A stretch of 63,720 bases of DNA, the filler included, from Reticulomyxa filosa (lineage: Eukaryota; Protista; Foraminifera), in assembly GCA_000512085.1 (NCBI GenBank). It is 22 parts of 22 records of this genome, joined end to end, with 100 filler letters (N's around TTAATTAATTAA, not from the genome) between each part and the next. Parts side by side here need not be neighbours in the genome. Positions count along the whole stretch, not along the records: positions 54,500 to 60,396 come from ASPP01000990.1; 21 more parts are not named here. The stretch is one strand, 5' to 3'. Below, one piece after another: positions 1 to 63,720 of the stretch. The translations under genes were made by a program, and so were the position numbers. How positions within the stretch are numbered: position 1 is the stretch's first letter; every line of letters begins with the position of its first letter. The notes beneath the pieces were generated by a model, which searched no databases, was not told the origin of the DNA, and saw only the letters and a program-made list of their open reading frames with translations.

Positions 1-400
1 ACAATGATTTACAAAAAAGGACCATTTAATACAACTGAATAAATTTGGAACTAATTCGAAACAGAATGGGAAAAAATGGAAACAAATATTTGTGAAACCT
101 TAATAAAGTCGATTCCAAATTCAGTTAAAAAAGCCAAAGAAGGTATAACACGTTGTAGACTTGAATTAAATTTTAAAAAACAAATCTTATCATAATCAGG
201 CAACTACAAAAAATTTTTTTAAAGTAAATGAAAGATTAAAATTTTTGAAAAATAAAAAACCAAAATGATATCTAAAAACTACACGATTCGTAGATATTTT
301 CTTAAAAAAAATTTTGATTAAATGTTGTTTTTTCATGTAGAAACACAATTATCTCTATAAGGTGGCATTTTATGTGTCAACTTTCTTTTTTATCTTACTG
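1..400 (+). mobile_element. Tc1/mariner 3' remnant: decayed transposase C-terminus plus right TIR
   Basis: The frame from 4 reads MIYKKGPFNTTE*IWN*FETEWEKMETNICETLIKSIPNSVKKAKEGITR, matching the Tc1 C-terminal EW...LI.S.P...AKGG.T pattern. The element ends ...ACTG|TA at 400-402. The reverse complement of ~250-400 aligns with the TIRs at 2626 and 13465. Confidence 0.8.
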
Positions 401-1014
401 TAGAAAAATGAAACATTAAATGGAAGATCTCAAAGTAAAATAAGTCAAATAATAAACACTACACGTTTGTATATTCAATTTAATCGATCATTATTACCAG
501 TTTGTTACCTGTCTCATAAGTGGTACGTACTTTAAAAAACAAATAAAATAGAAAAACTATTAAATAAGTGATTGAATTAAAACGCAAAAATAGTTTTAAT
601 TCAAACAATCGCCACGAGCTTTTGCTTTCAACACAAGGCCCTTTTTAAAGAGCAACAGTTAGTAAGTAAACACAAATTATTTATATATTTTTCACAAATG
701 GGCTGTCTTGATTTCACGTATGATAAATAAGCGTGATCTATTTGGCGATTAAATTAACAAAAAACTTTTGAAAACGCTAAAATAAGTTGCTGGTATATTG
801 ACGACAAAAAGTAGTTAAATCCTGGCATATTTTGCGGCAAGTTGTTGCTACAATAAAAAAAAATTTAAAATTGAACAAAGTTATGTTGACAGCTCAGAAG
901 AAAAATAACAATACTCCCTTTTCCTCCTCAATCAAGCACAATACATTACTATTGTTTTTGTATTCACCTCCTCTGCAAGTTAGTATTTTTTTTTGCAAAA
1001 GGACTTTATAAATC

Positions 1015-1495
1015 ATGAAAAGCATGACAAATGATCCGGATTCACCGTCGCAAAGACCAGCCAGTCCACAAACAAACGAGCATGTGGAAGACTTGGTTAA
1101 AAACAGTGATCAAAAATCGTCTGTGGGTGACATGACGCGACCAGAGAACACGGAGAAAAGTCATCATTCTTCGGAGCACTCGAACGAAGAAAGCAAAAGT
1201 AACGCGGCATTTTTGGACAATAAAAGAACGACAAAGCATCATGTAACACATAACCGAGCAAATTTTTTTAAAAAATGCACAATATTCGTTTCACGCTAAG
1301 AAAAAGAAGTTCATATATGTACTTATACATATATGTATATGTATATAAATATAAAATTGTTTGTAGAAAGATCCTTCAATATCCAGTGATATGCCAAATA
1401 TGATTGAAACTCGGGAAAGAGTAGGATCAAATGATGAGCAAGAGCCATTGACAGAGAGAATACCAAAGCGAATATCGTTTAGTGAGTCCGAAATG
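1015..1495 (+). CDS. Hypothetical protein, 5' part (disordered N-terminus, probable intron ~1242-1366, truncated by contig end)
   Basis: ATG ORF rich in Ser/Glu/His. GT at ~1242, a (TA)n intron body and TTTGTAG at 1366, followed by coding-like sequence. Confidence 0.5.
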
Positions 1496-1595
1496 NNNNN
1501 NNNNNNNNNNNNNNNNNNNNNNNNNNNNNNNNNNNNNNNTTAATTAATTAANNNNNNNNNNNNNNNNNNNNNNNNNNNNNNNNNNNNNNNNNNNN
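1496..1595. other. Artificial contig-joining spacer (first of 21)
   Basis: N44-TTAATTAATTAA-N44, with stops in all six frames. It recurs starting at 2822, 10714, 12344, 13854, 17040, 18528, 21476, 23878, 26029, 28077, 30758, 40073, 42238, 44208, 47008, 48308, 51493, 54400, 60397 and 61855. Confidence 0.99.
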
Positions 1596-1686
1596 TTTTT
1601 TTTTTTTTTTTGACATTAATAAAAAATGCGAATAACTAATTGTGCACACTACTTTTTTTTTTAAGCATTGAATTAAAAAAAAGTAC

Positions 1687-2317
1687 CTAAGTATCCCATG
1701 GTATAAAAGCCTTCACGAAACATTGTTGATGGCAAACCACGATACACTCGAAGAGCCCCATATTCGGACCGAATTTTGGAGAATGTGTGTACCACAGAAC
1801 TTTGCATTTTTTGTTGCTGAATCACCATCAAATCCACAGGTCCATAAATGAACGCACTTAAAGCGCCTAAAATCCAATTGATTTTTGTTTTTTATTTTTT
1901 TTTCGTTTTTTTTAAATTTGCAATATAGTGCAAAAAAAAATTGAAAACCAATGAGGCCTTAGTTCTTATTGTTTCATAGTAAAGATCACCTGCCCCTCCG
2001 CTGCAAAGCATTGTTTCTGTGTCGCTCATTTTTCTGTGAGTTCCCAATGTAATTATTCCTTGAAGGACACTGTTAAAAAAGGTTTGACAGGCGGTAATTG
2101 GAGATAATGACCCGGCATTGATAAATACACCTCGATACCACTCGCGAAGGACTTTTGGGTAGGGTCTTCCTTCTTGTACACAAATCTTCCAGGTAATTAA
2201 AGGCATTTGAAGTGACGTTTCTAACGTGCCTCCAATACCTCCAACCAATAGAGACTCAAAATCATTCAAACGAGGTCGGGTTGCTACGGGCTTGTCTGAG
2301 TGATCATTACTTGCCAT
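1687..2317 (-). CDS. Mitochondrial carrier (SLC25) family protein, partial; exons 2317-1990 and 1866-1687
   Basis: GGIGGTLETSLQMPLITWK, WYRG, GAGALSAFIYGPVDLMVIQQQ and YRGLPSTMFREG carrier repeats; the GT-AG intron keeps the frame. Confidence 0.88.
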
Positions 2318-2625
2318 CCTTATATACCTCACAGAAACAAATTATTTACGGGCTATCTTTCCACAAACTTTTGCGTGGAACTGAACGCAAACTCGTCCGG
2401 TAACAGTTTTAAACATCAAAAATCGCCTTCAATTAAATTACTTTACTTCAAGCAGAACTATCTGACACTTAAACATACATAAGATACTGTTAGCGATTTT
2501 TTAAAGTTTTTTAATTACTTTGAAAAAACAAAGTCTGTTTCTATCATTAGAAAGATTTCAATGTTAGTGGACAAAGTCGAAATGTAGACAAAAGCATAAA
2601 AAAAAGGACTTATTCACTCAAACTA

Positions 2626-2821
2626 CAGTATGTTGCAAAGAAAACTGAAAGCATAAAACATATCTTATGATGATAATTGATTTTCTCAATGAAAAATCAA
2701 CATTTAGACCTATTTTTTTAAAAAAAAATATCTACAAGTCTTGTAGTTTTTAAATATGATATTGATTTTTTAATAACTTTTTTTTTTGTTGGATGAAATC
2801 AAAATTCTTTCAAATGATTTT
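2626..2821 (+). mobile_element. Tc1-family terminal inverted repeat, element truncated by contig end
   Basis: TA|CAGTATGTTGCAAAGAAAACTGAA...; ~140 bp similar to the TIR upstream of the transposase at 13465. Confidence 0.85.
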
Positions 2822-2944
2822 NNNNNNNNNNNNNNNNNNNNNNNNNNNNNNNNNNNNNNNNNNNNTTAATTAATTAANNNNNNNNNNNNNNNNNNNNNNN
2901 NNNNNNNNNNNNNNNNNNNNNTTTTTTTTTTGCAAGTGTGACAG

Positions 2945-4595
2945 ACTTATTTCAGGAGCAACATACTTGGAAAAAAACACAAAACTCAGATTTGTCACTG
3001 TTTTTGTACAGCCGGACATTTTAGACATAAAGTTTACATGTTTAATGTTCTGTATACTGGTGAAAGTTTGTGTTTCAATTTTAACCAAAACGAATTAAAA
3101 AGCAAAATTGCTTTGAATGATCAAGATAATTATTTGCTCGACGAAAACAGCCAGCGTTGGTCTCAAATAAAAAAAGTACTGTCAAGTTCTCGACAAATAT
3201 CGGACATAGATGGTTTGATTGTGCTGCTACAAGAACTTCCAATTAAACAAAAACCAAAAACAATGTCAACTGTTTGTTCGTTATTACAAAAACAACAAGC
3301 TCTTAGGAAAAAGTTCTTTGCTGTCATATTGCCCTATATAATTCAGAGCGTGTTAAACACTCCAAAAATTTTTTCTAAACCCTTACCATTGTTTCAGCCA
3401 CAAAAATCAATAGCAATACATTTATCTCCAACGCAATGTGCATGTTTGTTGTCAATTTCATTTTTATGTCTACATTGCCGAGACAATCCTTGCACCACAG
3501 ATCCAGTATCACAACAAGCTGAAGCTACGTTTAATGACGTAAATTTTGGCGGTGAGAGAGGTTTTCCAGGAATTTTTGAGATAAACAATGCCTCTTGTCA
3601 AGCCAAACTGTGTATGATTTTGCAATATTTTGAAGCCATTGCCGAGGAGAAGCACAATCCAGTTTATTATTTCATTCGTTTATTATGCAAAAAAAAAATT
3701 AAACAATAAATATGTTTGCCTCTTTTTAACTTAATTAATGAAAAAAAATTGACTTGTATAGAACAGAAGTATAACGATAAGTCGAAAAGTAAGGCGAAAA
3801 GACGAACTGTGGACCGAACAGACCTTGTCATCCTGTTGCGTGCCTATGTCAGGAGTAAAGTGGTCGATGCATGAAAGCGGAAAGATGGAAGACCATTTAA
3901 TTACGTCGACCATGCGAAACGAAGAAAAGAAAGAGGCAAAAGAAACAGAGCTGGAACACTATATTGTTGATTTTGCTAATGCTTTTATCGGTGGTGGGGT
4001 TTTATACGGTGGGAATTGTCAAGAGGAAATTTTGTTTTGCATTTATCCAGAGTGTCTTGTTGCATTATTGTTATGTGCAAAATTGGAGGAAAATGAAGTC
4101 ATTGTGATCGAAAACGTGGAAAGATTTAGTAATTATCTTGGCTATGGAGACACTTTGCAATACAAAGAACTCGAAATCAAATCAAAATCGGCCATTGTAT
4201 CGAATATTGTGTGTATGGATGCTATGGTTTGTTTTGGAGAAAATGGGAATTTTATCAATCAATTCGAAAGCAAGCGCATGTTACGTGAACTCAACAAAGC
4301 AGGAGTTGGTTTTTATCTTGATGGTTCCAAGCACATCATTGTAACCGGGAATTGGGGTTGTGGTGCATTTGGCGGAAATGTTCAGCTTAAAGCATTATTA
4401 CAACTAATGACGGCAGCGATTAATGGAACCACCATCGAATATTACTCGCTTGCGAATGCCAAAGTTGCCAAGCTGAAAAATGTCATGGAAAAGTTTGTCG
4501 AGAATAAATATTGTGTGTGTGATGTGTGGAAAATTTTGTGTAACTATGACAATCAGTCAGAAGCTGATCTATTTGACTTTATTTTAAAAGCGTGA
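2945..4595 (+). CDS. PARG: Poly(ADP-ribose) glycohydrolase; exons ~2945-3661 and 3762-4595, probably 5'-partial
   Basis: Catalytic signature VDFANAFIGGGVLYGGNCQEEILFCIYPE (GGG-x6-QEE), RELNKA and TGNWGCGAFGG. The intron at 3662-3761 restores the frame. Confidence 0.95.
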
Positions 4596-4753
4596 ACTTG
4601 TTTTTTGTTTTTCAAAATATTTAAAAATCAAATGCAAAAATTCCGAACGAGCATATGTCACAAACTTTACAAATCAATAACCTATGAACTGAAAAAACAG
4701 ATATCTTTAATTTTGCTTCAGTGCTTATTTCCTCTCTATCCCTCTGTGAAAAA

Positions 4754-7122
4754 TTAGTGTCGGAGGTTTTGAAATGAGCTGTTAGCAGCTTGATCCGTTT
4801 TTTGACAGTAGCGAATATATTCAACGTTGTTTTGAAAGCGAAAGAAAGCATGTCGCAACAATGTGATCATCTCAGACAACGAGGGATCGAATAAAAGGAA
4901 TAAAGCTTCGGGAGTGATGACAGGAGTGATACTTTCAGCATAACTTTCAGTTTTGTCTTCGAAAGAGCCAATGGTAGTTCTCAAAGAAAGTGACGAAAGC
5001 ACCGATTGTCCAAAGCTTCGATGGCGAACGTATTTATTGCTCATCCAAAGACGCTTATTTTCTATCAGGCCGATTAATTTTGTTCTCTCTTTTCCAGCTT
5101 TGTGAATGTTTTTCGATTTGTTATTGCACCCAACAAAAAATAAAATTGAAGATATTAATCTTAGGCCAAAGAAAATATAACAATTTTTTTTTTTTTTTAG
5201 GAAGGTATACGTTGCAACTTACCAATATTTATTTCATACTCGCTTCCAACAGCAATGTATCTTTGAAACAAATGGAAGGCAGCAACCTTACAATACAAGA
5301 ATGGCTTGTCGATTACCGACAAATTGGGATGCACGACGGAGTTTTCGGACGTGAGTGATAAGAACATATTGACGTCATCGTCAATAAATTCTTTGTCATA
5401 TAGCAACATGGATTGCGGCAAAGTATCGGGTAGTTGAAGGTTATTGCGAGACAAGCAGCTTTCGCTTGCTTTTAAAAATGGGAATACTTTCAACATGTAC
5501 TGTTGAAATTGAGCCATTTCGATCAATGACAGCATTATTTCTTTTTTTTTTATTTTATTTTTTAATACAAAAACAAAGTTATATTGCACATAAGAGTCTA
5601 TTTCACGGTGTTTAGCGAAGGAGCTTTCCAAAAAAAAAAAAAAAAAAAAGCACTTACCCATACAAAATTCTTTATTTAAATGTTTCATAAATAGTTCGAT
5701 GCCATTTTCATCACGCAGAAGCTGTTCAAAGGAGATAAGTGGGAAGGGCGAGGCATTTTTGGACGAATTTGTATCGATATGTTGATGAAAGGGTGCCATC
5801 AGCGAAGGAAATAAGGGAGGGATGACAAGCACAGACAAACAGGGACAATGAGGAGACGAAGACGCAGAAGCTTCAGCTATTGGCTCACTATTATCGTAAG
5901 GCTGCGTCAGCGATTTAAGCTTATTTTGCATCTTGTGCAGCACCCATCTGCTTTTGATAAAAATAAGCCCCCCTTCCATGAAAAAATATACCCATGCGAT
6001 GCATATGTTTTTGGCAAATTGCACTTTGGGACCGAACGATATCTCCAACACACAATACATTGCAAGGGCTGTTCCAATTATCGACATCGACCACCGTATT
6101 TCCCCACGGAAAAATATCATATCCTCAAACACGGGCAACTTCATCACGAATAAAGCCAGGGTTATGCAAAACACTATCTCCACACCCAAACATCATTTAC
6201 CTTATCTTTGCATACGCACCATCGCATTTGGTACAAGGAATGCACATATTACATGCGTGTATGTATCTTAATGTGCGTATGTTTTTTTATATATACGTAC
6301 AATATGCATAGTGTGACATATGCGGAGTTGTTTGTGCCTGTTTTCACATAACTCGACGCGATGAAACATTCCATTCCCACGTTTGTCCAATAGCGTGCAG
6401 TAGAGGTCCATTCTAAGCTTTTTTTTTTTTTAAATGTCCCCCCCCCTTTCCCTCTTTTTCAAGTATTGATTGTTTTTTTTTTTAGAAACAGCCTGTTTGT
6501 ACTTGACCAAAATGGGAGCACCGACACGAAGGACAGAACAAAATGTAATGACAATGATGGCTGGTATTCGAAGCCAATGACTATTTCCCCATGTTTTGTG
6601 ATAGTTTACGAAAAAAGATGAATTGATGTAATATTGCACTGGGTCGATGATCGATTTCCAGTTTGTGTCGAAACTGTACTTCGCGTAACAAATTCCGAAA
6701 TAGCCTAACCATATACGATATAAACCCAGTCCATAACACACGGTTGTGCAGATGGAATACAGCTCTGTTGAAAATATATTCAAAAAATCTCTAATGGCTC
6801 TTTTTCTTTGTGATACTTCAGTGTCAATCGCTAACAACGTCCACAGCAAAAAAATTGTTTGCTGAACTACTACAAGTATTAACAACAATATCATCATTGC
6901 CAGGGTCACATCACCGTATCTCTTTTGGTACCACAGTCTAGTTTGTGTTTGAAAAAAAACATAACAAAACGTTAGTTCGTTTGTAAATCAAGTATACACA
7001 CGAAATTTTAACTCTCGTTTGTGAAGAGAGAATATATAAATCCAATGCACAGCAAACAACCCAAAAATGCAAAAAATCCCAATGGAACACAACGTCCATC
7101 CCCATTGTGTTGGAGAGCCCAT
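4754..7122 (-). CDS. Multi-pass (7TM-like) membrane protein fused to a C-terminal RGS domain, multi-exon
   Basis: Starts MGSPTQWGWTLCSIGIFCIFGLFAVHWIYIFSLHKRE|LWYQKRYGD with several hydrophobic helices. The RGS box reads FEQLLRDENGIELFMKHLNKEFCME..., AAFHLFQRYIAVGSEYEINI and LFDPSLSEMITLLRHAFFRF. Splicing at 6190-6490 is unresolved. Confidence 0.82.
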
Positions 7123-7747
7123 TTTCAGAGTTTTTGGCCCTCTTTTTTTTTTGCAGTGTAGAAGTTACGATGAAAACAAATCTGGTTTCACTGTATCGCA
7201 ACTGAAAGTATTGACGATTTTAAACAAATTTGCTTTAATAAAAAAAATTCTTGGCATTGCTTTTCGAATATTTACATAAAATGATAAAGATATAATTAAA
7301 AAAGTTTCAACTCGCGGTATTGTTAAAAGATTAAAATGAAATGTTTTCTTTTGATGAGAAAAGCCAGTCAATTTAACAGTAATCATTAAATTTCTCAAAA
7401 TAATAGTTGGCAAAGAAAAAGCAGGTGTACCAAATTTAGAAGCAAAAAATTAAATAAATGGTTTCAATAATGGCCATTCTAAATGATACGGAAAGTGGTA
7501 GAAATTAAAACAAAAAATAGAAATGTCATTAAAAAAAAGTAAATCAGAATCTTTTTTTAAGGAAACTCTTTCAACTTGAAAGTTACACAATTGCATTACT
7601 TTTAGTAAAAATGGATTTATTTCAGTCGATTTATTTGTGCAGAAAGACAAGATAAATTAAATTACTAAGGGAAAAAAAGTGCAAACTACTATTTATGTGA
7701 AAGTTGTCCATTTTTTTCTTAGCAAAAAAAAAGCACGTGCAAAAACG

Positions 7748-8659
7748 TTATAATTCCTTTTGATCCACGGCCCCATAATTCATTTGTAAATAAAACACAA
7801 AAATTTGGCTGGCCCAAGGGACGATATCTTTCATAAGGACAGTAGCGAGAGCAACATGCAAAATTCTCAATTCGATTCCACGAAATGCTCTTGAAAAATC
7901 CTTTATCATCAACCCAAACAATTCAGACACAGATCGATCAATGGCATTTGCATCTTGTATCTGAGACACTAAAGAGTCCAAGAATGCGGTAACAATGGCA
8001 GACAGAGTCCCACCAAGTAATCCACAAATCCACACATACTCACTATTTTTTCGAATGTTCTCAACCACAAAATATTCACTCATTAAGTCAAATAGTATCT
8101 CCACGAACCAATAACGTGTTGCCCAGTCTAACACTCGCTTCAATGAAAAAATGTGTATGCCTTTGCACAACCCGAACACACCATCTTTTTTATATATTTC
8201 ACTTCCTATCTTTATGCTTGCCATCATGGATTCGAACATGCCTCCTTTCACATTTCGGAACTCGTCGTGTGTCACTACTCTTGTTTTCAATAGCAGCAAT
8301 GGTGACCATATCATTCCTTGGAGTAATCCACCAAACGAACTTGCAATTACTTTAGTTTGCGTTTCGGACAGTGCAAATACTGCTTTCACACTTTCACTTT
8401 TTAAAAATTCGTATGCTTTTGCTTCTCCGAATGAAAATGCTCCTCCTTTGCATGACGCTATTAGGAGGCCCCAGGGCATAAATCCATCCCAAAGTCTTAC
8501 AAGTCCATTTTTTGTCAGGTAATAATAAATTTCGGTATAACTTCTGTCCGTTGCCTGCTTTTGAATTTTTAAGATCTCTAAGACATGTCCAATAGAAAAT
8601 TCAAAAATTACAGTGCAGATTAATCCAATCACACCAAGAGTGGCGGCATCAACAGCCAT
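7748..8659 (-). CDS. Mitochondrial carrier, Yhm2-like (citrate/oxoglutarate) subfamily, intronless
   Basis: GHVLEILK, WDGFMPWGLLIASCKGGAF (Yhm2 has YQGLIPWAWIEASTKGAV) and SPLLLLKTRV; ~303 aa with three repeats. Confidence 0.85.
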   Translation of the reverse strand: MAVDAATLGVIGLICTVIFEFSIGHVLEILKIQKQATDRSYTEIYYYLTKNGLVRLWDGFMPWGLLIASCKGGAFSFGEAKAYEFLKSESVKAVFALSETQTKVIASSFGGLLQGMIWSPLLLLKTRVVTHDEFRNVKGGMFESMMASIKIGSEIYKKDGVFGLCKGIHIFSLKRVLDWATRYWFVEILFDLMSEYFVVENIRKNSEYVWICGLLGGTLSAIVTAFLDSLVSQIQDANAIDRSVSELFGLMIKDFSRAFRGIELRILHVALATVLMKDIVPWASQIFVFYLQMNYGAVDQKEL

Positions 8660-9222
8660 TATCAATTAATGAAGCGATCGATTTTTTTGTGTGGTTGCCC
8701 CTTTGACTGTGAGACGACCAATGGCAATGTAAAAAATATCTACTGACGCTACTGATTTGAATTTCTTATCAAGACAAGGTAGCAATTTTTTGAAAAAGTG
8801 GTAGTACATATTTAATGCCTATTCTCAGCGAAAAAGAAAGAAAAAGTACATCAGGTCTTTTAATTTCAAATGTAAGTAACGTATCACTGTCGGATCGTTA
8901 TAAAGTATAGTATTGCATTGCTGTATATGGATGTTTTTTTTGAGCCACATTAAACACCTACGTCAAAAGTTTTGGTGTCACATGACCAAAAAGAATATTT
9001 TCGAAAAAATTAAAATTCCTTGAAAAAAAAAGTCTTTATGATTTTAGTTTGCCAATCCAATCAATTACATTCACAATTAAGACAAGTTTGTATCCGCTCA
9101 ACATCGAACGGTGAAAATGTAAACAACACATCAACAGAATAATTTAAGAGAAAATAAAGGATGTGCAAATGTGGTAGACTCACATAAGGTAATGTTTTCT
9201 TGTCCGCGTGATTACATTTTTT

Positions 9223-10030
9223 CTAGGATTGAGAAGCGCATATGCTTGCAATTACACCAAGGATTCCTCCAATCAATACCAAGATCCATGACCTTTAAAA
9301 AATAATCAAATAATTTTACGACCCATAAAACATCGAGTTTTTTTCCTTTTGATGAGGAAGCAAAAAAGAAGAGAAAAAGAGAGAAACTCGGCATATTTCA
9401 CTTCACATCCAGCAGAGCTATAGTCATCGCAATAGGATTTGCACTTATCGTTGGCGCCCCAAGTGCCAACGGCTGCAAAGCACAAAATACTAAAAAACAG
9501 TATTCCGCCTGCACCATGCAAATGCGAACGCTGAAACAGGTGTCGGATCAAAGAAAACCAACCAAAAATACCAAAAATAAGAGCAAGGATTACACAAGCG
9601 AGCCAACCCTGGCCAACTTTTTTTTGGTCGCAAGCGGTGCTCGAACCATCATCACAAGCAGTTTTGTACGTAATCGGGAAAGCGCTGTCAAGTGCGCTAG
9701 AACTCGGGTCATGCATTTCTTTCCAGCCACAATACTAAAATCAATCGTATATTTTTTTACAATCACCTTTTGCTCATGAAAAAATTGTTCTTTACTTAAC
9801 ATAAGAATAAGACCAAGAAATTTTAGTGATTTTGTCCAGGGCAGCTCCAACAATTACAAATGCATAAGCCACAGCGTACTTTTGTATTTATTTCAGCTCA
9901 TTTTTTTTTGAGTCGTACAAACAAAAAAACATGGTCTTACCACAAGTAATCCCACATAATAAGATGTCGGTTGCGCTTTAAATTTATAACAGCAAACGCG
10001 TGCGCCTTGATTGCGACTAAAAAGACCCAT
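9223..10030 (-). CDS. Claudin/PMP22-like four-TM protein, 4 exons
   Basis: Spliced product MGLFSRNQGARVCCYKFKAQPTSYYVGLLV|YAVAYAFVIVGAALDKITKISWSYSY|YCGWKEMHD...TACDDGSSTACDQKKVGQGWLACVILALIFG...AE|SWILVLIGGILGVIASICASQS*. Four hydrophobic helices, with a GW...C-x7-C first loop. Confidence 0.65.
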
Positions 10031-10813
10031 ATTAACAGAACGGTGAAATAAAACCGATTCTTGAACTTCTAAACTGTCCTACCGGCTGTTTTGTGTCACA
10101 TCCGGCGTTTCGTAGAATATGATATTATAAAGTAGCAAAAATGAAACGGTTTTATTTTAATTTTTTTTCAAATTGAAGTACTCACAATTAAAGTTTTTAT
10201 GCTTAATTTGTAATTGTTTGTTATATTTTGTAACTAAGCGTGCTCACGTTAAGTTGTAATAAGTATCAAAATTTCTAAAATCGAATATATGAACAACATT
10301 TGCAAATTTTTTAAATAAATCTTAATTAATGTCTTTTTAATTGAGAAAATCGATTGTATATAATGTCAAAAAAAAACACTGTATTTTCGTTATCTTCAAT
10401 AATAACAAAAACTAGTTTCCTTATTGTAGAAATTCAGCTGCAAATCAACATTCAAGTGAATATCTTCAAAATAAATATTTGTTTTCGATTATAACTTAAA
10501 TCGTTAGTGATTCTAACAAAGAATTTTCCAAGAACACGTCTAACAATTAGTGTTATTATTTTATCAACAATATAGTTTAGTAATATATTCATTTATTTGA
10601 AAAGTTCTTCATCATTTTTCATAATTGGTTTGAAAAATTCAATGCTTAAAACTATCTTACCAAACAAAAAAAGTTTAAAATGAATTATACTGACTAATAT
10701 TAAAGTATTTAACNNNNNNNNNNNNNNNNNNNNNNNNNNNNNNNNNNNNNNNNNNNNTTAATTAATTAANNNNNNNNNNNNNNNNNNNNNNNNNNNNNNN
10801 NNNNNNNNNNNNN

Positions 10814-11273
<460 letters not shown>

Positions 11274-11657
11274 TTTAACTTTCTGGATATAGAAGCAACA
11301 CAAAATTTGAAAACAGCTTATAGAGAAGTGAGATTAAAAAAGGGGAAAAAGACCTATTTTTTCTTTTGCAGGACAACAGAAACGCTGGCCAGATCAAAAT
11401 ATTAAAAATTAGTTTTCTCGTTATGTAAATTGACACATGCAACACGATAACAGGTTAGGGTAAATTACTGTGTATGGAAAAGCGAACAAGGTATGAACAG
11501 CATTTTTTAGAGTATTTATTTTTGTGGACAAGTAAAAAAAAAACAACTGCTGTATCCTATCCAAGGTTACAGTTGCAACAGTGTAACCAACTTTTTTTGT
11601 TTGGGCTCTTTTTAACAAAAAACTGTGTACTTTAAAAAAAATTAGAATCCCATTCTA

Positions 11658-12343
11658 ATGCAGGACCATCCATTGTTTATTGCCACTCCCCAATCGAAAG
11701 ATACTAATGCGGACAATGAGGTTTTGAGAGAACTCGATGCATGTCACAACAACGAAATACCGTATGTAACAGTGAGAGGGGGGAAAAAGGTACATGTTAG
11801 TGCAGGAGAAAAAAAAGGGGGAGGGGAAGAGGAAAAATAAAATCGATCAAATAAAAAGGAGAGGAAAAAAAAATATACATGAATGCATATACAAAATAAA
11901 AATAAAAAGGGTTAAAGAAGTATTAAAAGCAAAAGAAAAGGCGTCGACTCCAGTGCCAGAAGCAGCGACAAATGAGTCGTGGAACGACAAAAGAACGACG
12001 AAGGAAGCAGGAGAGACGAACGAAGAAAAAGTGGAAGAAACAAAAGAAGGAGGAGTAGGAGTAGAAGTCGGAGTAGAACAGCAAGTGCAGACGGAGATAG
12101 GTCCAGAGCAGCAGCGGAGCGAAACAAAGCCCGGGAATAGTGTGAACATTAGTGACAGCGATGACAACAGCAATAATAATAATGACAATAACAACAGCAA
12201 TAATAATAATGACAATAACAATAGCAATAGCAATAACAATAACAATAACAATAGCAATAATAATAACAATGGCAATAATAATAATAATAATAATAACAAT
12301 AATATTAGCAATAAAATAACATTAGCATTAGCAATAACAATAA
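11658..12343 (+). CDS. Hypothetical low-complexity (Glu-rich, poly-Asn) protein, partial, divergent from SAHH
   Basis: ATG at 11658, probable intron ~11762-11909, then a Glu/Thr-rich exon and an (AAT/AAC)n poly-Asn tract running to the contig end. Confidence 0.55.
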
Positions 12344-12443
12344 NNNNNNNNNNNNNNNNNNNNNNNNNNNNNNNNNNNNNNNNNNNNTTAATTAATTAAN
12401 NNNNNNNNNNNNNNNNNNNNNNNNNNNNNNNNNNNNNNNNNNN

Positions 12444-13465
12444 TGGCGAATTTGGTGGAAAGTTTATTAATTTTATATTATTTTTTTAAAACCAATCTAT
12501 TATATCTTTGCTTTTGTAACTAGTTGCATTATCTTGTTGGAACAACAAGTCTTTTTCATCATTTAGACAATATTGTATGATATTTAACATATAGTCTTTT
12601 AGTATTTCTTTATAAATTTCAGATTTAACGCCTCAATCTATTTTGCATGCATTTCCAACACACACGCCATGATACTGCATCCACCAAGTCTTGATCTTTT
12701 AATTATGCCACGATCTCCTAAGTCTTGATTTGGTCTTTTTCACGCATATTTGATGACATAAATTAATCTTTGTTTCATCTGAAAACATAACTTTCTTCCA
12801 ATCATCTACTATCCAACTTTTGTGTTCGTTGGCAAATTCAAGTCTTGCCTTAATATGATTTCTTCCAAATTGGCTTCTTCTTGGTGACAGCAATTAAACT
12901 ATTTCTTTTAAGCGCTCTTATTACTGTTGCATACGAAACTTTAGTTCATTATCGTTGTCTATATCTTTTGCTGCTTCAAACTTTCCAGAAACAAGCCACC
13001 TAACAATTTTACGCTGAGTATGCCCAGGAATTTTTTCAGACATGCCGGATCCAGTCTTTCTAGTTACAATTCATTTATCATGATAAAGGGTACGCCACAG
13101 TATTACAGATGCAGGACTAACACCAATTTTCTAGCAACTGATCTGATGCTAAATCCACCAATTAACATACCAACAGCAACTCCTTTCATAAAAAGACTAA
13201 TATGCTTTGCCATTTCAAATGACAAATGAACAATAAATTTCAAAGTGAAAAATATCAAAAGACAATCAAAGATATCACAACAAAAAAAAGGAAAAATAAA
13301 AATAAAAATAAAAAAATAAAATTAAAATATAAAAATTACAAGATTTGTAGATATTTTTTTTAAAATAAAAAAAAAATTAGGTCTAAATGTTGATTTTCCA
13401 TGGAGAAAATCAATTATCATCATAAGATATCGTTTTAGGCGTTCAGTTTTCTTTGCAACATACTG
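12444..13465 (-). mobile_element. Tc1 (DD34E-type) transposon: left TIR plus pseudogenised transposase
   Basis: TIR CAGTATGTTGCAAAG starts at 13465 next to TA. ATG at 13213 gives MAKHISLFMKGVAVGMLIGGFSIRSVARKL (HTH), then RLEFANEHKSWIVDDWKKVMFSDETKINL, LFQQDNATSYKSK and FPPNSP at the contig end. Stops and frameshifts are present. Confidence 0.93.
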
Positions 13466-13953
13466 TATGATGAAATAATGGAATAATTTACTGTGCTAAT
13501 CTTAAAGAAATTTACAGAAAAACTTAAAGACCAGCTGCCGAATGATCATCCCTCAAATAAACAGCCAGAAATACGAAATACATTACAGTCCAAGACAAAG
13601 TGACAGTGACGGAGTAGCAAACAAGCACAAGAAACAGGAAAGAAATGAGTACTGTCGAGTGGATAAACTATTAAATCTAAACACCTATCCAAGAATATAC
13701 ACAAAAATGCCGAATTTGAAGACAATGAGTTGATAGTAAAGGATTTGATGAAAAGCAATTGAGATTGCAAGATGATGATATTGACAAACAAATTTGTACA
13801 TTTTTTTTGAAAGAAAAAGAAAAACCATTAATAGTAAATACATTTTGTGTGCANNNNNNNNNNNNNNNNNNNNNNNNNNNNNNNNNNNNNNNNNNNNTTA
13901 ATTAATTAANNNNNNNNNNNNNNNNNNNNNNNNNNNNNNNNNNNNNNNNNNNN

Positions 13954-14007
13954 AATTATCATCATATGATATCGTTTTAGGCGTTCAGTTTTCTTTGCAA
14001 CATACTG
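13954..14007 (-). mobile_element. Tc1-family TIR end at contig start
   Basis: Nearly identical to 13412-13465, followed by TA. Confidence 0.88.
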
Positions 14008-15237
14008 TAATAATACTCGAAAAAATATCATCGAAATTAACTGATCACACATACAATTTACTCAATGTCCAAAAAATAGATTTTATTGTGATAACAGTGT
14101 CCAAAACTCATGTGCAAAAATACTACTTATAATATCACCAAAATTAAATAATGGACAATTGGATACTATAATTAAATATTTAAGCATAAACAAAAGGATT
14201 ACAATATCACACCAAGTTATTCTACAAAATTTCTGTTGACGATTCAGTCCACATCACTAAACATACTTAAGTATAATCAAAAATATTACACTGAAAACGT
14301 AAAAAACAAAAAACTGAATTTATTTTGAATCTTCATCAGGTGTAATTTGTTGGAAAATACTCACATAAAAGAGAAGAAAAAAATCTGGAACTGATCCCTT
14401 TTAGGAAATGACATTATTTAGGTCAGTTGTTATGTTGGATTTAAGAAAATTGATTCGTAATGTATTTTTCTTAACCAAAGAGATTTTTCTGAGAACTGTG
14501 CTAACTTTGATTGTTTTCTCAAGAAAAATCAAAATGACTGGCTTTTAAAGTAACTGTAAATTTCTTTAAGGCCAATGTTCCACAAGTGGATGAACATGAA
14601 AGGAGTGCTATCACGTACATAATTGTATTAAAAAACTATTAATAAATTTGACTCTTTCTTTTTTCTGAAAAATATTATTGCACAAAAAGGTATACCCAAT
14701 TATTACAAGATATGTTAAACGAATGTAGATATACAAGATTTAATATAATGTGATCTATTTTAGTTTTTGTCAATTAAAATTTCTCCTGTATTAACATAGT
14801 TTCGCTTTGTTCCAGTAAAAGGACATACATCTTATCAAAATGGCTTGTTAATGTTTTTTATCTCAGCCCACCAACTGTGGTTGATCCAATTAATTATTTG
14901 TTATTGTTAAAATAATTGGACTCATTTTCATGTATTTTTTGTCTGATGGAAATCAATGCAGCCCTTTTCGATGGAAACTCAAAGTTTAACATGTACATTT
15001 AAAATTTTTGTTTTCACTCGTATTCAAACATAGCAAATGGTTAACCATTTAAAAATTGTCTGTTTGAAAGAAAAAGAACAAGAAACAAAACAAAAAAGAG
15101 TACACTAAAGAACGAACAAACCACCCAAGGAAAATGGTAAAAAAAGCAAAACAAATTAAAAAAACAAATCGCAAATTTCGATTCATCCAAAATGTTTGAC
15201 ACTATCTATTATTTTTTCCGCATGATTGATATTGTGT

Positions 15238-15870
15238 TCACTTGGCATGTTTTTTGGTAAATTGTTTAGCGTTCTCCTGAAATTTCTTTGGATTTTTCAT
15301 CATTTCATCAGCAATTGCAGGTTCAACCGGGGAATCTGTAGTCGGATCTGCGAGCATTTGCTGAATCGTTTCAAGCACTGTAAAATATAGACCACACATA
15401 AAAAAAAAACGTGCAAAGCAAATATATTACACTCATTCCTTCAAAAAAAAAACCGACCATAGGACATATTGAGAACAGGAGCCCAATTTTTTCCAAGAAT
15501 CTCGGCACACACTTTCCCATCTGTTTGGCTTACCGAAGGATGATAGATCTTTGTTAAAAATGTCAGTTCAGGAGGTTTCATTGGATATTCACTTGGAATG
15601 TCTATTTGAACTTTAAATTTTCCACCTTCATAAGGACTCTCTTTCTTCAATGCAACATACACCATTCACATATATACAACTACTTACAAAGAAGAAAAAG
15701 TCTTTTTTTATGTATTCTTAAACTGGTCCTTGGATTTTTGCTACCCATTTAAGCATGTTATCTCCTTCTGGTCCTGCTTCAGCATATGGAAGAGGTTGCT
15801 TCTTCAATTTCGCTACTTCTTTTTGCAGACGTTTCACTGCTTTTGTATTATCCGTTTCGGCTTGTGCCAT
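15238..15870 (-). CDS. Ubiquitin-conjugating enzyme E2 (UBE2L3/UBC4-like); exons 15870-15724, 15644-15457 and 15377-15238
   Basis: KRLQKE, GPKESPYEGGKF, YPMKPP, TKIYHPSVSQTDGKVC (active-site Cys) and NWAP; both GT-AG introns are in frame. Confidence 0.95.
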
Positions 15871-16252
15871 TTTCTTTTTTATCAAATACTCAAAATATTC
15901 AAACCAATATTCTTCCAAAAGGATTTTTCAAGCAAAACTAACTTTTAAAAAATTATTCATTTAAAATAAGCTTTTAAGATATCGATATTGTCACAAAGAA
16001 TTAAGCACAAGCTTTATTTTGTCCTTGTAGATATTTATATTTAACTTCTTGAAATTTGCTATTTAACTCACGAGAATGTTCATTTAAATGCCTAAGAATG
16101 CAAAGTATATTAAACTAAAAGTTATTTGTGTCGCATTGTGCTGAAGTTGCAAAACGTTACAACCAAATTAAAATGGAATCTTGAGCTCCTTTTTTTACAG
16201 AAGATTGACATCTTCAATCAAAACTAATTGTGAGATATTGAGGGTGAGCAAG

Positions 16253-16683
16253 ATGGGAAGCATAGTCTCGTCGAGTAAAAGTTCTGAAATATTACAAAGA
16301 GATAAAATTATTACTTTAACTGTCGTTGCTGGAGAAGAATTTGCACAAGATTGGATTGTTAAGTCAACGGATACATTGAGTATCATTATTCCACAGATCG
16401 ACCAAGCCTTAAACCGGCATCAAGCTGAACAATATCAAAGACAAGAGCATATGGACAAAGGAATAAAGATATTAAAACTGATTTGAAGGAAGAATGGAGG
16501 GTCGGTCGTATAGTCAATGGTTTCCCAATCAATAATAACGATTCTATTCGAGCAGTGGATGCACTGAAACTATACAAAATGGCACATTTGGGATTTTTGT
16601 ATAATCTAGATGGCTGCTCTTCGAATCCTCGAGTGACCATGCATATTACCGTTGAAAAGGTCAACTTAAATGAGAATGCCTGA
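16253..16683 (+). CDS. Hypothetical protein with an MGxxxS N-myristoylation-like start; frameshift or non-canonical intron near 16450-16488
   Basis: MGSIVSS start; two abutting ORFs in different frames (16181-16486 and 16483-16683). Confidence 0.4.
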
Positions 16684-17554
16684 TATGATCAAACTCTCAC
16701 AAAATTAGAAAATTACAAATCAAGTGTTCCTAAAAAAAACAGAGTCCCCAGAAACCCCTCCAACAAAAATATTTTTTTTTGACACTCTAAAAATTTTTTT
16801 TACCTTCATTCTACTTCCTTTGTTTGCTGCTGATATCTTTTTTGATGTCACAAAAAAATATTGTTATCAGTTGTTCGTTTTTTTTTTTTTTTGCTTGTTT
16901 ATTTATTGTTTTGATACTCTCATGTTTAAATTGTTACGTATAAACATGAAAACAGCCAATATTTTTCATGATGAAAAAAAAATGTCAAATACAACTCAAA
17001 AAGTACATGTTCACTTTTTTTCTTCATGGATACGGTTTTNNNNNNNNNNNNNNNNNNNNNNNNNNNNNNNNNNNNNNNNNNNNTTAATTAATTAANNNNN
17101 NNNNNNNNNNNNNNNNNNNNNNNNNNNNNNNNNNNNNNNAAACATCAGCTATTCATAACACGTCCACTAGTTTCCAACTGCAGCAAAACCGTAATTGTGC
17201 AATAATTGGAACAATGCAATCCCAAAAGAAATATATATTTAAGACTTGCAAGCGGCAGTCTGGAAAATGGTCGTCTGCACGAAGAGGTAGCTGTTGATTC
17301 AAATCAAACATAATTTATGTTTGCAATAAAAAAAAACAAAAACAAAGACAAGAACAGACATACATAATTGTTTTTTAATGCATGTTGATATTGAACTTGT
17401 GCTAATACCGCACGATAAAAAACAAAAAATAGTCAGCCATTCGTCCTATAATAATGATAACAGCACAATACATTGTTATTATTATAGTATAATATAAATA
17501 TAAAAAATTCTTTTTAACGTACCCAATAATTTGCACAAAGGATGTCATACGACT

Positions 17555-18065
17555 ATGTCATTTTGGTCAATACGGCTTTAGCTTGGCCACTTTTATAATT
17601 GCCTTTTCCATCACTAGTTGCAGCTCTCAATCGTCCTGGGTGATCTTGAACAAATACCAAATCATTAAATTTGGCTGCTTGTTTTGATGAGCTAGGATCT
17701 GCAGTAGAGTCATGCAACGCACATTAAATCACTAGTGCGTTTCATATTTTCTTTTTTCAAGTTTACACCTACATTGCCACCAGCTTCGGCTTTGTCGACT
17801 GTTTTGTGGTGCATTTCAATAAAAAAAAATGCTGTTCGTTGGATAAAAATGAACAGGGACATCAAGGAGTGTTGTTCCTTGTTCAATACGTCCAGTGACC
17901 ACATCATCAAATCCTTTAATGTTATAAATACAACTGATCGATTTGATTTCCTCAAAGCGATCTTGAGCGTGGTTGATTGAAGGACAATCCATTTTGCTCA
18001 CACATGCTATCAATTATTCAATTCCTAGCAAATGGCACAATCGAGCATGCTGTCGAGCTTGTCCT
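17555..18065 (-). pseudogene. EFL: EFL (EF1-alpha-like) pseudogene fragments with internal deletions
   Basis: ARQHARLCHLLGIE*LIACVSKMD, ISCIYNIKGFDDVVTGRIEQG, IEMHHKTVDKAEAGGNVG and the EFL-type VFVQDHPGRL; stops, frameshifts and missing blocks. Confidence 0.8.
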
Positions 18066-18185
18066 TGAATTTCTCTATTTTTTTTTTTTAAAGATAAAAA
18101 AAAAATTATTACATCTTTTTTTTTTCACACAAACATACTCTTTTTTGTGGCTTCCTTTCTCAATTAATGTTTCAAATTTAATAAA

Positions 18186-18378
18186 GTTTAACTTCTTGGC
18201 ATCCGAATCGCTCAGCACCAAAAGTGATAACTTGGCCATCAGGTAATTTGTGGTTTCCCTCTAAATCGCCGGATGTCTCAAATTTCTTCAATTGATTATC
18301 ATAGTTTAAAGCAACACAGGACCGCATAATTTCATTCTCCGCTGTGGCTGTGAAGGAATATCTTCTTTCCATTAATTT
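18186..18378 (-). pseudogene. ACT: Actin pseudogene fragment (about residues 193-260)
   Basis: ERRYSFTATAENEIMR..CVALNYD...KLPDGQVITFGAERFGCQE versus actin [29 protein letters not shown]...ELPDGQVITIGNERFRCPE. Confidence 0.88.
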
Positions 18379-18627
18379 TTTCCAATTGTCCAGTCTTGTG
18401 CTAGACTACATGGACCACATACTTGCCAAGCAGAATCACCTGATCTTTTTTGACTGCTGGCTCAATGGTTGAGTTATTGTTCTTCGTTTTGTTATGTCTT
18501 TGAATATTCTGTCGTTGAGTTGACTTCNNNNNNNNNNNNNNNNNNNNNNNNNNNNNNNNNNNNNNNNNNNNTTAATTAATTAANNNNNNNNNNNNNNNNN
18601 NNNNNNNNNNNNNNNNNNNNNNNNNNN

Positions 18628-18681
18628 CAATTATCATCATAAGATATGTTTTATGCGTTCAGTTTTCTTTGTAACATACTG
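18628..18681 (-). mobile_element. Tc1-family TIR end at contig start
   Basis: caattatcatcataagatatgttttatgcgttcagttttctttgtaacatactg|TA; matches the copies at 2626 and 13465. Confidence 0.85.
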
Positions 18682-19748
18682 TATAACTTTATCAGTGACA
18701 GTAAGAAAATGCATTACTATAGGTAAATTAAAATGTAAAAAATGTGTTCAGATTTTAGCGGATCACATTTAGTTAAATACACTCAAACAATTTCTAAGTC
18801 GTTACAACGACTACCTTTTCAAAGAATTACGATTTGTTTTTCTATTTAATGAATATAATATCAATAAAATGCTTTACCTTGAAAATGTATTTGAGAATTC
18901 ATTGATTGCAAGTATGGTAGTTTCTGTTTTGTTTCTAAGTATTATTTTTTTACGAAATAAAAATTGTTAGCATTACCATATATGGAAATAATTACGAAAT
19001 AGAATTGATGTAATTACAATAGTATAATTTTTTGGTTTTCTCGTTTATTATAAACACTTTTTTCATAATAAAAACAGATATATAAAAGAATGTATATTGA
19101 GATGTTGATTGAATAGATTACAGTATGAAAACTAACAAAAAGATCAAGTTGTTTGATTGAAAATTGACATATATTTCGTGTTATATTTCATGCAAGGTTC
19201 AGTATTGCGGCATATCACATTGTAGTTATTCACATTAGTTTTTGTACAAATTTTACGATCGTGGTTAAGGTCTTCAAATGTTCTCCAAAAAATTGACAAA
19301 CTGTAATGTATTGAAAATATTTTATCCTGGAAAATAGTTTAAATATTACTTGACAATATGACAAAAAAGATCTTTTATAATAATATCAAGAATAACATTT
19401 TTATTCATTAAATATTGTCATCATAAAAAAAAATTGACAAATTTATCTATTAGAATGATAGTCTTACAACACAATAACATATCACAAACAAATGTAACCA
19501 ATTATTAAAGATAAAACCTTTGCAATATTATGCAATATTAAATATATCACAATGACCTTAGAGTATGTATTGTCTTATTGTGACAAGCAACTTTAGCCTT
19601 CATTTTACTTTGAATATACCACGATGTGTGTCAGTTATGCATCATTTACGTTTATATGATAAAATTATAAAAGATGTCACCCCTCCACTTTTTTTTGTAG
19701 TCGAGGTACCTTTGAACTTAATTAATCCAAATTGAGATTAAGAACAAT

Positions 19749-21395
19749 ATGACATCTTTGGACAGGTCTTCAAAAGATAAAATGTCTCATAATCATGAAA
19801 CAACCGAACAAGCGAATTTGAATGATCACACAAAAGTCAAATCTGCAAATGCGAAGCCTGGACTGGAACATATGGACTCCACACCAAATATGTCAGACAG
19901 TGACAATGATTCCAAAATTCAGACTCTGGGCTCTATTGAACACAAGAACTCATCAACAAGTGTCACTCAAGACTTTTATCATCAAAGGAATTCAACATTG
20001 GGAGAAGCCCGGCGTCGTTTACAAGTTGGGTGCACAAAACATACAAAACAGATTGAGTATTTCATGAAATGAATTTTTTTGAAACGTATAACAAAAATTT
20101 TTTTGTTATTTGGTCTTTGATTGGCTTTATAATGTAAAACAATAAAACATTTTTTTCGCAAAAAAAAAAGCTTGCACTTTTGACATAAAAAAAAATTTTT
20201 TAATGAAGTTTACCAAGTTTAAAATTAGCCAAAAAAAAAAAAAAAAAAAATTTTAGTGTAACTTCCTTTTTTTTTTTAATGGATATGATAACAAAAACAA
20301 AGGAACTTCTTTGGCAAAACAATCTGATGGATGAACTATCAGAAGATCGTTTGGAAGATTTAATGAGCAACATTGAAGGTGCAATTTGTGGAGAAGATGT
20401 TCTGATCCCAGAAGACCTATTGGAGTTTGGAATGTATTTATCGTCAAACGAGAGCACATTGCAACAAAAAGCAATCGAATTATTTAAACAAAATTTCAAA
20501 GCAAGACCCGATGACAAAGATGACGATGACAGTAACGGCAGAGGATATATTCGCAGCAAATTAGGAGAAATGTATCGACCGATTAATGGAGATCTGATTG
20601 TGGATATCATTTGTGATGCGATAACAGCAAACGAAGGACAAGAACAAATCTATGACTTGATTCAATTACTTGGTATCACTGGACAAGTGTGTACTTTACG
20701 CCATGGATTTACAAGGATTTTCGAACTCTACAACTGGGCTCTCACCAGAGAAGGTTTTGTATTCAATATCCTTTTTTTTTTCTCCCCACAATCCTCCCGC
20801 GTTATGCTGATATATGTGTATATATCACAGACGAGGAGAAGGGACAGGCAATTATGCCCTCTGCAGAACAACAAGCATTGGCAAATGCCATTCTTGAGGC
20901 TGCAACACAAACCGTAATATTGAAAGGACCTGATATTTATCTATCGTCCTCTACCGAATGTACAGGTATGACACGTGATTTATTCCCCTCTCTTGAGTCC
21001 ACATGTGAAGCATAGAACATAGAACAACCATGCAAGTGACGTCATCGAAACAAATACATGAACACACATTGACAGTTTTGCCAGATATTGCATTCGCGAG
21101 ATTACCCAAAGGGTGGTCATTCAGCTTTTGGATGAAACTTGGCAACAACTGTGAAGAAAATTTATATGACGTTTTTTATTTTCAAAACGACACCAACGCC
21201 AGAGGTTTGAGAATTGCTTTGGAAGTCACCCGAATTGCTGCAATGGGCGCTTTCTCATTTGGATTTGTGGTTCAACCTCTGCCGTTAGAAGATCACACTA
21301 AAATATCACCGATGAAATCCCAACGAATCACTCAGAGTGTCAACTTAGTCGTTGGAAGATGGCATTTTATTGTGTTGACACAATTACAAGCGCGG
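19749..21395 (+). CDS. Large multi-exon protein, 5' part, with helical region and ConA/LamG-like domain (BEACH/neurobeachin-like N-terminus)
   Basis: Chained ORFs at 19749, 20279, 20689 and 21030; LamG-like GWSFSFWMKL...VFYF...LVVGRWHFIVLT. No BEACH domain is visible because the contig is truncated. Confidence 0.5.
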
Positions 21396-21604
21396 TTATT
21401 TATTTGTTTTTTATTTTCCGTCACTTATTTTTTTTTTTTTTTTTACGTTTTGGTTGAAAATTGTGATCGAAACATNNNNNNNNNNNNNNNNNNNNNNNNN
21501 NNNNNNNNNNNNNNNNNNNTTAATTAATTAANNNNNNNNNNNNNNNNNNNNNNNNNNNNNNNNNNNNNNNNNNNNAAAAAAAAAAAAAAGATATATGATT
21601 GAAC

Positions 21605-21863
21605 CTTTTGCACTGAGTAATGCAAACAGTCATCAATCACTTGCTTCACTTCTTTTACTAAATGGGGCACTGCTGTTGTCATTGGACATGGGCAGTTTTC
21701 ATAATCCCAAAATACTGTTACCAAAGATGCCCTTTCATCTTCCTATTTTTTTTTTTCCCCCCCAAATATTCATATTTTTTTTTTTTGAGCAGGGATAGGC
21801 CACAGAGAAGAAAAAGGGGGAGGAAAAAAAATTCCTCACTGGAATGATCCTCTCTTGTTCCAT
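21605..21863 (-). CDS. NYN (PIN-like, MARF1/limkain-b1 type) domain protein, 5' part
   Basis: MEQERIIP|EDERASLVTVFWDYENCPCP matches the NYN VFWDxENC motif. Confidence 0.8.
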
Positions 21864-22954
21864 GGAGGGGCTGATTTATTGCAATTCTTCCAGTAAATGT
21901 TTTTGAATAAAGCCAAAAGAATGAATTAATTATCCAAGAAACTTGGAATTTAACCAAGATTTCCACGACTATTTGCTCTGATTGAAATGATTTTTCCCGC
22001 TCTTAAAAAAAAAGGGACTGTAACAAACCATTCCTTTTATTTGTACAGTACTTTTATCTTTCATTGTATTCCAGATAACAGTGAAAAAATTGAAAGACAT
22101 GATCTTTTTTTAAAAAATAAAATTTTTGATCATCTTGACCAAAAAAAAAATCGGAGATCTTGTACCGTAACTAAGGATTGTAAACATAAAAGGAAACAAG
22201 AGCCATATTTAATGCAATTAGCATAGCGATGTGTTACCGCGTTTTCAACAACCACATCAACCTTTTTCTCTTCCAAAAAAAAAATTATTATTATTCTTAA
22301 TGTACTTGCTTTATTTATAACTTTATCACATAACATAAAAAAGACTTTTATTTATCACATAAACAAATACATTATTAAAGACATAAAAAGTAAAATTATT
22401 GGTCATATTATCCAAAGCACGTTTTACAAACACAAATTAATAAAACACACAAATATTAGTATCTCCATATAAAAAAGCGTTCCATGTCCAATATTGTTAT
22501 TTCTATTTACCAGATTTAAAGCTCGCAAGAGCTTTTCTTCTTTTTCCAATAGTATTTTGATAAGTATACTTTAATAACAACTTGCAGCTTCTTACTGTCT
22601 TTGTCTTTTTGATGTATTGCCACCACAATCGTTTCGCCATCGTGTTTATTTTCGAAAAGCAGCAAATGGTTCTTGTCTCTGTCACACGTAGATGAAAAAA
22701 GATAGCCAATTTTTTACTGTCATCAAATAAATAATTCACTAGCGTTCATTAATAACATAAACTTCATCCGACATATGAACAGCACCAAAAGAACAGATTT
22801 CAGCCTATTAAAAAAAAGAATTTTTTTTTTTTTGGATATACGTATAAAAAAAATGTCTTCGCTTGCACGCGCCAAAAAAAAGATATAGAAGAAAAAAAAA
22901 AAAGTAGAAACAAACTTCTATTTAGGCAAGTATTCGATCACTTGACAATAAGAA

Positions 22955-23710
22955 CACACCTTTCAAATTTGTGGAAATGTATTGCACCTTCCAAAATCTT
23001 TTGCAACGTTGACGCAGATGCGCTGGTCGGTAGCAACGGCTTGACCTTATGTACTAGACAAGTCTTCCATAGTAAATTATAAGGCGCATTGTCAAATGCC
23101 ACAATTCCCAACGAGTTTGTCAGTACAAAACTACTCTTCGTAACTTCCGACCACTTGTGTAGATTGTTCAATCATTGCTGAAAATACAGTCCAGCGATCC
23201 GTTGAGCCAGAGACAAACCATTCTTGCGTTTCACTTATGTCGAGTTGCGACCGTGAGCGTAGTTCGTACGCAGTACCTTTTTCAATTTTTATTGACTTAC
23301 GTAATGTTGCTTTTTTTTTTCCAATCTACCACACTTGTTCTAAGTTCACAACTGCCGGATACTGTTCAAAAAAACTAACTTTGAAAGATTCCTTCGTAGT
23401 CGCACTCCTGCACAACCAATTCATTCATATCCTTTGCCCCACACGAGAAAATCTTTAAATTTCTGCAATACCTCATTTCTAACATTACTTGAAGGGGGCT
23501 ACCACTAGATCAAACAAAATAAGGTGAACGAAAACATCAATTTTCGCAATAATTACTTCCAAAAGCATGATCTTTGTCACAATCAAGCAAAGAAAATCTT
23601 ACTGAAAATAGAACAAATCAAGAAAATAAAAGCAATAAATTATTTTCTCAACATGTTCCAGAAAATACTTTACATTTGGATAATTCTTTCGACAACAATC
23701 AACTAGCATT
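22955..23710 (-). pseudogene. Coding-like multi-exon remnant of unknown family with in-frame stops
   Basis: Coding-like composition and plausible GT-AG introns; one frame reads ...ST*VKRKNGLSLAQRIAGLYFQQ*LNNLHKW... Confidence 0.3.
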
Positions 23711-23977
23711 GTAAATCAAAAAGTATTTGGGTGATGTGATTAGAATCAGTTAGAGTAATGATTGTAACATGAATGTAATTGAAAATTTGCGGGCATTGGT
23801 AAAAGGTATAATTTTTCTAAATTATTTATGAATGATAAAATGTAATAATCTTGTTATTTGATTGAAATTTGAAAAAANNNNNNNNNNNNNNNNNNNNNNN
23901 NNNNNNNNNNNNNNNNNNNNNTTAATTAATTAANNNNNNNNNNNNNNNNNNNNNNNNNNNNNNNNNNNNNNNNNNNN

Positions 23978-24644
23978 ATAGAATAATTCGTCTATGGGAT
24001 ATTGAAACATCAAAATCATTACATGTTTTCAATGGGCATGAACGTGGTGTTTTATGTGTTGATATTTCGCCATTACAAAGCAATAACAAAAATGATAATA
24101 ATAATAAAATGAATAATATTGGTGTGATTGGTGGAAATGGATATACAATTTGTTCTGGATCATGGGATAATACCATTCGAATATGGGATATTGAAACAAC
24201 CAAACAATTTAATGTACTCAAAGGACATATAAGTACTGTGAGGAGTGTAAAATATGGACCAAATGAATTATCACATACAATATTACTGGATCATATGATA
24301 GAAGTGTTCGTTTATGGGATATTCGATCTGGTCAACAAATTCAAGTATTCAATGGACATACAAGTTATGTGTATGCTGTTGAATATTCACCATTTATAAT
24401 AAAGAATAGTAGTGTTAATTTGAATGCGATATGTTCTGGATCAATTGATAATACAATTCGTTTTTGAGATATTCGATCAAATAAAAATGAATTGTATATG
24501 ATCAAAGGTGATTATAAAGAAGATAATGGAATATATTGTCTTAAATTTATTGGATTGAAAAAAAAAGACAATACAAAGAATGTTACACATAATCTGGATC
24601 TGTGTTATGGTTCAGTTAATGGTCGCATTCGTATTTGGGGATAA
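23978..24644 (+). pseudogene. WD40-repeat pseudogene (foraminiferan expanded-family type), 3' part
   Basis: IRLWDIETSKSLHVFNGH, GVIGGNGYTICSGSWDNTIRIWD, SVRLWDIRSGQQIQVFNGH, CYGSVNGRIRIWG*. Frameshift at ~24285 and TGA in place of Trp at 24465. Confidence 0.9.
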
Positions 24645-27565
24645 TTTTTTTTTGTCGAATAAGAATGAAAGTTTTTTTTTTGCAACGTTTGACTAAAGGA
24701 AAGTAATGTGATGTTAAACTTGTTTGATTTGATGAGTGTAAGCATTGAAAGATTTGTTTGTTGCTTAAAAAAATTGAAAAAGCTGAATTCAATATTTTTT
24801 AAAGTATTGAAAAGCATAATTAATGAAAACTGTATCCAAATATCAAAATAAATTACAAGGTATTTCAAGTGTTGTGTTTTTTGTATAATCAAGCAAGATT
24901 GTTTTTGTAGTAATTCATGATGAAATTCTTTTCTGTTTCGAAGAACACTGAATATTATTAAAAACTGAAATATTGTTGCCGCCACTGAATCTTTTTGAAA
25001 AATGCAGTGATAGATATAAAAAAAAGCAGACAACACCCAACCAATAGTGAATCATTTTAGATGGTGATCAATCAAAACACAGAATATGATCGTGGATCAA
25101 CTGTGGCTATCAAGAAAAGCAGTATAGATGGACCATTATGAAAATAATCACAAATTAGACAAGTACGAAATAGAAGTGTTTGCCTGCATCAAGTATATTG
25201 GAAACACCATGATGACAAACAAAGCTTTTTTTTATTCAACAATTATAAAATAAGCAAAGTATGAATTGCGCAAAACATCAAGTTGACTCTCAAAATCTTG
25301 TGTACTTTGTCTAAAGAAAATGTGCGCTCTGTCTAATGTAATTTTAACAATCTTTGTATTATGTTTTTGTGCAAAGATATTGACTATTTAGAATAATTCC
25401 AGTTTCTTCATTATTACAACTGGTTTTAGATAGAAAGCATTGAACAAGAAACCAATTTGGAATCTCGTTTCTTATGTTCTCATTAGACAATTTTGTCAAC
25501 ACAAGACATATCAAACCACATTGTATGAACAGCATCAAAATAATCAAAACAGGAAAATTTTAAAGTGATAGCAGGGTGCATTATCAAGAACAATATCTCT
25601 TCTTGAGTCAAGATATAGACAATCGGTAATTCAACAAATTGCAATTTTTCAATATCTCAGGAATAGTTCATGTTTAGATATGTTCAGAATTGATGTACAT
25701 TAATTTAATTAATTGTATTTACAAAAAGAAAAGATTTCTGATAGACATTACATTACCTTCATTTAATCATTGATGTTTACAATGTTAATCCAAATTTAAT
25801 TACTTGACGGAATCACTTTCTTTTTTATTTCGCTATAATTAATATTTATTTGATGAATTTGATTATTTTTTATTGCCTTGATCGATGTAATTTATTATTT
25901 GTTTGCGTTGTAATGATTCATTTTTGAAATCAAAGGAGAACTAAAAGGAAGAATAAAAAAAAGAATAAAAGGAGTAACAAAAAAAAGATCAATTCAAGTA
26001 TCATTGTCTTTTCAAATTACTCCTTAGCNNNNNNNNNNNNNNNNNNNNNNNNNNNNNNNNNNNNNNNNNNNNTTAATTAATTAANNNNNNNNNNNNNNNN
26101 NNNNNNNNNNNNNNNNNNNNNNNNNNNNATGAAAATACACACAAATGTTGCCCAAGTCAAGGGCTTTCAACTCATATATTTATTTATTTTTTTAAATTTA
26201 TCATAATTGATCAGCAACAGAAAATGACTAATCATTTATACTATTTGAATTTTACATCCATTACACTTCTTTTTTTTTAGATTTTATGTGACAAAATAAA
26301 TCATAATTGCAACTGAAAAAAATAAGGATTGGCGGATAAGCATAATATTACTGTGAAAACTTTAATATATTTGCCTGTCAAATACTCCAATAATAATTCC
26401 CTTTTTTTTTTAAAATGTGTCTTGGGAATGACTTATTTCAAGGGTAAGAAAACTTTCTGCAATGCTTGACTCATCTAACTTTCTCTTAAATGTATTGCTC
26501 CTCAAACTTGTTAATATAAACTTTGAATTTTCTTCATTGCATTATAAAGGAGTTGCGCTTTATTTTTTTTATGAGTTCGGCAATGGTTTTAAATTTATGC
26601 ATTTAATTATTGTATTTTTGTATATGCAAACATGCAAGCGCGTCAATTTTTTCCATTACATTGACATGTTATCATGCATGAAACGAACAAACAAACGCAC
26701 TGTAATTAAGCGAAATAATGTCAATGAGAATTTATTTTCAGCTTGATCTGTGAATAAATGATTGGCGCTGTAGCCAATCCCAAGGCGCTGATAATACATA
26801 GCAATAGTGATAGTGCGAATGCTGGTATTTATGGCGCAATGACAAATTTGAATGAACTTTTTTTTTGCCAGCAGCAATGCAAATGAGCTAGAGTTCAATA
26901 CAAATAGTCCACAACATTTACTAAAGCATTCATTGCTTTGACTTATCACTAAATATTTTTTCAGCTATTGCAATCTACTGACATATATTTCCGATTCCAA
27001 AGTGAATTGCAATCCTTTTGTTTTGTTTTTTTTATTATATACTTTATATATTGCTTATATTTAAAAAAAAATTATAAATGTAAATACATATATGTATGTA
27101 CACATATAAATGTACATACGTATTTAAAGTTAACCATTGATATTATCATTTTTCTCTCTCCCAGATAACAGTGCTTGCATGTAAACGTTAAAAACAATGA
27201 AATTTTGGACGGTAATGAACTTGGATGAAGACTTTGTGGTGTTTTCGACAAAAAAACTATCGATTTTGTCAAAGAGGCAAGTTGAACACTTTCTGTCGAT
27301 CGAAAGCGGATACATTTGAACCCTTTTTTTTGGTGTTTGAGCCGGTGGAAGTAAGCCAAGGATGCAACAACGACAAAGGCACGTGGATTTCCGGAGAGAC
27401 TCTTCGATTACCTCACCCTAGACGCCGTCACGAACAATCAAAAAACACATTTTGAGGCACTGTTATTTGATCATCGGAGCTTGACGCACTTTAGCCAAAA
27501 CTTGTCATATATTTTGGTTTTCGCAATTTCGTGAGCAAACTGTTTAGCTGAGTGAAAGAATTCAA

Positions 27566-28020
27566 CTATGTCTTTGGTTCATATTCAGAATTTCCAAACT
27601 TGGGCAAATCGTGCACCGACCAATTGTGAAACAAGTTGAATTGCGAATTGAACATATTGCGACCGCCGATGCTCGTTGCGGAAGGGGCACGAGGCAATAC
27701 CACGATCGAATTTAGCACATTGACGCTCCCCGTATATCTTCTCTTTGTAGTTTTCCAACTTGCCGTACTTGGCTCCACGGCGAGGCCTTCTTTTCTGTTG
27801 CCTTGTCCTTTGTCCCTTCTGTTTCTCCTTTGCGTTGCCACTTGTTTTTTGTTTGAATCCGCGCTATTGTCTCTTACCCCCTTTTGTTGTTGTTGCTGCT
27901 GGTCTTATGTTGAAGCGATCGATTTCTTTGGTGATGACGTGGCTGTTGTTGTATCATTTCTTTTTTGTCTTTGTTCGTCCTCTTGCATCGTTTTGTGGCA
28001 AAGCGGATGTTATTATCACT
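27566..28020 (-). CDS. Hypothetical low-complexity coding fragment
   Basis: Higher-GC, coding-like sequence (poly-Gln, Lys/Arg-rich), but the frame is unresolved and no family is recognised. Confidence 0.25.
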
Positions 28021-28274
28021 GCCAATATTTGTTTTTTGTTTGTTTGTTTTTTTTTCATTTATTCACCTTTTTTTTTNNNNNNNNNNNNNNNNNNNNNNNN
28101 NNNNNNNNNNNNNNNNNNNNTTAATTAATTAANNNNNNNNNNNNNNNNNNNNNNNNNNNNNNNNNNNNNNNNNNNNTATATGTATATGTATATGTATTTA
28201 TATTATATTATATATGCATATGTGAACGTATACATATATGTACATATATTTCATTTGTTTAAAAAAAAAAATAG

Positions 28275-28953
28275 GAAAGACAGGTATGGAAGAGGTCTGC
28301 TCAAAGAGGCAAGTCGAACATGCCAGGTGGTGAGAACGCAAACGGATCCAAGGGAAAGCAAACGAAAACGTCGATAACAGAGCCACTGATGCAGCGGCTG
28401 GAAAGTATCGAAATGGACGGCAATGATATCAGCGATGCCTTGGCACAGTTCAAACAAATAATCATTCGACAAAAAGAAGAGCTGAAATACAGAAACGAAC
28501 AAATAGCACAGAAAGAACAAATACACGCCGCAGCCGTCGAACAAATGAAGAAAGAATTTGCCCAAGAGTTGCAACGTGTCAAATCTCAAGCACAAGTTAC
28601 ACCTTTTTAATTTATGTATTTTTATATTTGTGTATTTTTATGTATTACGTGTTATATGTGCTTTTTATGTTTGTGTATACGTGTATATATGCATGTACGT
28701 CCCGCATGTATATTGTCGAAATAAAAAGATAATCGCGAAAATAAATAAAAAAAGATAGGCAGAAATTGATCAATTGAAAATCCAATTGGAAACATTGAAA
28801 GCAGAATTGACGAGTGAAAAACTGGCGAAAGTGGAGATTGCAAAAGCGTTGGAACAGAGTCAGCAAGAGATAAATGCACAAGCGAAGATGATTCAAATGG
28901 GCATTGCCAATAAAAATGACAATAAAACAGCCAGCAATAGCAGTAGTAATAAC

Positions 28954-28985
<32 letters not shown>

Positions 28986-30179
28986 TGAACCATCGATAGT
29001 GACAGAATTACGTAATCAGATATTCACATTGGAAAAAGAATACATGCAAATGTCGGAAATGTGCAGTAACTTGCGGACGAAAGAGGCATTATTTGAGAAG
29101 GAGAAGGAAGAATGGACTCGTCAAAACGAACTGCAAGCACAGTGGATGAACGAGCAAAAGGTGATATCGAACGAGTTGAAGGACTCGATAAAAATTTTGC
29201 AACAGCAATTGTTGGAGTCGAAGAACGATCGAAGCGATCTGATCGAGGCCTTGCAATCGCAATGGGAGGAAAGTAAAAAAGAGATAATCCAATTGAAGGA
29301 GGAGATTGCATACTACAAGCAAGAGATGGAAAAGTGGACGATGAACGAAAAGGATCGAAGCAGTGAGCCAACAGAGAAGGAGACTGAGCAAATGCGTGAG
29401 TTGAAAAATGAAATCGTGCAATTGAAGCAGCAGTTGAGTGATGAGATCAAAAAGAATGTCACACAAAGCAAGAACAATGAGTTGATGACGAAGCGTCTGC
29501 AGAGCCCACAGAGCAAAGAGCGTCAGCATTCAATGTCCATTTTGTCGCATTTGCCACAGCCCGACGAAGTCACGATCAATTGTACGGACATTATCAAGAA
29601 TTATTACAACGGCATTCAATTGAATGGTGACAAAATGGTGCAAGAGTTTGACGCCTTTTTGCGATATGTGCGTGTCCCAAAGACTTCAATAGACCATTTT
29701 ACTACAAGTTCTTCAAGTAATACTACCACCATTGCAACAGCGAATAAAAAGAGACCCACCGGCAGTGACGAAAATGAGTTGTTGGGACTAAAGTTTTCAA
29801 ACGAACAGAAACAAAAGGGTGTGGTCGGCATCATCGAGGGCTTGCTGCTGAGTCGCAAGGAAATGATGGACAAGTATCGCAAGTTGCGTCAAGAGTGGCG
29901 GCAATTGCAAGACGACATCATCGAAATGAACGTGAACCATACCAATCAAATCAACACATACATTGAGGAGAAGCGCGTGCAAGACGCAAAGTACAGTGAA
30001 CTGAAACAGGAAAACTCCAGACTCGCCGGGCTCATCGACAAATACAAAAATCAAATCCAAAAGTTGCAAGAGGAGGAGTACGCCTTGCCCATGGACGTTA
30101 CTACATCTGGGCGTAGCACAGGTATTGGTGATGATTTGATTCCTGTGTCTTCTTCGATTGCCGGTGCAGGCATTGGAGT

Positions 30180-30215
<36 letters not shown>

Positions 30216-30757
30216 GCGGTCGACGATGAAGAGACCGACCAGCGGAGGAACGATGATCGACTTGGACGTGGGTCACAAGCAATGCAAGGAACGCATTGAG
30301 ACGTTGGAGAAGGATCTGCAACAACTAAACGACAAACACATGCACGAAGAAAACTTGTGGAGAAGCGAACGTGCCGAAATGGAATCGGAAAAAGTGGCGT
30401 TTGAAAATGAATTGCGAACAATGGTCAATCATTTGGACGAAATCATGACCGAGAGACAGCAGTTTGAACACCACTCCGAGCGCTGGCAGGCCATGTATTA
30501 CCAGCTGTTGGAAGCAGTTCATGATAAAGGCTTGGAAATTTCCATTTCGATGCCTTTGGATCACAATATGCTCTCTTTAGACAAGGATGATCGTGATCAT
30601 GATATCCATTCTTATCCTCATCATCAACAACATAATCATCTTTCCAATGACTCTAGAGTACGACATTTGGAGACGTTTAGTGTCAGTGTCGACGAAGACG
30701 ACGACAGAGGCAGAAACAACAATAACAATAACAATAACAATAACAATAACAATAACA
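28275..30757 (+). CDS. Long coiled-coil protein, internal fragment, with poly-Asn and (GA)n tracts
   Basis: Exon ~28275-28595, then a >650-aa open frame of heptad-rich E/K/Q/L sequence. Confidence 0.8.
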
Positions 30758-31239
30758 NNNNNNNNNNNNNNNNNNNNNNNNNNNNNNNNNNNNNNNNNNN
30801 NTTAATTAATTAANNNNNNNNNNNNNNNNNNNNNNNNNNNNNNNNNNNNNNNNNNNNAAAAAAAAAAAGTCGCACAAACTCAATAATAAATATAATTTTT
30901 AAATTAGCTAATACTTGTTAATATTTACTTTTTGTTGCAAATACTGATTTTTATTAAGTCGAAACTGTAAAAAAAAACAGGATTGAAAAAACTTAGCTAG
31001 TTTTATGATATATTGAAATTTGCACGAAAATGTTTTGTGATTACAAACAAGCAAAGTAAACAACGTTAATACTAAATCAAAAACGATAATTCCAGGTGAA
31101 AAAGAAAAAAGAGTGTGCACATATTCAATGCCGTCAATGTCACAATGAAAAAATGCATGGTGCAATCGCTAATATGGACGAACAACAAAAACAAGATTTT
31201 TGAACAAGATGACAATAGATTCAAACGTAATTAGATATA

Positions 31240-31593
31240 ATGACTGCTATTGAATTATTTTGCTCAGGAGAGCATACTTATTGCACATGCACGAAGCCAG
31301 CATGTCAACAATTTCGCAAATCATATTGGCTTCCTTTACAAATTCGAGCACGTAGGCCTAATAATATTATACAGATGAAAGGTTATAGTAATTTCGATAC
31401 TATAATGATAAAAGACATCAGAAAACAAATAGAAAAACATATGAATATTAAAGAAATTGATTCGCATTTTTTAAAAGTATCAACATCCGATCTTTCAAAT
31501 GATGTTCAAGAAAATTTAGTTAATTCAACAGTCATTTCTGAACAACAGCAAGAACAAAAAGTAAATTCAGTTTTTGTATTCACTCCAAAGTGA
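31240..31593 (+). CDS. Hypothetical protein with Cys/His cluster (possibly decayed)
   Basis: 117-aa ORF with CSGEHTYCTCTKPAC; the upstream frame is broken. Confidence 0.3.
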   Translation: MTAIELFCSGEHTYCTCTKPACQQFRKSYWLPLQIRARRPNNIIQMKGYSNFDTIMIKDIRKQIEKHMNIKEIDSHFLKVSTSDLSNDVQENLVNSTVISEQQQEQKVNSVFVFTPK

Positions 31594-31723
31594 AAATAAA
31601 AATAGATTAAACAATTTAAATATGCAAAACTTATAAATAGGCATCATAGTGAATATAAAAAAATAATTTTATTAAAAAAAACCACTAAAATGCAAATATT
31701 CTATCTCTAACTATAACATAATC

Positions 31724-31896
31724 CAATATTACTACGATATAGAACGCTAAAACTTAAGGGTCTACCTTAGCTGGACTACTAAAATAAAAATATTCAACGA
31801 TAGGGAATGCTAATACTTAAGGGTGTATTCTTATTTTTAAGTAGTCCAGCTAAGGTAGGCCCTTAAGTCTTAGCGTTCCAGATAATAGTAATATTG
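31724..31896. repeat. ~170-bp foldback (MITE-like) element
   Basis: gaacgctaaaacttaagggtctaccttagctggactact is inverted against agtagtccagctaaggtaggcccttaagtcttagcgttc, with outer caatattacta/tagtaatattg. Confidence 0.85.
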
Positions 31897-32525
31897 AAGT
31901 TTCTGTTTTCAAATAAAAAAAAAATGTAGCCGGACTCTTGGACTTTCCATATCTGAAAACAAAAATTTGACTTGGAAAAATGATGAGATATAAAATGCTG
32001 TATTAACTTTGTGTTAATTTTGTTAATAGTCACGAGTGATCAAAGCGTATTACAAAAATGTTTTAAAAAACAAATAGAACAAAAGCAAGATCTTAGTAAC
32101 ACAACTTCTTTTCAGGAGTTGAAGACTTCCTCGATTTACTTGTCTTTTCGAATCATTTCTCAATATATTTTACAGTTCTTAAAAATACTTTTGCTAACAT
32201 TGTAGTGTAGATATGAAATATATTTTTACAAATGACATGCTTAAATATAAAGTAGTTATTTGTAAAAGTTTGATTAAATACTGATGTCTGCTAGTACAAT
32301 ATTGACTAATTTTTGTTAAAAAAAAGTGTGCTTTGTCTGTTAAATAATAATATATTAAAACTCCAATTACATGCAAAATTTTTATTTGCTGTTCTTAATT
32401 GTCCTTTTGAATAAAAAATGGAGCTTTGCCAGTTATAATAGAGACTCATCCTACACTCCAAATGGTTCATTAAGTTTTAATGTGTTGATGTTTCGCAAAG
32501 ATAATTTAATCGTATAAATGTGCGA

Positions 32526-33201
32526 GTATAAAATGGAATGCAATAAAATAAAAAACCAGTCTAGAGATTTGTGATTGCTCCATTGTTACTTTAAAAATAA
32601 TTATCAAATAACTCAAAATGCAATATACTAAAACAGAAATTAGGAATTAGACTAATATATAAGACAAATATATTTTGTTGATGAAATATAGAATTGATAT
32701 TTATTTGATTTTTGTTTTTATTGAAAGGATGGAAATAAAATTGTTTTGAATGGCAATATAAATATAATTATTCTTTATTTTTGTTCAATTTAAACGATAA
32801 AAAATAATATTTTCAAAGTTTTATATAACAATATTCCAAAATATGTGTTTGAATTATTTGCCGCAATTGAAGGAATGATTTTACAAAAATAAAATTGCAT
32901 TTAAATAAATTGATGTCGTGATTGCAATAAACAATTTATTTATTTTATAAAAGCTTTGTTTATTATTTGATACTAATCAATTTCAACAATATTACATATT
33001 TTTTGAAAAACAATACAAAGCATATAATCAATTCTATATATTTCATTAACAAAATATATTTATCTTATATATTAGTCTAATTCCTAATTTCTGTTTTAGT
33101 ATATTGCATTTTGAGTTATTTGATAATTATTTTTAAAGTGACAATGGAGCAATCACAAATCTCTAGACTGGTTTTTTGTTTTATTGCATTCCATTTTATA
33201 C
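32526..33201. repeat. ~680-bp foldback with near-identical ~170-bp inverted arms
   Basis: 32526-~32698 is the reverse complement of ~33027-33201 with few mismatches (e.g. ccagtctagagatttgtgattgctccattg / caatggagcaatcacaaatctctagactgg). Confidence 0.93.
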
Positions 33202-34678
33202 ACTACTTGTTTTACATATATACTTTTATTGTATTTTTTATTTTTGATTTGTTATTATCTATAACAATGCAATTTTGTATCATTACCACTTTGAAGCAAG
33301 TCACTAAACAAATATAATTTTTCTTGAACAATATAATGATATGTTCATCTTTTAGCAAAAATCTTTTTTAGAACAGTGGCCTTAGACGGAGTTGATCAAA
33401 AAAATGCAGCTGACACTTGAGTTCACAATAAATAACAATACAAAAAAATGTTTAATATATTTTACAATTAGTATTCCAATAATTACAATTCTACCATTTT
33501 TGCAATTCTGAATGTGTAATGTAATATATTGTGCAAAAATGAAGAAAAGTAAATGTAGTACGAAAGTGACTCAATTACTGAAATGGAAATTACCAAACAG
33601 TTTTAATTTTGGTTTATGCAGCTGAATTTATTTTTTCTGATCAATTCAATTTTTTTTTTTGCATTTAGAAATATTAACATTGCACTTGCAACAAGTGCCT
33701 AAGTAAAATAAATAACAATTACACTTTTAACAAATTACATTAGATTAATATTTTTTGCTAAATAATTTGTTTACATTTTTTTTTGTAAAACTTCAAAGTT
33801 GTCATTGCAACAAATAAGTAACACTAATATATATCGCAAATCTTTATCGTGTGCTTTTTTTTTGATTAACTTACTTCATCTTAAATTGATTTTAGTTTGA
33901 ATATTAAATATATTTAATTAGTTTTAATTTTTATTTACTACATTTTTTGTACGTGTTAAGTAGCTGCTTCTCTTTTTTCCAATAAGTTAAAACCTTTTTT
34001 TTTGATAATTTATCATAAATCGACAATTTGAAATCTTTATAATTAACTTAAATCTTATTCTTTAAAAAAGAATATGAATGGAATGCAATAGATTGATTAG
34101 TTTCAAATAATAAACAAAGTTTTTGCAAATATGATAAAATAAATTCATTACAACGATCTACAAATAAGCTGCCTGTTGAAATGTAAAAAAAAAGAATTTC
34201 AATCCAAATTATTACTAGTATGAATGTTATGCTATTTTTCATGTTAAAAATGTATCTCTTATGAAAATATCTCATATGAAATTGTTTAGTTTGTGTTATA
34301 TGATATTTTTTGTTAGTTAGTGTAATAAAAATTTTTTGAATAATCATGGCTGTCTTAGTGGCAGTTTTTTTTAAAATCATGTTACTTGATATATAAAAAC
34401 TCATTGTATTGCATGAGCGTCATTTAATAATTAGTATGCAAAAAAAAATTAGTATCTCAATGAATTGCAGTGAAGCCAAACATCAAAATACCTATTCCAA
34501 TACACAAAAAGAAGCTAACATGTCAACGGTTAATGGTAATAAGTTAATACCTTCACTATGAATAAAGAACAAAGATGGATGCTCAGATGACAGTTTTTTT
34601 TAGAGAAACTCTTGCATGAGTTTTTTTTGTTTGTTTGTTTGGGGTCCGGCCATCATCAAGAGAAAGCTTGAAGTAGAT

Positions 34679-36314
34679 ATGCGCCACGTACCACCAGCTC
34701 CGAAACGTAATCAATATGCCCATAATATGGCTAATAGCAGAGGCAATAATCACGCTTCGAATACCAATGCACAGGTAAAAGACAATGACATTGAATATGT
34801 GCGTACTATGCTAAAAAGCAATTTAGAAGGAAACTCCAGTAAAAAGTGGCAGAAAAGCAACATGGCAAGAGGCAATTTAGAAGAAGGAAATGACAGTAAA
34901 AAGTGGCAGAAAAGCAATATGGTAAGAAGTAATTTAGAAGAAGGAAACGCTAGTAAAAAGTGGCAGAAAAGCAACATGGCAAGAAGCAATGCCAAAAGGG
35001 CACAAACGTGCAAATGTGGGACCATGTCACGTCTTTTAGACGAGAAAGAAGAAAAGAAAGATATCAAGGATATCCTCTGGGACTCTAAAAAAAAGTAGAT
35101 GAATTACAAATTGAGAACATATAAGAAAATCAAAATATAGCGATGCAAAAAATCGGAACATATTGCGAATTAATAACACAACATATTCGACTGTATTGTC
35201 AAAAAGTAAAGCAAGGACTGGTTCTTCCTATCCAAGGTGAATTGCACAATCGGCAAGCTGTCGAAACATATGGAAAAAAATACACTTATCCAAACATAAC
35301 AGCCGAAGGGCTAAACTTCATGGTGGATGAGGTAGAAAGAGTGTTGAGAGAGCATTTAAAAATTACGGCACATGAAAGAATTATTTTGGTGGCCAAGTTA
35401 ACCGTTGCGAGTGAACCAAGCGTTTTGGTTCAATGGACCATAACAAATAAAGTAAATATTGTTTCCAGATATCAACTTGAGATTATGCAATGTAGTAACG
35501 CCGATAATAACGACAGCAAAAGTGGTGACAACAAAAATAGTGACAACAAAAGTAGCAGTGAGGTATGGAACAAAATAGAAGAAATTGAAGTAGTGCCAAC
35601 TGCAAACAATGGTACCATCCTACTTTATAACAAAAAAGAGCTCACGTGGGGGAACACTTACAAGATCAGAATGCTGGGCTGTTGTGAATCAAAGTGTATA
35701 TTCACGCCATATTCTGAATGTATTTTTTATATGTAGTCCAAACGTTTATAGACTCTCGAATTATCACAAACGAATTAATAAAGCCAATGTTGTCGCTTAT
35801 ACCTAAAAATACCAGCGTATGAGTATTATTGTATAGTGCAAGTCGGGACGGACCCCGTGGAACAATCTTTCGCTCTATGTGTAGCAGGAAGGGAAAGACT
35901 ATCGTAATTGTAGAAACTCAAAATTGTATATTTGGTGGCTACACAACTCTACCTTGGTCGACTCGTAGAACTGAAAAAACATGTTCTTCTGACAAAACTG
36001 CGTTTTTATTTTCGCTGAAAAATGAAAGTGGTGTCAATCCCAAAAGCTTTCCCATTAAAAGTGGGCACGAAAAAGAGGCAATCGTTGTAGGATCTGACGG
36101 CCCCTGTTTTGGTAAGAAAAAAAAACCACAATACTTCATTATTTTTTTGTCTTATTTTGCTTCTTTAATAGGTATTGGTGATATTGTTATAAAAAACAAC
36201 TTCAACGAATCGATTGAAAATAGTAGTATCTTACAATCATATGAAGGCCCATCACATGCATTGATAACAGGCCAATTTCGAGTAAGCAACATTGAAGTAT
36301 ATTTGATACAGTGA
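34679..36314 (+). pseudogene. Coiled-coil/FN3-like + TLDc domain gene, copy A (disrupted)
   Basis: TLDc motifs LLYSASRDG, IFGGYT..PW, AFLFSL, GPCFG and IEVY. Frameshift/stops at ~35096-35125 and ~35734, TGA at 35820; intron ~36112-36171. Confidence 0.85.
34815..34990 (+). repeat. Coding tandem repeat, 3 x ~60 bp (SNLEEGNxSKKWQKSNMxR)
   Basis: Direct repeats of aatttagaag...agtaaaaagtggcagaaaagcaa. Confidence 0.9.
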
Positions 36315-36894
36315 AAAAATATCTTTTTTTTATTATTTAATCATTTCATCACAGTTTTAGAAAAAATTATTGTTTCTTAAATTGATGTATATTTTCTTCA
36401 GCTTGAACATATTATTTCAACCCACAGCATAATTATTTCTTTGTTAAAAAAAAGAAGATAAGTGTAAACTAAAGTTTTTGTTTTGAAAATCAAATAAATT
36501 GGTGCATGATATAAAATAATTTACAATCGACTACAAAAAAAAAAAAAAATTTACAATTTAATTCAAAAACAGTTAAAAAAAAAGCAAAATAACAATATAG
36601 CTAAAGTCTTGGACTACAATTTCCGCTTTTTTTTGGGAAATTATCTCGCAATATCGAACAATATAGAATGCTAACACTTAATGGTTTAATTTTTTTTTTT
36701 TAAAGTACGTTTTTAAGTAGTAAGGTTAAAATTGTTCTATAATATTTTTTTACAAAATTTAAAATTTATTTGCTTTCAAAAATTTTTTTTTATAAAATTA
36801 GAATTTATTTGTTTTGTTTACTTTTAAAATTTTTTTTTGAAAGGGCAGATGTTTTTTTTTTTTTTTGCATTGGATCTTTAATCATTATATAAAA

Positions 36895-38128
36895 GTTGTA
36901 GATGAATCAAGGATTAGGCCAACATTAAGGCCAACATCAAGGCCAACATTAAGGCCAGCATCAAAGCCAGCATCAAAGCTAGAAACAAATCTAACGTCAT
37001 GCCTAGCTTCAAGACTGGCGTCAAAACCAGCGCCAAGTGCCCTAAAGCAAGATAGTAACTTGACAAAGTTCAGTTGCAATAATCGGCAAGCTTTGCTCAA
37101 GCCAGTTGTCGAATGTCAATACATGCACGATGTTAGATACGTGATAGATGTGCTAAAGGATAATTTGAAAAAAAAGTTACCAAAATGCAATCCGGTAAGA
37201 AAAGATGCAAAAGTACAAAATCACCAAACAAGTACATACACTATTTCAGATGAGAAAGAAGAGAATAATTTACAAAATATTATTCACGACTCTTCAATAA
37301 AAATGGAGAAACTGGAAAATAAAAATACCGAAAAACTAGCAATTAAAAAAATTGAAGAATGTCGCGAATTACTAATAGAACAAATCCGGGAGCACTGTCA
37401 AAAAGTAATACTTGGCATAACAGTGCATGTACAAGAAACAGAATTGTCTTGTAATCAACAAATTGAAAGTAACAAAAAACATACATATCCGCTAGAAAAA
37501 GGAATACAAGATATAAGTAATGCATTAAATTGCATGCTCAATAATCATTTGAAGATTATCTCAAATGAATAAATTGATCTTACAGCCAAATTAACTCCTT
37601 CGGCTACTCCAATGGTATTGATTCAATGGAACATAAAAAATAAACAAAATATTTCCAAATATCAATTGGAAATTTTAAAATGTGGCAACGATAATATTAA
37701 CTATGAATGGGAAAAAATAAAAGAATTTGAGATAGTACCAAGTACAAGCGAAGGATCTCTCGTGCTTTGCCATGAAGAAATCGCGTGGGAAAACACTTAC
37801 AAACTTAGAATTCATGGCTTTTGCAAAACAAAATGTACAGTTACACAGTATTCTCCAGAATTTTTGTTGTATGTATCCCAACAACTGATGGAATCTCGAA
37901 TAATCAAAAATGGAGAACCATGCTTTGGTAAGTGAAAAAAAAATATACAAAGTTTCAAAGTTTTATATTGTTTTGTTTTTAATAGGTAAAGGTGATCTTT
38001 ACATTAGCGAAAATTCTAACAAAAATACTGAGAGTTTTAGCAAATTATGTTCATATGATGGTCCACTTGATGCGTTAATATCAGGTCCATTTACGGTGCA
38101 AGAAATAGAAGTTTATTTACTACAGTAA
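36895..38128 (+). pseudogene. Tandem paralog B of the TLDc gene, with most of the TLDc domain deleted
   Basis: Collinear with copy A (IREHCQKV, KHTYP, HLKI, TAKLT, YQLEI, WENTYKLR, ESRII). In-frame TAA at 37570; jumps directly to PCFG|intron|GDLYI...IEVYLLQ. 12-bp RPTL repeats at the start. Confidence 0.82.
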
Positions 38129-39599
38129 AATGTATTCTTGTATGATGAAATTTTTTGGTGTTTATTTGATAATTTTTTATTTAACAAAATGACTTTTTTC
38201 ATTATTTAATTGTTGACAATTTTGTCAATTTATCAATTTTTGACAAAACTATTCAATTAAAATATCTTCAAATAATATCAACATTGTAGGTTTCAATGGA
38301 TTTGGCTGACACAATTAAAAAAAATGAAAACATGTGAAATTACTTGACTATATATTACCTTACCGTTGTTTTTCGTTTTGAAAGTTCTTAAACTTTTGTA
38401 TTATACTTATGAAGTAATGTTTCTGAAAGATATGACAAAATTTCATAATTAAGATTATGCTTTGTGTAAACAAGTGGACCCTTTGAGGTATAGAAGAAAG
38501 TAAGCAACTGCAATTGATGTAGCAAGTGAGAGGAATATTGATTACTTTTTATATTAGTTTGTTTACTAAAAGAAAATATTTTGATGCAGTTTTTTTTGCT
38601 TTTCATCACAGTCACCAGTTAATGTGATATATTGCTCAATATCTTGTAATGTTTGTTTAATATTATTATAATTATTTGTAGATCATTGATGCGTTCTTTA
38701 AGTAATTGTCGCAAATTTCTAACAATTTTTCTTTGTGTGATAACAATTTTTGTACAATTATTTTTTATAGTCTTCTTCTATTGCATTTATTTGATTCTTA
38801 TGCTAGTCTTCAAGAAAGAGTACTGTCAATTGGTTTCTTTGATTGAGTTTCGATCCGAATTGTGGTTATAACTTTGAATATTTTTCGCCTCTATGTAAAG
38901 AGTAAGTTGTTGCATCTCGTGGCTTTTTGCCTCGAGTATTTTCAAACGACCATTGGGGTTTACCATTTGCCCGAGATATAAGATTGTATTGCCTGTATAT
39001 TCTTTTGTTGTATACTTGTTCATAAAGTTAGCGATCATTGAACAGCAGTTATTACCCCTTCAGTTTTTCGGATAGTCTGCGAAAGTGAATATAATTTCAC
39101 TTTCCTTTCTTTAAACGTTGGTAAAGCTGATTGATTTTGTCTGTTCATTTTTGGCTGCTCTCTATGTAATAGAAAATATCAAAACATGAAAGATAAAAGG
39201 GATTATATATCCAATAATGAACATTCCACTGAGATCTAAAATGATTTTTGTTCCTCTTTGATTGCTCTATTCAACTAACCTTAGAGGAAAGTTACTTGGA
39301 AATTATTAAAATATAAAATCAATTCTTCCTTCCATAAGCATTCTGTATTATCAGACCAATCACTGTCACAATATATTCTCCACTAATTTGGACAAAGTTC
39401 AAAATGATTAAGTCTCAATCCAAAATACTTTGATTTCATTAATAACTTGAAAGAAGATTTGTTTTTGCAAACTATTTCCTTACTTGTTCAAAAATATAGA
39501 ATACTTTTAAAATAATTACCACATTGCAAATAAATTTATCAATAACAACGTAACGTTTAAGCCAAACTTTTTGTTAAAAAAATTTTGACAACTGTTGTA

Positions 39600-39640
39600 C
39601 AGTAGATTGCACAAAAAACTGCCATACCTAAATGGCACTA
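39600..39640 (+). mobile_element. Possible diverged Tc1-family TIR
   Basis: TA|CAGTAGATTGCACAAAAAACTG resembles TA|CAGTATGTTGCAAAGAAAACTG. Confidence 0.4.
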
Positions 39641-40174
39641 TATGAAGAGCAAAAATACTTGCACGCTATGACAAATATTTTAGTCATTGGAAAATAAAAA
39701 AAGAAACATTGAAATTTGCTTTGGAGACTTTACCATTTGAGGCAATCAAAGATATCACAATATCAAACTTTGAACACAAAAAACAAGCATACAAAGATAC
39801 TATTTTAAAAGGATCAATGTTATCTGTTAGCAAGCCAGTTAGTAACAATGATTTATTACTTAATAAAATAACGAAGACATTGCAAGTGTGAGGAACAAGA
39901 CAGCAGTAATGACTATGAAGTACGTGATTTTCATGCATTACAACAAAAAGAAGACTTATATGTGAAAAAATTAACTGCTAAAAAAGATATTAAATTATCT
40001 TTACGCATAAAAAAGAGAAAACGCGCTTTGGATGAAATGGGAGGAGCAGTAATAACATTATAAAAAGAATAANNNNNNNNNNNNNNNNNNNNNNNNNNNN
40101 NNNNNNNNNNNNNNNNTTAATTAATTAANNNNNNNNNNNNNNNNNNNNNNNNNNNNNNNNNNNNNNNNNNNNTG

Positions 40175-42237
40175 GAGAAATTAAGTAGGTTAGAGTCAAT
40201 CATTCCAGAAATTGCAGATCATTCCAAAGAAGTCGGAATGAAAATTGAATATGCTATTCGAGCGACAGTGTCCACAATCAAGCATGAATTTTCATTGGAA
40301 AGAAGAAGTGTGCGTTATCAAAAAGAGATTAAAGAACAATTGGAGAAATTAAAAGAACATGTCGAAACTCTTAAAAAATGGTCACAAGACAAGGGGTTAA
40401 AAATTGTACAAGATTTGAAGTCGCAAATTCAGTCCACTGAAAACAAATTAAGAATGAGTGAGCGTTTCTTTCAAGAAAAAAGAAGGGGTCCTGAGCATGA
40501 AATCCAGAGGGTGGAGGACAGTATTTCGAGATTGAAAGATATTATTCAGCATTACCAAGGATTGAATTCGAGTTGGTTAATTTTTAGAGATCCGACAAAA
40601 GCGATTGATTATTTGAAAGAGCAAGGATACCAATCCATTGAAGATATAAAAAATAAAGAAGAAGAAGAAGAGGAAATACTTGACAAATTGAAAAAGCAAG
40701 TGGGAGAATTGGAAAAAAGTCAAAACAAAGAAATGGAAGAATTGAAAAGAGAGTTGAAAAAATATCAAGAAATTCAAAAAGAATATCAAAAAGAAAAAGA
40801 AAATGTAATGTTAGAAAATCCCTCCAAATTTTTAAAGAGTCGAGATTTTTCAGACTCTGAGATTTCAGAATTGATCGATGATGAAACCTTACTTTTTGAA
40901 AAGATCCAAAAATATGAAAGAGAAATCAGCAGTGCCAAAGGCGTGGGCTATGTGTTTGACATATTGAATCCATCAAGAACGGAAAAGGTATTACATTATT
41001 TGAAAGAATGCAAAGCGACTCCCTTTTCTTTTGCAGACATTGTAGCAGGCAATGATCAAAGAGGAGAAAAAAAACAAAGTACGTTGAAACAAGACCTTGT
41101 TGCAACACTACATGCGGTGGAGCATTATTTGCAATGTTACGGCGAATTTGTTCAAAGTCAACTCCGATCATTGGATTATACGGAAATCTCGTCAACACCC
41201 AAAACAGATACAAATGAATTTATGGAAAAAGTGGAAACAATTGTGAATCGATTGAATGAAATAAATAAATTAGAAAAGAATCATCCTGTGATTTTTGCAT
41301 TTTTTCCACAAGATATAATGAAACCATTTCCCAATAAACTTGAAAAAACCTGGTTAAATTTATCCGATGAAATGGTGAAATGTGAAAGACAGGGCAACTT
41401 TCAGGCATTAAACAATAGGATATCTGCAACCAAGGCATTGAGTATGTTAGATGATTATACCAAACCCAATTGTAAATTTCGTGATTTATTTGTGAAGCAT
41501 CAAGAGGCTCTATTTAATAATGTGATCGACACCAGAACAGTGTTGAAATATATGGAAGAACATTGCTATATTGATGTCGCTGCAGAAATGTCCAAAATTA
41601 ATCAACGCAAAGATGGAGATGGGCAAGCGGAAAGAGTACTTGAGGAACTCAAAAGCTCTCTGTCACGTTCATTGAAAGGATTAGCCAAAAACACAATGAT
41701 AAAGATGGTGAAGCTGGGAGACAATGAAGTGGATTTAGATGAAGTACTCAAGTTGGAAACACAATTTCAAGCAATCGAAGATGCCAAAAATTTTGTATTT
41801 AAATACGTAGATAATAATACTAAAAGAGAAATCGAAAAGATAGAGTCTGACACGAAATCATCAATCGAAAAATGGGTGCTCAAAGTGGTGGCGACTGTGA
41901 AAGCCGCCATCAAATCCTGCAATTTTTGGGAGGCGGAGGAGAAGATCAAACTGATCCGAAAATTTACTCGCATTTTAGGGAACCGTTTCGAGCAAACTTC
42001 CTTTGATGACAACAAAGAAGAAAAGACGAAGGAAGAAACCGACAAAATTTCCAATAGTATCGATCAATTGGAACGACAACTGCAAAAAGTATTGGAAGAA
42101 GTTATCGAAAAATATAAAAAGATTAATTTAAAGACATCTGATTTTAACCCATATGCTTCCAATCCACCCAAGAATCTGTATACCAAATTGGAAAAAGTGA
42201 TGCATACTGCCTCCACGTATAATTACAAAGAGTCATG
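40175..42237 (+). CDS. Intronless fragment of a very large alpha-helical/coiled-coil lineage-specific protein
   Basis: One uninterrupted frame spans the whole 2.06-kb contig and is open at both ends; no catalytic motif recognised. Confidence 0.8.
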
Positions 42238-42419
42238 NNNNNNNNNNNNNNNNNNNNNNNNNNNNNNNNNNNNNNNNNNNNTTAATTAATTAANNNNNNN
42301 NNNNNNNNNNNNNNNNNNNNNNNNNNNNNNNNNNNNNTGAATCGTATGCAATGAAATAAGGTTTTTAAAGCCCCCCCCTCCTTCTTTTGAAGGAAAACAA
42401 CAAACAAACAAAAAAACCC

Positions 42420-43177
42420 TCAAATTCAACAGCGTTTGCAAATATTCATCAATTGCATTAGGCTTTGTAAACTTCATCAATTCGCATGCCTGCTTCATAT
42501 ATTGCTTCGCGGATTCCAAATCGTGCAGCTTTTCGCAGACACGCGCATATTGGCTGTGCAGCTCATACTTGGTTTTGTTGTTGATCGGCATGCTGTCGTC
42601 GTCGCGATTGTGGGCGGCAGCGCCGTTGGCCAAGGCCTGGCCGTCTTCATTGCCGTTGGCAGAGGAAGGGCTGTTTGCGCCGTGGATTTCGTTCATGATG
42701 TCGATCGCCTGTTTGCACATTTGCTTGCAACGTGCGTAGTATTTCAAGTCTTCCAGCCAGTCTGCGTATTGCGATAGATATCGCAGACGGTCTCTTATCG
42801 ATATCGCCTTTTCAAAGTATTTGCACACTTTGGACTCGATGAATTTGACAGACATTTATAGTTCGATGCAATGTCGATCTTTCCAAAGTTTTCTCTCTTT
42901 GCGCTGTTTTTTTTGGTGAAAAGGTACGGTGTTCATTATTGTTGTCGTTGTTGCGATCGTTGCCTGACCCCGGCCTTGTCAGAAAATGTGGTAACAAAGG
43001 AGAGTCTACAGTTCTTGGGGACATTGCCATTTTGTTTTCATCATCATCATCATCATCATCATCATCTAACCCCGAATTTTCCAGCAAATGCCATAGCAAA
43101 TGAGAATTTGCAGTTCTTGGAGACATTGTCATTTTATTTCATCATCGTTATCATTACTATTATTATTATTATTGTTC

Positions 43178-43227
<50 letters not shown>

Positions 43228-43671
43228 GCTACTGTTATCATCTACTGCTCCTGACATTGAATCGATTATATTGCTTCGAATAAACTCTTCAATCTCTTCG
43301 TTGTAATCTTCTTTTCGTAGCTTGCCTTTTTTTTGCTTGTTGTAATACGTATATGCATTACATATCATTAGGTAGTTGTCCGCGATCCAGTTCCTTTGAT
43401 GGTATCCTAAAAATTGCCCCAAAATAAAACACAACAAGTGATTCTGCTCGTCAAACAATAGTGCCATTTCAAACACTCGTATAAATGTCTGGCTCAGTTC
43501 TCGCGGCATTGTGTCTTGGTTGGTTTTGTACCAATAGTGCGCGTACGAATACGCTGCTATCGTATAATCCCAGCTTTCTTCTTTGCACAACGCGCTTTGG
43601 AGATAATAATGACTTGAATCTGACAATTGTTGATGTAATACGCTTGCATTGTAGTCCCTTTCTACATGCAT
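42420..43671 (-). CDS. TPR-like helical protein with poly-Asn/poly-Asp linker; frameshifted in this assembly
   Basis: YFEKAISI, YARVCEKLHDLESAKQYMKQACEL and LGQFLGYHQRNWIADNYL; repeated SPRT motifs; frame breaks near microsatellites. Confidence 0.5.
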
Positions 43672-43976
43672 CTTTTACCAATTCTTCTTATGAGAGTTGT
43701 CCAAAATCAATTTCTCTTTTTTCCTCTGCGTTATTGGTTGATCCCTTGAACCATAAAACAAAAGGAGGGCCCTTTCTGTTTGTGTCGGTGGATGAGTTGA
43801 GCAAAGTCCAATTCAAAAACATTGGATTTGTCATTGATAAAGCAATGAATACTCGTCTTCAATCGTTTATAAGTATGTAAACGAATCTGTACAAAGAGAG
43901 AGAAAAGCGAATCCTAAAGGGGTCGAGGAAGGGAGAAGTTTAAGAAAAAAAGAAACTTTCATAATCATAACGTGTA

Positions 43977-44207
43977 ATGAGCAATAATAAGACAAAAAAG
44001 CGAAATTTGGAAAATGAAGCGTCACAAACTGATGATAAGCTCCGTGATTTGGTGACTTTGCCAAAAACATTTTTATTGGCGAGCCATATAGCTTCAAAGC
44101 AGTTGAAAGGACGTGAAATATTTCTCTACATTTACACGAGATTTGAAAAGAAGTCTGCAGAAGCTGAGGAGCAACAAAAGCAAAATCAAGGCCAAAAGCA
44201 AAATCAA
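43977..44207 (+). CDS. Hypothetical protein, 5' fragment
   Basis: ATG-initiated open frame running to the contig end. Confidence 0.45.
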
Positions 44208-44351
44208 NNNNNNNNNNNNNNNNNNNNNNNNNNNNNNNNNNNNNNNNNNNNTTAATTAATTAANNNNNNNNNNNNNNNNNNNNNNNNNNNNNNNNNNNNN
44301 NNNNNNNCTCTCTCTCTCTCTTTCTCTTTTGTGAAACAAATAAACAAGTAC

Positions 44352-46829
44352 TTTGAATCCATAAGCGAGAATTTTGACGACCACCTCCAGTGCAAAAATG
44401 GAAACAAAAAGGGCGTCGATTGCGAACAGGACGTTATTCCATTCGTGTGATTGATTGTAGTGATCACAGGCCATGGCAATGGCATTTAAAATGATACACG
44501 TCAATATCAGCTGCTCAAACTTGTTGTCTTCCACGAGAATGAAACAGAGTCTATCGTTTGTTTACATATGTACTTATTTATTTGTTTTATGTGGTTTATT
44601 TATCCTCTCCCCCTCCTCCTTTTTGTTTCTTGTTTGAATGACACAAAACTTTCGAATCTTCTGCTTTGGTGCATTGGAAGCTGGAGTGAGCGCGATCCTT
44701 CGCAATAGACTATTGTTTTTGACCCACTCTCTCTGAGTTTCCGTTTGGAACGCACTCCCGTCCTTTTCGGCCTTGATGCGATTGAAGTTATCGACGAGGA
44801 CAGACACGATCAGATTCAGACTGAAAAACGAGCACAGGATGATGACCAGGATGAAATAGAGCGCGGCAAAGGGATGGGAATCGGGGGCTGTCGTGAGTCC
44901 TGGAGGAGAGCCCTCCGTCGCTTGGAACATGAGGGTGTTCCAATTGGACCTGGTCGCAATGATGAACAGCGAGTGCAGCGCTTGAAACACGTTATCAAAG
45001 TTGAATGTGGAGGGACTCCAAACAAAGCTTTGAGCGAGACAATCTTGCTTGCTCAATGTGGCTATCTCACCAGGCTCCATTGTGGAATTGTTATGTGTCG
45101 AGGGATAGCACATTTTGAATTTGCCTTCCCACCAACCCACTCCGAGGATAGCCAAAACAAACCAAAACAATATGCAAAATAGCATGGTGGCCAACATGGC
45201 CGGAATGGCTCTCATTAGGGCTCCCAACACGACTTTGATCTGTTCGATACGAACCATGATTCGCAAAGGTCGGAATGCACGCAAGCTTCGCAAGAACGCG
45301 ATTTCGGGAAAGGCAATTCCAATCACGGCCACACAGACAACCAGGGCGTCCAATCGATTCCAATTGCTTGCCAAATACGCATTGTGATGATAATCACTCA
45401 TGTCAAACGATGTGCACACCTTCTCCAACTTTTTATCTTGGGGCCTTTTCGACTCGTTCCAAATGTACCACATACCTTTCTCCTCATTCGACCACAGATA
45501 CGCCGTCATAAACTCACCGTCGTGAAATAGTAGTCGGTACTCTTCTTGCGCCATGGCCATGGCATGGACCACCTGATACTTATCATTCGATTCAATCACT
45601 TCAATCGCCAATGCCGCATTTTGCGTCAATGGACGGTTGGAGAACATTGCCAATATCGCCTCGTGCGACTTCCAAGTCCAATAAGTTAATTTTTCGTCGT
45701 CATGAATTTTCTTCCATTTTCTGGCCTTGCAAAATGAATATGCTATTATAATTAATATATATATGTATAAATATATATATATATATATACGTATACATAT
45801 ATATAATTATAAATTAAACAAAAAAAAAAAAAAAAAACGTAACGAAAACATCCCAAAGCAATGTTCTTCAAAATCATTTCAACGACAAAAATGACCGTAA
45901 AAATAATGTCCACAATCAAAAACAGTTGCCGATTATGCGTTTTTCTTTCGGGCTGATCCGCAGCTAAAAAACCACAATTGGCCAGTATCAACACATGCAC
46001 GCAAATATCAAAGGCTGGGTGCATGACCAAAGCGTGGACTTTTTTTCGAAAGACACTATCGGGTGGAAATAATCCGCAGGATATGCCCTCCAATTTATCT
46101 TTGTCGCGCAAATGCTTTCGTTCTCGTTGTGTTTGACGATGCTTGACCAAGTATTCGGTACGCTGCAGCTTTGTGACCAATCGCATCAGACATTCATTTT
46201 TTGTTAGCAATGGTTCGCCCGTCATTGCGTCCCTTTTCATTTGCAGATCTTTCGCATACGTCGCGCAATCCTCCGACAAAAATTTGGCTTTGGCGTCGTC
46301 TGCGTGCAAGTGGCTGATAAGCACGGCCATAAACAAGTTCATCACAATATACGTACCAAAACAAATGACCACAATGAAATACAAAATGGCTCCATATCCG
46401 ACTGCGTCCACCGCATCGTACATCATCGAACTCCAAGAGTCCCCTGTAATTAATATAAACACTGAAATCATTGCCGAATAAAAAGTGTCAAACTTCCAGG
46501 GACCCCTTGGGCTCGGCAATTGCGTCACGGCCGTTCCGAACAAAGACATTCCCAACGTCGCGAACATAAACATGAAAATGAACAATATCACTGTCAGCCA
46601 TGACACCTCGGCGATCGACTCCAACACCAAATCGAGCAATAAGCGGAGCACCTCAAATTGCTGCAGCAATCGAAATGTTCGAAACGCTCGGAAGACACGA
46701 AATACACGAAACGCTCTCAATGTCGTCGCTTGTAAGTTTACATTTGGCAGTGCAAACAAGTCGATCAGTGATACAATCACAATCAAGAAATCAAAGATAT
46801 TCCAAGCTTCTTTGAAATAGGCCTTTGAT
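44352..46829 (-). CDS. Four-domain voltage-gated Ca2+/Na+ channel alpha subunit, fragment (DII S3 to DIV S2); exons 46829-45844, 45742-44650 and 44550-44352
   Basis: WNIFDFLIV; S4 LRAFRVFRVFRAFRTFR; pore ITGDSW; S6 MNLFMAVL; WNRLD; S4 LRSLRAFRPLR; FNFDNVFQAL; LNLIVSVLVDNFNRIK; FEQLILTCIILN. Confidence 0.95.
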
Positions 46830-46971
46830 CTATCATTTTCCAGTGAACATATTATGTACATATATATATATATATATAATGTATACATACGTATACATAT
46901 ATGTATAAACATATGTATGATAGATATGTGATATGAATACGTCACATCACATTTTCTTCAAATTACTTTTT

Positions 46972-47007
<36 letters not shown>

Positions 47008-47107
47008 NNNNNNNNNNNNNNNNNNNNNNNNNNNNNNNNNNNNNNNNNNNNTTAATTAATTAANNNNNNNNNNNNNNNNNNNNNNNNNNNNNNNNNNNNN
47101 NNNNNNN

Positions 47108-47586
47108 CCGTATTCCGATTTCGCGCTGTTAGTACACTTGGATACTTGCAGGAATATGCAGGCCAAACACGCGAATAATATGGACAATAAACCTGTGCCT
47201 TTGCAATTGTACCCGTCCACAAAGGACGTGCCTTTCGCATCGTCGACCTTCTGCAGGTCTTCCGTGTCGTACCAATACGCCAACGACATCAAGGCATACA
47301 GCAAAAGCGCACATGCCACGCTCAGGATACGTTTGCTTCGTGGACCAAAGTATCCAACTCCATCCGCATAAGTCCCAATCACGTCTGCTTTCGATTTCTG
47401 TGTGGGCTGAGCGTGCGGATCATCGACTTGATAGGGCTGGTCTGCTGTCGCGTTCGTTGATGGTGTCTCATATTGTGGCACCGCACCAAAAGAATGGCTT
47501 TCGCGTCTTTCTCCTGCTCCTTCCGTTCGTGCAGCACCGCTTTCTGACGGTCGAGACACACTTGGAGGGACACTATTATCCGCCAT
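47108..47586 (-). CDS. Membrane protein, 5' part (disordered N-terminus plus at least 2 TM helices)
   Basis: MADNSVPP... then ILSVACALLLYALMSLAYW and GLLSILFACLACIFL. Confidence 0.65.
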
Positions 47587-47955
47587 TTTCAAAAAATTAT
47601 ATAAATGACACCAATTTACGGGAGGGGGGGGCACACTTTTGAATTCAATTTCTTTTTTAAAAAAGCTCAAGTGTGCGTCTTTTTTGTCGGGTTTAAAAAA
47701 AAAAACTTTGTAGTTTCTTTCAAAGAACAGTAAAATTAACTACTTGCCGTCTAATACAAAACGCACTTGAGCGCTGCTTTATTCTCTCGAAGGAAGTATT
47801 TTTGAAAACTCGGGCGTACTGTCGATGTCAGTGAGACTTAAGACTGAACCCCAGAGACACTCCTTCTCTTTAAAAATTTACATAAAATACCATTTTTTCC
47901 CCTCTCCCATCGTGTATCATTTGGTTTTAGAAGCTGACATTGACTTATTGAAAGG

Positions 47956-48174
47956 ATGTCGTTCTTTTTTGAAGACTTTTTCCGCGGATTTCCAGGCGCA
48001 CATGAGCATCACGCGGAAGAGGAAGAAGAAAGCGGGCCGGTGGACACGAACAAATTTTATGATCTGTTGGGAGTGAGTAAAGACGCAGACGAAAATGAAA
48101 TTAAAAACGCATACAAAAAGAAAGCCCGAGAGTTGCACCCAGATAGACACCCAGAAGAGCGAGAGCATTATCAG
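47956..48174 (+). CDS. DnaJ/Hsp40 J-domain protein, first exon
   Basis: [36 protein letters not shown] (HPD motif); donor CAG|gttaaa. Confidence 0.93.
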
Positions 48175-48409
48175 GTTAAACAAACAAATAAACGACGAAA
48201 GGAAAATAAAACAACACGAGGCCAAAGCAAAGTCCCCCAAATAAACATAAGCAAAGCTTGTTAGAGTCACTTTGAATTTTCTGGTGAAGGAAAGGGGGGG
48301 GGGGGGGNNNNNNNNNNNNNNNNNNNNNNNNNNNNNNNNNNNNNNNNNNNNTTAATTAATTAANNNNNNNNNNNNNNNNNNNNNNNNNNNNNNNNNNNNN
48401 NNNNNNNTT

Positions 48410-48441
<32 letters not shown>

Positions 48442-48449
48442 GTGGTCGC

Positions 48450-49080
48450 AACAAAACTTTGGTAGCAAAGACAGAAGCGACAGCTCGGCTGTGTGCTGAT
48501 TTTTTGGAACAAAATTGATCAAAGATTTTTCTTGCCACATGACGGCGGGTATTTTGATCACTTAGAGTTTTATACGTTTTCACATCTGATATAAATAATG
48601 CCTGGCCCGATTGATCAATGTGTACATTCAGTCCCGAAGGGGGGGGAGGGGGGGAGAGGAAGGACAAGGAGAGAAGGAGGAGGGGAGGAGAGAACAAAAA
48701 AATGTCCTTTTTTTTCTGTTGCTGACTTATGAGTATGTGTGTGATTTTGCTTCATCTTTATGCCAAATACAAATCTTTGACTTCTTGCACCTTTTTCCAT
48801 TTTCCCCCCCCCCCTTTTTTTAATAGTGACAACTGCTCACCTTTTCTGCAGAATAATGCGAAGCTAGAAAACACTTGATCAAGTAATATCCAAGAGGCTC
48901 TTCAAAAACGTTTCGAAAGTTTAATTCCCCTTTGGCCAATAACTGCTTTTCTGTGTCAACGAGCGTCTCATAAGGAGGCAAATTTCGCAATAGATGAAAA
49001 TTTAGATTAGTTGAATAGCCTTCTTTTATTGCCGCCAAAAATTGACGATTTTGAGGTATTTCTACAATTTCATCGTACAT
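48450..49080 (-). CDS. G-protein-coupled receptor kinase-like N-terminus (alphaN helix + RH/RGS domain), partial
   Basis: MYDEIVEIPQNRQFLAAIK and GELNFRNVFEEPLGYYLIKCF...|ALFISDVKTYKTL...RRHVARKIFDQF parallel GRK2 MADLEAVLADVSYLMAME and [21 protein letters not shown]...REIFDSY. The kinase domain is not in the contig. Confidence 0.7.
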
Positions 49081-49297
49081 TCTGTGGCAGGGAAAATTTT
49101 TTTCTCCCTGTTCCTTTTTTTTTTTGGACTTTTACAAGCAAAAAGCTTGTTTGTTTTATACAGACCGAATTTGGAGCTGTAATTGCTGTATTGATTAAGA
49201 TATTACACTACAGATAAATACCTAATTAAAAAAATAACTACATTGAAAAATTCCGAAGGTACAATTTCTAAAATTGAACTTTCCAACAGAAACTGTC

Positions 49298-50597
49298 ATG
49301 ACCGCAGTGAGGAAATCATCTGTATCTATACAAGATCAAAAGGAAGTGACTTTGGCTGAGTTGCAAGATGCCATTGGAAAGTTTGATTCGAATGACGAGC
49401 TTGACAAAAAAGCCCGCGTTGCTCTTGAAGCACGATTACCTGTTTACAATGGACCTAATCCTGTTTGTGTCTTTTGTCAAAATGCAAAGCTTGATTTTTG
49501 TCTGCGCTTGCTCAAACCAATCAACCCCTGAATGCTACCATTCAAAACAAACTTTAAAAAAGAGAAAAGGAACATTCTCTCCCCTTTTCGCTCCTCCTTT
49601 GCCCCTTGCAAAAAAAAAAAAATAAATAAAAAAAAACAAAAACAAACAAACAAACAAACAAAAAAAAAAAAATAAGTGGCTGCCAATATTACCATTTACA
49701 TGGTATGAACGAATAAAAATTCTATTCTTCACAGTGACATTGATACTGCCTCTGAAAATACTATTGATATTACTGTGTTTGATATTGATGTATCTCACCT
49801 CCTTACCACTTACAATTGGAAGAGAGTTTGCCCAGCCTGGGAAGGTGTCACCTCCATTGTCGTGTTGGAGGTATGTACTATATTCTTGTCACATTATATA
49901 TTTATGTGTAAACATGTGTATACATCTTTGAAGAGGTACATACGACAACAACAACAACAAAAAACAAACACAGAAAACCTTTTGCATTGTTGCAAAGAGT
50001 TTGGTTACGAATCATTTTATTCATAGCAGGATTTTATTGGATAAGAACAAGCTACGCGGGGAAGCCTTGGAGATGCTGTTATGGCAAAGACCTGCCGCGG
50101 ACACTTGTGCCCAATCACTGCAGCACTTTTGATGCCTTCATTATGTATGTCATCACTGGCGGAGTCTCCGTTGCCAAGCGTGAAGTGCAAAACCTTCCAT
50201 TCATTGGTACTGATGTTACATTTCACATACATTAATATACTTGCCACTAGCATATACACATATTATAATACAAATGATGGAAAAAAAAAAAGGGAGAATT
50301 GGTGGAGCATTAGGAGGAGTATTTGTGGATCGAACAAATCCAAATGAACGACAGCAAGTGAGAGAGCAAATTAAAGAATATCAAAAAGACACTCGGTTGC
50401 CTCCATTGGTTGTATTTCCCCAAGGAACTGTGTCTAATATAAAAACATTGACAGTATTCAAAACAGGTATACATTTATACATGCGTATATACATATATAT
50501 GTACATATACATATACATATATGTATTCATTTATTTGTATTACATATGCAAAAATATACACAATGACAACAAATTCTTGAAACCAAAATATCACCCC

Positions 50598-50630
<33 letters not shown>

Positions 50631-51420
50631 GAAGCGTTCACGGAAGAGCCAGTGCAACCCGTGGCGCTTCATTTTAACAATTGTTTTGCGGACATGATGC
50701 TGGGGCCTTCGCAAGGCTTTACGATGATTCACGCGCTGTGCCAATTTGTAAACTTTTTGCACGTGGAATTCCTGGAGCCTTACTTCCCCAGCGATACCGA
50801 AAAGGCCAACTCGGTGTTGTACGCCGACAACGTCCGATCCAAAATCGCCCAACGGTTGGGCGCTGAACTTACCGCACATGGTTTTGATGATATGTTGCTA
50901 AGGCAATTTGCCGAAAAATATGACATCGACCAATCACTTTTCGATTCGTTTTGTGATTTGTTTGTTTGAAACACATTTAGATAATATATACATATATATA
51001 TATAATATATATATATATTACCCAAATGCATTCGATAGCTTCCTCGTGACAAATGTTTTGGAAATGTATTCGATGAAGTCCGCCACAGTGATAACATTGG
51101 GCAAGTTATATGTCCCGTATGCCAACCAACAGGGCGTATTGAGTATCGATCGCTTCTGCGAGTTGTTCAAGATAAGGAACAAAACGGTGGGGAGCAAGAT
51201 TGTGGACATTTTAAGTGGAGCCACGTCCACCGAAAACACTCGTGGCATTGGAGATGACAAGATTGTCGTGTTTGAAGATTTGTTAACTTGGGCGACCATT
51301 GCTTATCGCAACACTTACATTGACGATGCCATTTCTTTGTTTTTTGCTTATTGTGATTCAAATGTCGACGAACTTATTTCCAAAGAGGATGTCATTGATG
51401 CCATTCGATTTTTAAATACA
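49298..51420 (+). CDS. Lysophospholipid acyltransferase (LPCAT1/2-like) with C-terminal EF-hands, multi-exon, 3'-partial
   Basis: PNHCSTFD (HxxxxD), SVAKREVQNLPFIG, VFVDR, VVFPQGT, PVQPVAL, YADNVRSKIA; EF-hand FAYCDSNVDELISKEDV. Confidence 0.88.
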
Positions 51421-51455
51421 AGTCATTTTTCATACTTTTTTTCCTTTCTATTTAT

Positions 51456-51492
<37 letters not shown>

Positions 51493-54400
51493 NNNNNNNN
51501 NNNNNNNNNNNNNNNNNNNNNNNNNNNNNNNNNNNNTTAATTAATTAANNNNNNNNNNNNNNNNNNNNNNNNNNNNNNNNNNNNNNNNNNNNAAAACACT
51601 TTAAATTATTTTTGCGAGACAGATCGGTAACAAAGTTTCAGAGGGAGTCCAGAAACAAATTTTTTCTAAGCAGCTGTTACTTCAACTGCCCCTTAAAGAT
51701 GAGATAGAAACAAAAAAAATTTAATTTTTGGTCAATTAAACCGATTTCGATCAAATAGTGCCCAAAAATTAAATATTTTAGAAGCATCCACCAAAGAGAA
51801 TTGCTTCTACATTAACTCTGCAGAAGCTTCCAATACTCAAGCCAATGTTCCAATAGCACGTTTTTAAAGTTTTCTGATTCCAATGAGTAATTTGTTTCCT
51901 TCATCTATTTCCGCAGAAATCAGTCCTTCTTTACTATGATTTGAATTGAATTTTACTCATCGGACAAGCAGTAGCATTTGCTTCAACATGTTTGTAAATG
52001 TCTTTGTTCTTCTTTTTCATTTGTGGTTTTATCATTTCCACTGCTTATTCTGGTTCTGGTCACTCTAGAGAGAAAACAACAAATTAATTCAAATTACTTT
52101 AGAAAGAAAGATAAAAATAATGAATGATGTTTAAAACTTTAATAATGTTGAGCAAGTCTTGTATTGATTAATTTTGAGAGTAATCAAATATGTTACAATT
52201 TTCATATTTTCCATCAAACCAACGCGAATGTCATATCTCTGAAAATAGTTCCATACACATCTCGTAAATACATGTAAAAGGTAGCGAACATCAATATTCA
52301 ACCAATATTCATTATGGAGTGATTTGATTTATGTTTGAATAGAGAAAGAATCCATGTTCGCACTGCCTTGGTCGAGACATATTACAACCACTGGACAATA
52401 TGATACCAAACACAGACTTTTGTTCTTCAAATAGAGTTTTTATCTCTCGCAATACCAATCTTGCACACTTTTTCTATTTGATTGTCTTGAATTTGAATAA
52501 TGCAATATTGCATGTTGCAAGGGAAGTTTCTGCATCCCTTTTTGCCTTCTTTGATTGTATATGTTGTACATATTGCAATGGATTGACTTGTGACCTAATT
52601 GCGTTATATATATATATCAGAAAGTGGAGTTGGGTAAATGACACGACTTTGAAGAGGAGGCAGCTTGATCAGAGTACGTACAAAGTCCAAGTGTCTGCTA
52701 ATAGTGTCAATACCATCGTTGTGGATGATAAGACGTTCAATATTTGCACGATAACCAAGACATAATCTGCAATAGAATATTTGACACTGCTTTGAATGAT
52801 TTGTTTACAATATCTGGCTCAATGTTTCATTTGGATAAAATCTTTTGCTCCAATATATAGCCACATGAGAAGAGGACAAACAATAATACAACAATTTCTT
52901 TTCCATACATGTTGAAGATAATCATAACCATCTCCATTACGCCAGTAGACAAACTAGTCTATATACAATTTGATGTGAATCAAATGATGTTAAATGGAAA
53001 AAAGTGAGCCATTGACCATCACTGTGATCATTCCAACCATCTTTGCAATACATCGTAAAATATCATGCTAAGTGTATCTCCTCCTTTCGACAGCAATATT
53101 GAACATGTGGATTTGATTGTATCATTTATTGTTTGGAATGAAATTGGTTTTCTTCCCAAACATGACAAGAATTACCAACTCGTGTCTCGATACAACATCT
53201 TGAAGGCAATGTTTAAGTGTAAACACATTTAAAATCACAAGCTACAAATATCAAGAGTATATTTATTTGATTGGGATAAATGCTAACATTGCTCGCTTCG
53301 AAAGATTTGCAGCGAATCCAAAACTTTGGCAAATCACATCCATCACACGACATTGTCTTGACTGCTTTGGCATCCTCCATCCATCCGAGGGATACATACT
53401 GATCAAATTTCAACAAATCAATCAATAAATATTGACAACGAATAATACATATCCGAGATTGCCACAGTTGATACTGCTGCGTCATGTGTCATGCATTACA
53501 ACGTTGATAATGATTGTCCAGATATAAATGGACTATTCAACTTCAATTTGTAATGTCTTCATCTTCATCTCGTTACTCGCTCTCACAAAACTGTAATGCA
53601 AAGACGTCAAGGGGGGGGGGGGGAGGGAATGGAAAGAAAACACGAACGGACACAATTGTGGAGGCATTTTCCAAATATATGTTGTATATACAATTATTGC
53701 AAATCGAGCTATAGTCATGACCATATATTTATGGTGACAAATTTGGTTCCCATTGACTAACAAATGAAGACGGTACGATTGCTTGTGGTGTCCAGAAATT
53801 GATCTTCTTTTCGCTTAATCCACAAACAGCACACGATACTATTCTGTGGAATGTTTTCTTTTGCATAGAGTTCAAATTGATCGTCCACAATGCGCTCATT
53901 ACATCTGTGCCATTGGCCATTGGTATTTTGAGCATCGTCGGCTCACGGCATGCTTTCCCCGATTGAAGTATCATAACCAGAAACATTTAAACTACATTCA
54001 TATGTCTAGCACCATTCCTGTTAACTGTACACATTTACCACATCTTCATCGACAATCACAAACAATTTCTCGGCTCAAATATTTATTGGAAGAATTAATT
54101 GAGCTTCATTGTATTGGAGTTGACCATTTTACGCGCAGTTCCACTCGGACATTGATACAACTAGTCATCGTTGTAAAAGATATGTGTTGATAACAATTTT
54201 TTTAATTTTGTTTTCAATTTGTTTCTTTAAATTTTTTTGAATTCAAGACCAATTTATGTCAATACGTTGTGTCTCCTCCTTTATATCTTCGCTTTTTTTA
54301 AAAAATAAAATACATTTGCGTTTTGTTGTCTGATGCATCTATATATACGCAAACAGAATTATTTTTTATATTTTAAAGACAACGAAAAAATATATACATN

Positions 54401-54499
54401 NNNNNNNNNNNNNNNNNNNNNNNNNNNNNNNNNNNNNNNNNNNTTAATTAATTAANNNNNNNNNNNNNNNNNNNNNNNNNNNNNNNNNNNNNNNNNNNN

Positions 54500-54535
<36 letters not shown>

Positions 54536-54574
54536 AAAAAAAATGTGAAAAAAAAAAAAAATGATCCGACATAC

Positions 54575-55026
54575 CATTTGTCCAAAAGAACACTGGATCT
54601 GTGGCAGGGCTGCCCAAACTTTCGACAAACCAATAAAAAATGTATCGCGGATTGGACACATCCACGTTAATGTATCCAGAAAACTATTTTGACGTTGTTT
54701 GATGGAAGAGAATGGATTTTACGAGTTTGGGACAAAAAGGAAAGAGGGAGGGGGGAAAGGAACAAAAATGCGGATGGCGAATCTGCGCCAGCGAAATGCA
54801 AGTTCATACCATAGTAAAATCAGCACCTGAGGGCAAACCAGGCAAGGATGTGATTTGGCTTTGCAGAACTGCTGCTGGATAATCAGGTCGCCTGCCATAG
54901 ACTGTAAAAGTAAGATATTTTTGGTTTTTTTGTCAAACAAACATGTTCAAGATATAATTTCTCTCAAATTCTTGCAGTTTTACCTGAGGCGGCAAAATAA
55001 AAAGCACCCAACAAAGTGTACAACAT
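54575..55026 (-). CDS. Serine carboxypeptidase (S10), 5' part, 3 exons
   Basis: Signal-like MLYTLLGAFYFAAS|VYG...ITSLPGLP...|FSGYINVDVSNPRYIFYWFVESLGSPATDPVFFWTNG. Confidence 0.92.
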
Positions 55027-55365
55027 CTTTGTCCAATAAGATCAATACCACGAACAACCAAATTAATAAAATTGGGGCTCAACAAAACGCTCGTGTTTGT
55101 CTCAGCTCTTGTTTTAAGTGAACAAACTTATACTTGCCATTTCAAATGCAAATTTCTATATTTTCATGTCGAGTGGTAAGGCATGATTACATTACAGGGT
55201 AGTGAAAAGCTGCTTATCAACAGAAAATTAAAGCGAAAACGTAAGGTACATTTTAAATGAAAGTCATTCCAAAACGACTACAACTTGATTGTAACCAGAC
55301 ACAGTAGTAGTTTTTTTCTGAAATAAAAAAAAGGGATATTTTCTGTTACATTAAGTAGCAGCACG

Positions 55366-58300
55366 ATGTCAAAAGCCCTTGTAAAGATTGGATCAAAAAA
55401 ATATGGACTTAAACTAACAACGGTAACAGTTGCAGGTCTGAGAGAACAGATAATAGAAGTGAGCAAAAATGAACAACGAGGGAACGTACTGACGAGAGTC
55501 GTTGATTCGTGTGGAAATGATATTGAAACAAACCAACATCTTAGAAGGCTTGTTAAAGATGGTCGTCTTCTTTTCTTTGCTGAATTTCAACCAAGTTATT
55601 CTTTTGTTTATCTCAAGCGTGAATAATCATTCTATTAACACTTGCAAAATAAGATGTAAATAAAATACGAATAGAATCTACAAAAAAGAAAGATGTGGAA
55701 GAAAAAAAAGAAGCAACAACGCCACTAGCATCGTCATTATTGCCATCGCCATCGTCGCCATTACCGTTATCACCATTACCATTGCTGCCATCATGTCATG
55801 AAATGAAGAATCCCTTGGTGTTATTGACAGGAGCAATGAAATACAAAAAAATGACATATTTGCAAAATGCCAAACATGATCTAATTTATTGCAAAAATTG
55901 TTTAAGCAAAAATTTGGTTATCAAGTATTTAATACTTTGAATTCACAAAATGCAAATAGTGAATCGCTAACTTTGAACGATTTGAATAAGTTTATTTTGA
56001 AGTATGCTTTAAATTTGAATGACAATTCTCCGAATAAGAAATCGTATGATGGGTTGATATTTGTTTGGTGTGGATATGGAAATAATGGAGATATTGTGAT
56101 CACAAGTGATGAAAAAAAAAAACCTTTCAAAGATATTCAAGAAGATTTTGTGATGAAAACAGATTATTTTGTAGGAAAACCAAAAATATTTATGAAAATT
56201 GAATTTACAGATCAACAAAATCTTTCTTCTTCTTCTTCTTCTTCAACTCGAATCAAAAATACAAAAGAAATTAAATCTAATGAAAATAAAATAAGATATA
56301 ACCAAGATGTTGATATTTTCACTATTTGTGCAAGCATTCCAAAGAAATCAATTATTAACAAATCAGAAATTGCAAACAAAAAAAAGAAAAATATTTTACA
56401 GAAATTTTTTGCCAAGTAGTCGAAAAGAATATGAACAAGAGTTTATTATTTATTGTCAATCAAGTAATCCAATTGATAAATGATCCCATTTTAGATGCAC
56501 AAGTTGCACAAACTACTACCTCGGCCACAAATTTTGATATTATTCTAGTTCCACGATCTATTACATCTTCAACACAGATTATGCGACAGCAAAATGATGA
56601 TATTAAACAAGAAACAAATGAAATTTTTCAAATTCCCAAAAATATTAAAAAATCTTTGAATTATCACAAACATTGGAATGAAAATTGGAAAACATCAACA
56701 GTTGAAGCTGCCAAAATGGTTGAGCAAATAATTAAAGCAAAAGAACAAGGATTAATTGTTATTGCTAGCAACACTTCTCAATGGGGCAAAATATCACATG
56801 AAAATACAAACAAAATTAACGAAGATGCTTTGTTCAGTAAATTGATAAAAAGTAAACAAGTGGACAAACAAGTATTTGGTGAATATTGGATTTATATAAT
56901 CAAAAATAAAGTGGTGGTATTGGATGATATAAATATCGATGGCAATGTATACGTTGTCGATTGCGAAATTCAGTGTAAAGGGAGAGTCAATATAACAATG
57001 GAACTTTTTGCTACAAAGGATGCAATAATTGATGTCAAGTTGGCACATATTATTTCTCCAATTCAATGGAACACCAAATTACACCATGACATTCCAGTAG
57101 AACTTCAACGCTTAAACGACATGATAAATGAGTGCTTTGGGATAAAATATTTTGATGAGGCCATTATTTATACGAAAGAAGCTTTAAAACTTTCTGTTGA
57201 AGCTTTTGGGACTAGTCATCCTTATGTTGGCGATTTTAACAATTCGCAAGGAAACTTATATTTTCAAAATGAGCAATATGACAAGGCGATTGTATGCTAC
57301 AAAAAATCGTTGAAAATTCGATTGGATATTTTTGGAATGAATCATATCGATGTCGCTTGGGCGTACAATAATTTAGGGAGTGTACATATTAAAGAATTGC
57401 AATATGCCAAATCAGTTCAATGTTTTGAAAAATCATTAAAAATAAGACTAAGTATTTTTGGAATAAAACACGCTGATGTTGCTTCGTCGTACAATAATTT
57501 GGGAGTTGCGCATTATTATAATGAAGAATACAATAAAGCAATTCAGTGCCATGAAAAATCATTAAAGATCAGATTGGAGCTTTTTGGTATCCATCATATT
57601 GATGTTGCTTTATCTTATAATAACTTAGGGGTTGTCTATAGCAAGAAAGAACAACATGACAAGGTTATCGAATATAATCAAAGGTCATTGAAAACGACAT
57701 TGAAAGTATACGGAATGAATCATATCGAAGTTGCATCTTTGTACTACAATATCGGAACTGCATATTACTATAAAAATGACTTTGATAAATCAATTGAAAA
57801 CCACGAAAAAACATTGAAAATCAGATTAAATATTTTAGGAAAAAATCATAGCGATGTTGCATTGTCATATGACAATTTAGGTGTTGCCTATTTTAATAAA
57901 ATGCAATACAATAAAGCGATTGAATGTTACGAAAACGCATTGGATATTAGATTGGAAATTCATGAGCCTAATCATGTCAACATTGCATTATCATACTACA
58001 ATTTAGGCGTTACTTATTTCAGTAAAGGTGACTATGACAAAGCAATTAGTTATCATCAAAAGTCATTAGACATGAGATTAGAAGGCTCGGATGTTAGCCG
58101 GATTGATATAGCTTTGTCTTACTTTAATTTAGGAACTGTATATGATAAGATCTCAGCGTTCGATAAAGCGATTGAATGTTATGAAAGAGCATTGAAAACC
58201 AGATTGGACATATTTGGGATAAAGCACAATGAAGTAGCTCTATCGTATTATTATCTGGGATGTAGCTATTACAATAAAGGACAACACGATAAAGCTGTTG

Positions 58301-59040
58301 AATGTCATGAAAAATCCCTGAAAATCAGAATAGATCTGTTTGGTATCAACCATGCGGACGTGGCTCTATCATATAACAATTTAGGAACTTCCTATTATGG
58401 CAAAGAACAACATAAAAAAGCAATTGATTGTTATGAAAAATCATTGAAAATCCGAATTGCTATTTATGGAATCAAGCATGTTGATGTTGCTTTGTCATAT
58501 AACAATTTGGGAGTTGTTTATTACTGCAAAGGGCAGTATAAGAAAGCAATTGAGTGTTATGAAAAGTCATTGAAAATAAGGCTGCACGTTTTTGGAATTA
58601 ATCATGGTGATGTTGCCATGTCGTACTATAATTTGGGGAGCGTATATGACAAAGATGCAAGGTATGACAAAGCAATTGAATATTACGAAAAATCTCTGAA
58701 GATTAGATTAAAGGTCTTTGGTATCAATCATACTGATGTCTCTGCATCTTACTACAACTTGGGATGTAGTTATTACAACAAAGAGCTATATGACAAAGCC
58801 ATAGAATACCATGAACATGCACTGCAAATACGAAAGACAATATTTAAAAGTGCAAAGATTGATATCGGTGATTCAAATTGTTGGTTGGGAATGGCCTTTG
58901 AGAAAAAAGGAGAGAAGGAAGCAGCATACAACTATTTTGAAGAAGCATGGAAGGTTTACAATGTGGTTTTAGGACAGTACCATGAATATACATTAGATGT
59001 TAAAGAGCAGGTCCGAAAATTAAATGCATCCCTTTTGTGA
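55366..59040 (+). CDS. PB1/ubiquitin-like + degenerate caspase-like (C14) + 14 x 42-aa TPR protein; frameshifts at ~55885 and ~56385 (pseudogene or assembly error)
   Basis: Exon 1 ends ~55594 and the intron ends ~55673. Caspase-like elements: NPLVLLTGAMKY, HDL..LQKLFKQKFGYQV, YDGLIFVWCGYG and GKPKIF. TPR consensus H.DVA.SYNNLG..Y....YDKAIE.YEKSLKIRL..FG.N. Confidence 0.85.
57217..58980 (+). repeat. Array of 14 tandem 126-bp (42-aa) TPR units
   Basis: Counted directly in the translation of ORF 56431-59040. Confidence 0.95.
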
Positions 59041-60496
59041 TTAGAATTACTATGAATTAGATTAATTAGATATTTGATACTTTTCTTTCTTTTGTTTTTT
59101 TTTATCTTGTGTGATGATCTTATCGAACTGAAAGCAGATGAGTCTTTATTTTTTTTTTTGCTAATACATCTTTTCATTTATTCATTTTATTTTTTTCAAT
59201 CTTTTTTCTCTTTAATTTGTTGAACTCTGGTAAGTTGTGTCTCTGACATTGAAGACTTACTATTTGGTTATTTTAATGACAAATAAAAATTGTGATGTCC
59301 TCTTTTTTGTTTTTAATTTTTGCGTTAGTTCTTTCTACGCATTTGCTAGCGAATAAGAATGCTTCGTCATATATTACTGTTTTTTCTTTTTTGAAATACA
59401 GAGTTGCCAGTGCTTGTAAATAGAATCAAATACGTCTCAGCAAGAAGAAAACTAAAGGTAGTCGATTTCACCAATTAAAAGTCATTTCCACTATTATTCG
59501 GGTTACAGAATAAGCATTTTCATAAATACAACCGAGAAAGGCCAATAATATTTATTACTGGTTCAATAAAGTTTATACATTTCAGACGTTTCAATTGCAT
59601 TGAGTAATCTCTGCGATAAAGCATCTTTCAGGCATATACAATGCCTACGTTTGAGTTGGAGATCATTTGAAAAAAATAAATCATTGTCTTCATTTTGTTT
59701 TGAAAAAAAAATGTTAATAGGTCTGGGTGAGACTTGCACTCACATCTACGCGGAATGTCAAAGTTTTCATCAAAGCTTAATATACTACTAAGGCGTTTAA
59801 GAGTTTGGAAACTTATATATGCCTTCGTATATTATCTGAAGACTTGATCCAGATAATCAAACTGTGGAAAACCACACATCATTTATCAATTCAAGTAGCC
59901 GGAACAAACAAACAAACAACAAAAATTGACCACTGATGTGGTAGGCGTATACTCTACTATTGAGTTACCAGACCATTTTATTTTTGAAAGTACTTATACT
60001 TTATATATAATAGATATACTGTTAATTTTCATTCAAAATAATAATACAGCAAAATATAAATATTTCTTTTATTAAAAAAAAAATACTTTTATTAACACAG
60101 TACTCCTAAGTTATAATTTTAATTACCACAGCCAAAAAATGAAGATATATTAAGATCACTTGGATGCAAATCTTCAATCACAAATGTAAATATACATTTA
60201 TTTTCTTGTCTTTTGAATCGCAATTTATACAAAAGCTATTGCCCAAGTCTAGTTATCTCATTTTCTAATTGGTTGGAAGAGTATTTTTGACAAAAATAAA
60301 ATCAGATGTAAAGAAATACACATTCTTTCAGAAATCAACACTTGATAATTTTCTCTTTCTTGGTTTTCAACCCATCAATGTCATGTATATCTCTTTNNNN
60401 NNNNNNNNNNNNNNNNNNNNNNNNNNNNNNNNNNNNNNNNTTAATTAATTAANNNNNNNNNNNNNNNNNNNNNNNNNNNNNNNNNNNNNNNNNNNN

Positions 60497-61854
60497 ACTC
60501 CATATAAATCCCCTTTTCGCTCTTTCCAACAAATGTATAACCAATAAATACAATTGTTTGTCATTCAATTTCGTTGATATTAACCCAAGTAATTCTACCA
60601 ATGATCTATCTTTATCTTCGTCGTTGTTTGTGTTGATCGAATGTTTGGAAATAAATATCAAAGCGTTGAAAACCCTCTCCGATTGTTTTTCATTCCATTT
60701 CGTTGAAATTTCTTTAAGTGTTTTTTCATATGAATCAAAATAATTATCTCCCTGCTCCTTTGGCAAAGCATTTAAAACTCTTTCCAGTTGTTTATCAGTC
60801 AAATTCGTTGCAATTACTCCAAGTGATTCTACACATGATTTACGAACATCTTTATCTTTGTCTTTCAATCCATCGATCAAAGTATTAATTGCATTTTCCA
60901 GTTGTTTCTCATTCAATTTCTCTGGAATTACTCCAAGTGATTCTGGACATAATTTACTAACATATTATCTTTATTTTTTAATCCACTCGTCAAAGCGTTG
61001 ACAACTTCTTCCAGTTGTTTCTCACTCGCTTTTGTTGCAATTATACCAAGTGATTTTGCACATGCTCCACGATCCCATTTATTTGTATCTTTTAACCGAT
61101 GAATGAAAGCACTGAAACTCTATTCAATTGTTGATCATTCAATTTTGTTGAAATTGTTTTAAGTGATTTTTCACATAAGGTACGAATACATTCATTTCCA
61201 TCTTCTAATCTATTCAAACATTCGAAGACATCATCCAATTGCTTTTTATTTAATTTTGTTGGAAAGAAATCCAATAGATTTTGCATACAAATCTCGATTC
61301 TTTTCATCCTTACCTTTGTCTATTGATCAAACACGTGAAAACAGAATCGATTTGTGCTCATTCAATTTCATTGCAATTCCTTCAAGTAAATATCTGAGTA
61401 TATAATGATCATATTCATTTATATTTTGAAATCGATCAATCAAACATTGAACAGTAATATCCAACTGCTTATGAGTATCGAACATTCTCATTACTATCTT
61501 TTAATCCATTTGTGAGACATTGAAAAGCATTTTGAAATGTTTTCATTTAGATTCGCTGCGATTGTCCTAAGTAATTTTGCACATTCCTTACGCATATATG
61601 CATTATGCTTTTTATCAGTGAATATATCCATTGAAGAGTTAAAAGTTTCATTCAATTGTTGTTCATTACATTTATTTGAAATTCTTTCAAGTAATTGGAT
61701 GCACTGTTTTTCATCCAATCTCTGTGCAATTCCTTTAAGTAGAACATTATATCTGTATCCCTTTTCACAATTGAATCTAATTAAATAATTAAAAGCATTA
61801 TCGAATTGTTTCCCAGACAATTTCACTGTAATTGCCTCAAGTGCTTCTCTATAC
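60497..61854 (-). pseudogene. HEAT-repeat (PBS-lyase-like) pseudogene of an expanded family
   Basis: Repeats such as LNEKQLENAINTLIDGLKDKDKDVRKSCVESLGVIA, spread over several frames with multiple frameshifts. Confidence 0.85.
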
Positions 61855-62927
61855 NNNNNNNNNNNNNNNNNNNNNNNNNNNNNNNNNNNNNNNNNNNNTT
61901 AATTAATTAANNNNNNNNNNNNNNNNNNNNNNNNNNNNNNNNNNNNNNNNNNNNCCCCCCATTACTTTTCATTTTTGAAAACAGTACTGCAAAAAATTTT
62001 TTCTTTTATTTTTATTCCTTTCTTTTCTCTCTTCTTATCCTCTTTCCCTTTCTCGTGCTAGTGCTCTTTGTGTTTGTTTGTTGAACTGGTTGAATTACAT
62101 CTCAAACAACCAATCACAGAAAAAAAACCATGCAACAAAAGTTGGAATTAAACTGTTGCTACTTGATGCTGTTTTTTTTGTTGATTTTGTTTTTTTTTTC
62201 TTTTTTTTGAGCATGAACAGTTTTTGAACGAATTATTACAAAAAAAGAAAAGTGTTCTTAACACTTTGAAAACAAAACCACACCAGAGTTGGAAATCATC
62301 AAATCCTCTTTTTTATCTTGGTTTTTTTTTACATTGGTTTACTATAAAAAAAACTTCAGATTAATCCTAATAGTTTAATATTAATTAATTTTGCCAATGT
62401 TTGTGAAGTAAATTTCTCAATTGCTCTTTAATAAATTTGCCACTACCCTTGTGTAATCAACTTTCGGGCACGTTTTTAGCAGTTAATAATTTAAAGTGAC
62501 GTATCCTCATCCGTCTTCTTACAATACTGTCGTATATTTGCAAACAGCTAAAATTCTCACTTACAGCTTTGATCGTTATTGTTTTTTTAAAAAAGTACAA
62601 TCGAACGCAATCTAAAATAATAAAAAATGGCAATTGAAACAAAAGGACGCAGCTCAAAAGTAACAAAAAAATGACAAATCTTTGACTGCTTCTTCTGTCC
62701 CCTCATATTTCCACAATTGACTACATTGGAAACAAAAAAATTAAACAAAACGAAGCAACAATACACAATGAAGTTAGGCACTGGCTCAACAACAAAGAAA
62801 AAAGAAAAAAGAAAAAAGAGAACATTTTTTTTTCCCATCTACCAAACAATTAATGAGCGGAAGAGTGGAGGGAGGAGAGAATAAATGAAGAAAAAAAAAA
62901 AAAAAAAATTAATAATAATGACTAAAA

Positions 62928-63654
62928 TCAATCTCCAACATTGTGAGTTTTATAAGTATTAAGTCTTCTTCTTTTGTTGTTGGTGCCCTCAAATAAAAAC
63001 GAGTCATTAAGGCGATGAGCACTCTTAGAATTTGTACATGATTTGCCTTCTAAAGCAATGTCCATGCACATGCGTCTCTTACTATTTCGTTTTTTTTTGA
63101 CGCCTCCTTTCACATTGAAACAATCGTTATTTACACAATTGTTACTTGTGGAAAATATCTTTGTATTGTGTTGTGTCGCAAGCAGTTTCAAATAGCGCCG
63201 ATTGACTCTCAGCGATATCAAACTCTTGTCTTCCGAAACTACCTCAACTTCAAATTCAGTGGGACCAATCTTACTTATTATCCTTCCAATTTTACCACAA
63301 TGATGTTTCGCCCTGTAAATATCAACATTTTATTTATTTATTTATTAAAACTAATGGGCTCTCAATACATTAACGTCCATGCAGTGGATGGAAACATGGC
63401 GTGTGTACTGAGCGAGAAAAGAGGGGGGAAAAAAAAAAAAAGAAAGGAAAAACTAACAAAATAAAACAAAACAAAACAAATTATTAACCAAAAATTGTCA
63501 GCAATTCGAACTTTGGAAGAGATCTTGAATGAATTATTGTGCGAGCTGGTCACACGCTTTTCGTCTGTGCTTTCACAAGAGTGCTCTTCTGCACTGGACA
63601 ATATCGCATCTCTATCCGTTATTGCGGATTGTCGAGGCATTTCCAAACCTAACT
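62928..63654 (-). CDS. Hypothetical protein, 3' part, with a KOW/SH3-like beta-barrel; exons 63654-63489 and 63312-62928
   Basis: Spliced FKISSKVRIADNFW|AKHHCGKIGRIISKIGPTEFEVEVV...LRVNRRYLK, followed by a basic NLS-like tail. Confidence 0.5.
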
Positions 63655-63720
63655 CTGCAAGCAAGATTAGCCCATTTTTTTTTTTTAAAGAAAAAAAAAA
63701 AAAAAATTACATTTACTAGT

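What the first reader, a model, noticed from the sequence alone, without database searches (positions are those of the whole stretch)
55366..59040. PB1-like / pseudo-caspase / TPR-array gene: candidate protist innate-immune or allorecognition sensor
Seen: joining one intron and two 1-nt frameshifts gives a small beta-grasp-like N-terminal domain, a Pro-rich linker, a caspase-fold-like segment, a ~250-aa unknown region and 14 TPRs. Known: C14 caspases carry the catalytic His in an S/G-H-G motif and the Cys in KPKxFxxQAC. Here these read WCGYG (56069-56080) and KPKIFMKIEF (from 56177), so both dyad residues appear lost. Inference: an effector/scaffold plus variable superstructure-repeat architecture resembles fungal NLR/HET proteins and bacterial TPR-caspase defence proteins, but lacks an NTPase domain. 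It could be a pseudo-caspase receptor family in a syncytial, self-fusing protist.
Basis: partly seen in the sequence, partly recalled or inferred. Interest (0 to 1): 0.8.

Follow-up and report, generated by a model that had tools for sequence, protein, structure and literature searches.

The report
Foram pseudo-caspase TPR family gene
A Reticulomyxa filosa gene, split in the draft assembly by two one-base gaps, encodes a PB1-like adaptor domain, a caspase-fold domain lacking both catalytic residues, an orphan domain and 14 TPR repeats; it belongs to an undescribed family of over a hundred such genes whose role is untested.

Summary
The piece is contig ASPP01000990.1 of the Reticulomyxa filosa draft genome. 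On the + strand, 55366-59040 reads as one gene. The parts are: a beta-grasp domain, a GT..AG intron, a Pro/Ser-rich linker, a caspase-fold domain, a 177-aa orphan domain, and 14 exact 42-aa KLC/NPHP3-type TPR units. Two single-base deficits break the caspase domain, so the public annotation splits the gene into 319-aa and 819-aa models. Intact paralogues run straight through both breaks.

An AlphaFold model of the closest intact paralogue matches CED-3, caspase-9 and c-FLIP-L (Z 20-22). Its N-terminal domain matches PB1 and CIDE-N domains (Z 8-9). Family alignment puts Tyr at the catalytic His position and Phe at the Cys position.

The family has about 159 clusters at 50% identity. Every member carrying the orphan domain that I looked up is from R. 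filosa. Among members with the orphan domain, 28 of 44 have lost both dyad residues. Relatives fused to Ank, WD40, SPRY, NACHT or TRAF keep both.

dN/dS of 0.24-0.30 against the nearest paralogue shows the dead-enzyme domain is under selection. No NTPase is present. The immune or allorecognition role is untested. No reads could be obtained, so I cannot tell whether the frameshifts are real.

The parts
55366..55594 (+). Exon 1: PB1-like beta-grasp domain (76 codons plus 1 base)
   Evidence: ORF. The family profile A6 has the Bem1 PB1 domain as best PDB hit, E 0.004. The AF2 model of paralogue P0019, residues 1-78, matches PB1 of MAP2K5/MEKK3/p62/Par6 with Z 8.8-9.3 at rmsd about 2 A, and CIDE-N with Z 8.6. 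No Pfam PB1 hit.
55595..55692 (+). Intron 1 (GT..AG, 98 nt). The alternative in-phase acceptor at 55652-55653 gives a 59-nt intron, as in the public model
   Evidence: Sequence. Public model P0080 mapped. R. filosa mean intron length is 87 nt (PMC13746701). No RNA data were available to choose between the two acceptors.
55693..55802 (+). Low-complexity linker (Lys/Glu-rich, then Pro/Ser/Leu-rich)
   Evidence: Translation. Not conserved in paralogues.
55803..56559 (+). Pseudo-caspase domain, read in three frames because of two one-base deficits
   Evidence: The pieces align co-linearly with intact paralogues. Paralogue P0003 passes the Pfam Peptidase_C14 gathering score (24.1 bits against 21.4, E 3.3e-5). 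AF2 plus Foldseek gives CED-3 and caspase-11/4/6/3/7/9, E about 4e-9, prob 1.0. VIA gives Z 21.9 for CED-3 and 19.7 for c-FLIP-L.
55884..55888 (+). Frame break 1: one base missing between 55886 and 55887 (window A-T-T-T-A; nearest paralogue A-T-T-C-T-A)
   Evidence: DNA alignment with L003. Paralogues read D-L-x-L-L-Q without a gap here.
56075..56077 (+). TAT (Tyr) at the catalytic His position
   Evidence: hmmalign table. In the family profile this column aligns with the catalytic His of Dronc and caspase-3. Alignment with S-G-H-G relatives.
56204..56206 (+). TTT (Phe) at the catalytic Cys position
   Evidence: the tenth residue of the K-P-K motif aligns with the Cys of the Q-A-C-R-G-type motif in Dronc, caspase-3 and dyad-bearing foraminiferal relatives.
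56224..56244 (+). (TTC)7 microsatellite encoding a Ser run, in the loop equivalent to the caspase intersubunit linker
   Evidence: TRF. The loop has low confidence in the AF2 model. The repeat is 12 nt shorter in paralogue L003.
56359..56391 (+). Frame break 2: one base missing somewhere in an A-rich stretch (A8 at 56378-56385, A5 at 56387-56391)
   Evidence: The frame-1 reading Y-F-T-E-I-F from 56392 matches the conserved paralogue motif, and frame 2 carries the preceding strand. There is a 14-nt indel relative to L003 here. No GT donor lies in the interval, so it is not an intron.
56626..57156 (+). 177-aa family-specific alpha/beta domain ('MID'), always directly upstream of the TPR array
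   Evidence: Found in 101 of 152 family sequences held (the 150 listed representatives plus two hits). AF2 pLDDT 90.9, pTM 0.86. No convincing match: Foldseek PDB E >= 0.28, VIA best Z 3.8, ESM-Atlas TM <= 0.45, no consistent Pfam family, no Walker A motif.
57190..58953 (+). 14 TPR units of exactly 42 residues (KLC / nephrocystin-3 type)
   Evidence: Pfam TPR_12 E 1.4e-169, TPR_10 E 9.7e-109, TPR_NPHP3 E 7.4e-50. Period-42 register. TRF period 126 nt.
58954..59040 (+). C-terminal tail and stop codon
   Evidence: ORF end.

Best explanation
SHOWN. 55366-59040 is one Reticulomyxa filosa gene, not the two annotated ones. It encodes, in order: a PB1-like beta-grasp domain, a linker, a caspase-fold domain with Tyr and Phe in place of the catalytic His and Cys, a 177-aa orphan domain, and 14 KLC-type TPRs. 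It belongs to a large modular family specific to this lineage. In that family, the caspase domain linked to the orphan domain and the TPRs has mostly lost its dyad but stays under purifying selection.

INFERRED. The protein is a non-catalytic scaffold or receptor. The TPR solenoid would bind a protein ligand. The PB1-like domain would mediate head-to-tail association with other PB1-like-bearing family members. These include paralogues that keep His and Cys, such as RFI_05622, which combines a PB1-like domain, a caspase domain and a TRAF-type zinc finger. The dead caspase domain would pair with, and so regulate or template, a live caspase domain, as c-FLIP-L does with caspase-8. The orphan domain takes the place that an NTPase holds in NLR/Apaf-1 proteins, and may act as the switch or oligomerisation module.

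UNRESOLVED. Whether this particular copy is intact in the organism or a recent pseudogene.
For: One gene:
- The window's pieces align end to end with uninterrupted paralogues.
- The caspase fold's last helix and strand lie in the 5' end of the 869-aa ORF.

Organism and annotation.

Caspase fold and homology:
- Pfam hit on P0003.
- phmmer links to solid Peptidase_C14 proteins.
- The family profile hits Dronc at 1.9e-14 and caspase-3 at 3e-13.
- Foldseek and VIA give Z about 20-22.

Dyad loss and its link to architecture:
- With the orphan domain: 28 lost both residues, 10 kept His only, 2 kept Cys only, 2 kept both.
- Without it: 22 kept both.
- The TPR-linked clade has 99% SH-aLRT support, and dyad-bearing members are basal under midpoint rooting.

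Selection: dN/dS is 0.24 for the caspase core and 0.30 for the caspase C-terminus plus the orphan domain, at dS about 0.4-0.5, against paralogue L003, which shares the Tyr/Phe state.

PB1-like domain. My HMM finds it on dyad-bearing paralogues P0082, P0035, P0038 and P0112.

No NTPase.
Against: - No expression, interaction or polymorphism data exist for any member.
- The fold was modelled on a paralogue 51-61% identical to the window gene, not on the window's own broken domain.
- Pfam does not recognise the window's own pieces as Peptidase_C14 or PB1.
- A profile of seven dyad-less members alone found no caspase in the PDB, so sequence-level homology rests partly on intermediates.
- This copy carries two frame breaks. 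Its nearest paralogue carries an in-frame stop and two more indels. This subgroup may therefore be decaying.
- KLC-type TPRs also serve as cargo adaptors, so a role in sensing is not implied.
Confidence: 0.6

Rival explanations
1. This copy is a recent pseudogene. The two one-base deficits are real, and the locus no longer makes the full protein. Family-level function is unaffected.
For: There are two independent frame breaks. At break 1 the nearest paralogue has a C that is absent here, which is not a simple homopolymer-length difference as aligned. The nearest paralogue, L003, has an in-frame TAA in the same loop plus 2-nt and 1-nt deletions in TPR 1-2. L002 holds a truncated copy. This is the birth-and-death pattern typical of large families.
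Against: The 869-codon ORF downstream is still fully open in a 30% GC sequence. dN/dS is 0.24-0.30. Both breaks are single missing bases beside T or A runs. If the original codon was TTA rather than CTA, break 1 is a T4 run read as T3. The assembly is a fragmented draft with N50 3.6 kb.
Confidence: 0.5
2. There are two separate genes, as in the public annotation: a 319-aa protein and an independent 819-aa TPR protein starting at 56581.
For: GenBank gene models on ASPP01000990.1. ATG codons exist at 56431 and 56581.
Against: The 319-aa model needs an invented intron (55923-55960) that deletes conserved caspase residues, and it ends in out-of-frame sequence. The caspase fold would be cut in two. 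More than 20 family representatives carry all four modules in one gene model, and the look-alike in L003 reads through both of the window's break points in a single frame.
Confidence: 0.05
3. The family has nothing to do with cell death or non-self sensing. It acts as cargo or cytoskeletal adaptors, with kinesin-light-chain-type TPRs binding cargo and PB1-like domains building scaffolds, serving the extensive microtubule transport of this giant reticulopodial cell.
For: The TPR type is that of kinesin light chain and nephrocystin-3. TPR units are not unusually similar to each other. Some members carry Kelch propellers. PB1 and Par3-type domains are polarity scaffolds.
Against: This does not explain why a caspase-derived domain is retained under selection. 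Nor does it explain why dyad-bearing relatives are fused to NACHT, TRAF-type zinc finger, SPRY, ankyrin and WD40 modules, which are typical of immune or death signalling.
Confidence: 0.15
4. The domain is still a protease that uses non-canonical residues, for example the nearly invariant Cys two residues before the former His position in the W-C-G-x-G motif.
For: That Cys replaces the Ser of canonical S-G-H-G relatives and is conserved across the clade. About a third of clade members keep His.
Against: No precedent is known to me in clan CD. His and Cys are lost in a mosaic pattern, consistent with relaxed catalytic constraint. The residues that follow the Cys in canonical relatives (the C-R-G motif) are also lost.
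Confidence: 0.05

Closest known systems
c-FLIP-L protease-like domain (vertebrate pseudo-caspase)
   Same: It has a caspase fold (VIA Z 19.7, rmsd 2.4 A, 182 residues). Both catalytic residues are substituted. An N-terminal homotypic adaptor precedes the dead protease domain. It regulates a live caspase by heterodimerising with it.
   Different: c-FLIP uses two DED death-fold domains, not a PB1-like beta-grasp. It has no orphan domain or TPR array. It is a single gene, not a family of more than 100 members. Heterodimerisation is only inferred here.
[quoted passage not shown] 2018 (PMC5982838)
   Same: These are the best structural and profile matches: Z 21.9 and 21.2, and Dronc E 1.9e-14. They score closer than metacaspases (Z 14-16). 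This agrees with the published clustering of Reticulomyxa and animal caspases.
   Different: The window protein lacks His and Cys. The prodomain is PB1-like rather than CARD. The C-terminal orphan domain and TPRs are absent from animal caspases. That paper did not describe this architecture or the dyad loss.
Bacterial TPR-CHAT (Csx29 of type III-E CRISPR 'Craspase') and other prokaryotic caspase-TPR conflict proteins
   Same: They join TPRs to a clan-CD caspase-like domain in one polypeptide, with the TPRs acting as the regulatory or partner-binding part.
   Different: The domain order is reversed (TPR at the N-terminus). CHAT is catalytically active and only distantly related (SAVED-CHAT Z 12.2). 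PADLOC models match only the TPRs.
TPR-type NLR/STAND proteins (fungal NB-ARC/NACHT-TPR, nephrocystin-3)
   Same: They share the tripartite logic of N-terminal adaptor or effector, central module and C-terminal TPR_10/TPR_12 array. They also form a large, modular family with domain shuffling and pseudogenes.
   Different: Here there is no NACHT or NB-ARC domain and no P-loop; an orphan 177-aa domain sits in that position. Repeat units are not highly similar to one another. One metagenomic relative does carry caspase plus NACHT (P0124).
PB1 domains (p62, Par6/aPKC, MEKK2/3-MEK5, Bem1) and CIDE-N domains
   Same: The beta-beta-alpha-beta-beta-alpha-beta grasp matches these best (Z 8.2-9.3, rmsd about 2 A, about 70 residues). 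There is a weak profile hit to Bem1 PB1 (E 0.004). An acidic D-x-x-G-x-x-I-E-T-D stretch lies where the OPCA motif would be.
   Different: It is below Pfam thresholds for PB1 and CIDE-N. PB1 cannot be distinguished from CIDE-N or Par3-NTD on this evidence.

Membership tests
Peptidase C14 (caspase) family | Caspase-hemoglobinase fold | tested here: met
   AF2 model of paralogue P0019 (pLDDT 86). Foldseek top hits are all caspases, prob 1.0. VIA Z 21.9 for CED-3. The model is of a paralogue, not of the window's broken domain.
Peptidase C14 (caspase) family | Significant sequence match to the family profile | tested here: inconclusive
   The window pieces give no Pfam hit at E <= 1. Paralogue P0003 passes the gathering score. 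The family profile including intermediates hits Dronc and caspase-3 at 1e-13 to 1e-14. A profile of dyad-less members only finds nothing.
Peptidase C14 (caspase) family | Catalytic His (S/G-H-G motif) | tested here: not met
   Tyr, codon 56075-56077.
Peptidase C14 (caspase) family | Catalytic Cys (Q-A-C-x-G-type motif after K-P-K) | tested here: not met
   Phe, codon 56204-56206. The residues following it are also not conserved.
PB1 domain | Beta-grasp fold of PB1 topology | tested here: met
   VIA Z 8.1-9.3 to ten PB1 structures over model residues 1-78. Secondary structure.
PB1 domain | Match to the Pfam PB1 profile (PF00564) | tested here: not met
   No PB1 hit among 67 family members at E <= 1. 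Weak hits to GRHL1_C (12 members), DWNN (4) and CIDE-N (2). Profile against PDB gives Bem1 PB1 at E 0.004 only.
PB1 domain | OPCA acidic motif and/or conserved beta-1 Lys that mediate front-to-back binding | tested here: inconclusive
   The family consensus has a K-I-T-D-x-N-G-x-x-I-E-T-D stretch and Lys residues in the first strand. Equivalence to OPCA was judged by eye only.
KLC / NPHP3-type TPR array (TPR_12, TPR_10) | Tandem 42-residue TPR units matching the profiles | tested here: met
   TPR_12 E 1.4e-169. 14 units in exact register.
STAND NTPase / NLR | NACHT or NB-ARC P-loop NTPase domain | tested here: not met
   No Pfam NTPase hit. No Walker A motif in any piece. The orphan domain has no NTPase-like structural match.
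Fungal HET/NLR-type allorecognition genes | Highly similar, recombining repeat units with hypervariable positions, and allelic polymorphism | tested here: not met
   Repeat units are on average 60% and at most 77% identical at the DNA level. Polymorphism is not testable because no other strains or reads were available.

The most novel reading that the evidence does not exclude
Foraminifera may run a caspase-activation platform built from different parts than the animal apoptosome or inflammasome. PB1-like beta-grasp domains would replace death-fold adaptors, and an orphan 177-aa domain would replace the STAND NTPase. A large, diversifying set of TPR-bearing pseudo-caspases would act as the receptor arm. 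These receptors would recruit and gate live PB1-caspases in response to pathogens, or to non-self cytoplasm after fusion of reticulopodial networks.
Probability: 0.2. Interest if true: 0.8.

Novelty: new variant of a known kind. Interest (0 to 1): 0.55.

Why it matters
Caspases close to animal ones were already reported in Reticulomyxa. This analysis adds four points about them:

- Most belong to a modular family in which the protease domain has been turned into a conserved dead enzyme and tied to TPR arrays.
- Their 'prodomain' is PB1/CIDE-like rather than death-fold.
- A confidently folded domain with no recognisable relative sits where NLRs carry their NTPase.
- Dyad-bearing relatives are fused to NACHT, TRAF-type zinc finger, SPRY, ankyrin and WD40 modules.

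If the family regulates live caspases, it would be an independent, non-animal example of c-FLIP-like control and of receptor-type caspase platforms. That bears on how regulated cell death and self/non-self control arose in a giant syncytial protist. Practically, it also shows that the public annotation of this locus, and probably of many family members, is fragmented.

Tried and rejected
- **Pfam on the window's own pieces.** Nothing but TPRs.
- **Profile of seven dyad-less members against the PDB.** No caspase hit.
- **Reads.** No sequencing run was listed for the locus, so read laying was not used and the frameshifts remain unchecked.
- **Exact-protein lookup of the 869-aa ORF.** Not on record.
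- **Intron explanations for the two frame breaks.** Rejected. Paralogues leave no room at break 1. There is no GT donor in 56359-56391. The T-T-T-T-A-C-A-G that looks like an acceptor encodes the conserved F-T-E residues.
- **Orphan domain.** Foldseek PDB, VIA wide, ESM-Atlas by shape and by features, and a Pfam scan of 76 members gave no convincing match. Several VIA rows at Z 3.3-3.7 were cytidine-deaminase-fold proteins. I rejected this as noise for three reasons: Z is far below the tool's stated background, no Zn-ligand motifs are present, and the second half of the domain is an all-beta meander.
- **EAD6 and DUF7671.** Weak Pfam hits that did not recur across members.
- **Genome paper.** The R. 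filosa genome paper itself is not held, so the sequencing chemistry could not be confirmed.
- **Joined translation.** I did not build or search a joined, spliced or frame-repaired translation. Each piece was used by reference, and intact paralogues stood in for folding.
Full report
**What the piece is.** The usable piece (54500-60396, about 30% GC) is identical to contig ASPP01000990.1 (5,897 bp) of the Reticulomyxa filosa draft assembly GCA_000512085.1. That assembly has 50,809 scaffolds, an N50 of 3.6 kb and a mean intron length of 87 nt (PMC13746701). GenBank annotates two genes here. One is a 319-aa model, P0080, 100% identical to the window over its exons. The other is an 819-aa model starting at 56581.

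**Checking the observation.** Three-frame translation and the raw sequence confirm the following on the + strand:
- An 86-codon ORF starts at 55366, with a GT at 55595.
- An in-phase AG acceptor lies at 55691-55692. A second in-phase acceptor at 55652-55653 is the one the public model uses. I cannot choose between them without RNA.
- A Lys/Glu-rich then Pro/Ser/Leu-rich linker follows.
- Homologous sequence then runs successively in three frames (coordinate mod 3 = 0, then 2, then 1) and ends in the 869-codon ORF 56431-59040.

Pfam sees only TPR families in the large ORF (TPR_12 E 1.4e-169, TPR_10, TPR_NPHP3). The repeats are 14 units of exactly 42 residues.

**One gene, shown by paralogues.**
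- A word-indexed search with the non-TPR start of the big ORF found only R. filosa proteins. Several are uninterrupted and co-linear with all of the window's pieces.
- At break 1 the paralogues read D-L-x-L-L-Q with no gap. The window reads D-L-I in one frame and L-L-Q in the next.
- DNA alignment with the nearest paralogue (L003, contig ASPP01014030.1, 88% identity) shows exactly one base missing between 55886 and 55887.
- At break 2, the conserved Y/N-F-T-E-I-F motif is read in frame 1 from 56392 and the preceding strand in frame 2. The shift must therefore lie in 56359-56391, an A-rich stretch (A8, G, A5) that differs from L003 by a 14-nt indel.
- Neither site can be an intron. There is no room at break 1, and no GT donor at break 2.
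- The public 319-aa model bridges break 1 with an invented intron (55923-55960) and runs into out-of-frame sequence.

Every search used the pieces by reference, and folding used intact paralogues.

**The caspase claim.**
- The window's pieces alone give no Peptidase_C14 hit. A profile of seven dyad-less members finds no caspase in the PDB.
- Paralogue P0003 passes the Pfam gathering score: E 3.3e-5, 24.1 bits against 21.4, covering profile positions 5-218 of 233.
- An exhaustive phmmer search with the non-TPR part of P0001 found 159 cluster representatives. These grade into proteins with canonical S-G-H-G and K-P-K-x-F-x-x-x-A-C motifs, which are strong Peptidase_C14 members (E 1e-10 to 1e-27).
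- A 65-row family profile hits Dronc (1.9e-14) and caspase-3 (3e-13). The family's variable column aligns with the catalytic His, and the tenth residue of the K-P-K motif aligns with the catalytic Cys.
- An AlphaFold2 model of the closest full-length paralogue gave pLDDT 86.3 and pTM 0.78. That paralogue is P0019 (RFI_15137), 51-61% identical to the window.
- Foldseek returns only caspases at the top: CED-3, caspase-11/4/6/3/7/1/9 and c-FLIP-L, with E down to 4e-9 and prob 1.0.
- The Foldseek-independent VIA search gives CED-3 Z 21.9 (rmsd 2.4 A, 189 residues), caspase-9 Z 21.2, c-FLIP-L Z 19.7, MALT1 Z 18.1, metacaspases Z 14-16 and legumain/GPI8 Z about 14.

So the fold is a caspase fold, nearest to animal caspases. 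This agrees with Klim et al. 2018, who noted caspase-like proteins in Reticulomyxa clustering with animal caspases (PMC5982838). In the window, the His position is Tyr and the Cys position is Phe.

**Family-wide dyad states.**
- In an hmmalign table of cluster representatives, 24 keep His and Cys, 15 are Tyr/Tyr, 13 are His/Tyr, and the rest are mixed.
- Cross-tabulated with architecture, for caspase-like domains followed by the orphan domain: 28 lost both residues, 10 kept His only, 2 kept Cys only, 2 kept both.
- Among those without the orphan domain, 22 kept both.
- The dyad-bearing relatives carry other partner modules: SPRY (Bolivina argentea, another foraminifer), ankyrin, WD40, NACHT (a metagenomic contig) and a TRAF-type zinc finger (RFI_05622).
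- A quick maximum-likelihood tree puts the TPR-linked proteins in one clade (SH-aLRT 99, 38 rows). His and Cys are lost there in a mosaic pattern, and dyad-bearing proteins are basal under midpoint rooting. The root is not established, so the direction of change is an inference.

**The dead domain is under selection.** The nearest paralogue (L003) shares the Tyr/Phe state. Against it, Nei-Gojobori dN/dS is 0.24 over 147 codons of the caspase core. It is 0.30 over 251 codons of the caspase C-terminus plus the orphan domain, at dS about 0.4-0.5. The domain has therefore been kept for a non-catalytic role for most of the time since these two copies diverged.

**The N-terminal domain.**
- Pfam finds nothing significant. 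Across 67 members the recurrent weak hits are all beta-grasp families: GRHL1_C in 12 members, DWNN, CIDE-N, RA and ubiquitin-like.
- The family profile's best PDB hit is the Bem1 PB1 domain (E 0.004).
- In the AF2 model, residues 1-78 form a beta-beta-alpha-beta-beta-alpha-beta grasp.
- The best solved matches for this domain are PB1 domains: MAP2K5/MEKK Z 9.3 at rmsd 1.9 A, MEKK3 9.1, p62 9.0, Par6/aPKC 8.8, NBR1 8.7, TFG 8.4, Bem1 8.4 and Cdc24 8.2. Par3-NTD scores 8.7 and CIDE-N 8.6 and 8.3. Ubiquitin-like proteins score lower, at 7.8.
- Language-model neighbours point the same way, but these are leads only.

'PB1-like' is therefore a fair description at fold level. Membership of PB1 as opposed to CIDE-N is not settled. 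My HMM finds the same domain on dyad-bearing paralogues (P0082, P0035, P0038, P0112). That is the basis for the idea that it links dead and live caspase-domain proteins.

**The 'unknown region'.** Its first ~43 residues complete the caspase fold. After a short linker comes a discrete 177-aa domain (56626-57156). This domain is present in 101 of the 152 family sequences held and always sits just before the TPRs. It occurs with varied N-terminal partners: PB1-like only, PB1-like plus caspase-like, or Kelch plus caspase-like.

It folds confidently (pLDDT 90.9, pTM 0.86) but has no convincing relative:
- Foldseek PDB gives E >= 0.28.
- VIA's best Z is 3.8.
- ESM-Atlas TM is at most 0.45.
- There is no consistent Pfam hit.
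- There is no Walker A motif.

Nearly invariant residues include an I-D-G-N-x-Y-x-x-x-C motif. Every member carrying this domain that I looked up is from R. filosa.

**Are the frameshifts real?** No sequencing run was listed, so this cannot be decided here.
- For artefact: both breaks are single missing bases beside T or A runs, the downstream 869 codons are intact, dN/dS is low, and the assembly is a rough draft.
- For real lesions: the paralogue has a C at break 1, so the difference is not a pure run-length change as aligned. The nearest paralogue has an in-frame TAA in the same loop plus 2-nt and 1-nt deletions in its first TPRs. A third locus (L002) holds a truncated copy.
- I put it at about even odds.

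**Function.**
- Shown: the architecture, the homology, the dyad loss, purifying selection, family size and modularity, and the absence of an NTPase.
- Inferred: a non-catalytic scaffold or receptor. The TPRs would bind a ligand, the PB1-like domain would mediate homotypic assembly, and the dead caspase domain would pair with live paralogues in the manner of c-FLIP-L.
It is compatible with the partner domains of the dyad-bearing relatives. However, TPR units are not unusually similar to each other (mean 60%, maximum 77% at the DNA level), PADLOC adds nothing, and a cytoskeletal-adaptor role is a live alternative.
- Full-text searches found no description of this architecture in foraminifera.

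**Verdict.** The biological role is open. I rate it a new variant of known kinds (pseudo-caspase; adaptor, central module and TPR receptor-like architecture) in an under-studied lineage, with an orphan central domain as the most unexplained part.

Noticed in passing
window 54570-54665 (- strand): A 32-residue exon fragment hits Pfam Peptidase_S10 (serine carboxypeptidase): E 4e-5, 23.6 bits, profile positions 22-48 of 420. The gene runs off the left edge of the contig and is oriented divergently from the TPR gene.
   Followed up: partly
window 54500-54561: A 62-nt A-rich tract (period-22 A19-G-A-G variant) lies at the very edge of the contig. It probably marks where the assembly broke.
   Followed up: no
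L003:3266-6473 (ASPP01014030.1): This is the nearest paralogue (88% DNA identity) and has the same Tyr/Phe dyad state. It is annotated as three separate genes (302, 266 and 410 aa). It has an in-frame TAA in the loop where the window has frame break 2, plus 2-nt and 1-nt deletions that scramble about 60 codons of TPR 1-2. It is probably a pseudogene.
   Followed up: yes
L002:918-1572 (ASPP01027574.1): A truncated copy: the PB1-like domain (76% identical to the window's) plus the first half of the caspase-like domain. Homology then stops. A protein-kinase gene lies on the other strand.
   Followed up: partly
window 56224-56244: A perfect (TTC)7 microsatellite encodes a Ser run in the loop equivalent to the caspase intersubunit linker. 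It is 12 nt shorter in the nearest paralogue.
   Followed up: partly
proteins P0124, P0135, P0082, P0100, P0109: Dyad-bearing caspase relatives from foraminifera or metagenomes are fused to NACHT, SPRY, TRAF-type zinc finger, WD40 or ankyrin repeats. This is a wider repertoire of caspase-plus-partner-module proteins that deserves its own survey.
   Followed up: partly
P0117 (RFI_04677, 846 aa): This partial model runs orphan domain, TPRs, then a Peptidase_C14 domain with His retained at the C-terminal end. It is either a different domain order or two adjacent family genes fused by the annotation.
   Followed up: no
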